Assembly: GCA_963677595.1 (NCBI GenBank) | Contig: OY782041.1 | Coordinates: 2,880,001-2,944,000 of the forward strand | Direction of reading: 5' to 3' | DNA length: 64,000 nucleotides | From: Spirochaetia bacterium | Lineage (GTDB): Bacteria > Spirochaetota > Spirochaetia > CAKZLE01 | In this document: piece by piece, positions 1-64,000 of the stretch | Layout of the letters: every line of letters begins with the position of its first letter | Numbering within the stretch: the first letter of the stretch is position 1 | Translations under genes and position numbers: made by a program | Notes under the pieces: generated by a model | What the model saw: only the letters and a program-made list of their open reading frames with translations | Told to the model about the DNA's origin: nothing | The model's database searches: none

Positions 1-19
1 TGAATTCCATCATTCTCGA
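1..19 (+). repeat. Left att-like direct repeat (copy of ssb 5' coding sequence)
   Basis: TGAATTCCATCATTCTCGA is identical to 11832-11850 inside ssb (within codons 4-10). It diverges immediately after and may extend upstream of the window. Confidence 0.85.
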
Positions 20-454
20 CGTAAGAACAAGTAAATATTTACCAAATAACGAGTTAACTAGGTGTGGCTAAGCAAATTTTGGTGGTGGCTAGTAGGATTA
101 TCTGATGCAACCTTTTGCCACAAACTCATGCTTTGCTTAGAGATAATAGGGTATAGGAAAATAACAGAAAAGGGTAGCGGCTAAGAAGTTTATGGGGATT
201 TGCCACATCAAAACTCATACATCATTTATGAATGATATTGAATCTTGAGAATAAACTCTTTTGTAAGGCTAAATATAATGGGTAGTGGCTGAAACGAAGG
301 AGTTATTGATATTGAGAGTACTGACAGGTTTGTTGGTGGATAACGAGTTTCTTGGATTGATTTCTTCATGAGGTTGTTATACTCTATCTGTAAATGAGTA
401 AATAGTTCTATAACGTAACTCTTTATAAAGTGTATGGGATAAAGTGGGGGAACT

Positions 455-3400
455 ATGCTCAAAAGAACTCAAGTCGTATTTATCATACTGGTATTAGCTT
501 ACATATTCAGCTCAATCAGTTGTGATCTACTAAACGGAATCTTAGATTCTACAGGAACAATAACTGGAAAGGTTACCTTTTCTAATAGTTCAGACCATGC
601 AGGCATAGTTATCTCGTTAGAAAGTAAAGAAGGTGAGATCACAAAAAGTGTATCTCATGCTCTGCAGGGTGATACTAGATCCTTAACATCTCGATCTTTA
701 TCCGATCAGACAACCACCAATTCAAATGGTGAATACCAATTTATCGATGTACCTGAAGGGGATTATACCCTGTATGCATCTTCCCAGGATTCATCAGAGA
801 AAGCCGTCTATACCTCAATCCATATTGATAAAGGTAAAACAGTCACTGCCCCTGATCTGCAACTTACTTCTGTAGGGAGTATTCATGGAAGAATCGTGTT
901 GGATGGAACAGCGACTGGGAATATTGGTTTTATAATTTTTATTGCTGATACTTCCTATATGGCAATTACAGGAAATGAAGGGAATTTTACCATATCTGAA
1001 GTTCCCTCTGGAAATGATTATGATCTTGTTATTATGCGAGGTACAGATACTTATAGTTGGGATAATGTATCCGTATCTGCGGGCTCCATAACAGAACTGG
1101 GAACAAAATACTTATTATCAGAAGATTTTCCTGGAAGTATTACTATCGCATGGCAGGGTTCACTGGATGCTCCCCCGGTTAACCCTGAACTCTATTGGGC
1201 ATACTACAATATGACTGATGGTGTCTCATATCTCTATACGGGAAATGGTGAGTGGCAAGTCCTCGCGCAAAATGGTGAAGACGGATCTGCTGGTGAGACA
1301 GGAGCTGCCGGAGCAGACGGGATCTCGATTATCTGGAAAGGTGGATATGCTAATGTGGCAGATATGTTGGCCGCATTAGGGGTAACCAAGCCAGAAGAGA
1401 ATTGGGCATACTACAACAGCACAGATGGGATTTCGTATATCTATGATGGATCAGACTGGAACATCCTTGCCCAGGATGGATCAGATGGAGCAGATGCTAT
1501 ATCGATCATATGGCTGGGAGAGTACAGTAGTGCACCGAGTGGAGCAAGCCTGAACAATGCCTACTATAACACCTCAAATGGTAATTCTTACATCTACAAC
1601 GGTAGTTACTGGGATCTGTTGGCACAGGCAGGATCAGATGGTGCTGATGGAGAGACAGGGGCAACGGGGGCAGCAGGAGCTGACGGTATCTCGATCATCT
1701 GGAAGGGAGAGTTGACTGAAGCGCCGAGCAGTCCTGAGGTTAACTGGGCATACTACAACAGCACAGATGGGATTTCGTATATCTATAATGGATCAGATTG
1801 GAATATCCTGGCGCAGGATGGAGCCGATGGAAGTGATGGAGTTGATGGTGCAGATGGTGCAGATGGTGTATCAATCGTCTGGCTGGGCGAGTATAGCAGT
1901 GCGCCAAGTGGAGCAAGCCTGAACAATGCCTACTACAACACCAGTGATGGGAACTCATATATCTATAATGGCAGTAGCTGGGACTTGCTGGCAGCGGCAG
2001 GTGCAGATGGAGTTGATGGTGCTACAGGTGCAGATGGGGCGGACGGGATCTCGATTATCTGGAAGGGCGAGCTTACGGAAGCGCCGATCAGTCCTGAGGT
2101 TAACTGGGCATACTACAACAGTACCGTCGGAATCTCCTATACCTACGATGGAAGTCAGTGGAATATCCTGGCCCAGGACGGATCAGACGGAGCGGATGCG
2201 ATATCGATCGTATGGTTGGGAGAGTTTAGCAGTGAGCCGAGCGGGGCAAGCCTGAACAATACCTACTACAACACGAGTGATGGAAATTCCTATATCTATA
2301 ACGGAAGCAGCTGGGACCTGTTGGCAGCGGCAGGGGCAGACGGAGCTGACGGTGAGACAGGGGCAGCCGGTGCGGACGGGATCTCGATCATCTGGAAGGG
2401 AGAGTTGTCTGATGCACCGAGTGACCCTACAAATAATTGGGCATATTATAATATAGTTGATGGTATTTCTTATATTTATGATGGATCAGACTGGAACATT
2501 CTGGCCCAGGACGGATCAGACGGAGTGGATGCGATATCGATCGTATGGCTGGGAGAATCCAGTAGTGCACCGAGTGGATCGAGCCTAAATAATGCGTACT
2601 ACAATACGAGTGATGGGAATTCATATATCTACAATGGCAGCGACTGGGACCTGCTGGCAGCGGCAGGGGCAGATGGGGCTGATGGGGAGACTGGAGCAAG
2701 TGGAACCGATGGAATATCAATTATCTGGAAGGGAGAACTTTCTTCAGCACCGAATAGTCCTGGAGTTAATTGGGCTTACTATAATAGTTCTGATAAAAAG
2801 GCTTGGATATGGAGTAATAACTCTTGGAATTTATTAGTTAATGATGGGAATTCATTATTGTATATTTCTTTTTATAATAATAATGCTACTAGTGGATATT
2901 TACCTGAAACTATTTTTGGATATGAAGGAGATCAATATGGAGTACCCCAAAATTCAAGAGGATTAGAAAAAGTGGGGTATTCTTTCTCAGGTTGGAATTC
3001 TAAATCTGATGGATCTGGAGATGATTATATATTAGGATCATACTATATGTTTAGTAATGAGTCATTAAGACTTTATGCACAATGGACTCCAAATAACTAT
3101 AAAATCTATTTAAATGTCCAAGGTGGGGATCTCCTTGAAAATGATTCTTTGGTAGTTACTTATGATTCGTTTTATGGAGACCTACCAACTCCTACAAGAG
3201 CTGGATACAATTTTGATACATGGTGGATTGATACCGAAATTACATCTACAACCATTGTTAAAATACCATATAATCATGTTATTGACGCTCATTGGATACC
3301 TAGAACTGATACAAAGTATCTAGTTGAACATTATCAACAGGATGTGAGTGGGGATGGATATACCTTGGTTGATTCTGACATCCTGACCGGTACGACAGAA

Positions 3401-5035
3401 GCTACAGCAACAGCTGAAGTAAAGGCATACACTGGGTTTCATGAAAATCCAATCCATGAATTGCGAGTGTCTAGTGGGGAAATAAGAGGAAATGGATCTC
3501 TTGTTTTGAAACTTTATTATGATAGAGATAACTTTACCGTAAGTTTTAAAAGTAATTGTAACAGTATTGTTGATGATATTGAAGGTGTGAGATATCAGGC
3601 AACAATAAGTGAACCAGAGTTACTAACAAAAATTGGATATACTTTTAACTATTGGTATAAAGATATTTTTTCTTGGACCCCCTTTAATTTTTCATCAGCT
3701 CAAATAACTAGCGATCTTATATTAACTGCTAATTGGTCCGCAAATACTGATACTCAATATAAAGTAGAACATTACCAACAAGACATTTCTGGACCTGGGT
3801 ATACATTATTTGAGACAGAATATTTAACAGGTACAACCGATAGTGAAGCGCTGGCATACTCGAAATTCTATTATTATTTTAGAAATACTAATGATGATAT
3901 ATCCATCTACCGTAGTAACATTTATGGCGATGGGAGTTTAGTCCTGAAGATATATTATTACCGTAACACTTATACAATTAGTTATAATAGCAATGGTGGT
4001 TCTATTATTGAGGATATGGAAGCACGGTATGATTCCACACTGAATGAACCAATTCCTACAAGAGAAGGGTATACATTTTCTGGTTGGTTTAAAGATGATG
4101 ATCTGACTACAACTTGGGATTTTAGTAGTGAAAAGATAGAAAGAGATATTTCTTTATATGCCAAATGGACTGCAGATGAACATACTTTGTATTTATTACC
4201 AAATGGTGGAATTGGTACAATGGATTCAATTACTATTAAAACTAATGAGAAAATACAGTTGCCAATTTGTAGATATACTCAAGAAGAATTTGGTTTTTAT
4301 GGCTGGTCTGAGACAAGTCAAGGTGAAGTCGATTATAGTGATGAAGGATTCTTTACAATGGGACCTACTGATGCTGAACTATATGCAATTTGGGGACCCT
4401 TTGCAGTAGGTTTTAGAGGTCAAGCTGGCGGATATATTTTCTATGATGATGAAGCCGATGGTGTTGATAATATACCTGGTTATCGTTTTCTGGAATTAGC
4501 TCCTTTTGGGTGGTATGACACCGATGGGGATGGAGAATATTGGGAAGATCCTGACCCTAGACTTTTTCAATGGGGAGTTAATGGGTATTATATAACACCA
4601 AATGGAACAGCACCTGAAATTGGTGCTGGCTTGACTAATACTATAAATATTGTAAATTTTCATAATAATTTAGGGACAGAAGGTTATATTGGATATGATG
4701 AAGGTTGGGGTAGTTTCTACGAAAATCCACAAAACTATTTTAGAATGAATGATGGGAGTGTAATTGCTAAAATATGTACTGATGCCGTAATTAATGGGTA
4801 TGATGATTGGTATTTACCTTCAATAGATGAATTAAAAGAAGTATCAAAACAATTATACTCAAATGGAAAAGATAATTTTGTAGAGCTATGGTATCGATCT
4901 TCAACAGAAAATTCTACCACAACTGTAAAGTCAATATGGATGGAATATGATGTCATAAATGAATATACCGAATTGTCTCATGGCATGTTTAAGTATTTTG
5001 ATCTTTACCCATTTCGACCAATTAGATATTTTTAA
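455..5035 (+). CDS. Large surface lipoprotein/adhesin: carboxypeptidase-regulatory-like domains, collagen-linked Trp/Tyr repeats, InlB B-type repeats, C-terminal DUF1566-like domain
   Basis: Signal peptide with lipobox-like SISC; G-X-X linkers (GADGADGETG); PTREGYTFSGW...LYAKW repeats; GYDDWYLPSIDEL...RPIRYF C-terminus. Confidence 0.85.
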   Translation: MLKRTQVVFIILVLAYIFSSISCDLLNGILDSTGTITGKVTFSNSSDHAGIVISLESKEGEITKSVSHALQGDTRSLTSRSLSDQTTTNSNGEYQFIDVPEGDYTLYASSQDSSEKAVYTSIHIDKGKTVTAPDLQLTSVGSIHGRIVLDGTATGNIGFIIFIADTSYMAITGNEGNFTISEVPSGNDYDLVIMRGTDTYSWDNVSVSAGSITELGTKYLLSEDFPGSITIAWQGSLDAPPVNPELYWAYYNMTDGVSYLYTGNGEWQVLAQNGEDGSAGETGAAGADGISIIWKGGYANVADMLAALGVTKPEENWAYYNSTDGISYIYDGSDWNILAQDGSDGADAISIIWLGEYSSAPSGASLNNAYYNTSNGNSYIYNGSYWDLLAQAGSDGADGETGATGAAGADGISIIWKGELTEAPSSPEVNWAYYNSTDGISYIYNGSDWNILAQDGADGSDGVDGADGADGVSIVWLGEYSSAPSGASLNNAYYNTSDGNSYIYNGSSWDLLAAAGADGVDGATGADGADGISIIWKGELTEAPISPEVNWAYYNSTVGISYTYDGSQWNILAQDGSDGADAISIVWLGEFSSEPSGASLNNTYYNTSDGNSYIYNGSSWDLLAAAGADGADGETGAAGADGISIIWKGELSDAPSDPTNNWAYYNIVDGISYIYDGSDWNILAQDGSDGVDAISIVWLGESSSAPSGSSLNNAYYNTSDGNSYIYNGSDWDLLAAAGADGADGETGASGTDGISIIWKGELSSAPNSPGVNWAYYNSSDKKAWIWSNNSWNLLVNDGNSLLYISFYNNNATSGYLPETIFGYEGDQYGVPQNSRGLEKVGYSFSGWNSKSDGSGDDYILGSYYMFSNESLRLYAQWTPNNYKIYLNVQGGDLLENDSLVVTYDSFYGDLPTPTRAGYNFDTWWIDTEITSTTIVKIPYNHVIDAHWIPRTDTKYLVEHYQQDVSGDGYTLVDSDILTGTTEATATAEVKAYTGFHENPIHELRVSSGEIRGNGSLVLKLYYDRDNFTVSFKSNCNSIVDDIEGVRYQATISEPELLTKIGYTFNYWYKDIFSWTPFNFSSAQITSDLILTANWSANTDTQYKVEHYQQDISGPGYTLFETEYLTGTTDSEALAYSKFYYYFRNTNDDISIYRSNIYGDGSLVLKIYYYRNTYTISYNSNGGSIIEDMEARYDSTLNEPIPTREGYTFSGWFKDDDLTTTWDFSSEKIERDISLYAKWTADEHTLYLLPNGGIGTMDSITIKTNEKIQLPICRYTQEEFGFYGWSETSQGEVDYSDEGFFTMGPTDAELYAIWGPFAVGFRGQAGGYIFYDDEADGVDNIPGYRFLELAPFGWYDTDGDGEYWEDPDPRLFQWGVNGYYITPNGTAPEIGAGLTNTINIVNFHNNLGTEGYIGYDEGWGSFYENPQNYFRMNDGSVIAKICTDAVINGYDDWYLPSIDELKEVSKQLYSNGKDNFVELWYRSSTENSTTTVKSIWMEYDVINEYTELSHGMFKYFDLYPFRPIRYF
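1139..2848 (+). repeat. Intragenic array of ten ~45-aa modules separated by collagen-like linkers
   Basis: Alternating ISIIWKGEL..NWAYYN..WNILAQDG and ISIVWLGE..LNNAYYN..WDLLAAAG modules. Confidence 0.9.
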
Positions 5036-5069
5036 CATCAAAAAAAGTTTAGAGTGATAATCATCAGCC

Positions 5070-5245
5070 GAGACTGGAAACTTAACTGTGTAACTGCCTA
5101 TTCCCATCAATCTACAATCCTATCTTCATATTCGGTGAAGAAACCGATTCATCGCTGGACCCCAATCCCTGATTGGCATGGTCCAGCGCCGTGAGGCCTG
5201 CTGAACAGCCAAATACACGATCTTCAAAGTTGGTGTGTCATGATC
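5070..5245 (-). pseudogene. IS256-family transposase C-terminal remnant with right end
   Basis: LKIVYLAVQQASRRWTMPIRDWGPAMNRF resembles the IS256 C-terminus; followed on the minus strand by TTACACAG...CAGTCTC end-like sequence. Confidence 0.75.
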
Positions 5246-5645
5246 TATTCCACCTACTATCAACATAACACTTACGGCAGCAGTATTTTCGACCTTTCCC
5301 GTAAGCGATGAATGTCTTACCGCAATGCTGGCATACAACGCTATAGGTAGCTCGTTCAACTCCTGATTTCAACTGCCCGAATCGGTTCCACCAATTATTG
5401 ATCTCCACATTAAATTAAAGCAAAACTGACGAATAGTTTTAGCAAGAAAAAACCGTAACATGGCATGACTGCTTGTGTATGAAATATTGCCTCCAGCTGA
5501 GAAGAAGCGCCCATACCAAGGAATCCACCATGCATCTGCAAAGACTTTCTTAGAATTAATCACACATGAGTTTCATAGAATTATTCTACGTAGACATTTC
5601 AACAATCATGTAGGATGAACAACCGATTCGGCAATTGTTTGAACA

Positions 5646-5670
5646 CAGCTCCCACCGGTAGTAGGAGCTG
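5646..5670 (-). terminator. Hairpin downstream of transposon operon
   Basis: CAGCTCC...GGAGCTG stem just after the ORF4 stop. Confidence 0.4.
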
Positions 5671-5702
5671 CTGAAGGGCGAGTAATCGGGTCGTTGTGAG
5701 TA

Positions 5703-6050
5703 TCAGCTGGAGAAGTCGAATTCCTGCTGGATTGGTGAATCAGCGGTGGTTGTATCTGTCAACCACAGATGGGGGACGATCACTTGGCAAATCTGAGTGA
5801 ATAGCCTGCTGAGTGAATCGTCAAGTGTGGAGAAATAGGAACGATACAGCCAATGCAGCCCTTCAGGGATTCCTGTAACATGCAGGAGCTGATCCTCAAG
5901 TTCAAGAAATGCTACGGACAGCTGTTCCAGGGTTTCTATGGTACGGGAAACAGTCCTGTAGGCGGCTCTATCATCCTGTTCAAGCGTAGTAAGGAGCTGC
6001 TCAAGATCAAAGCCCTGTGTAGATGGAACGATCACGGTATTCATCAGCAT
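5703..6050 (-). CDS. Hypothetical helical protein, fourth gene of transposon operon
   Basis: ORF overlaps the ATPase stop; ends QQEFDFSS; no family recognised. Confidence 0.6.
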   Translation of the reverse strand: MLMNTVIVPSTQGFDLEQLLTTLEQDDRAAYRTVSRTIETLEQLSVAFLELEDQLLHVTGIPEGLHWLYRSYFSTLDDSLSRLFTQICQVIVPHLWLTDTTTADSPIQQEFDFSS

Positions 6051-6865
6051 TGCCACCACTCCTTTGTCACGATCCGAATTACCTCAGGGGTAATGACCTG
6101 CAATTTCTCATCCATGCCATGTTTCAGGGCTAGTAAGCAGATGGTATTGATGTTTCGCGGGATACCGCCTGAAGCCTGGGTAACGGCAATTACTGCTTGG
6201 GAAGAGAACAAGTCCTCCTGTCCTCCGGCAACTGTGGTCATGTGGTGTTTGACATACTCAATACATTCCTGCTGAGACATGCTCCGAAGATTATATCCAT
6301 TCATGACCCGATTCATCAGTGGCCTGGCATAGGGATTGCGCAGCTTGTCGAACAGGGTATCCTGCCCACACATGACGATGGGCAGGATTCTGCTGTCATT
6401 GGGATTCTGCTGGCAGAGGAGATGGAGTTGCGAGTAGACACTCGGCTTGAATAGGTCGCACTCATCGATGAACAGCACCGGGCTTCGGCCATCGGCACGA
6501 ATCTGAGAAAAAGCCTCATAAAGCTGCTTGAGCATGGTCGTCTGCTGGTTCGTTCGTGCCGAGATCCCGACGGCATGCATGCATTGCCTGAGCATCTCCG
6601 TGAAGCTCCAGGAGCCGCCACAGATGTGGATGACCTGGTACTGCTTCTTTGACAGCTGACTGATGGTATACCGCAGGGCTGTGGACTTTCCAGACCCTAT
6701 CTCACCGATGATCGCGAAGATCATGGCATGAGCGATAGCGAAGACACAGCGCTCACTGATCTCGATCATGGAGGTAACGGTATACAGCTGATCAACCGGC
6801 ATGTGGCTGGCAAAGGGCTGACGCTGGAAACCATAGTAGGTCTTGATGTCATGATTCTTATTCAT
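6044..6865 (-). CDS. ExeA-like AAA+ ATPase (transposition helper)
   Basis: YYGFQRQPF N-terminus, Walker A GEIGSGKST, Walker B LFIDE, GGIPRNIN. Confidence 0.9.
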   Translation of the reverse strand: MNKNHDIKTYYGFQRQPFASHMPVDQLYTVTSMIEISERCVFAIAHAMIFAIIGEIGSGKSTALRYTISQLSKKQYQVIHICGGSWSFTEMLRQCMHAVGISARTNQQTTMLKQLYEAFSQIRADGRSPVLFIDECDLFKPSVYSQLHLLCQQNPNDSRILPIVMCGQDTLFDKLRNPYARPLMNRVMNGYNLRSMSQQECIEYVKHHMTTVAGGQEDLFSSQAVIAVTQASGGIPRNINTICLLALKHGMDEKLQVITPEVIRIVTKEWWQC

Positions 6866-8112
6866 CGCACACCTCCGGTGGTGGCTGCCGGCAGCTCTTG
6901 ACGGTGCGCCTGTGAATTAGCAATCTGATCACAGAGCGGAAGGAATCCAAGAGAGGTATCTTCATAGAAGGCTTCTACATGTGCCGGGTCAGAGAATCGA
7001 AGATCGAGGGTGAGGCCAGCATAGCCGAGGGGAACCTCATACAGATGATTGTTAAGACTAACCGTTCGTGCTAAGGACACTTTCCTCTTCACGTGAGACC
7101 GGAAATAAGGCAGCATCTCTGGTGGAGCAGGTCTCACGGCCTCGATCTCCTGAAGATACACCTGTAAAGGGCTATCCTGGATGCCTGAATGAAATCTTCG
7201 ATTGTACTGCTGCAGGTAGGTCATCCAGGCTTTGTTGAGCTCATAGAGCGAGATAGGGGACGTGCCGATCGTCGGGAGAAACTGCATGCGAACCGTTGAG
7301 AAGAATCGCTCGATTTTTGCCTTCGATGCCGGCGAGTACGGTTTCGCGAAAGATAGCTGAACCTGCAGAGATGCCAATCCAAGTTTCAGTCGGTGGTCTC
7401 TCATGGCCGAACCGTGGTCCGTGAAGATCTTACGGGGTAACCCCCGTGCGGAAAAGGCTTTGATAACGCAGTCGATCAGGCTCTCTGCTTTTTCGTCTGG
7501 ATAGAACTGGGCATAGGTAATGAGCCGGCTCTTGTCGTCAATGAGCGCCCACAGCTTTGCGGAGATCGTTTTCTCCCCTCCGGCGACCATGATGGTGACC
7601 TTTGGACCATTCATCGCATCCAGCATCCAACAGTCGTTGCAGCTGGCCATGCTGAATCGCCGCATGTCTTTCGTCCGTTTTGCCGTTTGATCCCGATCAT
7701 AGGATTTGAACATCCGATAGATCACTGACATCTTCACCGTTTCATGGGGAAGGAAGATCCCTTCTTTGATCGCCATCGCTACCAATGTCGTGAGCTTTAC
7801 CTCGGGATGCTGATCACGGAAATGCCGCAAAGCTACTTCCGTCTCACTGCTTACGCTTCGATGATGCCCCTTGTCTTCGCGAGATGCAGGATACAGATCT
7901 TCGATCTCTTGATGCTGGCTATACCGTCGAAGCCAGTTATACACCGTCGCTTTGCTGATGCGAGTCCTCTCGGAGAAGGGAATCTCATACGATTCTGCAC
8001 AGATCTTCTCGACGATCTGGCTCTTCTCTCCCCATTGCAGACGCTCATCGAGCAAGGGGAAGATAATGCCGAATCGAAACAATGCGATCTTCTCTTGTTT
8101 CATCCTGTCCAT
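6862..8112 (-). CDS. DDE integrase/transposase (rve core, Mu-like C-terminus)
   Basis: IALFRFGII N-terminus, HTH, WMLD, LIDDKSR, IFTDHGS, KAKIERFFSTVR; AGGAGG RBS before ATG 8112. Confidence 0.9.
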   Translation of the reverse strand: MDRMKQEKIALFRFGIIFPLLDERLQWGEKSQIVEKICAESYEIPFSERTRISKATVYNWLRRYSQHQEIEDLYPASREDKGHHRSVSSETEVALRHFRDQHPEVKLTTLVAMAIKEGIFLPHETVKMSVIYRMFKSYDRDQTAKRTKDMRRFSMASCNDCWMLDAMNGPKVTIMVAGGEKTISAKLWALIDDKSRLITYAQFYPDEKAESLIDCVIKAFSARGLPRKIFTDHGSAMRDHRLKLGLASLQVQLSFAKPYSPASKAKIERFFSTVRMQFLPTIGTSPISLYELNKAWMTYLQQYNRRFHSGIQDSPLQVYLQEIEAVRPAPPEMLPYFRSHVKRKVSLARTVSLNNHLYEVPLGYAGLTLDLRFSDPAHVEAFYEDTSLGFLPLCDQIANSQAHRQELPAATTGGVR

Positions 8113-8141
8113 GGTTACCTCCTGATAGTTGGTTAGGTATC

Positions 8142-8723
8142 TCACAGCCTATCGTAGTCACCGGAAGATATGCAGAACAGAAACTGGTAGGCAGCCCCCG
8201 GAGGTTTGAAGGTTCGCACCTCCATAACCCCCTGAAGCGGCTTGGTGACCATTCGAATGGAGAGAGGAGCCGTGATACAGGATCTTGGGCAGGAGAGCTC
8301 CTGCAGGTCGAATCCCTTCAGGTGGTACAGGTTCTCCTTAATACTTGCTCGTTTGATCAGGTGATCTCTCCACTGTCGTTGAAGCGTCTTGTTGATGGGG
8401 ATGTGGTTCCCCATATGTCCGGTTTCACACGCTGCAGAGAGTACGGCTAAGATGGTTTCAAGGCTATAATTCTTGAATACATGTACCCAGATGGGCAGTA
8501 ATGTAAAGGTGAGAAAACACTTAGGGCACCGTTTCCTATGGATCCAGAAGCAGTACTCCTGTTTCTCGAGATCAACGAGGAAACGAAGCCTCCAGCCATG
8601 ACCATGCAGGATCGTGCCACAGCAGGGGCAAGTCATACTGGGCATGATACCTACATCTGGAGGATCAGAACAGGGATTCTGGACTTGAACTTTTTCGAAA
8701 TCTACGTCAATCTGGATGAGCAT
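8142..8723 (-). CDS. DUF6431-like zinc-finger protein
   Basis: CPCC...HGHGWRLR...RKRCPKC..TFTLLP..YS pattern, typical upstream of DDE+ExeA pairs. Confidence 0.75.
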   Translation of the reverse strand: MLIQIDVDFEKVQVQNPCSDPPDVGIMPSMTCPCCGTILHGHGWRLRFLVDLEKQEYCFWIHRKRCPKCFLTFTLLPIWVHVFKNYSLETILAVLSAACETGHMGNHIPINKTLQRQWRDHLIKRASIKENLYHLKGFDLQELSCPRSCITAPLSIRMVTKPLQGVMEVRTFKPPGAAYQFLFCISSGDYDRL

Positions 8724-8872
8724 TTATTGCATGTGAGGAGAAGCGCACATCTTTCCAGGGACGGTGCTTCTCCTCTTTCCTTTTTACGAGAGTTCCTCTA
8801 TTTTACCACAGATTATTCGCTCTAAGAGATTGTGTGATTTTCTAGCTTATTTTTACTAAGATAAGTTACAGG

Positions 8873-10744
8873 TTAATACCAATCCTGTCGGCACCCATCA
8901 GAGCAGAAGATCTTCTTTCTATAGCCTGGGGTATGCACAAGAGGCTTCCCGCATGTTTTGCAATACCCCGATTCTCCTTGTTGGGAAGTTGTGTTCTGGT
9001 CTGATGTCCTGGATAAACAATACGATCGAACCTGCCCCTGCGTGAGGTTCATGCGGGATGCGATCTTGTTATACGATATGCCTTCTCTGCGGAATTCAGC
9101 GATTTTCTTTTTCTGGCGAACGGTGAGGGCAGGGAGTTTCTTTTCTATTGCAGCCTTATCCACTGTGATAATTGAACCATCACAGAAATGGAATCGCACA
9201 TCATGTGGAGAGTAGACCGTGATAAAATCCAGTAATGCATTCCAAAGATCAGAGTTGAATGTGGTTATGGGTTCCTTAGAATTCTGCAACTCATCATAAA
9301 ACTGGGTGGCTACATGTTTCTTCTCTACCTTATCTGCAATAGCTTTTTCTAACTTTTGAAGTCGTTTGGAATCTTTCTTGAATCGTTGCTGGAGAACCTG
9401 ATACTCTCCCTCAGATGCTGTGGGTGTTTCAGACTCTTCTGATTCTGCTGCTTCTCGGGCCGCCATGGTTTGCATCAACTCTGTTGTGACAGCTAGGTCT
9501 ACTTGCATTTGATCACGTTCTCTTTCAAGAGCAGATGTATCGAATAGCAGTTCATAGGTGAGTTTCTGGGTTTCGAGAATCGTTGGGGCGCTCTTGAGAA
9601 CTCGGTTCACGGCGATCACGAACATGCTCATGATATCCCGTTCAGTTACGTTCCCTGAAGTGCATGGTGCATGGGATGCATCGTACTTGCCATTACATTG
9701 CCAGAGGATCTTCTGACTGCCGGTATGTGGATGCCAGGTTTTCTTCCCAAACCATGAACCGCATTGACCGCATTTTACTTTCCCCGATAGCAGTCGTTCA
9801 CGATTATGTCGTCCTATCAATCCTTTCCGTCGTTCGAGTTCTGATTGGACGAGTTCGTATATGTCCTTGCTGATAATCGGCGTATGATTTTTCTCTACAT
9901 AGTATTGCGGGACTTCCCCTTCGTTATCTTTCAACTTATGGGTGAGAAAATCCACCGTGAACTTCTTCTGCAGCAGTGCATCGCCAATATATTTTTCATT
10001 CTGGAGAATTCGGGTAACACAGCCATCGTTCCAGGTTGTTTTCTTCCCCGGGGTAGGGATTCCCTGTTCGGTGAGTTTCACTGCAATCGAGGAAGGTGCG
10101 ATACCTTGGAGAAACAGGGAGTAGATAAGCCTCACCGTCTCAGCTTGTTCTTCATTGATCACGAACTCTCCGTTCGGTCCTCGATCGTATCCAAGGAATT
10201 GACCATATGCGACACTGACCTTACCGGCTTTTGCAAGTTTCCGCTTACTCCAGGTGACGTTCTCTGAAATCGATCGGCTTTCTTCCTGAGCGATAGAGCT
10301 CATGATCGTGATCAGCAGTTCTCCCTTTCCATCGAATGTCCAAATATTTTCCTTCTCGAAGAAACACTCAACGTGGTTCTTTTTCAGTTTTCGGATGGTG
10401 GTAAGGCTGTCTACCGTGTTTCTAGCAAATCTACTAACTGACTTCGTGACGATCAGGTCAATCTTACCGGCTAGGGCATCCGCTACCATCTGTTTGAAGC
10501 CCTCTCGATGGGTTGTAGTGGTGCCGCTGATCCCTTCATCAGTATAGACCTGTACGAATTCCCAATCTTGACGGCTCTTGATGTAGTGTGTGTAGTAGTC
10601 AATCTGTGCCTTATAACTCGAGAGCTGTTCATCATGATCAGTTGATACCCGGGCGTATCCGGCAACACGTCGTATATGGGTTCTCCTCCCGGTATCCCTC
10701 GCATTGATGTTTTTGGTTGCTGGTATGGTTCTAATGGTTGGCAT
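8873..10744 (-). CDS. Large serine recombinase with fused C-terminal HTH and Zn-finger module
   Basis: RVAGYARVST catalytic motif, DEGISG, TKSVSRFARN, recombinase domain YIGDALLQK, Zn ribbon CGQCG; extra QKKKIAEFRREG..VRSYC and CKTCGKP..KKIFCSDGCR tail. Confidence 0.93.
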   Translation of the reverse strand: MPTIRTIPATKNINARDTGRRTHIRRVAGYARVSTDHDEQLSSYKAQIDYYTHYIKSRQDWEFVQVYTDEGISGTTTTHREGFKQMVADALAGKIDLIVTKSVSRFARNTVDSLTTIRKLKKNHVECFFEKENIWTFDGKGELLITIMSSIAQEESRSISENVTWSKRKLAKAGKVSVAYGQFLGYDRGPNGEFVINEEQAETVRLIYSLFLQGIAPSSIAVKLTEQGIPTPGKKTTWNDGCVTRILQNEKYIGDALLQKKFTVDFLTHKLKDNEGEVPQYYVEKNHTPIISKDIYELVQSELERRKGLIGRHNRERLLSGKVKCGQCGSWFGKKTWHPHTGSQKILWQCNGKYDASHAPCTSGNVTERDIMSMFVIAVNRVLKSAPTILETQKLTYELLFDTSALERERDQMQVDLAVTTELMQTMAAREAAESEESETPTASEGEYQVLQQRFKKDSKRLQKLEKAIADKVEKKHVATQFYDELQNSKEPITTFNSDLWNALLDFITVYSPHDVRFHFCDGSIITVDKAAIEKKLPALTVRQKKKIAEFRREGISYNKIASRMNLTQGQVRSYCLSRTSDQNTTSQQGESGYCKTCGKPLVHTPGYRKKIFCSDGCRQDWY

Positions 10745-11639
10745 GAGGTTTCTCCTTGGCTTGGTGTGTACTTGCGGCTATTCGAGCTCGATGCTTTGCA
10801 TCCCAGAACTGGGTATGAGTTCGTCCATTCGTGAAATGGAAGGTAAAGGTCCCATCACCGCTTCCGGTGATATGATCCACTTCTCTCGTGAAGGCATCTT
10901 CGTTAAACGCTTCATGTTTCATCTCGAAGGCTGAGAGCTGTTTTAATTGCTCTTCGTTGATCCCGATGCTCCTACAGCCCGTTGGTCCATATTTTTTGTT
11001 TGATGCACATCGCCAGTTTGCATTGGTGGGTGTCTTGTAAATCCTGATATACTTCCTGCCGCATTTCTCGCAGCTGATCTTCCCGGTAAAACACCGTTTG
11101 ACCATCTTCGGCATGATGAATACGCCGAGCTCTTTTCGTCTCGTTATCTCTGCAGCTACGGCATCAAAGGTCTCTCGACTGACAATCGCCGTATGGGTAT
11201 CTGATATATAGTGCATTGGGAATTCCCCTGTATTCTTTTTGCGCTTATGCTTCATGAAATCCGCACAGTAGGTTTTCTGGAGTAGGGTATCCCCGATATA
11301 TCGTTCATTGTGGAGGATGGTGTGGATTGCGACATCATTGAAGGGTTTTTCGAAGTGATCTACTTCCCGCTTATTCAGATCATCTGAGATCCTTTTCATC
11401 GATTTCCCTTTCAGGTAGTGCTTGAATATGCTTCGTACTACCCGTGCCGGTTTCGGATCTATGACCAGCTTCTTACCATTCCAGCGATATCCATAGACTC
11501 GATGGTTCAAGCTGATTCCCTGCTCATATTTCTTCCTCACTGCCCATCTGAGGTTCTCAGATATACTCCTGCTTTCCTCTTGGGCGAAGGTCCCGAGTAT
11601 GGTGACCATGAGCTCATGAGACAGGGGCATAGACAGCAA
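10731..11639 (-). CDS. Large serine recombinase lacking the N-terminal catalytic domain
   Basis: Begins near ELMVTILGTFAQEESRSISEN; has recombinase and Zn-ribbon domains; no YxRVS upstream, and an in-frame TAA precedes it. Confidence 0.8.
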   Translation of the reverse strand: MLSMPLSHELMVTILGTFAQEESRSISENLRWAVRKKYEQGISLNHRVYGYRWNGKKLVIDPKPARVVRSIFKHYLKGKSMKRISDDLNKREVDHFEKPFNDVAIHTILHNERYIGDTLLQKTYCADFMKHKRKKNTGEFPMHYISDTHTAIVSRETFDAVAAEITRRKELGVFIMPKMVKRCFTGKISCEKCGRKYIRIYKTPTNANWRCASNKKYGPTGCRSIGINEEQLKQLSAFEMKHEAFNEDAFTREVDHITGSGDGTFTFHFTNGRTHTQFWDAKHRARIAASTHQAKEKPHANH

Positions 11640-11821
11640 CTTGAAATGGAGTAGGGTGCGCGTGTTGTGGGAAGTCCTACGATAGATGAGCCCCTTCCTG
11701 GACGTTTATGCGTCTTTTTGCCTCTTTGTTTCAACTGTCATGACAAATACCTCGGATTCTTGAATCAAATCCACCCAAATCATGTTTATAACTTATAGAT
11801 AGATACAAGGAGGCATAAGCC

Positions 11822-12226
11822 ATGAACAATCTGAATTCCATCATTCTCGAGGGGAACCTGGTGCGAGACCCAGAGCTCAAGATGACCCAGAGCGGGACCA
11901 ATGTCTGCAGAATGCAGATCGCCACGAACCGGTACTACCGGAAGGGCGAGGAGCAGGTCAAGGAGGTCATGTATCTCTGTGTCGAAGCCTGGGCGAACAC
12001 GGCCCTAATCTGCCAGGAGTACCTGGGCAAGGGGAGCTGGGTGCGTGCCGTGGGGAGGCTCCGACAGGATCGGTGGAAGAACCAGGAGGGACAGAACCGG
12101 GAACGGTATGTCCTGGTCGCCGAGCATGTGGAGTTCCGCTCTCCCCTGAGGAAGCAGGAGGAGGAGGGGACCCCCGAGAGTGTCGCTGCTGAGGCGCAGA
12201 AGGTCCTCTCCCCTGAGAAGGGCTGA
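11822..12226 (+). CDS. ssb: Single-stranded DNA-binding protein
   Basis: MNNLNSIILEGNLVRDPEL, GRLRQDRW, VAEHVEF; AAGGAGG RBS. Confidence 0.93.
   Translation: MNNLNSIILEGNLVRDPELKMTQSGTNVCRMQIATNRYYRKGEEQVKEVMYLCVEAWANTALICQEYLGKGSWVRAVGRLRQDRWKNQEGQNRERYVLVAEHVEFRSPLRKQEEEGTPESVAAEAQKVLSPEKG
11832..11850 (+). repeat. Right att-like direct repeat within ssb
   Basis: Identical to positions 1-19. Confidence 0.85.
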
Positions 12227-12231
12227 TGAGT

Positions 12232-12260
12232 ATGAGCCCCGCAGGAAAAGCGGGGCTCAT
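12232..12260 (+). terminator. Hairpin after ssb
   Basis: ATGAGCCCCGC...GCGGGGCTCAT perfect stem. Confidence 0.7.
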
Positions 12261-12360
12261 CTTTGAATCGGACGTGATAGGCACTCTGTGTTCTTTCCTT
12301 TTTTATCGATTAGCACTATATTGTAGGGGAGTGAAGAACGAACAACCATTTGGAGGTACC

Positions 12361-12684
12361 ATGGGTAAGGAAGTGACCATAACGATGGCAAATTTCGAAC
12401 AGGAAGTCCTCAAGTCAGATAAACCTGTTCTCGTAGATTTCTGGGCTGAATGGTGTATGCCGTGCAAGATGCTCGGGCCGGTAGTCGCAGAGATCGCTGA
12501 AACACACGGCGATAAGATCACTGTGGGGAAGGTCGATGTCGATTCCGCAGGCGAGATCGCCAGCCAGTACGGCATCGTGAGCATCCCGACACTGATCCTG
12601 TTCAAGGACGGCGAGCCGGTGAACCAGAGGATCGGGGCAGGCTCCCTGCAGGCGATCGAAGGGTTCATCAAGGATTATATCTAA
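12361..12684 (+). CDS. trxA: Thioredoxin
   Basis: VLVDFWAEWCMPCK, SIPTL; GGAGG RBS before ATG 12361. Confidence 0.95.
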   Translation: MGKEVTITMANFEQEVLKSDKPVLVDFWAEWCMPCKMLGPVVAEIAETHGDKITVGKVDVDSAGEIASQYGIVSIPTLILFKDGEPVNQRIGAGSLQAIEGFIKDYI

Positions 12685-12706
12685 GAGGATGTTCTCCTAA
12701 AGACAG

Positions 12707-12741
12707 AAGGGGTGGGTACCGTATGCGGCCCACCCTTTTTT
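12707..12741. terminator. Terminator between convergent genes
   Basis: AAGGGGTGGG...CCCACCCTTTTTT. Confidence 0.65.
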
Positions 12742-13700
12742 CATTCATACACTTCATCACTGTTCACCTCCCCGAATGTGGAACCCGAGGTCGGTACCGT
12801 ATGCCAGTCAGCTGCTGAATCCGTGTCCTTCGGTACAGAAGCACGGCAGGCGGACCTCGTGGCCGTGGTCTTCGTGGACCGTACCGCTCCCTCCGGCTTG
12901 AGTGATCCCCAGGCCCCTTCCCCTACCAGATACTTCACCTTCTCAAGCATCAAGGTGCTCCCGAAGCCCTGGTACTTCTCATCAGAGTCGCTGAACCGGT
13001 TGGAGTAGACGACTGCATCCATGAGGTTCCCGCTGCAAGAGGTATAGAGGCTCAGGACCCCGTTGTTCCCGGAGAGCCCGACAGGCTCTTCCATGGAGAA
13101 CTGGCGTTCAGCATCGAATGCCTCCGGGGTATCCGTGCAGTGGATGATGAGGTACTCCCCCTTCGTTACCTCCAGGGCGGGGAGGATGCACTTCTGCCGG
13201 AAGTCACCAGCAGTCCCGTCGAAGAGGCAGACTCCTGCGGTGTTCCCGGCAGAGGTGACGTACAGTTCCACCGCGTCAGGATGCCGCTTCGACCCTTTCG
13301 TGGTGAACTCGTTGATGATCATGCCGGGAGGGGAGGGGTTCCACCCGTAGACTGACAGGTACGCCATCGAGGAGTTCCCGGCAGTGTCGCAGATCCTCCC
13401 GGTAAGTTCATATACCCCTCCCGGGATGAGTTCCTCTGCGGTCGTGAGGCGAATCGTCTCATCTGTGACGATGATCCCCTCCAGGGTGATGTCCTCCCCA
13501 AGTGAGAACGTGTCGGCATCGGCTTCTGCGGCTTCGCTGCAGGTGATCGTGATCTCCCGCACTCCAGTGGCTGAACAGCTCAGGATAAGCGGTGGGGTGG
13601 TATCCTGTGAGGATACAGCCTGGTAGGCCGCGATCGGGGTGCAGCCTGAGCAGGCGGCGAAAAGAAACAGGGATGAGATTAAGATGGCAATGGATTTCAT
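12741..13700 (-). CDS. Lipoprotein with Ig-like and lamin-tail-like domain
   Basis: Lipobox-like FAAC, DTTPPLI, D-AGNS, MIINEF...DAVELY. Confidence 0.7.
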   Translation of the reverse strand: MKSIAILISSLFLFAACSGCTPIAAYQAVSSQDTTPPLILSCSATGVREITITCSEAAEADADTFSLGEDITLEGIIVTDETIRLTTAEELIPGGVYELTGRICDTAGNSSMAYLSVYGWNPSPPGMIINEFTTKGSKRHPDAVELYVTSAGNTAGVCLFDGTAGDFRQKCILPALEVTKGEYLIIHCTDTPEAFDAERQFSMEEPVGLSGNNGVLSLYTSCSGNLMDAVVYSNRFSDSDEKYQGFGSTLMLEKVKYLVGEGAWGSLKPEGAVRSTKTTATRSACRASVPKDTDSAADWHTVPTSGSTFGEVNSDEVYE

Positions 13701-13838
13701 AGGTTCCTCCTATAGGATTTAACCGCATAAAAGGGCGTTTTGATTCAATACCGTTGCAAAAACCTCCATTCCTTGAAATAATGAGCCTTATACAGTGGAA
13801 AGAGAGTAATGAACTATACAGATTGAGGGGGACAATAT

Positions 13839-15662
13839 ATGTGTGGTATCGTAGGATATTGCGGCCCGAGGGCGGTCAGCGACGTGCTGATCGAGGGGCT
13901 GAGAAGACTTGAGTACCGGGGGTATGACTCAGCCGGGATCAGTGTGACTGACGGGAGTGAGTTCACCACCGTGAAGAAGAAGGGCAAGATCAAGGATCTT
14001 GCTCAAGCCATAGAGGAGCCGATCACCGGCCTTGCAGGTATCGGCCATACCCGCTGGGCTACCCATGGAGAGGTGACCGATACCAATGCCCATCCCCATG
14101 TTGACGATACCGGCAAGGTGGTAATCGTCCATAACGGCATCATCGAGAACTACGAGGTGCTCAAGACCCGACTGATGAGCAAAGGCCATGTGTTCGCCAC
14201 CCAGACCGACTCCGAAGTCATCGCCCACCTGATCGCCGACTACTACGACGGAGACCTTGAGAAGGCGCTGCTCGAGGTCCTGCCGATCCTCAAGGGAACC
14301 TATGGGCTTGCCGTCATGCACCGGGATGAGCCGGGAAAGATCGTCGGCGTGAGAAACGGTTCACCGCTGGTCCTCGGGGTAGGAGAGGGAGAGATGTTCC
14401 TCGCATCCGACGTGACCGCGATCCTGCAGTATACGAGGAATGCGATCTACTTCAACGACGGGGACCTCGTTTCCATCACCAAGGACGGCTACAAGACCTT
14501 TGACTTGAACAACAATGAGGTGTCCAAACATATCGAGGAGATCAACTGGGAGATTAACCAGATCGAGAAGGACGGCTTCAGCCACTTCATGGAGAAGGAG
14601 ATCTTCGAGCAGGTCGAGTCGATCAAGCGGGCCTTCACCGGTCGGCTCAACCGTGACTCGGCTACCGGCCACCTAGGCGGGCTCGATATGGAGCCGCGGG
14701 ACCTGCTGCAGGTCCAGCGGGTGAAGATCATCGCTGCCGGTACCTCCTATTACGCCAGCATGATCGGCGCCTACCTCATCGAACGGATCGCGAGGATCCC
14801 CGCTGCCGCGGAGCTCTCCTCCGAGGTGCGGTACAAGAATCCGATCGTGGAGGCAAACACCCTCTATTTCGCCGTCTCCCAGTCGGGAGAGACTGCGGAC
14901 ACCCTCTATGCCATGCGGGAGCTGCAGCGAAAGGGTGCCCGGGTGCTCGGTATCTGCAACGTCGTCGGGTCGACCATCGCACGGGAGTCGAACGGGGGCG
15001 TCTACCTTCACTCAGGCCCTGAGATCGCCGTCGCATCGACCAAGGCATTCACCTCCCAGCTCACCATCTTCTATATCTTTACCCTGATCCTGGCCCGAAT
15101 GCGCCATATGGGAGTGGAGGACGGACTCGATTTCATCAATGCCCTGGAGCAGGTACCTGCAAAGATCTCGGAGATCCTCACGAAGACAGACGAGCTTCGT
15201 GCCCTGGCGATGAAGTACTACCGGAGTGCGAACTTCCTCTTCCTCGGACGGGGGCTCAACTACGCGGTAGCCATGGAGGGGGCCCTGAAGCTGAAGGAGA
15301 TCTCCTACATCCATGCCGAGGGATTCAGTGCCGCGGAGATCAAGCACGGACCGATCGCCCTGATCAACGAGACCACACCAAGCCTCTTCATCGTGCCGAA
15401 CGATGCGCTGCGTGAGAAGGTCATCTCCAACATGAAGGAAGTGAAGGCCCGAAAGGGCAAGCTCATCGCCTTCGCCGTGGAGGGGGATGATGAGGTCGCC
15501 GGCATCGCCGACGACGTCTTCTTCGTACCGAAGGCCCACGAATTGATGTACCCCTTCCTCATGGTCGTCCCTGCCCAGGTATTCGCCTACTACTGTGCCA
15601 TGGATCTCGGAAGGGATGTGGACCAGCCTCGTAACCTGGCCAAGAGCGTCACGGTGGAATAA
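13839..15662 (+). CDS. glmS: Glutamine-fructose-6-phosphate transaminase
   Basis: MCGIVG, LEYRGYDSAG, GHTRWATHG, C-terminal PRNLAKSVTVE. Confidence 0.98.
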   Translation: MCGIVGYCGPRAVSDVLIEGLRRLEYRGYDSAGISVTDGSEFTTVKKKGKIKDLAQAIEEPITGLAGIGHTRWATHGEVTDTNAHPHVDDTGKVVIVHNGIIENYEVLKTRLMSKGHVFATQTDSEVIAHLIADYYDGDLEKALLEVLPILKGTYGLAVMHRDEPGKIVGVRNGSPLVLGVGEGEMFLASDVTAILQYTRNAIYFNDGDLVSITKDGYKTFDLNNNEVSKHIEEINWEINQIEKDGFSHFMEKEIFEQVESIKRAFTGRLNRDSATGHLGGLDMEPRDLLQVQRVKIIAAGTSYYASMIGAYLIERIARIPAAAELSSEVRYKNPIVEANTLYFAVSQSGETADTLYAMRELQRKGARVLGICNVVGSTIARESNGGVYLHSGPEIAVASTKAFTSQLTIFYIFTLILARMRHMGVEDGLDFINALEQVPAKISEILTKTDELRALAMKYYRSANFLFLGRGLNYAVAMEGALKLKEISYIHAEGFSAAEIKHGPIALINETTPSLFIVPNDALREKVISNMKEVKARKGKLIAFAVEGDDEVAGIADDVFFVPKAHELMYPFLMVVPAQVFAYYCAMDLGRDVDQPRNLAKSVTVE

Positions 15663-15686
15663 TCTTCCTATACTACATAATTCGGA

Positions 15687-15718
15687 GAAACTGATTCCCT
15701 TGAACAGGAATCAGTTTC
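15687..15718. terminator. Hairpin after glmS
   Basis: GAAACTGATTCC...GGAATCAGTTTC 12-bp stem. Confidence 0.65.
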
Positions 15719-15881
15719 CTCTGGATGATACGTGGATAGATGTCGTAGTGTTGTTCGATGCTTCTGGTGAATCCGTATGACAGTGCTGGTCGTTTGATCC
15801 AGATACCATCCCAGGATCTTAGCAGCGATGGATCAGTTTTCCTTGCCCAGGAAGCGAAGACAAACCGTTTCTATTCTTTCG

Positions 15882-16199
15882 TCACAGGCGCTTTCCTTCC
15901 GTTTTAATAGTCGATTCCATCGTCATTGGCAGCGTTGCGCGGTCCTCGAAGGTTTCTTTGTCATATACAAGTATATCCAGTGGTTTCTTCAATGCTGGAT
16001 ATATCTCTTTGCGTAGTTTTCGGGAGAGTGATCGTAATCGTTCATCAGGTTTTTCAAAGATAAAGCATAGATCAATATCGCTGTCCTCTGTATCAGTGCC
16101 CTTTGAGGTGGATCCGAATAAGAAGATTTCAACCCCGGAATATTCTTCTTTGATCTTTTGTGAGATGTTAGAGATCTTTCTCGTAAGCGCTGGGCTCAT
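15882..16199 (-). CDS. Minimal nucleotidyltransferase (MNT antitoxin-type)
   Basis: IFLFGSTSKG..EDSDIDL, PLDILV. Confidence 0.85.
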   Translation of the reverse strand: MSPALTRKISNISQKIKEEYSGVEIFLFGSTSKGTDTEDSDIDLCFIFEKPDERLRSLSRKLRKEIYPALKKPLDILVYDKETFEDRATLPMTMESTIKTEGKRL

Positions 16200-16451
16200 A
16201 ATGGGCTCCTTGATAATAAGATATCATATCTGGATGATTTTTTGAAATAGTATCGTGCGTGTTTTCTGACCAGCTGCGAAACTCGGGAAGGTCGCCTTGA
16301 TACGGCGTCCTTCTGAGCATCATGGGCATCCTTGGACTGTGATCTCCACCTTTTCCGTGAAAATGATGGCAAGATGGAGTCGGAGGACGTATAATCGAAG
16401 TACCGACTCGCTTCAGCATCACGGGACGTACGGTATAAGGAGGGGTACGCG

Positions 16452-18332
16452 ATGAGACCTGAGGGGGAGCATCTGCAACGGTCCTTGAGGACGAAAGAGG
16501 TATTCTCTATCGCTGCTGGTGCCATGATCAGCACGGGGCTGTTCGTCCTGCCTGCCGTGGTCTACCTCAAGGCAGGACCCTCGATCCTTACCGCCTACCT
16601 GCTGGCTTCGATCTTCATCGTCCCCGCGATGTTCTCGAAGGCAGAGCTGGCAACGGCTATGCCCAAGTCCGGAGGGGTCTACTTCTTCATCAACCGGAGT
16701 TTCGGGGGGCTCTTCGGGACCTTCACCGGTTTCGCCTCCTGGTTCTCCCTCTCCCTGAAGAGCGCGTTCGCCCTCATCGGGATCGGGGTCTTCCTCGAGC
16801 CCCTCGTCCCGGTCTACTCCCCGGACATGATCAAGTACATCGCCCTTGGGTTCATGGTGGTCTTCACCATCCTCAACCTGCTGAGCGTCGAGGCGAGCGG
16901 CAGGGTCCAGTTCATCATGGTCGCGATCCTGCTGGTCATCCTGACGGCCTTCGTCATCTTCGGCCTTCCCCATGTCGATATGCGCCGTTTCCACCCCTAT
17001 GCTGCAGGAGGCTGGGAACAGATCTTCCTCGTCACCGGGATGATCTTCATCTCCTACGGCGGGCTGACGAAGGTCGCCTCCATCGCGGAGGAGGTCCATG
17101 ACCCGACACGGTCCATCCCGCGAGGGATGTTTAGCGCCTTCGTCGTCGTGTCTGTCCTGTATATCCTGAGCATCATCGTCACCGTCGGGGTTCTCCCCGT
17201 CCAGACGATCTCGACGACCCTGACACCGCTCTCCACTGCTGCCCGTACCTTCCTCGGGGCACCGGGGTATATCATCCTGTCGATCGGTGCCATGATGGCT
17301 TTCGTAACCACGGCAAATGCCGGCCTGATGGCTGCATCCCGCAGCCCCCTAGCCATGTCGCGGGACAATATGCTCCCGCCGGTCTTCCGCCGGGTGAGTT
17401 CCCGCTTCAATACCCCCTATGTCTCCATCCTGCTCACCTCCGTCTTTATGTCGGCCTGCATCGTCTTCCTCGATATCGAGAGCCTGGTGAAGGTCGCATC
17501 CACGATGAAGCTCCTCATGTTCTCCCTGGTCAACATCTCCGTCATCCTCATGCGCCAGAGCAGGATCGTCTCCTACCGGCCGACCTTCCGCTCCCCGCTC
17601 TATCCCTACCTGCAGATAGCCGGCAGCCTCATCTACGTCCTGCTGATCCTGCAGATGGGGAGGCTGCCGCTCATCCTCGCGGGAGTCTTTTTCCTCGTAT
17701 CGGTGAGCTGGTATTATCTCTATGTAAGACCCCGGGTGTCACAGAAGTCGGCGTTCATCCACCTAGTCGAGAACCTCACGAACAAGGAGATCGTCGAGAA
17801 CGAGGTGAAGCTCGAGGAGGAGCTCATCGATATCCTCCGTGAGCGGGACCAGATCATCGAGGATCGGTTCGATACGGTCATCAGCCGTTCCCCCGTCATG
17901 GATATGGACCATACCGTCACCAGGGAAGAGTTCTTCACCGAGGTCGCGAAAGTCATAGGTGAGCGTTGGGATATCGACGCGGCGAAGGTCAAGAAGAAGC
18001 TGCAGGAGCGGGAGGAGCAGGCTTCCACCCTGATCTACCCCGGGGTGGCAGTGCCCCACGCGATCCCCCATATCATCATCGAGGGGAAGCACAGCTTCGA
18101 TATCGTGCTGGTGCGCAACAAGTACGGGATCGTCTGGAACGATGAGGGGGAAGTCGTGTATACCGCCTTCTGCCTCGTCGGGAGCAAGGACGAGAGGAAC
18201 TTCCACCTCAAGGCCCTCATGTCGATCGCCCAGGTCCTGCAGGACCCTGAGTTCCATAAGCAGTGGACCCAGGCAAGAACCCCTGATGAGCTGCGGAGTG
18301 TGATCCTCCTGACGAAAAGACGGAGAAATTGA
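16452..18332 (+). CDS. APC amino acid permease fused to PTS EIIA-like domain
   Basis: GAMISTGLFVLP, AELATAMPKSGG, many TM segments; C-terminal ERE..ST..GVAVPH. Confidence 0.9.
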   Translation: MRPEGEHLQRSLRTKEVFSIAAGAMISTGLFVLPAVVYLKAGPSILTAYLLASIFIVPAMFSKAELATAMPKSGGVYFFINRSFGGLFGTFTGFASWFSLSLKSAFALIGIGVFLEPLVPVYSPDMIKYIALGFMVVFTILNLLSVEASGRVQFIMVAILLVILTAFVIFGLPHVDMRRFHPYAAGGWEQIFLVTGMIFISYGGLTKVASIAEEVHDPTRSIPRGMFSAFVVVSVLYILSIIVTVGVLPVQTISTTLTPLSTAARTFLGAPGYIILSIGAMMAFVTTANAGLMAASRSPLAMSRDNMLPPVFRRVSSRFNTPYVSILLTSVFMSACIVFLDIESLVKVASTMKLLMFSLVNISVILMRQSRIVSYRPTFRSPLYPYLQIAGSLIYVLLILQMGRLPLILAGVFFLVSVSWYYLYVRPRVSQKSAFIHLVENLTNKEIVENEVKLEEELIDILRERDQIIEDRFDTVISRSPVMDMDHTVTREEFFTEVAKVIGERWDIDAAKVKKKLQEREEQASTLIYPGVAVPHAIPHIIIEGKHSFDIVLVRNKYGIVWNDEGEVVYTAFCLVGSKDERNFHLKALMSIAQVLQDPEFHKQWTQARTPDELRSVILLTKRRRN

Positions 18333-18404
18333 TCCACATCTTCCCACAAAGCCCGTAGTTTGCCGTATACTTGAACTACCAGCACAGATAGGGGAGGATT
18401 TACA

Positions 18405-19166
18405 TTGAAGACACTGATCTCATGGAACGTCAACGGCATCAGGGCAGCCGGGAAGAAGGGCCTGTTCGACTGGATGCAGGAGAAGGATGCAGATATCGTG
18501 TGCCTGCAGGAGACGAAGGCGCAGGTGGAGCAGCTCGATGAGACCTTCACGGCCCCTGAGGGCTACCGGTCATATTTCGCGTCTGCCGAACGGAAGGGCT
18601 ACAGCGGGGTCGTCACCTATGCGAAGGAAGAACCGCTCTCTGTTTCGACGCTCGGGATCGATGAGTTCGATGCCGAGGGAAGGAGCATCATCCTCGACTA
18701 CCCCGATTACCGATTGATCAACTGCTACTTCCCCAACAGCCAGGAGGCGGGCAAGCGCCTCGACTATAAGCTGCGCTTCTGCGAGGCTGTCCAGGACTAC
18801 TGCGACCAGACTGTAGCGGCAGGGAAGGACATCATCCTCTGCGGCGACTACAATGTCGCGCACAAGCCCATCGACCTGGCGAACCCCAAACGGAATGAGC
18901 AGAACCCCGGCTACCTGCCGGAGGAACGGGCCTGGATGGACCGCTTCACCGATGCCGGGTATATCGACACCTTCCGGAAGTACTGCCCGGACCCCGACCG
19001 GTACAGCTGGTGGTCCTACCGGTTCAAGGCCAGGGAGAAGAACACGGGGTGGAGGATCGACTACTTCTGCGTGAACGCCCGCTTCGAGCAGCGATTGCAG
19101 GCTGCCGATATCCTGGACCAGGTGATGGGCTCCGACCACTGCCCGGTCGAACTGCGCATCAGTTGA
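18405..19166 (+). CDS. xth: Exodeoxyribonuclease III
   Basis: ISWNVNGIRA, CLQETK, GDYNVAH, GWRIDYF, GSDHCP. Confidence 0.96.
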   Translation: MKTLISWNVNGIRAAGKKGLFDWMQEKDADIVCLQETKAQVEQLDETFTAPEGYRSYFASAERKGYSGVVTYAKEEPLSVSTLGIDEFDAEGRSIILDYPDYRLINCYFPNSQEAGKRLDYKLRFCEAVQDYCDQTVAAGKDIILCGDYNVAHKPIDLANPKRNEQNPGYLPEERAWMDRFTDAGYIDTFRKYCPDPDRYSWWSYRFKAREKNTGWRIDYFCVNARFEQRLQAADILDQVMGSDHCPVELRIS

Positions 19167-19855
19167 CGGTGTCGATCGGCGAACTGAGGGAGTCCTCCCT
19201 CCACGAAGAACTCAAGGAGTTCTACCAGGCCTCGTTCGGCGGGGAGACCGAAGTACCCGTCGACGGGTATATCGTGGACCTCTATACCGGTTCCGAGGTC
19301 ATCGAGATCCAGACGGGGAGCTTCTCGAACATCTCCGGGAAGCTCTCGAAACTACTAGGCTCCCATCCGGTCCGTCTCGTCCATCCCCTGGTTCGGAGGA
19401 AGTCACTGCTGCTCTATGACCAGACGGGGACAGTCCTGCAGAGGCAACGGAGATCCCCGCTGCGGGGCATCCCTGCCCATGCGGCCAGGGAGCTCATCAG
19501 GATCCCTGACGTGGCGATGCAGCCCGGGTTCACTTTCGAGCTGCTGATGGTCTCGGTGGAGGAAACCCGCCGTGACGACGGGAAAGGGAGTTGGAGACGG
19601 AAGGGCGTGAGCATCGCAGACCGGAAGCTGCTCTCGATCGACGACGTCCTGGTCTTCGAGAAGCCGGCCGACTACCTGACGCTCCTTCCCCCTGGCCTCC
19701 CAGACCCCTTCACCAACAAGGATACGGCCAGCCTTGGGGGAATGACCGCCAGCCAGGCCTCGAAGCTCTCCTGGTTTCTTAGGAAGGTGGGGGTGGTGGA
19801 GGCTGTCGGGAAGGAGGGGCGGGCCTACCTGTTCCATGCTGCGGCTGGTGTATGA
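19163..19855 (+). CDS. Putative PD-(D/E)xK nuclease-like protein with C-terminal winged helix
   Basis: ESSLHEELK, EVPVDGYIVD..VIEIQT; the start (TTG 19163 or GTG 19169) abuts the xth stop. Confidence 0.65.
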   Translation: MTVSIGELRESSLHEELKEFYQASFGGETEVPVDGYIVDLYTGSEVIEIQTGSFSNISGKLSKLLGSHPVRLVHPLVRRKSLLLYDQTGTVLQRQRRSPLRGIPAHAARELIRIPDVAMQPGFTFELLMVSVEETRRDDGKGSWRRKGVSIADRKLLSIDDVLVFEKPADYLTLLPPGLPDPFTNKDTASLGGMTASQASKLSWFLRKVGVVEAVGKEGRAYLFHAAAGV

Positions 19856-19953
19856 TATGTGTGTGAAGATGTATGATGTAAAAAGTAAAAAATTACACAT
19901 ATAACGGGAATATATGATATAATAAGAAATAAATTACTCGTAAGAGGATTTCT

Positions 19954-20292
19954 ATGGATTATACTATGATGTCTGATACCCAGATCATCCGGGACCTCGC
20001 CCAGCGAGTGGACCAGCTTCGAATAGCCCGACGACTCAAGGACTCCGATATCGAGAGAATTTCAGGTCTCTCAAGGAAGACCATCTACAATTTCAGGACC
20101 GGCAAGACCGGGATAAGCCTTCGAAACCTCATCAGGCTGCTTCAGGCCCTCGGGGAGGTCGATCGTCTGCAGCGGATGTTCCCCCCCGAAGAGACGTACA
20201 GTCCGTTGAACGGGACGAAGAAGAAACCCCCGAAACGTGTGCGGGATACTGCAGCCCCTGAGTCGCGATTCCGATGGGGAGATGAACGGTAG
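19954..20292 (+). CDS. XRE HTH regulator (HipB-like antitoxin)
   Basis: SGLSRKTIYNF..G..ISLRNLIRLLQALG, C-terminal KRVR..WGDE. Confidence 0.75.
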   Translation: MDYTMMSDTQIIRDLAQRVDQLRIARRLKDSDIERISGLSRKTIYNFRTGKTGISLRNLIRLLQALGEVDRLQRMFPPEETYSPLNGTKKKPPKRVRDTAAPESRFRWGDER

Positions 20293-20607
20293 GGAGTATG
20301 GCTGTCCCTTCAAACAGTGGACCCGCTTCCTGCTGCAGGTCATCCATAGGAAAATAAATTCATCATACCGCCAGAACCCCTGCCTGAACCTGGGGGCCGA
20401 AGATACATACCCGCATGCCTGATAGATACCAATCCATGTTCTATTACCGTGGTCATACCCTGGATTAATCTGTCAGGTATGCCGGTTAATCGTACAAGGA
20501 TCATTTTATTGCACGGACGATGCTCTGGGAAGAGTGCGTATTTTCATTCACGACAAACATATATGTGGTATAATCGATTATATGCCAATCATTACGGAGG
20601 TTTGCCC

Positions 20608-21042
20608 ATGAGAATCGAGAAGACGCTCTCGCCGGTATTCAGCAACCTTGCGAAAGCCGCTGAAAAGCAGCAGCGGTACGAGGATGCCGAGCTGTTCCAG
20701 CAGCTCTCGGAACAGATGTATGTCGAGGTCCCCGGACCCGGCGACCTGGATTCGCTCAAAGCCCGGATCGATGAGGATATTACCGCCCATTACCCGGCCG
20801 TGCGGGAGGCCGCAGAGAAGGTCCGCGACCGGGGGGCCCTGCGAGCTGTGACTTGGGGCGAGAAGGTGACGAAGATCCAGAAGAGCCTGATCGCGCGGTA
20901 TGAGACGAAGGGTGATGACCTCCTTGAGGGGAATGACCTCTTCATCTGCGAGGCCTGCGGGTTCATCGCCGTCGCCCCGTCAGTACCGGACCGGTGCCCG
21001 ATATGCAAGGCACCGTCATCACGATTCTCCCTGGTGGGATAG
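20608..21042 (+). CDS. Rubredoxin-like domain protein
   Basis: C-terminal CEACGF...PDRCPICK; GGAGG RBS before ATG 20608. Confidence 0.8.
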   Translation: MRIEKTLSPVFSNLAKAAEKQQRYEDAELFQQLSEQMYVEVPGPGDLDSLKARIDEDITAHYPAVREAAEKVRDRGALRAVTWGEKVTKIQKSLIARYETKGDDLLEGNDLFICEACGFIAVAPSVPDRCPICKAPSSRFSLVG

Positions 21043-21054
21043 GAGGTAGGGAAT

Positions 21055-21510
21055 ATGTATGCATCAAGGAACCTGGACTACTGTACGAAAGACTGCGTGT
21101 GCCTCTTCGTCTGCCCGACAGGGGCTACCGATACGGAGAATGGCCAGATCAATATGGACAAGTGCATCGACGGCTGCCGGCTCTGCGTGGATGCCTGCCC
21201 GTCCCATGCGATCTTCCTCGTCCCGGAGACCTTCCCCGAACCCCTGTGCAAGGACAAGGAGGTCAATGCGACGCTCATGAAGCTCTGCGAGCGGAAGTTC
21301 ACTGAGGAGGATACCGCCCTTTCAGTCTCGGAGTACTCCGGGAACAGGACCGAATCCCGCCTGGCCAAGGCCCTGCAGCGCTCGGCACGGATCCTCTCCG
21401 AGGACTGCGCCCGCGAGGCGGGCTACCTGACACCGCAGTGCAGGAAGACGAGGGAACTGTTATCGCAGTTCCCCGACTCCGAGAATGCCCATAAGCTCCT
21501 GAAGCACTGA
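21055..21510 (+). CDS. 4Fe-4S dicluster ferredoxin-domain protein
   Basis: CTKDCVCLFVCPTGA and CIDGCRLCVDACPSHAI. Confidence 0.88.
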   Translation: MYASRNLDYCTKDCVCLFVCPTGATDTENGQINMDKCIDGCRLCVDACPSHAIFLVPETFPEPLCKDKEVNATLMKLCERKFTEEDTALSVSEYSGNRTESRLAKALQRSARILSEDCAREAGYLTPQCRKTRELLSQFPDSENAHKLLKH

Positions 21511-21517
21511 CGGCCTG

Positions 21518-21655
21518 TCAGCCCTCGAAGGTCGTGAGCACATCCTTGAGCAGTCGTATGATCGGCAGGTGCTGGGGACAGAGTCCCTCGCACTGGCCGC
21601 ATTCGATGCAGAGGGAGGCGTTCCCGGCTTTCGAGAGCACGAACCGGTAGGAGTT
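21518..21655 (-). pseudogene. Detached 3' end of the aldo/keto reductase (4Fe-4S tail)
   Basis: Minus strand reads YRFVLSKAGNASLCIECGQCEGLCPQHLPIIRLLKDVLTTFEG*, in frame with 23811-24826 once the IS is removed. Confidence 0.9.
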
Positions 21656-21750
21656 CCTTAACTTCTTGTACTTTTATTACTCAAACCACTTTTTCGCGAC
21701 AAGCCAATACATAAATCTTTAAAATATAAGGAGAAATAAACGGTTTTCAG

Positions 21751-21779
21751 TTGAATTCCAGGCCCAGGTCTGCTATACT
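21751..21779 (+). promoter_or_regulatory. Sigma70-type promoter of the IS transposase
   Basis: TTGAAT-17 bp-TATACT with extended TG; a copy of the IR motif TATTACTCAA lies at 21792-21801. Confidence 0.6.
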
Positions 21780-21807
21780 TAAGGTATAAAGTATTACTCA
21801 ATGCGAG

Positions 21808-23544
21808 GTGAATATCATGTACCTAAAGACCCTGGTTGACCTGCCGGATGTCCCCGGTAAAATCGTGATTCAGACGAAGAATAATTCGTCCTACGTGCAC
21901 TTCGAATACGATCGGATCTATGATGCTGACAGGAAGTTCAATGTCCCCAAGCGGGTTGTCATCGGCAAGATTGCTGGCAACGATAAGCACAAAATGTATC
22001 CGAATCCAAATTTCCTGAAGTACTTTCCTGCCGTTGATGTTTCGCCCAGTCGTACGACTGATCCAGACCGAAGCTGCTGCCTAAAGATCGGTTCCTGGTT
22101 GGCGATCCGCAGCATCATCGAGCACTATGGGATCGAGAAGACCCTCAACCCCATCATCGACAAGGATACCGGGTTCTTCCTGGACCTTGCCGCATATTCC
22201 CTGATCAGTGAGAACAATGCCGGTCAGTACTATCCTGACTATGCTTATTGCCATCCGTTGTTTACCAACGCCATGCATATCTACAGCGACTCGAAGGTCT
22301 CAGACTTCCTTACCAACATGCCTGAGCACTGGAGTGTGGAGTTCCTGAATGCGTGGAATGCACGTAGGGATCACCGAGAACGGATCTACATCTCCTACGA
22401 TTCCACGAACAAGAATTGCCAGGCCGGGGACATCGAGATCGTCGAGTTTGGGCATCCAAAGGATGAACAGGGGCTTCCCGTTTTCAATTATTCGATTGCC
22501 TATGACAAGACGAACCAGGTCCCCTTGTTCTATGAGGAGTATCCCGGCAGTATCGTAGATGTCTCACAGCTCCAATTCATGCTGGAGAAAGCACTCAGCT
22601 ATGGATACCGGCATTGCGGGTTCATACTTGACCGAGGATACTTCTCCAAGGCGAACATCCAGTACATGGACGCCTGCGGCTATGAGTTCGTCATCATGGT
22701 CAAGGGCATGAAGGACCTCGTCTCCGGCTTGGTACTGGAGCATCAGGGGAGCTTTGAGACTGACCGGAGATGTTTCATTCGTGGGCACCGGGTGTATGGG
22801 AAGACCATCAAGGCACCGCTGTACGCTGATGATACACGAGAGCGGTATTTCCACATCTTCCATTCCTCAACGCTTGAATGCAGCCAGAGAGGCAAGCTTG
22901 AGGCTAAGCTGGAGCGGATGGAGAAGAGTCTCCTCAAGCATCGGGGACAGGCGATCACGTTCCCGAAATCGTACTCCCAGTATTATGAGCTCTATTTCAA
23001 TGAGCAGGAGGGATCAGCCAAGACCCTGGTCCACTGGCGGGAACGGAACGATGTGATCCAGCGGGAATTATCTCTGTGCGGCTACTTTGCTATCGTCACC
23101 TCAGAGCAGATGACGACTCAGGAGGCGATGGATCTCTATCGGAGCAGAGATGCTTCGGAGAAGCTGTTCAGAAGCGACAAAACCTTTTTGGGCAACAAGA
23201 GCCTGCGTGTCCATTCCGACCAGGCTGCGGATGCCAAGGTGTTCATCGGGTTTGTCGCTCTCATCATACGCAATCGTCTCTACAACCTGCTTAAGGATGC
23301 GATGGCGCGGATGGAAAAGAGGCCAAACTACATGACGGTCCCGGCGGCAATCAAGGAGTTGGACAAGATCGAGATGGTACGCCAGTTTGACGGCATCTAC
23401 CGGCTCGATCATGCCGTAACGAAGACCCAGAAAGTGATCCTGGAGGCCCTAGGCTTAGATCCTGCCTCGGTACAGACTACAGCTCAATCCATTAGTGGGA
23501 TATTGGCTGCAACAGACACATCTGACAAACAGGAGGAATCGTGA
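21808..23544 (+). CDS. IS1634-family DDE transposase
   Basis: YISYDSTN, FGHPK, YPGSIVD, ILDRGYFS, YRSRDASEKLFRSDK. Confidence 0.9.
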   Translation: MNIMYLKTLVDLPDVPGKIVIQTKNNSSYVHFEYDRIYDADRKFNVPKRVVIGKIAGNDKHKMYPNPNFLKYFPAVDVSPSRTTDPDRSCCLKIGSWLAIRSIIEHYGIEKTLNPIIDKDTGFFLDLAAYSLISENNAGQYYPDYAYCHPLFTNAMHIYSDSKVSDFLTNMPEHWSVEFLNAWNARRDHRERIYISYDSTNKNCQAGDIEIVEFGHPKDEQGLPVFNYSIAYDKTNQVPLFYEEYPGSIVDVSQLQFMLEKALSYGYRHCGFILDRGYFSKANIQYMDACGYEFVIMVKGMKDLVSGLVLEHQGSFETDRRCFIRGHRVYGKTIKAPLYADDTRERYFHIFHSSTLECSQRGKLEAKLERMEKSLLKHRGQAITFPKSYSQYYELYFNEQEGSAKTLVHWRERNDVIQRELSLCGYFAIVTSEQMTTQEAMDLYRSRDASEKLFRSDKTFLGNKSLRVHSDQAADAKVFIGFVALIIRNRLYNLLKDAMARMEKRPNYMTVPAAIKELDKIEMVRQFDGIYRLDHAVTKTQKVILEALGLDPASVQTTAQSISGILAATDTSDKQEES

Positions 23545-23765
23545 TGGCACGCACAAGGACGATGGCATCGGTTGATGCAAAGGTCAAGAAGGCCCAAGAT
23601 GCAGTGGAACAAACAAAAGACCGGTATGATGCTGCCGTAACTGAACTGGAACGATGGTACGAAGAGAAGAAGAACCTTCAGCTGCAGGAACTTGCCCAGG
23701 CGCTCAACAAGAGTGATAAGAGTTTTGAAGACGTGATGCGATTCATCAAGGATGGTACCCGCTGA
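23544..23765 (+). CDS. Small coiled-coil passenger protein of the IS
   Basis: GGAGG RBS, start overlaps the transposase stop, lies inside the IRs. Confidence 0.75.
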   Translation: MARTRTMASVDAKVKKAQDAVEQTKDRYDAAVTELERWYEEKKNLQLQELAQALNKSDKSFEDVMRFIKDGTR

Positions 23766-23810
23766 GGCCTCGATGCAGGCCTTGAGTAATAAAAAGTCAG
23801 GAAGTTAAGG

Positions 23811-24826
23811 GAGTTTCGTGAGTTGGGGTTCCCGTAGACCTTCAGGTCGTTATAGAAGGCGAAGTTCCTCGGTATGTTGACCCCTGAAGGGCAGGGCATG
23901 CAGTAGCCGCAGTTGGTACAGCCGATCTGCCGGCTCTCGCTCAGGGCGGTTATGACCGATTCGGTGAGTTCCTGACGCCGTGCATCGAACGGTTCTTCCA
24001 CCGCCCGTCCTGCGATCAGGACATTCTCCTCCACCTGTTCTGCTGTCGACATGCCGCTCAGCAGGAGGGAGACACCGGGATGGCTCCATACCCACTGCAG
24101 GGCGAGTTCCACCGGCTTCCAGGACGGCTCTGAGGCTGCGAGGAGGGCTGCCGCGGCGTTCGGGAGGCTTGCGAGGTTCCCGCCCCGCAGCGGTTCCATG
24201 ACGACGATGCCCAATCCCTTCTCAGCGGCGTACTCATACCCTTCAGTCCCTGCCTGGAAGGTCTGGTCGATGTAGTTGTACTGGATCTGGCAGAAGTCCC
24301 AGTCGTAGCCATCGACGATCCCCTTGAAGACCTCGAGTTCATCATGGAAGGAGAAGCCCATGTACCGAACCTTCCCTGAAGCCTTGGCTCTTTCCATGAA
24401 ATCGAAGATCCCGAGCTCCTTGAGCTTCGGCCATCTCTCATGATCAAGGGCATGGAGCAGGTAGAAGTCTATACGGTCGGTCTCGAGTCGTTCGATTTGG
24501 GCGTCAAGGTAGGAATCAAGGTCGGCACTGGTCTTCACCATCCAGGTGGGCAGCTTGGTCGCGATGTGCACCTTATCGCGGTACCCGTCTTGCAGGGCCT
24601 TCCCCACCAGCGGTTCACTGGCACCGCCGCCTGCATGACCGAAGCCATGGTAGGGCCATGCCGTGTCGATGTAGTTGACGCCGTTATCGACGGCGTAGCG
24701 GATCATACGGATCGCCTCAGGCTCATCGATGGCATTGAAGTCATCCTGGGCATGCGGCAGGCGCATGGCCCCGAATCCCAGAGCGGAGACCTGTTCCCCG
24801 GTCCTTCCCATGGTCCTGTATCTCAT
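23811..24826 (-). pseudogene. Aldo/keto reductase with 4Fe-4S tail, IS-interrupted (5' part)
   Basis: SALGFGAMRLP, NYIDTAWPY, ATKLP, MEPLRGG, CTNCGYCMPCP; breaks at the TSD. Confidence 0.9.
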
Positions 24827-24998
24827 TGTGCACTCCTTCTCTCATTCAGTTTCCTCTACAGTATGCGGGTTACGGTACCCAGATGCAAGGGGCTGAAGAC
24901 CGTCTGCTGGTGAGGGAGGGATACCCGGCAGATGCATATCTGGCAGAAGCACAGCTGCCCTGCTTGTCGCGGGTTTCCCGCTATGATAGTATTCCCCT

Positions 24999-27815
24999 AT
25001 GGATAGAGAGCATTTCACAGTAGGGGAACTCGCGAGACAGAACGAACTGCTCACGCAGGTACTGAGCCTCGCCGGCTTGGGGTTCTACGATCTTGACCTG
25101 ATTGGGAACTCCCTCTACTGGAACGATGCGCTCTACCGTATGTTCGGTGAGGAGCCTGGGAGCTTCGAACCCTCCTATGAACGGTTCCTCGGGTATGTCC
25201 ATCCCGAGGACCGGGAGCGGGTCGATTCGCTGTTCTATGACCTGATGGTGCACAACCGGGATACCGGACTGCAGTACCGGATCATCAAACGTGACGGCAG
25301 TATCGCCGAACTGGATGTCTCCATCCGTATGGAGGCGGACCCTGACGGGAGTCCTTCCCGGATGCTGGGGACGGTCCGTGACATCACGGAGACCGTTACC
25401 TACCGGGATGAGCTCCTGCGGAAGAATCGGCTGCTCGAGGAGACCCAGAGGATCGTGAAGCTCGGCTTCTGGGAATTCGATGTCCCGAAAGACCGGCTCC
25501 TCTGGAGTGATGAGGTGTACCGGATCTTCGGCCTGGAGCCTCAGAGCCTTGCGGCCACCTATGAGAAGTTCTTAACCTTCGTCCACCCAGATGACCGTGA
25601 GATGCTCAACCAGGTGTACCAGGGATCCCTTGAGCAGAAGACCTCGTATGACGTGCGGCACCGGGTAGTGCGGGCAGACGGGTCGGTCATCCATGTCAGG
25701 GAGCAGGCGTACCATGAGTACGATGCAGGGGGGAAGCCTGTTCGGTCGATCGGTACCGTGCTCGATATCACGGATACGGTGGCATACGAGGAGCGGCTCG
25801 ACCAGAAGAGGAAGCAGCTTGAGCATATCCAGCAGGTAGCGAACCTGGGTTCCTATGAGTATGATATCGTCCATGGTGAACTGAGCTGGAGCAGGGAGAT
25901 GTATGAGCTTTTCGGGGTCGACCCCCAGCAGTACACTCCCTCCTACGAGGGATCGTTCAGCAGGGTCCACCCTGAGGACCGGGAACGCGTAGAGGGTGTG
26001 TTGAAGGCGGCGCTCAAGGACGGGAAGCCCGGGATCCAGGGGCAGTACCGGATCCTCAGGGATGACGGGACGGTCATCTATGTGAAAGGGGATGTGAACC
26101 TCCTCTACAACGAGGACGGTGTTCCGGTGAAGGCCATCGGCACCACCCAGGATATCACGGTCCTGGAGGAGTCCCGGCAGGCGCTGAAGGAACGGAACGA
26201 CCTGCTTTCGCTGGCCCAGAGGATGGCGAACCTTGGGTATTGGAGCTTCGACATCGCCAGGAGACATCTCGAGTGGAGCGATGAGCTCTACCGCATCTTC
26301 GGGATGGATCCCGAGACCGATACGGCATCGGTCGAGAAGTTCGTCAGGATGATCCATCCTGAGGACCGGAAGATGGTGATCCGGACCATCCTGGCATCCG
26401 AGCACAAGGAAGAACAGCAGGTGCGCCATCGCCTGCTCAAGCCGGGCGGGTCGGTCCTGCACGTGAATGCCGTCATCCATACGGAGTTCGATGCTGCAGG
26501 GAAGGCGGTCAGGAACGTCGGCTCCTTCCAGGATATCACGGGGATCGTCAAGAACGAGCTGGAGATGCAGCGGTTGAAGGAGCAGCTGGAGTCTGTCGTC
26601 AACAAGATTCCCGATATCCTCTACAGCTTCAGGATCGACGGAGCTATGGAAGTGGTCTATATCAATGACGCGGTGAAGCAGATAACCGGCTACCCCGCCA
26701 GTGATTTCATCGGCAACCGGGTCAGGAATTTCGAGAGCATCATCCATCCTGAGGATACCCCGAGGATAAAACGTATCATAGACTATGCGCTCACACACCA
26801 TGAAGTCTACTTCCTCGAGTACCGGATCATCGCTGCGAACGGGGAGATCATCCATGTCGCCGATACCGGGCAGGTCGTCGCACGGGAGGGGGAGAGCTTC
26901 CTCCTCGAGGGGACCATCTCCGATACCTCGATCCATAAGGACTACAACAAGCGGTTCACGAAGTTCCTCGACCTGCAGGATAACATCATCATCCTGACTG
27001 ACGGAGAGCGGCCGATCTTCCTCAACACCCAGTGCTTCGAGTTTCTCGGCTATGAGAGCCAGAAGGCCTTCATGGAAGAGCATCAGTGCATCACCGAACT
27101 CTTCATCGAGGAGTCACCGTTCTTCTACGTTCCCGATGATAAGAAGTTCGGGAACGAATGGGTGACGACCCTGATCGGGCTCAACGACCGGCAGCGGATC
27201 GTCGCTATGAAGGACAAGTACCGGATCCCCCATGTCTTCGCGATCACGGTCAACTCCTATGACCAGGACTATTATATCCTCAACTTCACCGATGTGAGCG
27301 AGAACTTCTCCGAGAAGCTTCGGCTCGAGCAGATCGCCATCACTGACACCCTCACCGGTGCCTACAACCGTGAGTTCTACCAGATGAACATCGAGCGGCT
27401 CATCGCTGACCATGCGAAGGAGGCTCACCTCACCGGGTTCACCATCTTCGACCTCGATCACTTCAAGCTGGTCAATGACACCTGGGGACATGATGTCGGG
27501 GACAGCGTGCTCCGGAAGGTGATCAAGGTGGTCGGGTCCCACCTGCGGAAGGATGACCGCCTCATCCGCTGGGGAGGGGATGAGTTCCTCATCATCACCC
27601 GGGCCGATACGCTCTCCAGTGTCTATGCACAGGCTGAACTCCTGAGGTCACAACTCGAGCAGACGGCCTTCGATACCATCGGCAGCCAGACCTGCACCTT
27701 CGGCTGTGCGGTACATGCGGCGGGGGAGGCTCCTGAGGCCACCATGAAGGCTGCCGACCGTGCACTCTACCGGGCTAAGGAAGTCGGTCGGAACCGGGTC
27801 GAATCCGCTGGATAG
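24999..27815 (+). CDS. Multi-PAS sensor diguanylate cyclase
   Basis: Five HP(E/D)D-containing PAS_3-type repeats; DTLTGAYNR, DLDHFKLVND, RWGGDEF. Confidence 0.93.
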   Translation: MDREHFTVGELARQNELLTQVLSLAGLGFYDLDLIGNSLYWNDALYRMFGEEPGSFEPSYERFLGYVHPEDRERVDSLFYDLMVHNRDTGLQYRIIKRDGSIAELDVSIRMEADPDGSPSRMLGTVRDITETVTYRDELLRKNRLLEETQRIVKLGFWEFDVPKDRLLWSDEVYRIFGLEPQSLAATYEKFLTFVHPDDREMLNQVYQGSLEQKTSYDVRHRVVRADGSVIHVREQAYHEYDAGGKPVRSIGTVLDITDTVAYEERLDQKRKQLEHIQQVANLGSYEYDIVHGELSWSREMYELFGVDPQQYTPSYEGSFSRVHPEDRERVEGVLKAALKDGKPGIQGQYRILRDDGTVIYVKGDVNLLYNEDGVPVKAIGTTQDITVLEESRQALKERNDLLSLAQRMANLGYWSFDIARRHLEWSDELYRIFGMDPETDTASVEKFVRMIHPEDRKMVIRTILASEHKEEQQVRHRLLKPGGSVLHVNAVIHTEFDAAGKAVRNVGSFQDITGIVKNELEMQRLKEQLESVVNKIPDILYSFRIDGAMEVVYINDAVKQITGYPASDFIGNRVRNFESIIHPEDTPRIKRIIDYALTHHEVYFLEYRIIAANGEIIHVADTGQVVAREGESFLLEGTISDTSIHKDYNKRFTKFLDLQDNIIILTDGERPIFLNTQCFEFLGYESQKAFMEEHQCITELFIEESPFFYVPDDKKFGNEWVTTLIGLNDRQRIVAMKDKYRIPHVFAITVNSYDQDYYILNFTDVSENFSEKLRLEQIAITDTLTGAYNREFYQMNIERLIADHAKEAHLTGFTIFDLDHFKLVNDTWGHDVGDSVLRKVIKVVGSHLRKDDRLIRWGGDEFLIITRADTLSSVYAQAELLRSQLEQTAFDTIGSQTCTFGCAVHAAGEAPEATMKAADRALYRAKEVGRNRVESAG

Positions 27816-27832
27816 CACGACTAAAAGGTACT

Positions 27833-27864
27833 GCTTTGCCGAATAGTCCGGACTATTTTGCAAA
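27833..27864. terminator. Inverted repeat after the cyclase gene
   Basis: CTTTGCCGAATAGTC-CG-GACTATTTTGCAAAG. Confidence 0.45.
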
Positions 27865-27914
27865 GTGCTGCAAGATGGTCTTGATTATTCCTTGTGTCGT
27901 ACTATACTACCTAT

Positions 27915-29048
27915 ATGGAACGTACGTTGTATCCCCTGATACGGGAAGACCTATCCCGGAAGATGATCCTTCTTACCGGCCCGAGGCAGGTTGGGAAGAC
28001 CTATCTCGCAAAGCAGTTGAGATCGGAATTCAGATTCTCGCTCTACCTGAACTATGATGACCCCCAGCATATGAAGATGATCCAGGAGGGCAGCTGGTCT
28101 CCAGAGACGGATCTTCTCGTGCTCGATGAGCTTCATAAGATGCGCCAATGGAAATCGTTCCTCAAGGGTACCTATGATACAAGACCTGATGGGATGTCCC
28201 TGCTCGTGACAGGCAGTGCACGGATGGAGACGTTCCGGCAGGAGGGAGAATCCCTTGCAGGACGATATTTCCATCACCGTCTGCATCCCCTGACCGTTCG
28301 TGAGTTGTCAGGAGTGATGAGCGGGCCTGACGCCCTGGCTGCATTGAATCAGTTGGGCGGTTTCCCTGAACCATTCCTCTCCGGCAGTGACCGGTTCGCA
28401 CAGCGGTGGAGGAACCAGTACTTCACTGATATCATCAGGGAGGATATCCTGGATTATAGCCGGATTCAGGAGATCCGGGTGATGCACCTGCTGCTGGAAC
28501 TTATCAGGGGCAGGATCGGTTCCCCGATCTCCTACAGCTCCCTTGCCCGGGATCTGCAGATCTCCCCCCATACGGTCAAGAGTTACCTCGATATCCTCGA
28601 GAGCCTGTTCATCATCTTCCGGGTCTACCCCTTCGGTAAGAATATCGCACGGGCGGTGATCAAGGAGCCGAAGGTCTATCTCTATGATACCGGTCATGTG
28701 AAGGGAGGTCCTGGTGTGCGCCTTGAGAACACGGCAGCCTGCTGCCTGCTTCGCCATGTGCAGTACCAGCAGGATGTGAAGGGTGAACAGGTGAAGCTCC
28801 ACTACCTGCGGACAAAGGACAAGCGTGAAGTGGACTTCCTCATCGCTGAATCTGAGCAGCCGGTCGAGATGATCGAGGTGAAGCACTCTGATAAGACGGT
28901 CAGTAAGCATCTCCACTATTTCAAGCAGCGGTATCCCCAGCTGAACGGGGTGCAGATCGTGCAGACCCTGCAGGAGCCTATATACCATCGTGAGGCTGAC
29001 CTGCACATCAGGAACGCCGCGGAGTACCTGGCCGCCCTGGATGGATAG
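27915..29048 (+). CDS. AAA_14 ATPase with DUF4143-like C-terminus
   Basis: LTGPRQVGKT, LVLDE, VTGSA, PKVYLYDTG, REVDF..IEVK. Confidence 0.88.
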   Translation: MERTLYPLIREDLSRKMILLTGPRQVGKTYLAKQLRSEFRFSLYLNYDDPQHMKMIQEGSWSPETDLLVLDELHKMRQWKSFLKGTYDTRPDGMSLLVTGSARMETFRQEGESLAGRYFHHRLHPLTVRELSGVMSGPDALAALNQLGGFPEPFLSGSDRFAQRWRNQYFTDIIREDILDYSRIQEIRVMHLLLELIRGRIGSPISYSSLARDLQISPHTVKSYLDILESLFIIFRVYPFGKNIARAVIKEPKVYLYDTGHVKGGPGVRLENTAACCLLRHVQYQQDVKGEQVKLHYLRTKDKREVDFLIAESEQPVEMIEVKHSDKTVSKHLHYFKQRYPQLNGVQIVQTLQEPIYHREADLHIRNAAEYLAALDG

Positions 29049-29100
29049 TATCCAGAGGTTGCGGCGAGGGCCGGGGTGGGTAAGCGTAGTCTGAGACCTC

Positions 29101-30405
29101 TCAGTACTGGTATTCCCTGACCACCTCGGATGCCATCCGTGCCCACTCGTGCAGCCTGTGCGGTTCCCTCTGTATGGTGGAAATATCCTTCATGACGATC
29201 TCAACTGGGATACCCGCTCCCACGAGGGGGGCGAGGGTCTCGACCAGTTCCCTCCTGGCCAGGTCGATGTCCCACTCCTCATAGGCGAAGATCGCGGGAT
29301 TCGGCTTACAGGAGTAGACGATCGCATCCCCGATCGTCTTCACCGCCTCCATGGGCTTCGACCAGGGGCTGAAGGAGGCCTTCCTCAGGTTGGGGATCCT
29401 CATGACCTGTTCGGTCTTCAGGTGGAGCGGTTCGCAGCAGCCGTAGTAGTTCGCCCCGAACCGGGAGAGCCAGGGGAGGTCATGCTCGATGGCGAACTCC
29501 CAGTGCATCGACGGGGAGACCTCGCTGAAGACCTGGGCGTTCGAGCAGCCCCAGACCTGGGCAGGTGAGCATGCACTGACCTTCCCGTCATCGTCAGGGA
29601 GTGATGCGGTATACCCGTAGCCGCCTGAGCCTACACGGGTATTACCGCTCCCGTCGGAGAGCAGGCCTTCTGCCTCATAGGCGTCGAGGAGCCTGCAGGA
29701 CTGGGAGACATAGCGTGAGAGGGCGTAGTGCACGAGATCAGGGTTGAGGACCAGGTCCATGAGTGCCTGCTCGATCCCCCAGACTTGGATGAGCCGGTCC
29801 CAGGGGGTGAACCAGATGTGCCGGCTGCCGGTGAGTTCCACCGGTATGATGTCGCAGAAGAGGTCCTTCGCAGTCGAGAGGAGTGCTTCAGTCTCCTCCC
29901 TGTGGTAGACCGGCAGCTGGAGGTCGATGACGCGTTCCGCGTCCTCGATGGAGGTGATCTGCTCGGTGTAGTGGTGCGAGTGGATCGCTCCCACCGCCGT
30001 CTCCCCGATGGTCGACTCCTCCACATCAAGGGTGAAGGACCCGTCGGAGTAGAGCTTCTCCACGGCGAAGAAGGGGGAGGGGATGTAGTCGGCGGGGAAG
30101 TGCTCCAGCCGGTAGATCTCCTTACGCAGGGAGAGCTCCCATTCACGGGCGATCGGGTTGGTGATCACTGGCTTGAGTGAATCCTCAGCCCCGATGAGCT
30201 CGTTCCACGGCTCCTCGTTGATGAAGAGCATCGGCCGGTCCGGCTTCCGGTCATTGAGGTCCCTCCACAAGCCTGCCAGCTCATTACTCCGTATCCTTGA
30301 GGCAAGCTCCTGCCTCTGCCCTGCCAATCGCCTGAGCAGTGCTCTCTCGTCCCGGTCCATTCCCTGCAATGCGCTGATCTCTTCGCTCCCGTAGGTCATC
30401 ATCAA
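29101..30405 (-). CDS. Uroporphyrinogen decarboxylase/methyltransferase-superfamily-like protein
   Basis: GIEQALMDL..PD, VSPSMHWEF, YYGCCEPL, SCKPNPA. Confidence 0.65.
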   Translation of the reverse strand: MMMTYGSEEISALQGMDRDERALLRRLAGQRQELASRIRSNELAGLWRDLNDRKPDRPMLFINEEPWNELIGAEDSLKPVITNPIAREWELSLRKEIYRLEHFPADYIPSPFFAVEKLYSDGSFTLDVEESTIGETAVGAIHSHHYTEQITSIEDAERVIDLQLPVYHREETEALLSTAKDLFCDIIPVELTGSRHIWFTPWDRLIQVWGIEQALMDLVLNPDLVHYALSRYVSQSCRLLDAYEAEGLLSDGSGNTRVGSGGYGYTASLPDDDGKVSACSPAQVWGCSNAQVFSEVSPSMHWEFAIEHDLPWLSRFGANYYGCCEPLHLKTEQVMRIPNLRKASFSPWSKPMEAVKTIGDAIVYSCKPNPAIFAYEEWDIDLARRELVETLAPLVGAGIPVEIVMKDISTIQREPHRLHEWARMASEVVREYQY

Positions 30406-30516
30406 TCCTCCATGCCATCGATCTTGTTTGCATCATAATTCGAGATATATGCTTTTCATATGGATAGAATCGATATTTCTTTTGTCTGTTCGTGACATTC
30501 GTGGTATATTTGACCT

Positions 30517-31338
30517 ATGTTCGAACAGCTGCAGCTGAAACTGCTTACCGCAGAGCGGAGGGCCCTCGATACCTCCTGGCATTTTGAGGATATGTCAGAT
30601 CCCTTCTCGAGGATCTACTATGTGACCGACGGGGAAGGAGTGCTCCGCATCCATGGTGAGGGTGGGCTGGGGGAGCAGGTGATCCCCCTGCTGCCGGGAT
30701 CCCTCTACCTCATCCCGGCCTATATCCGCTGCTCCTTCTGGACGGATGCTACGGTCACTATCAGCTATGTGCACCTGCAGCTCCTCATCGAGGGGTTTCT
30801 CCCGTTCTTCGATTCGGTACCATTCCGCTTCGAGCGTATCCCTGACACCTCAGAGGAGATCGAAGGGACCTTCGACCTCCTTATATCTACGCTGTCTGCC
30901 CAAGGGCCTTCTCCTGCTCCAGCTTCGCTCCTGCGCTGCCAGGGGAGTCTGTACCTCATAGCCTCCCGATTCTGTGTGGCCGAAGGGAGCGGCCGGACGA
31001 TCTCCAGGAAGGAGATACCCAGCTGGTTGATTGAGGTCGCAGGATACATCAGGGATCACATAGAGACGAAGCTGACGGTACAGGGAGTAGCAGATACCTT
31101 CGGCTATGACCGGTCCTACCTCTCGAGGATGTTCTCCACCTGCCTGCACCAGCCGATCTCCCGGTTTGTCAGGGAGAGACGCATAGAGCGGGCTGTAGAG
31201 CTGCTGCTCTCCGGTGAGCCGCAGAAGTCTGTAGCCCAAGCCCTCGGCTATGCTGATGTCTTCCACTTCTCCAGGCAGTTCAAGCAGGTAACCGGCCTCT
31301 CCCCGGGAACATACATCTCTTCAGTGTCATCAGGATGA
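30517..31338 (+). CDS. AraC family regulator
   Basis: Cupin-like N-terminus; YLSRMF, LGYADVFHFSRQFKQVTGLSPG. Confidence 0.92.
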   Translation: MFEQLQLKLLTAERRALDTSWHFEDMSDPFSRIYYVTDGEGVLRIHGEGGLGEQVIPLLPGSLYLIPAYIRCSFWTDATVTISYVHLQLLIEGFLPFFDSVPFRFERIPDTSEEIEGTFDLLISTLSAQGPSPAPASLLRCQGSLYLIASRFCVAEGSGRTISRKEIPSWLIEVAGYIRDHIETKLTVQGVADTFGYDRSYLSRMFSTCLHQPISRFVRERRIERAVELLLSGEPQKSVAQALGYADVFHFSRQFKQVTGLSPGTYISSVSSG

Positions 31339-31348
31339 TTGGAATAAG

Positions 31349-31422
31349 TTAGCTAATATAGTACATAATAATTATCTTATATTTATTCTTAAATTAGCTA
31401 AAAGTATGGTATAATTAGCTAA
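31349..31422 (+). promoter_or_regulatory. Promoter with three TTAGCTAA palindromes
   Basis: TTAGCTAA at 31349, 31394 and 31415 around TGGTATAAT (extended -10). Confidence 0.65.
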
Positions 31423-31437
31423 GAAGAGGAGGGGCGT

Positions 31438-32196
31438 ATGCGTGTTTCATCTACTGAGTTCCAGAACAACTTCGGGAAGTATCTCGAGAAGTGTAAGCAT
31501 GAGAATATCATCATCACCCGGAACGGGAAGCAGAAGGCGATCCTGCTTCCCCTGCCCGATGAGGATGCGAACTATACCGGGGAGTCGATCCCTAAGTATG
31601 TCACAGTCCGCAAGGATGACCGGTATGTCTCCTATTCGAAGTTTCGTGAGATGTGCGAGGCCAGTGATACCCGCATGGAGCTCATCGACGGGGTCGTCTA
31701 CATGCTGCCCTCGCCGGGGTTCACGCACCAGCACCTGGCTAAGAAGCTCTTGTACCTGTTAGAGGAGTTCTTTTCCACATATGAATCATGTGATGTCTAC
31801 TTTGCTCCCTTCGATATCGAGCTGCGCCGCATGCTCGACCGGGAAGAACGGGACCTGGATGAGGAGGACGTGAATGTGGTGCAGCCGGACCTGATGGTGC
31901 TCTGCGACTATATCGATGATGTCGATGAGAACGACCGGTACCGGGGCACGCCCTCGCTGGTGATCGAGATCCTCTCCCCGTCAAACAGGGGCCACGACAT
32001 GATCCGGAAGCTCGGTCTCTACGAGGAGACCGGGATCAGGGAGTACTGGGTCGTGGATCCGGCCCGGAAGTCAGTCACCCTCTATTTCTTCGAGGAGTAT
32101 ACATTCAAGGAGTATTTCGGTACAGGTGATTCATGTGTAGTACAGTCCCTGGCTTTCGAGGGGCTGTCGATCAGCTATGAGGATATCTTCTCATGA
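31438..32196 (+). CDS. Phd/YefM antitoxin domain fused to Uma2 endonuclease domain
   Basis: VSSTEFQNNFGKYL..IIITRNGK; then ELIDG, VQPDL, LVIEILSPS, EYWVVDP. Confidence 0.88.
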   Translation: MRVSSTEFQNNFGKYLEKCKHENIIITRNGKQKAILLPLPDEDANYTGESIPKYVTVRKDDRYVSYSKFREMCEASDTRMELIDGVVYMLPSPGFTHQHLAKKLLYLLEEFFSTYESCDVYFAPFDIELRRMLDREERDLDEEDVNVVQPDLMVLCDYIDDVDENDRYRGTPSLVIEILSPSNRGHDMIRKLGLYEETGIREYWVVDPARKSVTLYFFEEYTFKEYFGTGDSCVVQSLAFEGLSISYEDIFS

Positions 32197-32220
32197 ATTA
32201 CGTGAAGTGATCGTGTCTCA

Positions 32221-32475
32221 CTAAAGGCCTAACTGCGCTATTTGTTTGCGATACTGCATCTCGAGATTGTTCAAGAAGCTGGCAGCAACACCTGTCACCA
32301 GTTCCAATCTGGCAGCTAGCTCATACATAATGGGTTGGTCCTCACCGATGATCCTGATGATCGACTGCTCGGTCAGACCGGTCCTGGCCGATAGTTCTTC
32401 TTGTGTCATCTTCAGTGTTTCACCAGGTGGTACAGCATAATCTAGTTCATAGGTATGAAGACGTTTGGCTTTTAA
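32221..32475 (-). pseudogene. Degraded HigA-like HTH antitoxin
   Basis: DYAVPPGETLK-MTQEELSARTG..LELVTG..FLNNLE; no valid start after the RBS, truncated. Confidence 0.65.
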
Positions 32476-32565
32476 TGACCTACTCCTTGTATAGATGGCT
32501 GCAGACTCCTGACTCTGCAGAATTCAAGCATGCTCCGTGGGCGGCCGAAAGAGCCTCCCTACTAT

Positions 32566-32985
32566 CTATATTCCACTAAACATCTCGGCCGCTTCCACCG
32601 CAGTCATACAGGCTGTCCTGCCGTTAATGAAGTCCCTGATATTCCCGGTTATGATGCAGTCAGCGTGTGCCCCGGCGGCTGATTCATCTATGACAGCATC
32701 TTCAAAATCACTGATATGTGAATGCAGGGCTTTTTGCAGGATGCGAGCATCAGCAGTCAATATTACGAAATTATCCAGAAGTGTCTGGATCACGGTTTGA
32801 TGCTGCTTAGGTGGGAAATTCCATTTCCCAAGAAAGTATGCCAGGGTCGTGATCTCATGGGCACAGATGCAGCCGATAAGCTTCTTTTGGATGCAAAGAT
32901 CGACTACTGCCAAGGCAGCTTCATGATGATGTCTCTTCAACAGCATGTCCAGGATAACATTAAGATCTATAGTTACTTTTTTCAT
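32566..32985 (-). CDS. PIN domain (VapC-like) toxin
   Basis: IDLNVILD, DFEDAV, IITGNIRDF. Confidence 0.88.
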   Translation of the reverse strand: MKKVTIDLNVILDMLLKRHHHEAALAVVDLCIQKKLIGCICAHEITTLAYFLGKWNFPPKQHQTVIQTLLDNFVILTADARILQKALHSHISDFEDAVIDESAAGAHADCIITGNIRDFINGRTACMTAVEAAEMFSGI

Positions 32986-33208
32986 GGCATTCCTTTCTCA
33001 TCTCATGCTTATCAGGCACATCCTTACCCTCAAAGATCCCATAGAGGGCAGCAGATTCTGAAGCGATGTCGCTTTGATAGACGTTAGACTGTAGTCTCCT
33101 CAAGTAAGCTTCGAATAGATGAGAAATGGACTGTTTTGTCATGTTAGCGTACTGGTGCGCAAAGGCTATCATATCCGCATCCATACTCAAGGTCAGTTTT
33201 TTATTCAT
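32960..33208 (-). CDS. DUF6364-like RHH antitoxin
   Basis: KLTLSMD..AHQYA..SISHLFE; overlaps the PIN gene. Confidence 0.8.
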   Translation of the reverse strand: MNKKLTLSMDADMIAFAHQYANMTKQSISHLFEAYLRRLQSNVYQSDIASESAALYGIFEGKDVPDKHEMRKECHEKSNYRS

Positions 33209-33215
33209 ATAATAC

Positions 33216-33251
33216 CTCGTACGTATATAATATCACATCTATACGTACGAG
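33216..33251 (-). promoter_or_regulatory. Inverted-repeat operator of the TA operon
   Basis: CTCGTACGTATA...TATACGTACGAG perfect 12-bp arms just upstream of the antitoxin. Confidence 0.65.
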
Positions 33252-33352
33252 TAAAGATGTGACTCAATGAGTATCATAATTTCCAAAGTATGCTGGGAGT
33301 TGCGAAGGCAGATATCTGCCAAGACAGAACGTTACCAAATCTTGAGGAACCT

Positions 33353-34216
33353 CTAGCCTTGCTGTGGGAAGATCGGTGAGAGGCTGGCAAGGTCTGCTGT
33401 GAGCTTCTGCTGTTCTTCCGTACTCAAGGGTCCCAGGGGACCCTCTGCCGCTTCAAGGGCATGGCGGAACTGGTAGAGTTCCCCTGATGGGACGATCGCG
33501 GTGACCTGCTGGGAGAGGGTCCAGCGTGCTGCGAGCCGCAGCAGCTCAGGATCCTCATGCGGCTCGTACCAGCACTTGGACTGTTCCCTCCGTGCATCGC
33601 CTGGCTGCCACTGCTGCCGGGCGAGGGCCTTCAGGGCCATGCATGCAGCTCCCTGCCTGGTCGCAGTCTCCAGGATCTCTTTCCCGAACCCGTTGGAGAG
33701 GAAACAGGCATAGTTGAGGGGGAAGAGGACAGAGTCGAAGGGGTATCGAGCCAGGGCAGCAAGGGCTGCCTCGGTCGAATGGGCAGAGAAACCGAGATAG
33801 CGGATGCGTCCTTCAGCCTTTCGTTTGATGAGGAACTCCATGACCCCGCCGGGGGCGAAGGCTGCGTCGACGTCCTCCTTGACTGAGAAGATCGCATGGA
33901 GCTGGTAGAGGTCGAAGTGGTCGGTCCTCAGTCGGTCCAGGGACTGGTAGAACTCAGCTGATGCGGCCTCTGCATCCCGTTTGGTCGTCTTGCAGGCAAG
34001 GAAGCACTCCTTCCGGTAGGGTTCGAGGGCCGGTCCCATACGCATCTCCGCTTCCCCGTCCCCGTAGCTCGGTGCGACATCGAAGTAGGTGACCCCGTGG
34101 TCTCTGCATTCCGAGACGATCCTGTCAGAAGCATCCTGGTCGTAGCCCATGAGCAATACGCCTCCGCATCCTATGACTGACAGCGATACATCATCCTTGT
34201 ACGTCCGGTATTCCAT
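33353..34216 (-). CDS. Aldo/keto reductase
   Basis: SVIGCGG, YFDVAPSYG, LACKT, DLYQLH, GFSAH. Confidence 0.9.
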   Translation of the reverse strand: MEYRTYKDDVSLSVIGCGGVLLMGYDQDASDRIVSECRDHGVTYFDVAPSYGDGEAEMRMGPALEPYRKECFLACKTTKRDAEAASAEFYQSLDRLRTDHFDLYQLHAIFSVKEDVDAAFAPGGVMEFLIKRKAEGRIRYLGFSAHSTEAALAALARYPFDSVLFPLNYACFLSNGFGKEILETATRQGAACMALKALARQQWQPGDARREQSKCWYEPHEDPELLRLAARWTLSQQVTAIVPSGELYQFRHALEAAEGPLGPLSTEEQQKLTADLASLSPIFPQQG

Positions 34217-34485
34217 CTCTATCCCTCCTGAATGTTATATCAGTATAGCATGGTATGGGCTCCTCAGGTCATGCTCCATAGGGTAAAACCTGATTATCCT
34301 CAGACAGTAGGCCACCTCACGATGTCTGGGGGCTAACAGGTTACCTGTTAAAGAACTGTGTCGTATCGCGATCAAGCGATTTCCTGCTTTGAGTGGATGG
34401 CAGATTGTCTCTTGACCGACAATGTTGTATATATTATTATATAGATTGATATTAATATCGATATTGATACCGACAAGGAGCAGCC

Positions 34486-34716
34486 ATGACCGTAAATGGA
34501 TACCTGGATTATGCATTGAAGGAGGTAGAGCTTGTTCAGGAAGGACAGGTTTTTATCGTCAAGGATCTATTCAAAGGATACTTATGGAACCAGATCCCCA
34601 GGAACCAGCGGTTACTCTTGGGGACATTGTTCCTGAATGCCGTCAATACTGAGCCCCTGGCAATAGATGTCCTTTCCAAGACGTCATCCGGGCAGCAGAG
34701 GTATAAGAAGATATGA
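34486..34716 (+). CDS. DUF1413-like small DNA-binding protein
   Basis: FIVKDLFKGYLWN..RLLLGTLF..KTSSGQQRY. Confidence 0.7.
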   Translation: MTVNGYLDYALKEVELVQEGQVFIVKDLFKGYLWNQIPRNQRLLLGTLFLNAVNTEPLAIDVLSKTSSGQQRYKKI

Positions 34717-34796
34717 CAATCAGAGAGGGGGAATACGGTCAATATCGGCATCCCCTGTCAGGTTTGCTAACCAAGAATAGAGAAGAGGATCATGAT

Positions 34797-35897
34797 ATGA
34801 GTTCTTTAGACCGACTCACTATCCGGGGATTCAAATCCATACGGGAGATTTCCAGCTTCGAATTAACCAATCTCAATATATGCATCGGTGGCAATGGTGC
34901 AGGAAAATCAAACCTGATCAGTTTCTTCGCCCTCCTCAGAAGCATAATGGAAGGAAACCTCAATGAATTCGTGAGTATGCATGGAGGCGCAGGAGATTTG
35001 CTGCATCTCGGGAGGAAGGTCACCCCCTATATGGAGTTTGAATTATCCTTTGGCAGGAGAGGGTATCGGTTCAGGCTGAACCCTACTCCCCGTGATACCT
35101 GTACGTTGACGCATGAAGCAAGGTACTATGCCGGAAACGCCAGATGGTGGGAGTTCGATTCTGACCATGATGATTCTTCCCAGATGGTTGCGGAAGCAAC
35201 AGGTGGTACAAGCAGCAGTACGTACAGCAAACCGGTGTATGATGCGATATCTTCCTGGCAGATGTATCATTTTCATGATACGAGCCCAACTGCAGGTATG
35301 AGGCATCGTGAGATCATACAGGATAACAGCAGGCTGCGTATGGATGCCTCTAATATAGCACCCTTCCTGTTAAAGCTTAGACAAGAGGCGCCAAAAGCCT
35401 ATAGGGAGATCCTTGACTCGATACGATTGGTAATACCCTTCTTTGACGATTTTATCCTGGAACCGGAGATGTTCGGGGTTAAAACAAGCGTCAACCTCTC
35501 CTGGACGCAGAAAGGTTCCGATTACCCCATGCAGCCGTATCATCTGTCGGATGGATCCATGCGCTTTATCTGCCTGGCAGCAGCCCTGCTGCAGCCGGTA
35601 CCACCTGCAACGATCATCATCGATGAGCCGGAGCTGGGTCTGCACCCTGCAGCGATAGCTGCCTTGGCTGAGATGATACATGATGCAGCACGAAGGACAC
35701 AGGTAATCGTAGCTACTCAGTCACCTGCCCTGATTGACTATTTTGCCGTAGAAGACATCATTGTGGTGTCCAGGGAGACAGGAGCATCAACTTTCTCCAG
35801 ATTGGATGAGAGAGATTTTACCCAATGGCTTGAATCCTATTCGTTGGGAGAACTCTGGAAAAAGAATGTGATCTCTGGAGGACCAACGTATGAATGA
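34797..35897 (+). CDS. ABC-type AAA_21 ATPase
   Basis: IRGFKSI, IGGNGAGKSN, YHFHDT, LSDGSMRF, IDEPELGLHP, ATQSP. Confidence 0.9.
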   Translation: MSSLDRLTIRGFKSIREISSFELTNLNICIGGNGAGKSNLISFFALLRSIMEGNLNEFVSMHGGAGDLLHLGRKVTPYMEFELSFGRRGYRFRLNPTPRDTCTLTHEARYYAGNARWWEFDSDHDDSSQMVAEATGGTSSSTYSKPVYDAISSWQMYHFHDTSPTAGMRHREIIQDNSRLRMDASNIAPFLLKLRQEAPKAYREILDSIRLVIPFFDDFILEPEMFGVKTSVNLSWTQKGSDYPMQPYHLSDGSMRFICLAAALLQPVPPATIIIDEPELGLHPAAIAALAEMIHDAARRTQVIVATQSPALIDYFAVEDIIVVSRETGASTFSRLDERDFTQWLESYSLGELWKKNVISGGPTYE

Positions 35898-36569
35898 CTA
35901 CATAGAATGTATAGTCCTCGTTGAAGGAAAGACTGAGGAGTTATTCATCCAGAAGGTCCTGGGAGAGTATATGGCTGAGAGATCCATATACATGACCCCG
36001 ATCCAGATCTCCAAACCTGGACAGAAGGTGGTGATGTACGATTCCAGAGGGTGCTGAAAGATATAGCCAGGCATATAAAGCAGCGTCCGGACACCTTCAT
36101 CACAACTATGATCGATTATTATGGATTGAGAAATGACTGGCCTGGAGTCTTGCAGGCTTGCAGCCGGCATACCCCTTCCGATATAGCAGATTGTATCAAC
36201 ACTGCAACCCGAGATGCAGTCCATGATGCATTGCCTGATTTCCGAACGAGCTCACGATTTGTGCCAAATATCATCGTGCATGAATTTGAAGCACTCTTGT
36301 ATTGTGATCCCGAGAAGACTTCACAACTATTGGGGATTGACACTTCAGCAGTAGGTAAGATCCTGAGTCAGTTCGGGGATCCGGAGAGGATCAATGATTC
36401 CCCAGAGACAGCACCCTCAAAACGACTGGCAGACTTGTACGAACGATACAAAAAAACGATCAATGGAATCAGGATCGCTGAGTCAATCGGCATCCCGACC
36501 ATGCGCTCGACCTGTACGGTCTTTAACAATTGGCTTATTCGTCTAGAACTACTTCTGCAGGAAGAGTGA
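35890..36569 (+). pseudogene. DUF4276-like (TOPRIM-like) protein with -1 frameshift near 36027
   Basis: VLVEGKTEE..SKPGQK then GDVRFQRV in another frame; TTMIDYYG, HEFEALL, PERIND..PSKRL. Confidence 0.8.
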
Positions 36570-36630
36570 AGACGTACAAAGAGTTTCCATTGCCGGACTG
36601 AAGATAATCAGTGTCTAGGAAATAGCAAAA

Positions 36631-36678
36631 GAAAGGGGCCATTGCCTAAGTCATATGACTTTTGCAACAGCCCCTTTC
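36631..36678. terminator. Inverted repeat between convergent genes
   Basis: GAAAGGGGC..TTGC..AAGTC ATAT GACTT TTGCAA..GCCCCTTTC. Confidence 0.6.
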
Positions 36679-36699
36679 ATCCTGTAAGGAGTGTGTATG

Positions 36700-37734
36700 C
36701 TATTCCCTGGCAGCCTTGAAGAGAGCCTCCACATTTGCCGGGTTGACATCAGGCAGGATCGCCTCATGGCTCGGCGAGAGGATCAGTCCGGTGGGGAAGA
36801 GTTCCCGAAGGTGGAGCACGGTGGTGCGGATCTGGTCGGGAGTCCCGTTGACCAGGAGGTTCTGGGCATCGACGCCGCCGCAGAAGGAGACATCCTTGCC
36901 GAAGTCCTTGGCCAGGTCATCGGCATTCATGCCGGTGGCAAGTGCCTGGATCGGGTGGATGGCATCCACCCCGAGCTCGATGAGGTCGGGGATGATCGGC
37001 CTGATCGCCCCACATGAGTGGTGGACGACCTTCAGCCCGTAGCTGTGTGCCTGGTCGATCAGTTTCCTCGTGCCCTCGAAGACATGGTCCCGCAGCATCC
37101 CCGGGGAGACGAGCAGGGTCGTCTGGCTCCCGAAGTCGTTGCCGATGAGGACTGCGTCAAGCTTTCCCTTCGTTGCTTCATAGAAGATCCGGTTGGCTTC
37201 GAGGTAGAAATCGGTGATCCTGGTGATGACCGCCTTGTAGAGTTCTGGCTCGAGGATCATCCGCATCAGGGCACTCTCCATCCCGTAGGCAGAGCAGGAG
37301 TCCTGGAAATGGGCTGACCACATGAGACTCATGATGGCAGCATCCTGGGGAGCGTTCTCGACGACAGCCCTGCAGGCCTCCACGTCGATTCCCTCCGCCG
37401 GGTCCGGCCAGGGGAACTTGTCCACATCTGACGGTTCATGGTAGTCCTCGAAGAACCCCGGGGCGGTGAGCGTCCGCTCATCGTAGTTCCCGTGCTCATC
37501 GACCTTTGCGAAGTTCATCGCCGTCGCGATATGGTCACTGTCAGTCGTATGGTAGGGGACGTTCACGCTGAAGACATCGTCGCCGATGGCAGCCTTCAGG
37601 TCCAGCTCATTGTCTACCTTATAGTACTCATGGAGTCCAGGGACCGCTGCAGGTACCGGCTCGCCGAGCCAGGCTGCGGGGTGGTCCACAGATTTCCGTT
37701 CGATCGTCGCGAAGAATCGTTCTTTCTTTGTCAT
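36700..37734 (-). CDS. Uroporphyrinogen decarboxylase family (MtaA/CmuA-like) protein
   Basis: GMESALM, GNDFGSQ, HHSCG, HPIQ, FCGGVDAQ, SPSHE. Confidence 0.85.
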   Translation of the reverse strand: MTKKERFFATIERKSVDHPAAWLGEPVPAAVPGLHEYYKVDNELDLKAAIGDDVFSVNVPYHTTDSDHIATAMNFAKVDEHGNYDERTLTAPGFFEDYHEPSDVDKFPWPDPAEGIDVEACRAVVENAPQDAAIMSLMWSAHFQDSCSAYGMESALMRMILEPELYKAVITRITDFYLEANRIFYEATKGKLDAVLIGNDFGSQTTLLVSPGMLRDHVFEGTRKLIDQAHSYGLKVVHHSCGAIRPIIPDLIELGVDAIHPIQALATGMNADDLAKDFGKDVSFCGGVDAQNLLVNGTPDQIRTTVLHLRELFPTGLILSPSHEAILPDVNPANVEALFKAARE

Positions 37735-37738
37735 GCCG

Positions 37739-38698
37739 CTACTCCTTTCGGTCCTGGAGACTGTTGAGGATGACGGCCAGCAGGATCACGAGTCCGCGTA
37801 CAACCTGCTGCATGTAGGGAGTGACTCCCAACAGGATCATGCCGTTGGTCAGGATACCGACGAAGAGCATACCGACGAGGGTTCCCGTGAGCTTTCCCTC
37901 ACCACCGGAGATCGACGTACCGCCGATGACTACCGCCGCGATGATGTCCAGTTCCCAGCCGGTACCGACCTCGGGAGAACCAGCCATGAGGCGAGAGGAG
38001 AGGATGATCCCCCCGACAGCCGAGAGGGCTGCCGTGGCCACGAAGACCAGTACCTTCACCGAGAAGATCCTGATGCCCGAGAGCCGTGCTGCATCCTCGT
38101 TGCCGCCGATCGAGTAGACCGACCGGCCGAAGGGGGTGTGGTTGAGCAGGATGTAGCCCAGTGCATAGAGGACGATCATGTAGATGACCGGGTAGGGGAT
38201 GCCTGCCAGGTGTCCTGCCCCGATGGGGAAGAAGGACTTGGGCAGCCCGCCGACCGGGTACCCGCCGGTCATGGTGTAGGTGATACCCCTGATGAGTGTC
38301 AGCATGGCTAATGTGACAAGGAAGGCATGGAGCTTGAAGTAGGCGATGATGACCCCGCTCAAGAAGCCCCACAGGGAGCTGATCGCGAGGGTCAGGATGA
38401 TCGCTATCGGCAGCGGGATGCCGGCCTTGAGCAGCAGTGCGTTGAGCACCGATGCGAAGGCGACGACGGCCCCGACACTCAGGTCCATCTGGGCGAGGAT
38501 GATCGCCATGGTCATGCCGATGGCGATGATCGCCTGGATCGAGATCTGCCGCAGGACGTTCACGATGTTTGATGACGTGAAGAACTTCGGCGTCGCGATG
38601 CTCAGGAAGATGATCATGCCAACGAGGGCTACATAGAGAGCATACTCTATAAGGAATAGTTTCAGTGAAAACTGCTTTTTCTGTATCGTATCGTTCAC
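37739..38698 (-). CDS. Sugar ABC transporter permease (RbsC-like)
   Basis: MDLSVG, GGNEDAARLSGI, ELDIIAAVVIGGTSISGG. Confidence 0.93.
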   Translation of the reverse strand: MNDTIQKKQFSLKLFLIEYALYVALVGMIIFLSIATPKFFTSSNIVNVLRQISIQAIIAIGMTMAIILAQMDLSVGAVVAFASVLNALLLKAGIPLPIAIILTLAISSLWGFLSGVIIAYFKLHAFLVTLAMLTLIRGITYTMTGGYPVGGLPKSFFPIGAGHLAGIPYPVIYMIVLYALGYILLNHTPFGRSVYSIGGNEDAARLSGIRIFSVKVLVFVATAALSAVGGIILSSRLMAGSPEVGTGWELDIIAAVVIGGTSISGGEGKLTGTLVGMLFVGILTNGMILLGVTPYMQQVVRGLVILLAVILNSLQDRKE

Positions 38699-40230
38699 GA
38701 CTGTACTCCTACGTCTGTGTTTGAACCGGTATCTTCGGTTGCGTGGTGCAGGATCATATCCTGTGTCACCTCTGCAGCAGAGGCGAATTCAGCGGTGATC
38801 TTCCCGTTGCTCATGACGAGAATCCTGTCGCTCATCTCGAGGATCTCCGGTATCTCCGAGGAGATGAGGATGATCCCGAGTCCCTCTTCCGCAAGCTCGT
38901 TGAGGAGGGAGTATATCTGTCCCTTGGACCCGACATCGATCCCGCGGGTGGGTTCATCCATGATCAGGATATCGGGTTTGGTTGCCATCCATTTGGCGAT
39001 GACCACCTTCTGCTGGTTCCCGCCGCTCAGGGCGCGGGCAGCCTGGTGACCGCCTGCGGCTTTCACATGGAGGTCCTTGAGCAGCCTGGTGACCAGGGGC
39101 TTCTCCAACCCCCTGCGGATCAGGCCGGTTCTCGTGACTTGTTTCAGTACCGGGAGGGTGATGTTCTCCGCGAGGGAGTGGCGGAGGATGAGTCCCTCCT
39201 CCTTCCGGTCCTCGGTGACGAAGGCCATCTTGTTGTCTTTCGCGGCTTTCGGGGAGGTGATCTCCACCGTCTTTCCGTGGATCGTGATCTCGCCTGAGGT
39301 GTGCGGGTCCGCCCCGAAGAGCGCCCGGGCGAGCTCGGTCCGGCCGGCACCAGCGAGGCCTGCAAGGCCGAGGATCTCACCCTGGTGGAGGTCGAAGCTG
39401 ATGTCCCTGAACTTACCGTTCGAGGTGAAATCCCGTACCTGCATCATGACAGGTCCCTGCTCCTTGGCCTCCTTCGGGGTGTGCTCGAGTGCCTTCCCGA
39501 CCATATGGTTGATGATGACCGGTTTCGGTGCATCGGCGATGTCGAGGGTCGTCACGTTCTGTCCATCACGGAAGATCGTTACGCGATCAGCGATGATCGG
39601 GAGCTCCTCGAGCCGGTGGGAAACATAGATGATGCTCATGCCCTTGGCCACCAGCTTCTTGATGACGGTGAACATGTTATCGATGTCATTGTCGGTGAGC
39701 GATGCGGTAGGCTCATCCATGATGAAGACCTTCGCATCGTAGCTGATCGCCTTCGCGATCTCGACGAGCTGCCGCTGCGCGACACTGAGGTTCTTCACGA
39801 GGGTCTTCGGTTCGATGACGGTATCCATCATCGAGAGGACCTCCCGTGCCTCTTCGTTGATCGTCTTCCAGTCAACGAAAGGACCTTTCTTCGTCAGTCT
39901 GCCCATCTGGAGGTTCTCAGCCACACTGAGGCTGTTCACCAGGCTGAACTCCTGGTAGACCGCACTGATACCCAGGTGCCGGGCCTGGATAGGGTTGTGG
40001 ATCTCTACCGTCTCTCCCTGGAAGATGATCTCACCGCAGCCCGGGTCGGGCCTGTATGCACCGGTGATGATCTTGATCAGCGTGCTCTTGCCGGCCCCGT
40101 TGGCTCCGACGAGGGCATGCACCTCACCTGGCTTCAGCTGGAAATCGACGCCCTTGAGGGCCTGGATCCCGCCGAAATGCTTGACCATCTTCTTTACTTC
40201 TAGCATATACTGCATGGGGGTTATCTCCAT
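38695..40230 (-). CDS. Sugar ABC transporter ATP-binding protein (RbsA-like)
   Basis: GANGAGKST, DEPTASL, LSGGNQQK, DEPTRGID. Confidence 0.95.
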   Translation of the reverse strand: MEITPMQYMLEVKKMVKHFGGIQALKGVDFQLKPGEVHALVGANGAGKSTLIKIITGAYRPDPGCGEIIFQGETVEIHNPIQARHLGISAVYQEFSLVNSLSVAENLQMGRLTKKGPFVDWKTINEEAREVLSMMDTVIEPKTLVKNLSVAQRQLVEIAKAISYDAKVFIMDEPTASLTDNDIDNMFTVIKKLVAKGMSIIYVSHRLEELPIIADRVTIFRDGQNVTTLDIADAPKPVIINHMVGKALEHTPKEAKEQGPVMMQVRDFTSNGKFRDISFDLHQGEILGLAGLAGAGRTELARALFGADPHTSGEITIHGKTVEITSPKAAKDNKMAFVTEDRKEEGLILRHSLAENITLPVLKQVTRTGLIRRGLEKPLVTRLLKDLHVKAAGGHQAARALSGGNQQKVVIAKWMATKPDILIMDEPTRGIDVGSKGQIYSLLNELAEEGLGIILISSEIPEILEMSDRILVMSNGKITAEFASAAEVTQDMILHHATEDTGSNTDVGVQS

Positions 40231-40243
40231 TCAACACTGCGAT

Positions 40244-40276
40244 CTGCACAGGGGAGGGCATCCCTCCCCCATGCAG
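40244..40276 (-). terminator. Intercistronic stem-loop after the binding-protein gene
   Basis: CTGCA..GGGGAGGG CAT CCCTCCCC..TGCAG. Confidence 0.55.
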
Positions 40277-40299
40277 CTCTATCTCATAGGTTCGTATTA

Positions 40300-41271
40300 C
40301 TACTTGATCAGGTATGCCCTGTCATCCAGGTACTTCTGGACTTCTGCGGCATCGTCGAGGGTGTAGGTCTTCAGGGGGATGAGGACCTCATTGTCCGTCG
40401 AACCGGTCTTGACTACGTCCACTGCGTTGGAGATCGAGGTATAACCGATCTCGAAGGGCTGCTGTGTGGTGACGGCATAGAGGAATGCGTTATCTTCGAG
40501 CATGCTTCGTGCGATGTCGATACTCATGTCGGTTCCCATCAGGACGATGTCTGTCTCTCCCTTCCCGTTGAGCGCTGCGAGTGACCCGAGGAGTGCTCCC
40601 TGGTTCCAGCACCAGATGAGGTCGACTTCAGGATGAGCCTCGAGGATGCTCTCTGTCACGGAGAGACCGAGTTCCTTGTACTCTGCGTCCTGCTCTGCGA
40701 CGATGGTCGCACCTGCTGCTGCAGCGACTTTGTCCTTGAAACCGTTCACACGGTCGATACCTACTGAGTATTTTGAAGTCCCGATGACTGCGATGTTAGC
40801 CTTTCCGCCCATCTTCTCTTCGATGAACTGTGCGGCATACTCACCAGTCTGGGCACCGAGGTCATAGTTGTCTACACCAATGAAGTACTTTGACTCGGGT
40901 GAGTCGACTTTCGAGTTCCAGGTGATCACGGGGATGTCCGCAGCTACTGCCCGCTCGAATGCCGGGACGGAAGCCTGGTCACTCTGGGGTGAGATACTGA
41001 TGGCATCAACCTGCTGGGCGATGAAGTTGTCGATGAGGTTTGCCTCTTTTGCCACGTCAGAGTCAGAGCTCATGATCATGACGTCGACACCGAGGTCTGT
41101 CCCTGCTTTCTTCATTCCTTCGATCACTTCAGCGAACCACTCATGCTTGGTGTCGAGCAGGATAGCCCCGATCTCGATCTTCCCGTCTTCCTGCTGGCCT
41201 GCAGCGAAGAGGCTTCCTGCCGCTGTGAGCAGCACGCTTACCAGACAGAGTGTCAATACGAATCTTCTCAT
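40300..41271 (-). CDS. Sugar ABC transporter substrate-binding protein
   Basis: Spirochaetal-type signal LFAAGQQE; GVDNYDLG, QQPFEIG. Confidence 0.92.
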   Translation of the reverse strand: MRRFVLTLCLVSVLLTAAGSLFAAGQQEDGKIEIGAILLDTKHEWFAEVIEGMKKAGTDLGVDVMIMSSDSDVAKEANLIDNFIAQQVDAISISPQSDQASVPAFERAVAADIPVITWNSKVDSPESKYFIGVDNYDLGAQTGEYAAQFIEEKMGGKANIAVIGTSKYSVGIDRVNGFKDKVAAAAGATIVAEQDAEYKELGLSVTESILEAHPEVDLIWCWNQGALLGSLAALNGKGETDIVLMGTDMSIDIARSMLEDNAFLYAVTTQQPFEIGYTSISNAVDVVKTGSTDNEVLIPLKTYTLDDAAEVQKYLDDRAYLIK

Positions 41272-41322
41272 TACAAAACTCCTTTTATCGTTTCTCTTGT
41301 ATGTTAAAGCTGTGTTCCAGCC

Positions 41323-41645
41323 TTAATCCTGATGGAATACTTCCTTCATCTCGGCCCACCATTCCCCTTTCGCACGTTCGGGGAGCGGGGTCTGCAGTGG
41401 TTTCTGTACCGCCCACCACTTCTGGGTCATCTCATCGGCAGCCATCTTCGCCATGTCGGCATCATAGTCGGTCCCGGTATACTCGTAGTAGGAGAAGAGC
41501 AGCCCGCCGAACCGGTAGATGGAGTAGTTGTGGATGTTGCACTCGGTGATCATCGCAGCACTTCCGGCCATACTGCTGCATGGTATGCCTCGTATGTCTC
41601 GATCTGCTCTTCCCCGATCCCGATCAGCTGTCCGTGTCGTTTCAT
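41323..41645 (-). pseudogene. rhaM: L-rhamnose mutarotase with single-base frameshift near 41556
   Basis: MKRHGQ..YEAYHAAVWPEVL then MITECNIHNYSIY..KWW..EVFHQD in another frame. Confidence 0.8.
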
Positions 41646-41873
41646 ATCCGCCTCGATAAAATTGATGATAAAGTATGTTGGTAAAACTGTTGTTGGTAAT
41701 CATGATTTTAGCACACATTTTAGCGTTGTCAACTTAAAATTTTATAAAAATAGCAAGAAGTTACAACATATATATGGCAAAATGGCGGTAAAACAGGGGG
41801 TAATGTGGTAAAATTTTGATAAAATTTAAAAATATTAGTGGACAACTGCTGATAAAATGGTAAAATACTATAC

Positions 41874-42923
41874 ATGAAAAAGACAGCACGAAAACCAGCA
41901 GCAAAACTCCAGGATGTGGCATCGAAAGCCGAGGTATCCCTGACCACCGCGTCGATGGCCCTCTCCGGGAAGGGGAGGATCTCCGACGAGGTGAAGCAGC
42001 GTGTGGCAGAGGTCGCGAGGGAGCTCGGCTACGAGCGGAAGGGTGCCCCGAAGGTGAAGAAGCCGGTCCACCACAAGCGGGTGGGCGTCATCGCCTTCAC
42101 CGACTCCTCCTGGTCCTGGACCTGGCACATGCTCACCCAGGTGATCACCGAGATGGACCATATCCTCCAGGGGCTCGGCTACGTGATCTCGATCATCCCT
42201 GTCACTGCCGGCATCGAGCCTGACGAGGTACTGGGGAAGGTCAGGCAGCTCGACATCGATGCGGTGGTATCGATCTACTTCGGGGACCGGGAGCTCTTCC
42301 GGAGTCTCGAGGAGCAGGGTATCCCTGTGGTGATCGTGCTGAACAACAACTATGAGTATGAGTTCAACTGCATCAGTGTCGATGACTTCCAGGGAGCCTA
42401 CGAAGGCACGAGACACCTCATCGAGCTCGGCCATGAGCAGATCGCCTATATTGATTATGAGATCCCCCTGGTCAACTCGATCGTCACCGACCGGTTCATC
42501 GGGTTCCAGAAAGCCATCGACGAGTTTCACCTGGCCTATCCTGCGGAGCACCGGGTGACCTGCGACTTCAACAACATGCGCGATATTCGCCAGAAGGTGC
42601 TGCAGCTCCTGCGCCAGGAGCCGAAGCCTACGGCCATCTTCGCCATAGACGACTACCTCGGCGCGAAGATCATGACGATCCTCCAGGAGCAGGGGATCAG
42701 GGTGCCTGAGGAGATCTCGCTGCTGACCCCGGGTGACGTGCTCAACTACGATGAGCCCTTCATCCCGGCCATCACGACGATGAGCATAGACTTCACCCTC
42801 ATGGGACGCCTCACCGCGGAGATGATCCATAACAAGGTCTCCAACGGCAGCGATCCTGCCAGTGTCCTGAAGGTTACCCAGAAGCTCATCAGGCGCATGA
42901 GCTGCAGGAGTATCGGAATCTGA
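41874..42923 (+). CDS. LacI family regulator
   Basis: KLQDVASKAEVSLTTASMAL, LGHEQIAY, PTAIFA. Confidence 0.92.
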   Translation: MKKTARKPAAKLQDVASKAEVSLTTASMALSGKGRISDEVKQRVAEVARELGYERKGAPKVKKPVHHKRVGVIAFTDSSWSWTWHMLTQVITEMDHILQGLGYVISIIPVTAGIEPDEVLGKVRQLDIDAVVSIYFGDRELFRSLEEQGIPVVIVLNNNYEYEFNCISVDDFQGAYEGTRHLIELGHEQIAYIDYEIPLVNSIVTDRFIGFQKAIDEFHLAYPAEHRVTCDFNNMRDIRQKVLQLLRQEPKPTAIFAIDDYLGAKIMTILQEQGIRVPEEISLLTPGDVLNYDEPFIPAITTMSIDFTLMGRLTAEMIHNKVSNGSDPASVLKVTQKLIRRMSCRSIGI

Positions 42924-42928
42924 AACTG

Positions 42929-43066
42929 TCAGTGCATCAGAGGCAGAACAGTCTTCTGACTTGATCCTGTCCCTGGCAGCTCTATCTGGTAGGTTCTTCG
43001 TTCATATGCATTGATGAGGTCGATCAGGAGTTCGGCTTCATTATAGGCTGTTTGGTCATGTATCAT
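42929..43066 (-). pseudogene. Short HigA-like antitoxin remnant
   Basis: IHDQTAYNEA..LIDLINAYE..Y resembles the HigA N-terminal helix; truncated. Confidence 0.4.
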
Positions 43067-43067
43067 C

Positions 43068-43784
43068 TTATTCCTCCCGATTGTAGACGACCGGGGTGCA
43101 GTACCTCCACTGCTTCCAGAGCGTGTCATCGAGCAGCAGGGATGCCATGAAATGGGCGACCTAGATCCTGCTGGTCTTTCCCGGGTTCGAGAGCGGGTCC
43201 CGCTGCCTGTGTTCACACACATCATAGGTCTTGACAACGTCCTCATCGATGAGCGTATCAGGCCGTACTGCCGTCCATTCAAGGTATGGGGAAGCCCTAA
43301 GGTCCCGGATGAGGAAGTCAGCGGCGTGCATGTTGTCCCGGTGGGGCGGGAGGAACAGCTTCAGGATGGAGAGGACGATGGAGGTCTTGCGTGCCTGGGT
43401 CTCTTTCTCAGTCTCGGTCGTGTATGCGGTGGTGCTCATGAGGATGAACTTCTTCATACCCCCCGAGCGTTCTGCCGCTTGTGCGACCCTTCGCACCAGG
43501 TGGGTCACCAGGTTGTACGGGGGGCCGAAGATGCCCCTGGGGTCGATGGTATGACCGAGGCAGCAGACGACCGCATCACAGTCAGCGATGAGCTCCCCGA
43601 TCCGTTCGGTCCCATAGGTGTCGATACTTCCCCGCAGGACCTCGATGTTCGGGTTTTCCTCGAAGGGTTCCGGGATGGAACTGCGCTCCCGTATGATGGC
43701 CCGTACCTGTATGCCGTTATCTGCCAGCTGCTAGACGACGAGCCTTCCGGTCGCCCCGCTTGCCCCTGCTACGAATACTCTCAT
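43068..43784 (-). pseudogene. NAD(P)H-binding (SDR-like) oxidoreductase pseudogene
   Basis: MRVFVAGASGATGRLVV* with a frameshift near 43632 and a second in-frame TAG at 43161; WTAVRPDTL retained. Confidence 0.85.
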
Positions 43785-43819
43785 AAGTCATTCTATCACA
43801 GTCTCGACATGACTGGTGC

Positions 43820-44040
43820 TCATTTCCTAGAGTTTTGGCTGTTCTCCTGGACCCTGAATGCAACGATCTCCCTGATCAGCCCATAGGGGACTGGCTTGGA
43901 GTAGGGGAACTGCACCGAGCCCTTTCCCTGCTTATAGGCAGACAGCCTCTCAACAAAGGCCTCATGGCCTGTGGGGGTGGCATAGAAGCCGAGGTGCTTC
44001 TTCTGTGCCGCGAAATAGACCAGGGGGCTACCGCAGGGGC
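43820..44040 (-). pseudogene. 3' fragment duplicate of DUF1801 gene
   Basis: [30 protein letters not shown] with no 5' half. Confidence 0.85.
43851..44034. repeat. Direct repeat copy 1 (DUF1801 3' half)
   Basis: About 184 bp with about 8 mismatches to 46341-46524 (counted by eye). Confidence 0.9.
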
Positions 44041-44066
44041 TAAAGCCGAGCAGAACTGTGCTCTCG

Positions 44067-46007
44067 TTAATCAACCTCATCAAAAGTGAATATATGGGCA
44101 CTTCCCGAATCCATTCCGTTGTCATCATCAAAAAAGGACCCGCAAAGTACCTGGTTCCCGCTGAGAGAGACTGAAGCCCCAAAATAGTCTTCGGCAGCGC
44201 CGTCTGGAGCCGTGATCTTTGTTCCTGTATCCCAGTTCCCACTATCGTCTTGCTGGAATATATACGCGCTTCCTGAACCTGCCCCATGATCACCATCGTA
44301 CTTTGCTCCCACGACAGCCAGATTCCCGTTGATTGATACTGATTCTCCGAATCTATCATAGTCGACTGCATCATGGGCAGTCAGCTTGATTTCGGAATCC
44401 CAGATACCACCGATTCTCCTGTATATATACGCACTTCCTCTTGAATACCCTCCATCACTGGTGAGAGGGGATCCTGCGATGAGCGTATCTCCTTCTATTG
44501 CGATAGAGGTGCTGAAGTAATCATATCCTTCCCCGTCAGAAGCGCTTATGTTTGAGTTCAGGTTCCAGGTCCCGCTGAGATCCCTGTCATAGATATAGGC
44601 ACTTCCCGAATCCACTCCATTTTCAGTATCATCGCGGACGGCTCCGACTGCCAGACAATCACCGCTTATACTGACCGAATGACCGAATCTGTCCCCTTCA
44701 GCACCATCATCGGGTACCAGCTTCGTCTGTTCTGACCAATTGCCTGCTGTATCCCGATGGAACAGATAGACGCTTCCTGAAGCTGGTGTGAATCCACTGG
44801 GGTAAACGGGCGCTCCGACTACGGCATAATCACCGCTTATCCCGACGGAATAGCCGAACTCGTCACCGGCAGCGATATCACCGGAAATGATGCGTGTTCC
44901 GTCATCCCAGTTCCCGTCTCCATTCCGATGGAAGATATAGGCAGATCCTGCAGTGTCGCCGTTCGCATCATCCCAGGGAGCTCCCACGATGACATCTTCC
45001 TCGCTGATGGCAACTGACAGACCGAAGGCATCATTTTCAGTACCATCAGAAGCTGATATGTTCGTACCGGTATCCCAACTCCCATCCTCTTCCCGATGGA
45101 AGATATAGGCACTGCCCGAACTGTCCCCATGATCATCATCACCCCAGGCACTGATCACCGCATAATCTCCGTTGATTGCAGTATACTGGCCAAAGTAATC
45201 AAGAGAAGCTCCATCAGCAGCCAGGAGCTTCACATAATCCATCCACCTGGCATAGAAGGTCCTGGTGCCTGTTGAGCCCTCAAGTATCGTATCTGACTCT
45301 GTAGTGTATTCAGCATCACTGTACCAGCCGATAAAATAACTCTCGCTCTTTGTCGGTGGATTGAGAGTTATGAGCTCATCGAGGATCGTATATGTTAACG
45401 GATTCACACCATTGGTGCCGCCGGAGAGCATGTAGGTGATCGTATAGGTCTCAATGACCCATTTGGCATAGATGACCTGATCGATGAGGGTCCCTTCCGG
45501 GATCGTCGGGGATGGTACCGTGAATCCCGCATCACTATACCAGCCGGCAAAGTCATAGCCGTCCTTGACAGGATCGATGAATGTGATGGTACCATCCTCG
45601 ATAGTGAAACTGTTGGGGTTGTTTACACTGTTGACCCCTTCATCCATGATGTACGTGATCATGAACGGGGCTACCAGCCATTTCGCATAGAAGACCCTGT
45701 TCCCGGTCGAACCGGAGGGGATCGTTGATGCTTCTGTGGTGAATCCTGCATCGCTGTACCAGCCGATAAAGTCATAGCCTGTCTTGACCGGGTCAGTCAG
45801 GGTGATGAGGTCGTCCTCGGATGTATAGGTTGCAGGGTTTGTACCGTTGGTCCCGCCATCCAGTTCATAGTGTATGGTAAATGACTCCACAGGAGGATCC
45901 AAGGTGCAGACTAAGAGGCTGGTACTTACTAGCAGGAATATGGTGATCAGCAGGACATGCTGTATTGCATTTTTTTTAGATGTCGATCGAACCGAGTGTT
46001 CCTGCAC
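44067..46007 (-). CDS. Surface protein: three InlB B-type repeats plus FG-GAP beta-propeller
   Basis: Signal/lipobox-like LLVC; PVKTGYDFIGWY..FYAKW x3; seven FG.SV.I.G..VGA..GSAYIF repeats. Confidence 0.88.
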   Translation of the reverse strand: MQEHSVRSTSKKNAIQHVLLITIFLLVSTSLLVCTLDPPVESFTIHYELDGGTNGTNPATYTSEDDLITLTDPVKTGYDFIGWYSDAGFTTEASTIPSGSTGNRVFYAKWLVAPFMITYIMDEGVNSVNNPNSFTIEDGTITFIDPVKDGYDFAGWYSDAGFTVPSPTIPEGTLIDQVIYAKWVIETYTITYMLSGGTNGVNPLTYTILDELITLNPPTKSESYFIGWYSDAEYTTESDTILEGSTGTRTFYARWMDYVKLLAADGASLDYFGQYTAINGDYAVISAWGDDDHGDSSGSAYIFHREEDGSWDTGTNISASDGTENDAFGLSVAISEEDVIVGAPWDDANGDTAGSAYIFHRNGDGNWDDGTRIISGDIAAGDEFGYSVGISGDYAVVGAPVYPSGFTPASGSVYLFHRDTAGNWSEQTKLVPDDGAEGDRFGHSVSISGDCLAVGAVRDDTENGVDSGSAYIYDRDLSGTWNLNSNISASDGEGYDYFSTSIAIEGDTLIAGSPLTSDGGYSRGSAYIYRRIGGIWDSEIKLTAHDAVDYDRFGESVSINGNLAVVGAKYDGDHGAGSGSAYIFQQDDSGNWDTGTKITAPDGAAEDYFGASVSLSGNQVLCGSFFDDDNGMDSGSAHIFTFDEVD

Positions 46008-46309
46008 TGTTCCTCCTCAGGTTCTAAGACAGGATACCCGGTTGGACTAGGCATTTGACTGAACGTGCGGGATAGGCTGTCTGATCCCTAGTAACAGTCT
46101 ACTACTGCTCATCATGAACTACAATGGTTGGCATGGATATATATTTCGGCGATTAGTAATGTATTGGACATGATCTCCCAGATCCTGACATGGTCTTGTG
46201 AAGGAAAGACCTGATGTCTTGATACCGGGATCGTATGACGTGAAGGGTATAGATGGGATAGGAGCTTATGAGGCTGCAGAACTGCGGAACTATCGGGAAG
46301 GACCAGGAC

Positions 46310-46663
46310 TCACTTCACGTCATCATCGGTATTCTCGGAGACCCGGAATGCAACGATCTCCCTGATCAGCCCATAGGGGACCGGCTGGGAGTAGGGGAAC
46401 TGCACCGAGCCCTTTCCCTGCTTATAGGCAGACAGCTTCTCAACAAAGGCCTCATGGCCTGTGGGGGTGGCATAGAAGCCAAGGTGCTTCTTCTGAGCCG
46501 CGAAATAGACCAGGGGCCTGCCGCGGAGCTTGTAGGCGGGCATGCCGTAGGAGATGTTCTCTTCTGCCTCAGGTGCGCACTCCCTGATGATCTCCCGAAC
46601 CTTCTTGAGGATGGGCTGGACAGCTTCCGGCTGGGCCTGTATGTAGGTATCGACTGGGTTCAT
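46310..46663 (-). CDS. DUF1801 (YdhG-like) protein
   Basis: [35 protein letters not shown]. Confidence 0.88.
46341..46524. repeat. Direct repeat copy 2 (within intact DUF1801)
   Basis: Matches 43851-44034 at a 2490-bp offset. Confidence 0.9.
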
Positions 46664-47019
46664 ACCGTTCCCTTCCTCAGGATCTTCTCCAGCTTCTTCC
46701 CCCGTGCCAGCTCGTCGATGAGCTTGTCGAGGTACCGGATCTCCCGCATCACGGGGTCCTCGATCTCCTCGACCCTGATGCCGCAGACCACCCCGGTGAT
46801 CAGGGACCTCGCAGGGTTGGGTGCAGGACTTTGGGAGATGAAGGTCTCGAAGTCCGTCCCGAGTGAGAGCTGCTTCTCCAACCCTTCGGGGGTGTAGCCG
46901 AAGAGCCAGCAGATGATCTCATCGACCTCCTCCTTCGTCCGACCCTTCCGCTCCGCCTTGGCGATGTAGAGGGGGTAGATAGCAGAGAACTTCGTGGTGA
47001 ATATACGGTGTTTTGCCAT
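46660..47019 (-). CDS. DUF2200 family protein
   Basis: [46 protein letters not shown]. Confidence 0.88.
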
Positions 47020-47038
47020 GGGACCTCCTGTATGTGAC

Positions 47039-48139
47039 CTAGGCCTTGGCGGGGGTCGATCCCCGGTAGGCGATCTTCCCGTTGATATAGGTCCGCTGGA
47101 AGATATCATCCCTGGCCTGGAGGCGTTCACTCAGCCGTTTCAGGGCGAGTCCGACGAGTTTCGCATAGTGGTAGTCGATGCTGGAGAGGGTCGGGAAGGT
47201 CAGGTCGCAAACGGAGGTGTTCCTGCTGCCGAGGACCATGACCTCTTCAGGGCACCGGATACCTGCACGCTGCAGTTCGTTGAGTGCCGCGACTGCCATG
47301 TTGTCGTTTGCGCAGATGATGATGTCCGTGGTATTCCCGGCTGCGAGCCAGGAAGCCACAGCTTCCTGGTAGCACTCCATCGTCCACGCCGTCGCCTCGA
47401 TCCTGTCCAGCGCGATCTCATTCCCGGCCTGCTGGACTGCCAGTTCCACTCCCTGCCAGCGCTTGCTGGCAGCATCGAAGGGCTTCGGGTTGTCCATATA
47501 GGTCAGGCGGCGGCAGCCCCTCTCGATCAGGCTGTTCGTCTCGAGGAAGTAGGTCCTCAGATAATCGATCCCAACGACATCGACTGCATCATCGAGGGCT
47601 GCAGGCAGCAGTGCCACGACCGGTATATGGTGGTCCTGTGCCATGCGGATCAGTTCGGGGTCGATGAGGTTGACGATGATGAGCCCGTCGATCTTCCCGA
47701 GCATCTCCTCATACTGGGTCCTGCTCTGGGGATCGTGGTAGCTCACATACCGTGAGACGGGATGCCAGCCGTAATCATCGGCCTGGTCATGGACGGAGGT
47801 GAGGATGTTCCCGAACAGCGTATGCAGCTGTTCCTTCGGTGTCGTCCCCTCACCGTTGTCGATCACGACGCCGATCAGGCCGTACGACGGGGTCTTCACC
47901 TCCTGGTTCTCGATGACGAAGGCTCCCTTGCTCGGCAGGATCTCTACGAGTCCCTTCCCCTGGAGGATCAGGATCGCCCCCTTGCCGGTCTCGTGGCTCA
48001 CCTCGTACATTCTGCCGAGATCCCGCATCGAGGGGAGGCGGTCCCCGACCTTCAGTTCCCCTGACAGGATCTGGTTCTCGAGATCCTCCGCGATCTGTTC
48101 CTGGAGCGTCATTCTGGGTTTCTTCTCAAGATCGTTCAT
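47039..48139 (-). CDS. GntR HTH / LacI-type ligand-binding regulator
   Basis: [21 protein letters not shown]; C-terminal CANDNMA, PTLSSI. Confidence 0.88.
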
Positions 48140-48150
48140 ATGGTTTCCTT

Positions 48151-48164
48151 ACGTAAGCTTACAA
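48151..48164. promoter_or_regulatory. Candidate operator ACGTAAGCTTACAA upstream of the regulator
   Basis: Palindromic core GTAAGCTTAC; exact reverse complement at 51567-51580. Confidence 0.65.
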
Positions 48165-48227
48165 TCATTCTACCGTAATCGAGCCATTAGTCAATCAGGA
48201 ATCGACAGAAGTGACGGGAGTTACACA

Positions 48228-49238
48228 TCAGCCCTTGACCGCCCCGAAGGCAAGGCCCTTCACCAGGTACTTCTGGAAGAAGATGATGACGATGATGATC
48301 GGGATCGTGATCGATACCGAGGCCGCTGCGGCGATCGCCCGGTACGCCGCATCCTCACCGCTGGTATACGAAGCGATGGCAACCGGCAGTGTCCAGTTGG
48401 CCTGGGTCAGGAGCTTCGGCATGAGGAACTCGTTGTAGGCAAGCAGCAGGGTGAATAGGCTGGTAGTGATGATCCCCGGCCAGGCGATGGGGATGATGAC
48501 CCGGAAGAAGGATTCGAGCCGTCCCGCCCCGTCGATCATGGCTGCCTCCTCGATCTCCTTCGGTATATCCATGAAGAAGGATCTCAGCATCCAGATGGTG
48601 AACGGCTGGTTGATCGCGACCATGACGATGATCAGGAGGAATCGGGTGTCATAGAGGTGGGTCATCTGCCCGAGGTAGTAGTAGGGAAGGCTGAAAGCCA
48701 TCCTCGGCAGTGCGCGGAACCCGAGGGCGGCGATCAGGATGACAACGCCCCAGATCTTGCTGTAGCGCGCCAGTGCGTAGCCGCCGATACAGCCGATGGT
48801 GATCGATACGACCAGGGTTCCTACCGTGACGATGAGCGAGTTGAGGAAGTAGTTGTAGAATTTCGACATGCTTGCGAACCGGGGCAGGAGCAGCAGGACC
48901 AGGAGGATGGCAGCTGCTGCGATCATATTGGTCTTCGGCTTTGAGAGCCACTCATATTTCACGGAGAGGACGGCGAAGATGACGATGAGTGCCATGATCA
49001 CCAGGATCGCTATGGCATAGGGGAGGAACTCGGACCCTTCCATATAGAGCCAGAGTTTCGAGTAGTTGCCCATGGTGGGCTTGAAGCCCCACAGCTTCGG
49101 TCTCGGGTTGTTAGCCTCCACAGGGAACTTGATCGAGGTGAGCAGGCTCCAGACGAAGGGCATCACGCTGTAGACGACCAGCAGCATCAGGGCCAGGTAT
49201 ATCAGGATCCTTCCGATAGGGTTCTTCACTTTTTCCAT
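48228..49238 (-). CDS. Carbohydrate ABC permease (MalG-like)
   Basis: FFMDIPKEIEEAAMIDGA, QKYLVKGLAFGAVKG. Confidence 0.92.
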   Translation of the reverse strand: MEKVKNPIGRILIYLALMLLVVYSVMPFVWSLLTSIKFPVEANNPRPKLWGFKPTMGNYSKLWLYMEGSEFLPYAIAILVIMALIVIFAVLSVKYEWLSKPKTNMIAAAAILLVLLLLPRFASMSKFYNYFLNSLIVTVGTLVVSITIGCIGGYALARYSKIWGVVILIAALGFRALPRMAFSLPYYYLGQMTHLYDTRFLLIIVMVAINQPFTIWMLRSFFMDIPKEIEEAAMIDGAGRLESFFRVIIPIAWPGIITTSLFTLLLAYNEFLMPKLLTQANWTLPVAIASYTSGEDAAYRAIAAAASVSITIPIIIVIIFFQKYLVKGLAFGAVKG

Positions 49239-50098
49239 TATCTGCTCTCCATCTGCTGTTTGTAGGTGATCCTCAGGAAGGGGATGAGTACCACGAAGAT
49301 CCCGATGACGGTGAGGATCGACATGGCATTGGCCTTCCCGAGCCGGCCGAACATGACGGCTACCTTGTAGTTATAGTACATGACCGTATCTGCGCGGAAC
49401 AGCGGGTTCTGCTTGGTGATGACCAGCACCTGGTCCAATACCCGGTAGGCATCCATCACGCCCATCAGGCTGATGAAGAGGAACAGGCTCCGCAGGTGGG
49501 GCAGGATGATATGCCAGAGCTTGCCGATCCGGCCGGCGCCGTCCACTGTCGCAGCCTCCATGAGCTGTTTCGGCAGGGTCTGCAGTCCGGCGAAGAGGGT
49601 GATCATGGCGAACGGCGTCACCTGCCAGATCCCCTGGCCGATGATCAGCAGCCGCACGGTGGTCGTGGTCATGGTGAAGTCGTAGTCGAAGAGGACCCTC
49701 AACAGGTACCAGTAGAGCCCTGATCGGTCGAACATCGTCCGGAACATCAGGGAGCCGACTACCGGCGTGATGATGTGCGGGATCAGCGCAGCCGCTATGA
49801 AGACGCCCCTGAAGGCCGTCACCTGGTCAAGGAGCAGGGCGATCGCGAACCCCAGGAGCATCGAGATCGGGACGACGGTCACGATGTAGATGAACGTGAA
49901 CTTGAAGGATGCCCAGAAGTCAGGGTCGCTCAGCATCTCGGTATAGTTCTGGAGTCCCACGAACTGCGGGTCCTCAAGGTTCGAATAGGTCACGAAGTTG
50001 AAACCAAGGACCACCGCCGTGATCAGCGGCAGGACCATGAGCAGGATCATGATGGTCACCGAGGGACTCACGAATCCGAAAAACGTCTTATCATTCAT
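49238..50098 (-). CDS. Carbohydrate ABC permease (MalF-like)
   Basis: FVGLQNY, LAGLQ-like LFAGLQTLP, EAATVDGA. Confidence 0.92.
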   Translation of the reverse strand: MNDKTFFGFVSPSVTIMILLMVLPLITAVVLGFNFVTYSNLEDPQFVGLQNYTEMLSDPDFWASFKFTFIYIVTVVPISMLLGFAIALLLDQVTAFRGVFIAAALIPHIITPVVGSLMFRTMFDRSGLYWYLLRVLFDYDFTMTTTTVRLLIIGQGIWQVTPFAMITLFAGLQTLPKQLMEAATVDGAGRIGKLWHIILPHLRSLFLFISLMGVMDAYRVLDQVLVITKQNPLFRADTVMYYNYKVAVMFGRLGKANAMSILTVIGIFVVLIPFLRITYKQQMESR

Positions 50099-50125
50099 AG
50101 CAAACTACCTTACTTGTCTTGAAAA

Positions 50126-50164
50126 ATGAGCCTGATCCTTCATGGTACCAGGAATCAGGCTCAT
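50126..50164 (-). terminator. Intercistronic stem-loop after the binding-protein gene
   Basis: ATGAGCCTGAT...ATCAGGCTCAT. Confidence 0.6.
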
Positions 50165-50198
50165 CTCATAATCTTTTTATCTTGGAGTACTGGGATCC

Positions 50199-51509
50199 CT
50201 AGAGGTAGCCCTGCTTGGTCGCTTCCTCGACATAGAGGGCTGCGGCCTCGTCAAGGACCTCCTGCACGCTCTTATCGCCGTTCACTACGGTCGGAAGCAC
50301 GTTCTCTATGGCCGTCCGTGCAAGCTTGCCTGCCGGGTTGGTCCCGTAGTTGGATGCACCGTTGGCGATAGTCTCCTGGGCTGCGGCAAGATACCTTCCG
50401 CCTGCACCGGCTTCTGCCACGGCACTCCTGGTGACCATGCCGTAGTCGGCAGCGGCCATCTGGCTCTCGAGGTCAGCAGCTTCCATGATGACCTGGAAGA
50501 TCAGCTCTTCGTCCACGTCGACGTTCGCCGGGATGCAGTAGAAGTCAGCAGCAGCAGGTCCTGCATGGGGCCCTCCCTCCACGACTCTCGGTGCCGGGGC
50601 GAACCCGATCTTCCCTACATAGAGGGACTTCTCCGGGTCGTCCATGTTCGCAGCCCTGGAGGTCCAGGTCATGCAGGAGGCCAGGGTCCCGGTCTCCATG
50701 CCGATCTCCGAGTCATCGATACTCCAGGTCAGGCCGACATCGCCCATGCATGCCTCATAGACTTCCAGCATCTTCTCGACTGCCAGGACGCCTGCAGGGC
50801 TGTTGAAGGCAGGGGTGTTGTCCGCATTGAGCCAATCCCCGCCTGCAGCCTTCAGGAAGTTGTGGAACTCGACCCTCCAGGCCCAGCCTGCATGCAGGTT
50901 GATGGTGAAGGGGAGGTCTATGCTCCCCTCAGCCTTCAGGACCTTGGCCGTGGCGATGACGTCATCGTAGGTGTCAGGCACTTCCAGACCGTATTTGTCA
51001 AAGAGCTCCATATTGTAGAAGTAGTTCATCGAGTTTGCGATGATGGGGATCCCATAGATATTGCCTTCATAGGAGCCGAGCTCATACATGGCATCCGAGA
51101 TATCGCCGAGGTCGTACTTGGTGGAATAGGTATCGATCAGGTCGTTCAGCGGCATGAGCCAGCCTTCTGAAGCGAGTTCGATCACCAGTGCGTCGTCCGC
51201 ATGGACGATCTCGTACGGGGAGGTACCCCCGCCCGAGAGGGCGAGCCTCATCTGCTCCTTGGCAGAGCCGGAGTCCAGCAGCTGGACATTGACCTGGAGA
51301 TTCTTCACCGAGTTGCTCTTCTCGAGTTCCCCAGCATAGAACTCAGTGATCGGGTATCTCCAGCCGATCATGTCTACCGTCGTGGCCTTCGCAGGTACCG
51401 TGATGGCACTCTCCTCTACAGCAGCCGGTTCCTGTGCCCCGCCGGCGAAGAGCGCCATGGACGGTATCAGACATACCATGATCATCAATACAACGATTCT
51501 TCTGTTCAT
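50199..51509 (-). CDS. Extracellular solute-binding protein (family 1)
   Basis: LFAGGAQE signal, GWLMPL, YGIP, YNMELF, PDTYDD. Confidence 0.9.
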   Translation of the reverse strand: MNRRIVVLMIMVCLIPSMALFAGGAQEPAAVEESAITVPAKATTVDMIGWRYPITEFYAGELEKSNSVKNLQVNVQLLDSGSAKEQMRLALSGGGTSPYEIVHADDALVIELASEGWLMPLNDLIDTYSTKYDLGDISDAMYELGSYEGNIYGIPIIANSMNYFYNMELFDKYGLEVPDTYDDVIATAKVLKAEGSIDLPFTINLHAGWAWRVEFHNFLKAAGGDWLNADNTPAFNSPAGVLAVEKMLEVYEACMGDVGLTWSIDDSEIGMETGTLASCMTWTSRAANMDDPEKSLYVGKIGFAPAPRVVEGGPHAGPAAADFYCIPANVDVDEELIFQVIMEAADLESQMAAADYGMVTRSAVAEAGAGGRYLAAAQETIANGASNYGTNPAGKLARTAIENVLPTVVNGDKSVQEVLDEAAALYVEEATKQGYL

Positions 51510-51566
51510 AATTCCCCCTTTGCGTGACTGACAACGTGGTCAGTTCATGTATCCATGCTACCACTG

Positions 51567-51580
51567 TTGTAAGCTTACGT
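51567..51580. promoter_or_regulatory. Candidate operator TTGTAAGCTTACGT in the divergent promoter region
   Basis: Reverse complement of 48151-48164. Confidence 0.65.
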
Positions 51581-51942
51581 CAAATAAAAAATACATAAAT
51601 TCATAAAATTGTACTACACATCGTATATTACAAGGTTTACACATCTGACAGATAGTATAAACCGTAAACTTGATAGCAAGCAGTGTGCAAACATATATAA
51701 CTTTCGAAATATAAACAAATTACTAATATAAAATCGGTAGCAGTACGTGCAGGATCATTACCGGTATGTAGGAATTAACTGAAATTATCTTCATGAATGT
51801 GGGTTTTATTGTATCTTTACTGTAATAAACTGTAATATAATCTGTACGCTAAAAATTGAATTTTATTATTGAGTTTTCCCTGAACCTGTCGTATAGTGAT
51901 ACTAGGACAGACGTGAGGAAGAGATATAAAGGAGATTGTCCT

Positions 51943-52962
51943 ATGGGCAGATTCACAGAGGCGAAGAAGATCGTCCGGGCGTACTTCAATGACCTGGAGC
52001 AAGCGTCAGTTGACAGCGTACTGGAAGTGATCGAATCATATACGCATGAGAACTATTCCTGGAGAGGGGTCTACCCCTTCCGGGAGCAGCCGGATGCGGC
52101 ATCGGCTGTGCAGGTGTTCTGGGCTCCGCTGCTGAAGGCGGTATCCCATATACAGCGGAGGCAAGATATCTTCATCGCCGGTGACAATGAGATCTCAGAG
52201 GGAACCTGGGTCATGAGTATGGGCCACTTCATGGGGCTCTTCGACCGGGAGTGGCTCGGGATCAGGCCCACAGGGAAGATGGTGAGTCTCCGGTATGCGG
52301 AATTCAACCGTGTCGAGGATGGGAAGATTACGGAGACCGGCCTGTTCGTCGACCTCATCGGGTTCATGGGGCAGGCGGGTGTCTATCCGCTTCCCCCGGC
52401 TACCGGGCAGTACTTCATCTATCCGGGGCCGAGAGGGCATGACGGGCTCCTGTTCGAGGATGCCCCGCCGCAGGATGGGGAGAAGACCCTTGGACTGGTG
52501 AACCAGATGGTGCAGGACCTCTCGGACCTGAATGAGAGCGGCTCCATGGGCTGTGCCCCAGAAGTGCTGGAACGGACCTGGACGGATGACATGATCTGGT
52601 ACGGTCCGGCTGGGATCGGTGCCAGTTACACGATCCCCCGCTACCAGAGGCAGCACCAGCTGCCCTTCAGGAGCAGCCTCGAGGGGAAGAAGTTCCTCGG
52701 CCACCGCTGCAGGTTCGCAGAAGGGGACTTCGCCTGTTTCTTCGGCTGGCCGAACCTGGTCAACAGGCCGGTCGGCGGTTTCCTCGGACTTCCCGGGGGC
52801 AGCGCCGTCGCTGCGGAGATGCAGGTCGTGGATGTCTATTGCCGGAGGGGCGACAAGCTCTCAGAGAACTGGGTGTTCATCGACTTGCCCTGGTGGCTGA
52901 AACAGCAGGGCCTCGACATCTTCGAGCGGACAGCCGCTATCTTCAACCCCCGGCTGGGATAG
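51943..52962 (+). CDS. Two-domain SnoaL/NTF2-like ester cyclase family protein
   Basis: WLGIRPTGK, WYGPAGIG, FFGWPNL, ENWVFIDL; AAGGAG RBS before ATG 51943. Confidence 0.8.
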   Translation: MGRFTEAKKIVRAYFNDLEQASVDSVLEVIESYTHENYSWRGVYPFREQPDAASAVQVFWAPLLKAVSHIQRRQDIFIAGDNEISEGTWVMSMGHFMGLFDREWLGIRPTGKMVSLRYAEFNRVEDGKITETGLFVDLIGFMGQAGVYPLPPATGQYFIYPGPRGHDGLLFEDAPPQDGEKTLGLVNQMVQDLSDLNESGSMGCAPEVLERTWTDDMIWYGPAGIGASYTIPRYQRQHQLPFRSSLEGKKFLGHRCRFAEGDFACFFGWPNLVNRPVGGFLGLPGGSAVAAEMQVVDVYCRRGDKLSENWVFIDLPWWLKQQGLDIFERTAAIFNPRLG

Positions 52963-53012
52963 GATGTGCCGGCTTTTGCCGTAGAGATACCAAAACATAG
53001 CAGGAAGATCGT

Positions 53013-53594
53013 ATGGATAATGAAACAAGAGACAAACGGAAGGAATGGGAAGCGTTCGTGAATACCTGTGAGTTCAGGGATACCGATGAGGTAGCAGAAT
53101 ACTTCGAGAAATACACCCAGCTCATACATGACTACAAGATGATCGGGCGGATCTATGACTGTTATGACGATGATATCGTCATGAACCGTTCGAGCGGGGT
53201 CAAGATACAGGGGCTGACGAACATCTTCGGCCGCTCGATGCAGCTGCTGACGACAGTCCCCGACCTGCAGTATGAGTTCCTCGACATCTTCGCTGAGGGG
53301 AATCCCGAGGACGGGTACTCCTTCGCGCAGCTGACAGTGAACCACGGGACCTTCAGCGGGTATTCCCGGGCAGGGGAGCCGTCAGGAAGGAACTATGACG
53401 ATCCGTTCCCGAAGTACGGGATCTGCGAATGCTTCGTGGAGAAGGTCGACGGCAGGTGGATGATCACCAGAGAGTGGGTAGGCGATTCTGAGTTCTACGA
53501 TGACTACCTGCTGGGGATCACCGACACGCTCGACGGGTCGAGGGTTGACACGGAATTGAAAGAAACGGGAGAAGAGGAGGCAGTCGATGCGTGA
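53013..53594 (+). CDS. Single-domain SnoaL-like protein
   Basis: KMIGRIYDCY, VPDL, GTFSG..GEPSG, W.IT.EW. Confidence 0.65.
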   Translation: MDNETRDKRKEWEAFVNTCEFRDTDEVAEYFEKYTQLIHDYKMIGRIYDCYDDDIVMNRSSGVKIQGLTNIFGRSMQLLTTVPDLQYEFLDIFAEGNPEDGYSFAQLTVNHGTFSGYSRAGEPSGRNYDDPFPKYGICECFVEKVDGRWMITREWVGDSEFYDDYLLGITDTLDGSRVDTELKETGEEEAVDA

Positions 53595-54090
53595 GAACCC
53601 CATAGACAGGATACTCCAGGTCTCGAGGCGGCTTGATGACCTTGAGATCAAGACAGCTAACGATGTGAAAGAGTATATCAGCCTGGTGACCGAGCTGATC
53701 TATGACCAAAAGATGATCGGGAAGGTCTATGACTATTATGCCGATGATGCAGACGTGGTACTCCAGAGCAGGATCAACCTGAAAGGGCCCGATGAGGTCT
53801 CCTATGACATCATGCAGTTCTGCACGGCATTCCCCGACCTGCGGGCTGAGGTGAGGAACATCATCGTGCAGCAGGATGAAAAGGGGTTCAAGGCCTTCAG
53901 GCGGGTAAACTTCTCCGGTACCAATACCGGGACAAGCATCTACGGGCCCCCTACGGGCAAGAGCCTGGGGGACGAGTGTCTCTGCATGAGTTACATGAAA
54001 CTCAGGGAGGTTGATGGGTCATGGAAGATCTCGCAGGAGATCACCAACAACAGCGAACGGCAGATACGGCAGACGCTGACGGCTGAATGA
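53587..54090 (+). CDS. Single-domain SnoaL-like ester cyclase
   Basis: KMIGKVYDYY, AFPDL, GTNTG..YGPPTGK, WKISQE. Confidence 0.75.
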   Translation: MRENPIDRILQVSRRLDDLEIKTANDVKEYISLVTELIYDQKMIGKVYDYYADDADVVLQSRINLKGPDEVSYDIMQFCTAFPDLRAEVRNIIVQQDEKGFKAFRRVNFSGTNTGTSIYGPPTGKSLGDECLCMSYMKLREVDGSWKISQEITNNSERQIRQTLTAE

Positions 54091-54105
54091 TACGATTGGC
54101 AGGAG

Positions 54106-55143
54106 ATGATCATGAATAGTGTACACGACAGGAATAAGAGACTCATTGCACGATATCGGGCAGCCTTGTATGACTTGGAACCAACGAAGCTCCTCACCGT
54201 CATGAAGGAGGTCTTCTCTGAGGACTGTATTTTCCATATGTGCTCACCCTTCGGGGATATCATCGGGCCTGAGGCGTATTATGAGGCGGTATTCTGTCCG
54301 ATGCTCACCGCCATGCCCGACCTCGAGCGGCGTGACTACATCGACGTGGCCGGGGACTCGAAGGGGGTCGACTGGGTTGGCAGCTGCGGCTACTGGATCG
54401 GTGTCTTCGAGCAGCCCTGGCTTGATATACCGCCGACCTGCCACCCGATCGCGATGCGGTACCATGAGTTCTTCAAGGTCGAATCCGGGAAGGTCGTGGA
54501 GTTCCAGGGGATCTGGGACATGGTCCACTTCATGATGCAGGCGGATGCATGGCCTCTTGCTCCCAGTCTTGGTATGGACTGGGTCGGCCCGGCGCCGGCT
54601 CTACAGAACGGCCTGCAAGCCGGGGATCGCGATGAAGCCATGGCTAAGGCTTCCTGCGACCTCATCCTCGACATGCTGACCCATATGAACCGGTATCCCA
54701 GCCAGGGGACCCGTGATGTCATGGAGATGGAGCGGTTCTGGCACCCGAAGATGACCTGGTACGGTCCGGCAGGGATCGGGACTAACCGGAGGATCAGCGG
54801 GTTCACCAACTGGCATTCGATCCCCTTCCTTAAGGCCCTGCCTGACCGGGGGGATACGACCGGGCTCGATGACCATTTCTTCGGGGACGGCCATTACGCT
54901 GCCTGTACCGGCTGGCCGAACATGCAGATGACCATCAGCGGTGACGGCTGGATGGGCCTGCCCCCTGTGGGGAAGAAGCTCACGATGAAGAGTTTGGATT
55001 TCTGGCGGGAGGAGAAGGGCCTGATCCGGGAGAACTGGGTCTTAATAGACCTGCTGGACATCTACGACCAGCTGGGAGTGGATGTCTTCTCGAGGATGCG
55101 TGAGCGTACGGTCGCACGACAGCAGGTCAGGCCGGCACTGTAA
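54106..55143 (+). CDS. Two-domain SnoaL/NTF2-like ester cyclase family protein
   Basis: MPDLERR, WLDIPPT, WYGPAGIG, GWPNM, ENWVLIDL; paralog of 51943-52962. Confidence 0.8.
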   Translation: MIMNSVHDRNKRLIARYRAALYDLEPTKLLTVMKEVFSEDCIFHMCSPFGDIIGPEAYYEAVFCPMLTAMPDLERRDYIDVAGDSKGVDWVGSCGYWIGVFEQPWLDIPPTCHPIAMRYHEFFKVESGKVVEFQGIWDMVHFMMQADAWPLAPSLGMDWVGPAPALQNGLQAGDRDEAMAKASCDLILDMLTHMNRYPSQGTRDVMEMERFWHPKMTWYGPAGIGTNRRISGFTNWHSIPFLKALPDRGDTTGLDDHFFGDGHYAACTGWPNMQMTISGDGWMGLPPVGKKLTMKSLDFWREEKGLIRENWVLIDLLDIYDQLGVDVFSRMRERTVARQQVRPAL

Positions 55144-55192
55144 CGATAGTGAAGTTCAGGATACCCAGTCTGTGACCCGCAGGCCGGGTACC

Positions 55193-55381
55193 TTACGGCT
55201 CTTTTACATCTCTATCCTCTATCGACCCGAACAGTTCCTGGTAGCCCTCAGGATAGGATGAGTCCAGTTTTTCTCTAAGCTGCGTCACCACCCAATTCGA
55301 GATTGAAGTCTTAGCAGCATTAGCTGCCTCCTGGATCATCTTCAGTGTCTCTTTGTCGACATACAATGATATCTGGGGCAT
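55193..55381 (-). CDS. Small RHH antitoxin-like protein (orphan)
   Basis: MPQISLYVD..AA..SISNWV..YPEG..LFGSIED; GAGGAG RBS. Confidence 0.6.
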   Translation of the reverse strand: MPQISLYVDKETLKMIQEAANAAKTSISNWVVTQLREKLDSSYPEGYQELFGSIEDRDVKEP

Positions 55382-55445
55382 CGACTCCTCCTCATGTGAA
55401 AGTATACGTCACGAGGGATGTACTTGAACAGATACTTGTTTGAAT

Positions 55446-56021
55446 TCAAGCCCTGTCCTGAAGGTGCATGTGCTCACCGGCTATGCCTGTCTGGCGGTCC
55501 AGCCCCTGGATCGCCGGCAGGATGACCCCGGCAAGTCGTTCCAGGTCCTCCGGGTGTTCCTTCAGGCAGTATGTGCTGGTCTCATCGGCCTTGGCAGCTT
55601 CCGATACCTTACAGAATTGTGCGATATGGAGGTCGAGGAACAGGGCCAGGTCCTTCCCGAGTACCTTCTTGAGCTGTCCGACCGGTTTCGTGTTCGGCCC
55701 GAGCGCCCCGCCGCTCAGGGCAACGAAGGCATATCTGCCGACCTGCTTCCTGATGGCCTTCATGCAGGTCATGAGCGGGGAACAGATATGGAACATCCAG
55801 ACCGGCCCCATGAACAGTACGAGGTCGTATTGTTTTACCTGTTCAGGGATCGCCTGTACGGCAGCGTTCCTGTGGAACACCATATCGAGGACGATCTGCT
55901 TGACGGTCCTCTCCTTCGTCTCGACCAGCCGGAAGGTGTCGGCCCTGAGTCTCGCTGCGACCTGCTCGGCCAATACTGCGTTGTTTCCTGTATAGGAATA
56001 ATAGATGATCAAGGTCCTCAT
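55446..56021 (-). CDS. Flavodoxin-like protein
   Basis: IIYYSYTGNNAVLA, LFMGPVW. Confidence 0.75.
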   Translation of the reverse strand: MRTLIIYYSYTGNNAVLAEQVAARLRADTFRLVETKERTVKQIVLDMVFHRNAAVQAIPEQVKQYDLVLFMGPVWMFHICSPLMTCMKAIRKQVGRYAFVALSGGALGPNTKPVGQLKKVLGKDLALFLDLHIAQFCKVSEAAKADETSTYCLKEHPEDLERLAGVILPAIQGLDRQTGIAGEHMHLQDRA

Positions 56022-57016
56022 AGTCTCTCTCCTCCTTGTCTGTGATAGTTCTCTCGCAGGAACGTGAGCATCCTGCTGTTCACCTCATCCGGCTTCTCCA
56101 CGTTCAGGCTGTGCCCCGTCCCCTCGACCAGTGCTATCTGGGCATGGGGCAGGGCGTTCCCTGCCGCGAGGGCGAATGCTCCCGGGTCCTTGTAGATGAT
56201 CGGCTTGCCGCCCGCCAGGATCAGTACCGGCATGTCTACCATGGTCAACTCCTCCGGGGCGTAGACCCGGTGCTGCGGCACGTCCATCATGCCGACGGTC
56301 CCGTACTCGATCACATCGATCATGTGCTCCAGCCAGATGTCGGATTCAGTATCAGCGAAGCCTCCCCCGATCCAGCTGAAGAACTCGCGGTACTTCTCCC
56401 TGCTCGGGAAGAGCATGAAGTACCTGAACCCCTGCCATGCCATGATCCCGCTCATCTTCATGAATGTTTCCGACGGGTCAAGCATGATCACGGCAGAGAT
56501 CTCCTGCGGTATCTCGCGTGCCAGGGCCAGTGATAACCAGCTCCCGTAGGAGAGTCCTGCTACTGCCGTCCTGTCATAGCCGTACTGGTCCAGCAGGGCC
56601 TGAAACCATGCGGCATAGTCCGTGATATCTGCGATCTTTCTGTCAGACGGTTCTCCCTTCCCGCCGAAAACGAGGAGGTCGACTGCGTATACTCGATACT
56701 CCTCAGCCAGTGCGGAGGCATTCGCGTACCACATCGTGGCATCCGCGAAGAGCCCCGGAAGCAGGAATACCGGCTGTGCATCCTCCGGTCCTGCGATGAT
56801 GATATGGGTCCTCCCGTAGTCAGTGTCGACCCAGTCCTCGGTGTAGGCTGTCTCCCACAATCCCATGACTTGGTCGTAGCTCCGGTATGCTGCAGCCCGT
56901 GCTTCATCATCGGCATACAGGTCTGTAGACTCTTCTGTATACTTGTTCGTCGAACAGCCGGTGAAGAATGCGACGGCGATGATGCAGATGCTTATCCCTA
57001 TCCTTTTCCCTCTCAT
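56018..57016 (-). CDS. Alpha/beta hydrolase lipoprotein
   Basis: Lipobox FTGC, nucleophile elbow GLSYG, GTGHSL. Confidence 0.88.
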   Translation of the reverse strand: MRGKRIGISICIIAVAFFTGCSTNKYTEESTDLYADDEARAAAYRSYDQVMGLWETAYTEDWVDTDYGRTHIIIAGPEDAQPVFLLPGLFADATMWYANASALAEEYRVYAVDLLVFGGKGEPSDRKIADITDYAAWFQALLDQYGYDRTAVAGLSYGSWLSLALAREIPQEISAVIMLDPSETFMKMSGIMAWQGFRYFMLFPSREKYREFFSWIGGGFADTESDIWLEHMIDVIEYGTVGMMDVPQHRVYAPEELTMVDMPVLILAGGKPIIYKDPGAFALAAGNALPHAQIALVEGTGHSLNVEKPDEVNSRMLTFLRENYHRQGGERL

Positions 57017-57050
57017 GATCTCCCTCCTGTGATCTGGTGTGTCTGTAATA

Positions 57051-57108
57051 TAAACGACCGTTTAGTTATTTGCAAGAGTTGGGAGATAAAAAAATAAACA
57101 AATGTTGA
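57051..57108. promoter_or_regulatory. Candidate TetR operators in divergent promoter
   Basis: Palindrome TAAACG-AC-CGTTTA at 57051-57064 and related TAAACAAATGTTGA at 57095-57108. Confidence 0.5.
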
Positions 57109-57139
57109 TTTTTTTAGAGAACTCTGAGATACTCATCCT

Positions 57140-57778
57140 ATGAGCAGACCAAAAAAATCAGAGATGGACCCGACACCGACAAAAGAACGACTCTACCGGA
57201 AAGCCCTGGAACTCTTTTCCAAGAAAGGTTTTGATGCTGTTTCAGTGAGGACGATCACGCGATCGCTTGGCTTGAACGAAGCGACCCTCTACATCTATTA
57301 CAAGAACAAGTCAGCCCTGCTGGCAGAGATCCTGGAACGGCTGGAAGCCAAACTCATCATCCCGGGGTTCAGGGTCCCGCCCCCTGAACACTTTATGCCG
57401 CTGGAAGACTTCGACCTGCACAGCTTCCTCATGGAGGGTGCGAGACGCTTCTTCTCCATGGCTGATGAAGAGGTGCTGATGACCTGGAGGCTGCTGATGA
57501 TCAGTCAGTATACCTATCCCTCTGCCCGGGACAGCATCGAGAACCACCTGCTGAACACCCCGGTCCGTTTCTTCACGGGGATGCTGGAGAACATCGCGAA
57601 GGCAGGCCTGATCAAGGAGGATGTGGACTGCAGTTCACTGGGGAAGGTGATAGGCTCGCTATTCTTCGATTACTCCTTCCGTGCCAACCTGAAGGCTGCT
57701 TGGGACAGGGATCAGGAAGGGGAGATGCAGAACCTATCAGATGAGATCAGGCTGGTAGTGAGGTTGGTTGCGATATAG
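57140..57778 (+). CDS. TetR/AcrR regulator
   Basis: ALELFSKKGFDAVSVRTI..ATLYIYYKNKSALL. Confidence 0.92.
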   Translation: MSRPKKSEMDPTPTKERLYRKALELFSKKGFDAVSVRTITRSLGLNEATLYIYYKNKSALLAEILERLEAKLIIPGFRVPPPEHFMPLEDFDLHSFLMEGARRFFSMADEEVLMTWRLLMISQYTYPSARDSIENHLLNTPVRFFTGMLENIAKAGLIKEDVDCSSLGKVIGSLFFDYSFRANLKAAWDRDQEGEMQNLSDEIRLVVRLVAI

Positions 57779-58157
57779 CGTTACCACCTTCTTCTCTCTG
57801 GTGGTGCATTGCAGAACATATTAGGAGATTCGTATGAGTATGAGGCTTACTCTTACGATCGATGAGACCGTATCCCAGTTGATGGGCAGTAACGCTGTCC
57901 CTGCTAACAGATTAAAATCCAAACTGTTTCAATAAAACGAGATAGACTTAATTCAAAGCGTACCCAATACCATTCCCAAAATTCATATTTACAGGCTTCT
58001 TATGTTGTATTATACTTAACATATGAAAAGTAGTTGTAGATTCAAAAAATGTATATCAAGAAAATCTCAGTGTGCTTCGCTCATATTCCAGATAGATGGT
58101 TTTCCAACGGAACGTATGATATGAAAGAAGCTGTTCTCTTGGCTGAGAAGAAAATTA

Positions 58158-59668
58158 GGATCAATCACTTTTTCTGTGGGATGAAGTTATGGAGTATCAA
58201 AGAATAGGAGAAGAGGAAAAAGAGTCTGCTGCGATTGCATAAGAAGGGGCCATCCCTGTATTGTTAGGTTACGACACAAAACAAACAGGAAGACAGCCCC
58301 GCATGCAATATATCACGTTACCTTCAGGATTGATAGGCTTCACCAATGACAAGACGGAAATTGTAAAGACCACGACGAACAGAGAGATGTATCTGCTGTA
58401 TGGTCAACTGGAAAGCAATAGTGATCAATGTCATTGTCCCAAATGCGGGAATACCATGCACATCCATAACCGTTATGAAGTCACTCTCAGACACCTCTGC
58501 TTCGGGCATCGAATGAGCTGTCTACGGTTCACCAAGCTCAGATACCTGTGCCCATCATGCCGAAGGACGCAGATGCAGGAGGTACCGTTTCAGGCCCAGG
58601 GGCACCGCATCAGCGAGGAATTGTTGACCTATACGAGGGACCTGCTTGCCTATGGCCTTACGAACAAGGAAGTGGCATACCTGACTGGTTTTGGGAAGAA
58701 CACTGTCAAGGATATTGACCTGCAGCGACTTAAGGAACGGTACACCATCGACGGGAAGCGCCTGATCAAACCAGAGAAGCAAGCCAGGATCCTGGGTATC
58801 GATGAGTTCCTGCTACATAAGGGACATAAGTATGCGGTGGTGATCATCGACATGGAAAGCGGGCACATCCTGTGGTTGGCGCATGGGAAGAAGAAGGCCT
58901 CGGTGCATGCCTTCATCGACCATGTCGGTGAGGATTGGATGGATGGCGTCGAAGCTGTCGCCTGCGACATGAACAGCGATTTTCAGGAGGTGTTCGAGGA
59001 GCGCTGTGCCCACATACAGCCTGTTTTCGACCACTTTCATATCGTCCGCAACTTCAATGACAAGGTCGTGGGGCAGATACGCAAGGATGAACAGAAGAGG
59101 CTGATTGCCGAGGGGGACCTCGAGGGAGCCAAGTCGCTTAAGGGGTGTAAGTACATCCTCGCCTCTTCGAAGCAAACCCTTGCGAGAAAAGATGAAGATG
59201 CCGGATCGGTCATCAACAAAGGCTCCTCCCTATTCAGCAGGGAACACTATGTCCTCAAAGGTGGACATCTGGACAAATATGAGGAGTTACTCAGACAGAA
59301 TAAGCTCTTGTTTACCTTAGATTTGATCAAGGAGAAGCTCAGCGGGGCTTACAAAATGACCGATGAACCATCCATGGCCAATGCTATCTCGGAAATCATG
59401 GATATGTGCTGGGACTCCAAGAACACCCACCTGCGATGGTTTAGAAGATTACTTGACAACCACTTCGAAGGCATCATCGCACATGCGACCTTTGCCATCT
59501 CTTCCGGAAAGATTGAAGGTATCAATAACCGTACCAAGACCCTGCGAAGGCAAGGATATGGGTATGCTGATGATGATTATTTCTTCCTCAAGCTCTTTGA
59601 TGCTAGTAGGAGGACCTACATCAGGAACTCTATCGCTGCTAGAATCCCACAAGATTTATGATTGAGCC
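58158..59668 (+). mobile_element. ISL3-family insertion sequence
   Basis: 25-bp imperfect IRs GGATCAATCA..TGTGGGAT / ATCCCACA..TGATTGAGCC; flanks do not form a TSD. Confidence 0.85.
58303..59661 (+). CDS. ISL3 transposase
   Basis: CPKCG and CPSC zinc finger, LGIDEF, VACDM, FDHFH, IEGINNRTK..RQGYGY. Confidence 0.93.
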   Translation: MQYITLPSGLIGFTNDKTEIVKTTTNREMYLLYGQLESNSDQCHCPKCGNTMHIHNRYEVTLRHLCFGHRMSCLRFTKLRYLCPSCRRTQMQEVPFQAQGHRISEELLTYTRDLLAYGLTNKEVAYLTGFGKNTVKDIDLQRLKERYTIDGKRLIKPEKQARILGIDEFLLHKGHKYAVVIIDMESGHILWLAHGKKKASVHAFIDHVGEDWMDGVEAVACDMNSDFQEVFEERCAHIQPVFDHFHIVRNFNDKVVGQIRKDEQKRLIAEGDLEGAKSLKGCKYILASSKQTLARKDEDAGSVINKGSSLFSREHYVLKGGHLDKYEELLRQNKLLFTLDLIKEKLSGAYKMTDEPSMANAISEIMDMCWDSKNTHLRWFRRLLDNHFEGIIAHATFAISSGKIEGINNRTKTLRRQGYGYADDDYFFLKLFDASRRTYIRNSIAARIPQDL

Positions 59669-59985
59669 ATCAATATACAAGAAAAGATATAGATGTTAAA
59701 ATTAAAGAGGAAATTGTTCCAAGATTATTGACCTCTTTAGATATTGATTTCAAAGGCAAAACAATAGCTGGTTGTGATTTGTTTAATGGGAAATTCAACT
59801 GGATTAGATCTAAAGATGCTGTGAATGATGCTATGCTTGTAATGAATTATAATTTATATTTAAAGCTTGAATTAGGGAAAAGTAGAGACGATTGGACTGT
59901 CGATGATTGTAAAATTGCTTTAAAACTGCTACCACAAAGAACTGAAATCGTTGAAGAAGTATTGAGAGCTTATATTGAAGAGTAA
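59669..59985 (+). pseudogene. 3' remnant of an AT-rich gene cut by ISL3
   Basis: Open frame runs from the IS end to TAA 59985 with no start outside the IS; family not recognised. Confidence 0.55.
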
Positions 59986-60015
59986 ATCTTAATGAATCAG
60001 ATTAGGGGGAAGGAC

Positions 60016-60342
60016 ATGAATCAAATAGAAAAGGAAATGTATAAGCTGATATATTCACCACTTATAACCCCAAAGAACTTAGTTGAAAATATATATTTAG
60101 AGAATTATGAATCAATAAAATTCATTAAAACTAATGGGAGAATAGTTTGCGAATTACATTGCACCTTGCCCCATGGTGAAATTGCACTCTTTACATATTT
60201 TTTTGCAGACAATGATTTTCTTGAAAAAATACAAAAACAGTTACCAGGTAGAGAACCAGAAATTGTATTTGATAGAAAAGAAAAAATGGAATCTCTTTCT
60301 TCTAGATTTTACAAAAAACGAAAAACCAAACGTGCAGTTTAA
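60016..60342 (+). CDS. Hypothetical protein (AT-rich)
   Basis: GGAAGGA RBS before the second ATG; low GC. Confidence 0.55.
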   Translation: MNQIEKEMYKLIYSPLITPKNLVENIYLENYESIKFIKTNGRIVCELHCTLPHGEIALFTYFFADNDFLEKIQKQLPGREPEIVFDRKEKMESLSSRFYKKRKTKRAV

Positions 60343-60398
60343 GCTTGATTGTGGTTCCCAAAATATTCACAGCGCTGCTAATGAAAACATGGAATGAT

Positions 60399-60494
60399 AC
60401 TAGCATTTGTCCCAATCATGATAGTCAGGGGATCAATATAGAGCGTTCCTTCCTTATAACTTTTCCAGTTATTGACTACCAGCTTGGTGATCAT
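60399..60494 (-). pseudogene. 5' stub duplicate of the AAA_21 ATPase at 62486-63739
   Basis: 60399-60472 is identical to 63644-63717; own GGAGG RBS and ATG; breaks within Walker A (GTNAS|). Confidence 0.85.
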
Positions 60495-60645
60495 TGATGC
60501 CCTCCATGTTCATTACTGTGGAAATAGTATAACCTAAAAATGGTTACGGATTGAAACACAATGCCGGGAATTATTGATGCTTGCCTGGCAGTGAAAAACC
60601 TGTTTTTCTGTATCTTCTTTGCAATTTTAATGATAGACTTTAGAT

Positions 60646-61800
60646 ATGCAAACTTATATTCCAAGAATGAAAGAACCTGTGCTTCTAAAGCATCTCTCAG
60701 CCTTTCCTGCAGTAGCACTGCTCGGGGCCAGGCAGGTTGGTAAATCCACCTTAGCTAAACAGGTTATCGAGACAGTTCAGGATGCAGTCTACCTGGACCT
60801 GGAAGATCCCAGGGACTTTGCCAAGCTTCAGGAACCACTGGCATTCCTGGAAGCGAACAAACACCATATGATCTGTTTTGATGAGATCCAGCGGTATCCT
60901 GATCTCTTTCATATACTTCGTTCCCATATCGATGCACAGAAACGTCCGGGTCAGTTTCTGCTGCTGGGTTCTGCTTCACGGGACCTGATCAGGCAGGGTT
61001 CAGAGACTCTGGCAGGGAGAATTTCTTTTGTGGAGATCGGCCCATTCACCATCTCAGAGATTGAGGACTTCAATCGGCTGTGGCTGCAGGGAGGCTATCC
61101 GGTAAGTTACGGTTTGGATACGGAGTTGAGTTTTGACTGGAGGATCAACTATATCAGGACCTTCCTCGAGCGTGATATCCCGCAGCTGGGAATCACGATA
61201 CCGGCAGAGACTCTGCGCAGATTCTGGACCATGCTTGCGCATCTCAACGGGAGTATCGTGAACTACAGCAGCATCGCCGCTTCTATGGGACGTTCAGGCC
61301 CCACGATCAGGAACTATTTCGATATCCTTGAAGGGACATTCATCATAAGGAGACTGCAGCCGTATGTAACCAACACGAAAAAGCGGCTGGTCAAATCTCC
61401 CAAGCTCTATATCCGGGATACCGGCCTCACGCACTGCCTGCTCGGGATCGAGACGTTCAATGACCTGTTGGGCCATCCGGGACTTGGCAGCAGCTATGAA
61501 GCCGCCATCTTATCGAGTCTCATAGAACGGTATCCACGCTATTCGCCGAGTTTCTACCGCTCCTCCAGTGGAGCGGAAGTCGACCTGATCCTGGAAAAAG
61601 GGAAACGGCGTTTTGCTTTTGATATTACCGTCAGTTCTGCACCGAAGATCCCGCGAGGTTTCTATGAAGCCCTGAAGGTCATAGAACCTGAACAGGCGTT
61701 CGTGACCGCACCGGTAGATGCACCGTATCCTGTAGGGGACAACATTCTGGTTTGCCCGATCAGGGAGCTGCTGCATCTACTTGATAAGCTGCTGGGTTGA
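60646..61800 (+). CDS. AAA_14 ATPase with DUF4143-like C-terminus
   Basis: LGARQVGKST, FDEIQ, LLGSAS, KSPKLYIRDTG, EVDLI. Confidence 0.9.
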   Translation: MQTYIPRMKEPVLLKHLSAFPAVALLGARQVGKSTLAKQVIETVQDAVYLDLEDPRDFAKLQEPLAFLEANKHHMICFDEIQRYPDLFHILRSHIDAQKRPGQFLLLGSASRDLIRQGSETLAGRISFVEIGPFTISEIEDFNRLWLQGGYPVSYGLDTELSFDWRINYIRTFLERDIPQLGITIPAETLRRFWTMLAHLNGSIVNYSSIAASMGRSGPTIRNYFDILEGTFIIRRLQPYVTNTKKRLVKSPKLYIRDTGLTHCLLGIETFNDLLGHPGLGSSYEAAILSSLIERYPRYSPSFYRSSSGAEVDLILEKGKRRFAFDITVSSAPKIPRGFYEALKVIEPEQAFVTAPVDAPYPVGDNILVCPIRELLHLLDKLLG

Positions 61801-61901
61801 ATACGTATGTCACACAACTTGCAGCGAATCTCAAATGAGATCCAACACTTGTGTTGCTGCTGTGATATACTCAGAGAACAAAGATAAAAGAGGTAGTAGG
61901 T

Positions 61902-61949
61902 ATGAAGAATATTCTCTGTTTCGGAGATTCTAACACCTGGGGAGAATGA
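61902..61949 (+). pseudogene. 5' stub of an SGNH/GDSL hydrolase
   Basis: MKNILCFGDSNTWGE* with RBS-like AGAGG; block I motif then stop. Confidence 0.65.
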
Positions 61950-61970
61950 TCCTACCTCCTATGATACCTT

Positions 61971-62489
61971 TTATGATCTAGTTCTTCTCCTCCTTGGAAC
62001 ATCCAATTGAGGTTGTACCGGTTCATATGTCTTCAAGCCGGCATCCCCGGTCAGTATCTCTACAACACATGGTATTTTGGCATAATATTCTGCTACATCT
62101 TTGATTGTGGCATCTCCCAGGGATAGACGGCTAGCTGCCAAATCAGGCCAGGAACCTGCAAGCAAGATCATGTTTTCCTTAGACCACAACTCTGCTTGGA
62201 CTGAGAAGGCAGCCCAAGGTGATTCCTCACAAGCACTTTTCATGATCAAGTCCCCTAAATCCTTGGCACGTTCATACCTAAACTCCGGGGCTTGGGCTAT
62301 ATGGTTTCCTGTTTCGATTATTGTTGCCAAAGGGAGAACAAATGTTGTTCCCGCAGATTCTTCTTCCTGTATTTTTATTTGTAATCTTGTCTTGTCCCAC
62401 TCGTCAACTTCAGGTCCGCAACGATCCATGCCAGGGACTCCCAGCCAGACACAGAGGATGCTTGTATCAATTATGAGAACTTTCCTCAT
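61971..62489 (-). CDS. PIN-like domain protein
   Basis: IIDTSIL, PLATIIETGNH, SLGDATI, ILTGDAGL acidic tetrad; ATGA overlap with the ATPase. Confidence 0.7.
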   Translation of the reverse strand: MRKVLIIDTSILCVWLGVPGMDRCGPEVDEWDKTRLQIKIQEEESAGTTFVLPLATIIETGNHIAQAPEFRYERAKDLGDLIMKSACEESPWAAFSVQAELWSKENMILLAGSWPDLAASRLSLGDATIKDVAEYYAKIPCVVEILTGDAGLKTYEPVQPQLDVPRRRRTRS

Positions 62490-63739
62490 TGCAGAGCTCC
62501 CTTGTCCAATGATCTTTCGATTGTTCCTTCAGAAGAAAGTCTTCCCAAGGATCCTCCAGCCATCATTTTGGGAAGTTGGGCCAAGTCTTCCAATTGAAGC
62601 AGGTTACTTGTACCTGTTGATCGGTCTCTATGAATCACCGTTATAAACGGTACCATTTGTGGTCCTGCAGCATCGAGAATAGCAGGATTGTGCGTAGTTA
62701 CAATAACATCAATACCTCGTTCTTTCCCTAGGGTTCGAAGCATTGTCAGCAGCAACTTAGCCCTGGATGGATGCAGGCCGTTATCAACTTCTTCAATAAC
62801 CAGCAGGCTGTTAGGATCCCTTGTCAGCATTGCTGTCACAATAGATAGATAGCGTAATGTTCCATCAGACATCCCACGGGCATCAACAATATGCACGTTA
62901 GCTTCTGACCACCCCTCCTCACAATACAGCATCGCATCATTTTGGAATTTCCCTATGGGTTCAGTCCATACTCTTCTTATATCTTTCTCAGGGATGGTTT
63001 TCAGGTAATCTGTGAGGGTTTTCTCTACTTCCTTCTTCTTGTCAGGTTCCAAAGCTGCTAAAACTCCTGAAAGATTGGATCCATCAGAAAGGAGTTTTTC
63101 TGAGAAAGCTGTATAATCTCTCATGTGACTGGGGATAGGGTCAAAGACGAATATGTTCTGTAATTGGTTTAGAACTACTTTTATCCCTGCCTGTACTTCC
63201 TTTATCAGATTCAGCCCCTCTGATTGGGTTAATATGACATGAGAACGATTCAGGTCAATTCGTTTGCTGGGACCTCTTTTACTGGTAGCAAAATATGCAG
63301 GGATCCCGGGAGTTGAATCATTGGCTTCCTGTGTATAATACAATCTTCTTTCTTTTGATACGGTGCCTCTTGCATTATATTTAAAGGATTTCAGTTCCTC
63401 GAAGAAGACTTCGGCTTTGATGCCATTTACTTGTACAGACAGGTGGTATTCATATGTGAGGTTATCAGCCTCATTCTCGATCGTGATCGTGATGGAAAAC
63501 CTGCTCTCTGGTTTCAGGCAGATCCATTCTAATCCTCCCCGTAATGCATGCAGACTAACATCACCAGTAATCGCAGGATAGAGTCCAACGCCAGAGGAAA
63601 TTCGCTGCAAGAACAGGAAGGCATCGAGGATATTCGATTTACCACTAGCATTTGTCCCAATCATGATAGTCAGGGGATCAATATAGAGCGTTCCTTCCTT
63701 ATAACTTTTCCAGTTATGTACTACCATCTTCGTAAGCAT
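62486..63739 (-). CDS. ABC-type AAA_21 ATPase
   Basis: NWKSY, IGTNASGKSN, MSDGTLRY, IEEVDNGLHPSR, TTHNP. Confidence 0.9.
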   Translation of the reverse strand: MLTKMVVHNWKSYKEGTLYIDPLTIMIGTNASGKSNILDAFLFLQRISSGVGLYPAITGDVSLHALRGGLEWICLKPESRFSITITIENEADNLTYEYHLSVQVNGIKAEVFFEELKSFKYNARGTVSKERRLYYTQEANDSTPGIPAYFATSKRGPSKRIDLNRSHVILTQSEGLNLIKEVQAGIKVVLNQLQNIFVFDPIPSHMRDYTAFSEKLLSDGSNLSGVLAALEPDKKKEVEKTLTDYLKTIPEKDIRRVWTEPIGKFQNDAMLYCEEGWSEANVHIVDARGMSDGTLRYLSIVTAMLTRDPNSLLVIEEVDNGLHPSRAKLLLTMLRTLGKERGIDVIVTTHNPAILDAAGPQMVPFITVIHRDRSTGTSNLLQLEDLAQLPKMMAGGSLGRLSSEGTIERSLDKGALQ

Positions 63740-64000
63740 AGCCGTCCTCCAAGTGCATTGATATGGAAATAATACAAATTACAGTTACTTAATTCTATGT
63801 TAACCAGTTTGCTTTTATTGTTCTTTAAGTTCCTTTTCCGTATGCACGTTAGTATATCACACAAATGGAAGGCAATTGTGAGGTAACGTTATAAAACAGT
63901 AATCTATAGTTCCCACTCCATTTTCGTACCACACAAGATGGAGGCCCCCGATATGTGATGCTGGAACCCAATTTCGGTTCAGTATCCCTTATCTCCTTTT

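Follow-up and report, generated by a model that had tools for sequence, protein, structure and literature searches.

The left part of the window (the whole 64,000-nucleotide stretch of spirochete DNA that was analysed) carries an island of ~12 kb inserted at the tenth codon of a second ssb gene. The island holds two serine recombinase genes (LSR1 and LSR2) and is bounded by a repeat, with the following features.

1..19, + strand: 3'-terminal 19 bp of a 204-bp repeat, left copy (full extent: window -184..19, or genome 2879816-2880019)
20..59, + strand: attL element arm (P'), from comparison with genomes G399, G319, G001 and G016
455..5035, + strand: predicted surface lipoprotein/adhesin of 1526 aa, with a CarboxypepD_reg-like domain, collagen-like repeats and three Listeria-Bacteroides repeats
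5703..8723, - strand: IS-like four-gene module, from the gene list and domain searches
5703-6059, - strand: 118-aa ORF of the module
6044-6865, - strand: AAA ATPase of the module
6862-8145, - strand: IS481-like DDE transposase of the module, scoring under the family cut-off
8142-8723, - strand: DUF6431 gene of the module
8873..10744, - strand: LSR2, 623 aa, with Resolvase, Recombinase, Zn ribbon and C-terminal HTH-like domains
10731..11740, - strand: LSR1 pseudogene, 5' limit approximate
11647..11850, + strand: the repeat's right copy (204 bp), matching the left one exactly over 11756-11850
11760..11788, + strand: bipartite promoter-like motif TTGAA(T/G)CA-N15-TGTTTA (3' part also given as CTGTTTA), from motif scans
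11807..11813, + strand: AAGGAGG ribosome-binding site, from sequence
11822..12226, + strand: intact second ssb paralog, 134 aa, SsbB-like and without a DDIPF tail, from the gene list, domains and paralog comparison

The canonical ssb resides elsewhere in the genome, in an rpsF-ssb-rpsR cluster, and the island targets the other paralog. Lying outside that cluster and having no acidic DDIPF tail, this paralog is one that we take to be SsbB-like from the usual description of SsbB. It is intact, with start signals adjacent to the element, as in a gene-restoring insertion. A first-pass annotation described the cargo as essentially one giant adhesin, which is too narrow a description because the module of DUF6431, IS481-like transposase, AAA ATPase and 118-aa genes is also present. 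No terminal repeats were found for this module at 5703-8723. The 1526-aa protein, whose lipoprotein signal was read by eye, probably functions as an adhesin.

The same annotation noted that window positions 1-19 equal 11832-11850. The 4.33-Mb genome has just two occurrences of this 19-mer, which is a real repeat, but when the genome upstream of the window is included the repeat extends to 95 bp without mismatch and to 204 bp at 94.1% identity (-184..19 versus 11647..11850). Within it lie AAGGAGG, ATGAACAATC and the 5' part of a divergent serine-recombinase gene. The left copy spans a 5' remnant of LSR1 (minus strand), the promoter, the ribosome-binding site and the ssb coding sequence from codon 1 into codon 10, and its end was correctly read as running into NSIILDVRTSK. 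Both an ssb start and a promoter are therefore present upstream of the window, as had been anticipated, but they are fused to an LSR1 remnant. Because of this fusion, the left copy is best regarded as the end of an older element rather than as the native locus it had been taken for. No third, native ssb start was found in this genome, where the two exact copies are accompanied only by two unrelated matches with three mismatches. Nor is a displaced native gene end found at the other boundary, where the left copy adjoins the LSR1 remnant, and no native promoter and ssb start joined to the P' arm of a first unit remains to the left.

The proposal that attB lies within the first ~10 codons of ssb is borne out, with crossover at the GA dinucleotide of Glu10. 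This dinucleotide lies at 18-19 in the left copy and at 11849-11850 in the right, where ssb sequence on either side of it makes an intact attB. The flanks are thus B-P' on the left and B-B' on the right, the latter because its 95 bp are identical to the left B side. They do not form the attL/attR pair (B-P' plus P-B') expected from the directionality of serine integrases (PMC5499577). In the P' arm, 24-26 of 40 positions match in each of G399, G319, G001 and G016, and a 13-bp motif (47-59) recurs at equal offset, identical in the first two genomes and variant in the others.

Related elements break the second ssb at the same two bases in five other genomes, and the target copy remains split there. 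Clustering of LSR2 homologs, proposed earlier as a check for flanking ssb genes, places the LSR2 orthologs in one clade; at distances of 0.5-10.8 kb, 5/5 have an ssb start that is interrupted just past the Glu10 GA. In a quick tree, these five ssb-linked proteins are separated from 19 others by a branch with SH-aLRT 100. The cut is defined most sharply by G399 and G319, which belong to different genera and share 19,480 bp at 99.94%; exact identity begins at the GA (a 3095-nt run), and the preceding 27 ssb bases match at 22. The outer ends in G001 share only the GA, which indicates a fixed core of ~2 bp. Gene restoration is not the family's normal outcome of integration, since ssb is split in all four other genomes that carry the LSR2 clade (G001, G399, G319 and G016). 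HTH genes precede LSR1 in G001, G399 and G319, where that part was assembled. Five genomes have elements of another lineage, with a short recombinase, at this same GA; these elements stack at hybrid sites, and their arm has an in-frame TTG. In G307, ssb is intact again through a near-identical upstream copy (369/371).

No P arm could be identified for the LSR-pair family. The single anomalous arm, G319:C25:52305, comes after a fragment of a short LSR. The P' pattern has no match in viral contigs, and among 401 genomes it recovers only the five from which it was built, a circular result. Elsewhere, the best segments of LSR2 relatives are 45-62% identical. Only 1 of 80 metagenome loci of such relatives has any ssb (a full-length one, 31% identical and 4 kb off) and 0/80 have the ssb-start pattern, while ssb occurs at 0/80 viral loci and the pattern at none. 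Among named loci with this ssb, a set biased to intact genes and short contigs, 0/79 have an LSR in the fetched flank.

The claim that ssb is now expressed from island-supplied signals is correct in that the intact gene follows signals adjacent to the island, but these do not appear to be the element's own. The proximal 66 bp of the leader match the native ssb promoters of G001 and G003, and 0 of 500 shuffles score as high. In G003, which is free of the island, the proximal part of the leader is homologous (~70%), as a test of the earlier claim had envisaged, but the distal part is absent. Judged by its sequence, this leader is of the host promoter type and is joined to the beginning of LSR1. 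The distal leader has no significant match to the regions upstream of LSR1 orthologs (22/500 shuffles as high as the best), and so the fusion point is not fixed. Motif scans reveal the bipartite motif to be common to dprA, comEC, comF, radC, recQ and Rpn genes; we predict that the motif at 11760..11788 is a competence promoter, and its sharing with dprA, comEC and comF agrees with an SsbB-like role for the paralog. Support for such a regulon is confined to family f1, because the family f12 version of the pattern gave only two hits in five genomes, one of them its source. Neither a sigma-70-type promoter nor a terminator was found between the left leader and the adhesin gene. The one hairpin detected lies upstream of the leader motif.

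Of the two large serine recombinase genes originally proposed, LSR2 is complete, with the Resolvase, Recombinase and Zn-ribbon domains of serine integrases and the catalytic YARVS motif, but the second is a 302-aa ORF (10731-11639) without a Resolvase domain. Compared with its orthologs (671 and 674 aa), LSR2 also lacks ~50 aa, and one contig of sequencing run X2 carries a 475-bp deletion in it. LSR1 has a degenerate start, a stop after the VYAPVS motif and, at 11615, a deletion that removes most of its catalytic domain; its remainder is 72% identical to an intact 427-aa ortholog in G001. It is broken in both repeat-associated copies, right and left, and runs X1 and X2 hold fuller alleles. Overall, these sequences point to recombinases in decay. 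SCC elements offer one comparison, in which CcrA and CcrB are two serine recombinase genes in tandem and the target is the 3' end of rlmH. The tandem pair and the composite islands at one host gene are alike, but the target here is the ssb 5' end, and the best NCBIfam hits to CcrA/B/C (128, 93 and 86 bits) fall far under the cut-offs of 900, 900 and 700.

Short-read contigs of X1, possibly the source sample, cover the left remnant-to-leader and right LSR1-to-leader joins with 0 differences; for the left ssb-arm join, one side is represented by no more than 25 letters. In this run the leader also has beside it an LSR1 allele that retains a larger part of the catalytic domain. Run X3, from another study, contains the identical cut with a variant arm. 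The fused end is present in runs of two studies, with LSR1 alleles that differ by 7-10%. In X3 the proximal 98 bp of the leader are invariant, yet one ssb contig differs at 10/151 bases. The 98-bp leader contig has a depth of 10.6 versus ~3-4.5 for its neighbours, and depth at position 11720 in X1 sums to 172.6, with the right copy at 28.5, although contig depths are a poor measure of copy number and may sum several strains. Neither a circle junction nor an empty site of this species was found among the contigs of four runs, which drop rare forms.

The sequences directly show where the target site is and that the family uses it, that the proximal leader is host-like, that this genome has two fused copies and that the recombinase genes are damaged. 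The explanation that we favour, at about even odds, is that the island represents one end of an element, the end with the recombinases, from a family specific for ssb codon 10, fused to a host-type promoter and the first ten ssb codons, and that homologous recombination across the 204-bp leader, not normal attP x attB integration, probably spread and stacked it. An ancestral LSR1-LSR2 element would have integrated site-specifically and split ssb, as in G001, G399, G319 and G016. A single illegitimate event may then have fused the sequence ahead of LSR1 with that ahead of the ssb promoter, with loss of the element's body and P arm. The resulting unit (promoter and ssb start, then P', cargo, LSR2 and LSR1) could then use the repeat to leave, or to enter, any intact copy by looping. 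After every such entry ssb would still be whole and a new attB would be present, so that units with different cargo would accumulate in tandem, and the left copy would be the decayed end of an earlier unit. In favour of this explanation we count the GA crossover, the single branch of ssb-linked LSR2 proteins, the host-like leader, the left LSR1 remnant, the B-P' and B-B' flanks, the decay and the reuse of the leader; against it, the missing circle junction, empty site and P arm, the unfixed fusion point, the lack of a first unit's native start on the left, the catalytic motif and domains kept by LSR2, the fuller LSR1 allele in X1, and the stacking of short-LSR elements at hybrid sites. The report that some serine recombinases (Tn4451 family) act in both directions without a directionality factor (PMC5704250) also counts against it.

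Sequential knock-out and repair would produce identical anatomy, and we hold this course to be rather unlikely. Normal integration would split ssb, and the gene would be regained by a double crossover (e.g. transformation) with DNA bearing an older LSR1-promoter-ssb fusion, with LSR1 and the ssb remainder as homology, so that the island is a dead scar and never a mobile unit. This would account for the decayed recombinases and the absent P arm; reading frames for comEC, dprA, comF and radC are present in the genome, G307 has likewise regained an intact ssb, and removal of elements by transformation has been modelled (PMC4774983). However, two rare events would be required per unit, several leader copies appear in other strains, and a full-length element with HTH genes at the fused leader was not seen (none in G000). 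Somewhat more doubtful still is an active LSR1/LSR2 island whose attP carries a replacement promoter and ssb start, so that every site-specific integration restores ssb. Recombinase action would be feasible, since LSR2 keeps its catalytic motif and three domains and X1 has a fuller LSR1 by the leader; the GA of the family marks the exact end of both copies, the P' motif is conserved, and elements are known to accrete in tandem where a site is regenerated (PMC5704250). Against this stand the damaged recombinases, the split ssb in the same clade elsewhere, and a supposed attP left arm of 95 bp of purely host-like sequence, which makes this attP an attL. The replacement-attP reading thus requires revision. 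An assembly artefact or chance repeat is highly improbable: estimated contamination is 6.3% and no single contig spans the island, but short-read contigs reproduce the internal joins, another study's run has the same cut, and a homologous arm begins at the same base in four other genomes.

LSRs that disrupt competence genes (comM/Mg-chelatase, comEC, dprA, pilin) and tandem stacking are already known. The first-pass annotation did not know ssb as a common LSR target, and it is in fact a minor one already, at 7/1069 target clusters versus 0/908 in the background (FDR 0.065; PMC10083194, a row whose taxa and ssb genes are not specified here). The elements resemble the LSRs described there in domain set, intragenic target, short shared core, likely competence-gene target and several lineages per site. 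They differ in their spirochete hosts, in the use of one GA in ssb codon 10 by two lineages and, in this genome, in a whole gene flanked by attL and attB. IMEs and CIMEs accrete in tandem at one att site (PMC5704250), and the stacked, decaying elements and 2-bp crossover identity recall these and Tn4451-type 2-bp cores; unlike them, the island has no relaxase or conjugation gene, and a promoter and gene start that were captured restore its site. Prophages in comYC, comFA, comK and comM (PMC4774983) are likewise mobile elements within a transformation gene, conserved across genera, but ssb has 0 hits in the main text of that paper, and competence of these spirochetes is a prediction from their sequences. 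What is new is the spirochete hot spot, the predicted competence regulon and restoration by promoter capture.

We tentatively suggest that free-living spirochetes may possess an undescribed natural-competence regulon (ssbB, dprA, comEC, comF, radC, recQ, Rpn nucleases and a LuxR-type regulator), in which ssbB is contested by two serine-recombinase lineages that knock it out at one dinucleotide. The element of this lineage could then serve as a landing pad that restores itself and brings the competence promoter with it, which would let cargo such as adhesins stack without loss of DNA uptake, perhaps transcribed from the left promoter copy. The analysis provides a precisely mapped attB for two unstudied spirochete LSR lineages, usable in integration tests, and a testable promoter motif for the predicted regulon, none having been described for spirochetes in the literature searched. 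It also presents a conflict between elements and transformation with two natural restorations of the target, by promoter capture here and by gene duplication in G307. The predicted consequence is that a competence-regulated SsbB, knocked out by the parent elements, would be kept in this lineage.

The window covers positions 2880001-2944000 of contig C1 of the source genome (G000), a single contig of 4.33 Mb. The first-pass annotation reported that the first 19 bases of the window equal bases 11832-11850 of the intact ssb gene. This match holds up and is unique, yet it forms only the tail of a longer direct repeat (95 bp perfect, 204 bp at 94% identity) whose copies lie at window positions -184 to 19 and 11647 to 11850. 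Both copies carry a ribosome-binding site (RBS), ATGAACAATC and, on the opposite strand, the degenerate 5' end of a serine recombinase gene. At the left copy this end is a remnant of ~75 codons of LSR1, the pseudogene among the island's two large serine recombinase (LSR) genes, with 42% identity to the LSR1 ortholog of the relative G001. Beyond this remnant, as far as a potassium-channel gene, lie a DUF4160-like frame (identified by eye), DUF2442 and a gene with nucleotidyltransferase and HEPN domains; these three are toxin-antitoxin-like cargo of an older element. At the right copy, the LSR1 5' end is followed by a stop, an internal deletion and a 302-aa open reading frame, the LSR1 remainder, which carries no Resolvase domain. 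The island has a GC content of 0.33-0.52 (0.545 genome-wide). Besides the two LSRs it encodes a four-gene IS-like module and a 1526-aa lipoprotein that resembles an adhesin.

Features in and around the island (window coordinates)
-1770 to -1123 (locus L038, 2230-2877): nucleotidyltransferase and HEPN domains in a single frame with a frameshifted tail, adjoining the DUF4160-like/DUF2442 pair
5070-5127: 58 bp, 96.6% identical to genome positions 2224926-2224983, inverted
12741-13700: conserved 319-aa lipoprotein-like gene, with thioredoxin and glmS-like genes either side; synteny kept in relatives G001, G003 and G004

The targeted ssb is a second paralog, whose closest relatives among named records are almost all from spirochetes; the canonical ssb, with a C-terminal DDIPF, sits in rpsF-ssb-rpsR. 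Matches to LSR2, the 623-aa recombinase, at E<=1e-100 occur at 13 places in 8 of 401 genomes of the class, and extend to residue 623 at five: in the source genome (G000) and in contigs G001:C3, G399:C7, G319:C72 and G016:C41. All five face an ssb 5' fragment, 0.5-10.8 kb distant, that is cut after the GA of Glu10, and a single branch separates them from 19 other LSRs (SH-aLRT 100 in a quick tree with one partial row). Past the cut, the arms equal the G000 arm at 24-26 of 40 positions and have in common a 13-bp motif at +28. G399 and G319, which belong to different genera, have 19,480 bp in common at 99.94% identity beginning exactly at the GA, whereas host DNA farther out is only ~69% alike; this demonstrates horizontal transfer and pins down the crossover. 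The element bodies differ among genomes, comprising a prophage in G001 (terminase, portal) and genes that look by eye like metal transporters in G399. None of the more distant LSR2 relatives found in contigs from metagenomes and viruses lies at the ssb site, and none of 79 named loci carrying a target-type ssb has an LSR nearby, both of which count against the generality of ssb targeting. In G004, a contig end falls exactly at ssb codon 10 (G004:C15:33718, L007), a possible sign that an insertion or repeat lies there too. Immediately 5' of ssb, three genomes of two families have a closely similar hydrolase-like and WYL/YafY-like gene pair (names assigned by eye); it was not found in G000.

Hydrolase-like and WYL/YafY-like gene pairs
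L032, 12246-13789
L058 (G001:C3:50196-51736)
G307:C1:656106-657675

A second, short LSR (342 aa, without Zn ribbon, 38% identical to LSR2) is present in 5 of the 401 genomes (G001, G016, G307, G319 and G399). In each, an ssb remainder, joined at this same GA, directly follows a copy of the short LSR, and thus the target ssb copy is split. Among 14 short-LSR arms, five lead to the main ssb remainder, seven to the arm of the next element in tandem arrays, and two to other sequence. G307 additionally has an intact upstream ssb whose part after codon 10 shares 369 of 371 bases with the remainder. Its region C1:657826-678958 (L264, L265) holds, in order, the intact ssb, a second leader that has diverged and carries an ssb start, short-LSR elements in tandem and the ssb remainder, and one arm there is joined to a foreign ssb-like fragment (EGNLVQETDD). 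Four arms are in frame with ssb, reading TTG-Y-(H/Q)-G-Q-V-V-I-E-G-N-L, and may provide a genuine substitute N-terminus; in G001 the arm is out of frame and shorter by a single base.

Arms 5' of the ssb remainder
L287, L290, L293 and L294, in G399, G016, G307 and G319

The leader, the promoter-RBS stretch before ssb within the 204-bp repeat, is host-like. Its proximal 66 bp align to the regions upstream of the native ssb in G001 and in the island-free G003 with scores of 42.5 and 43, which were reached by none of 500 shuffles. The distal leader matched neither these regions nor, to a significant extent, the upstream regions of LSR1 orthologs.

The site, the recombinase family, the host-like leader, the two fused ends and the damaged recombinases are all shown here. 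The island flanks are B-P' and B-B', where B and B' are the ssb halves of the site and P' is an element arm. Serine integrases convert attP and attB to attL and attR in a normally irreversible reaction (excerpt of PMC5499577), and therefore the island does not represent a canonical element that has just integrated. We consider it an even bet that a single fusion joined DNA upstream of LSR1 to the ssb promoter, and that the fused unit would then have moved and stacked by homologous recombination across the repeat. It seems unlikely that ssb was repeatedly knocked out and then repaired by the host from a fused allele. The model of the first-pass annotation, recombinase-driven integration of a fused circle, is somewhat more doubtful still; in its favor, some serine recombinases act in both directions, that of Tn4451 among them (PMC5704250), and the short-LSR lineage forms tandem arrays. 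Neither a circle nor an empty-site joint was found among the matches listed for contigs of four short-read runs.

These contigs also bear on an artefact, which is highly improbable. Those of X1, possibly the source sample, reproduce the internal joins of the island and reveal a second strain without the adhesin, with LSR DNA and an LSR1 allele (RDYERLEHSL) adjoining the leader. In run X2, one LSR1 allele is free of the deletion, and one LSR2 contig is missing 475 bp. The LSR1-leader fusion recurs in X3, from another study, along with the same ssb cut and an arm that differs at 3 of 30 bases. Leader contigs in X1 and X3 are deeper than neighboring contigs, suggesting several leader copies, although depth is a weak measure. 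In the same two runs, loose ends and a 3459-bp skip begin near window 5127-5131, a likely mobile boundary.

In its workings the G000 island resembles an LSR island that targets competence genes and grows by tandem accretion, and it is a variation on this known theme; it is neither a canonical attL/attR element nor a member of the Ccr family. In the portions of PMC10083194 consulted, competence genes are enriched among LSR targets, and SSB is listed at 7 of 1069 target clusters versus 0 of 908 in the background (P 0.013, FDR 0.065; supplementary file 3). Excerpts of PMC4774983 place mobile elements inside comYC, comFA, comK, comM and comEC, and those of PMC5704250 describe tandem accretion and rumA targeting with ssb unmentioned. 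Literature on ssb/ssbB, spirochetes, competence and serine recombinases, in a scope mostly exclusive of subscription papers and bioRxiv supplements, yielded nothing on the site or the predicted regulon.

The leader carries the motif TTGAATCA-N15-TGTTTA. A pattern built from ssb leaders plus two first matches has 12 matches in G000 versus one in the reversed genome, and a matrix whose six seed sites came from ssb, dprA, two Rpn genes and two unknown ones gives 30 matches above 17 bits versus 7 in the control, where the highest score was 20.9. Matrix matches outside the seed set lie 4 nt 5' of recQ (26.6 bits) and 5' of a LuxR-type regulator (26.4 bits), radC (20.5 bits), comF (18.9 bits, with the comF assignment below its cut-off) and comEC (17.5 bits). 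Five relatives of the family (f1) have 19 pattern matches versus 2 in controls. Eight of these lie before orthologs from this gene set (comEC, comF twice, recQ, regulator twice, Rpn, ssb), and one of the eight, at the G003 ssb, had helped shape the pattern. A version for family f12 was not confirmed. TGAA[T/G]C[A/G] occurs <=130 nt upstream in 27 of the 71 ssb loci that could be used (from the full 79, 8 were dropped for a short flank or unmatched start) versus 4.2% of random windows. In G000, motif sites precede dprA, comEC, comF, radC, recQ, the LuxR-type regulator and Rpn nucleases.

Motif sites (G000 coordinates)
4089731 (-)
3568085 (+)
3869531 (-)
1097185 (+)
374153 (+)
149896 (-)
sites at eight Rpn-like genes

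Several of these genes have a start codon no more than ~8 nt past the motif, which suggests leaderless messages.

The left promoter copy faces into the island. First comes a truncated ssb frame of 26 codons (window -9 to 70), and the adhesin gene (455-5035) follows 385 bp past it on the same strand; no terminator-like site was found between promoter copy and adhesin gene. Relatives of the adhesin repeats and C-terminal domain adjoin short-LSR genes in G399 (C5, L272:7581-12381) and G016 (C36, L274:12813-13361), indicating that adhesins are recurrent cargo. Judging from sequence, we infer that a predicted spirochete competence regulon lies behind the motif, that the second ssb paralog would serve in the SsbB role, and that the adhesin could be co-regulated with competence.
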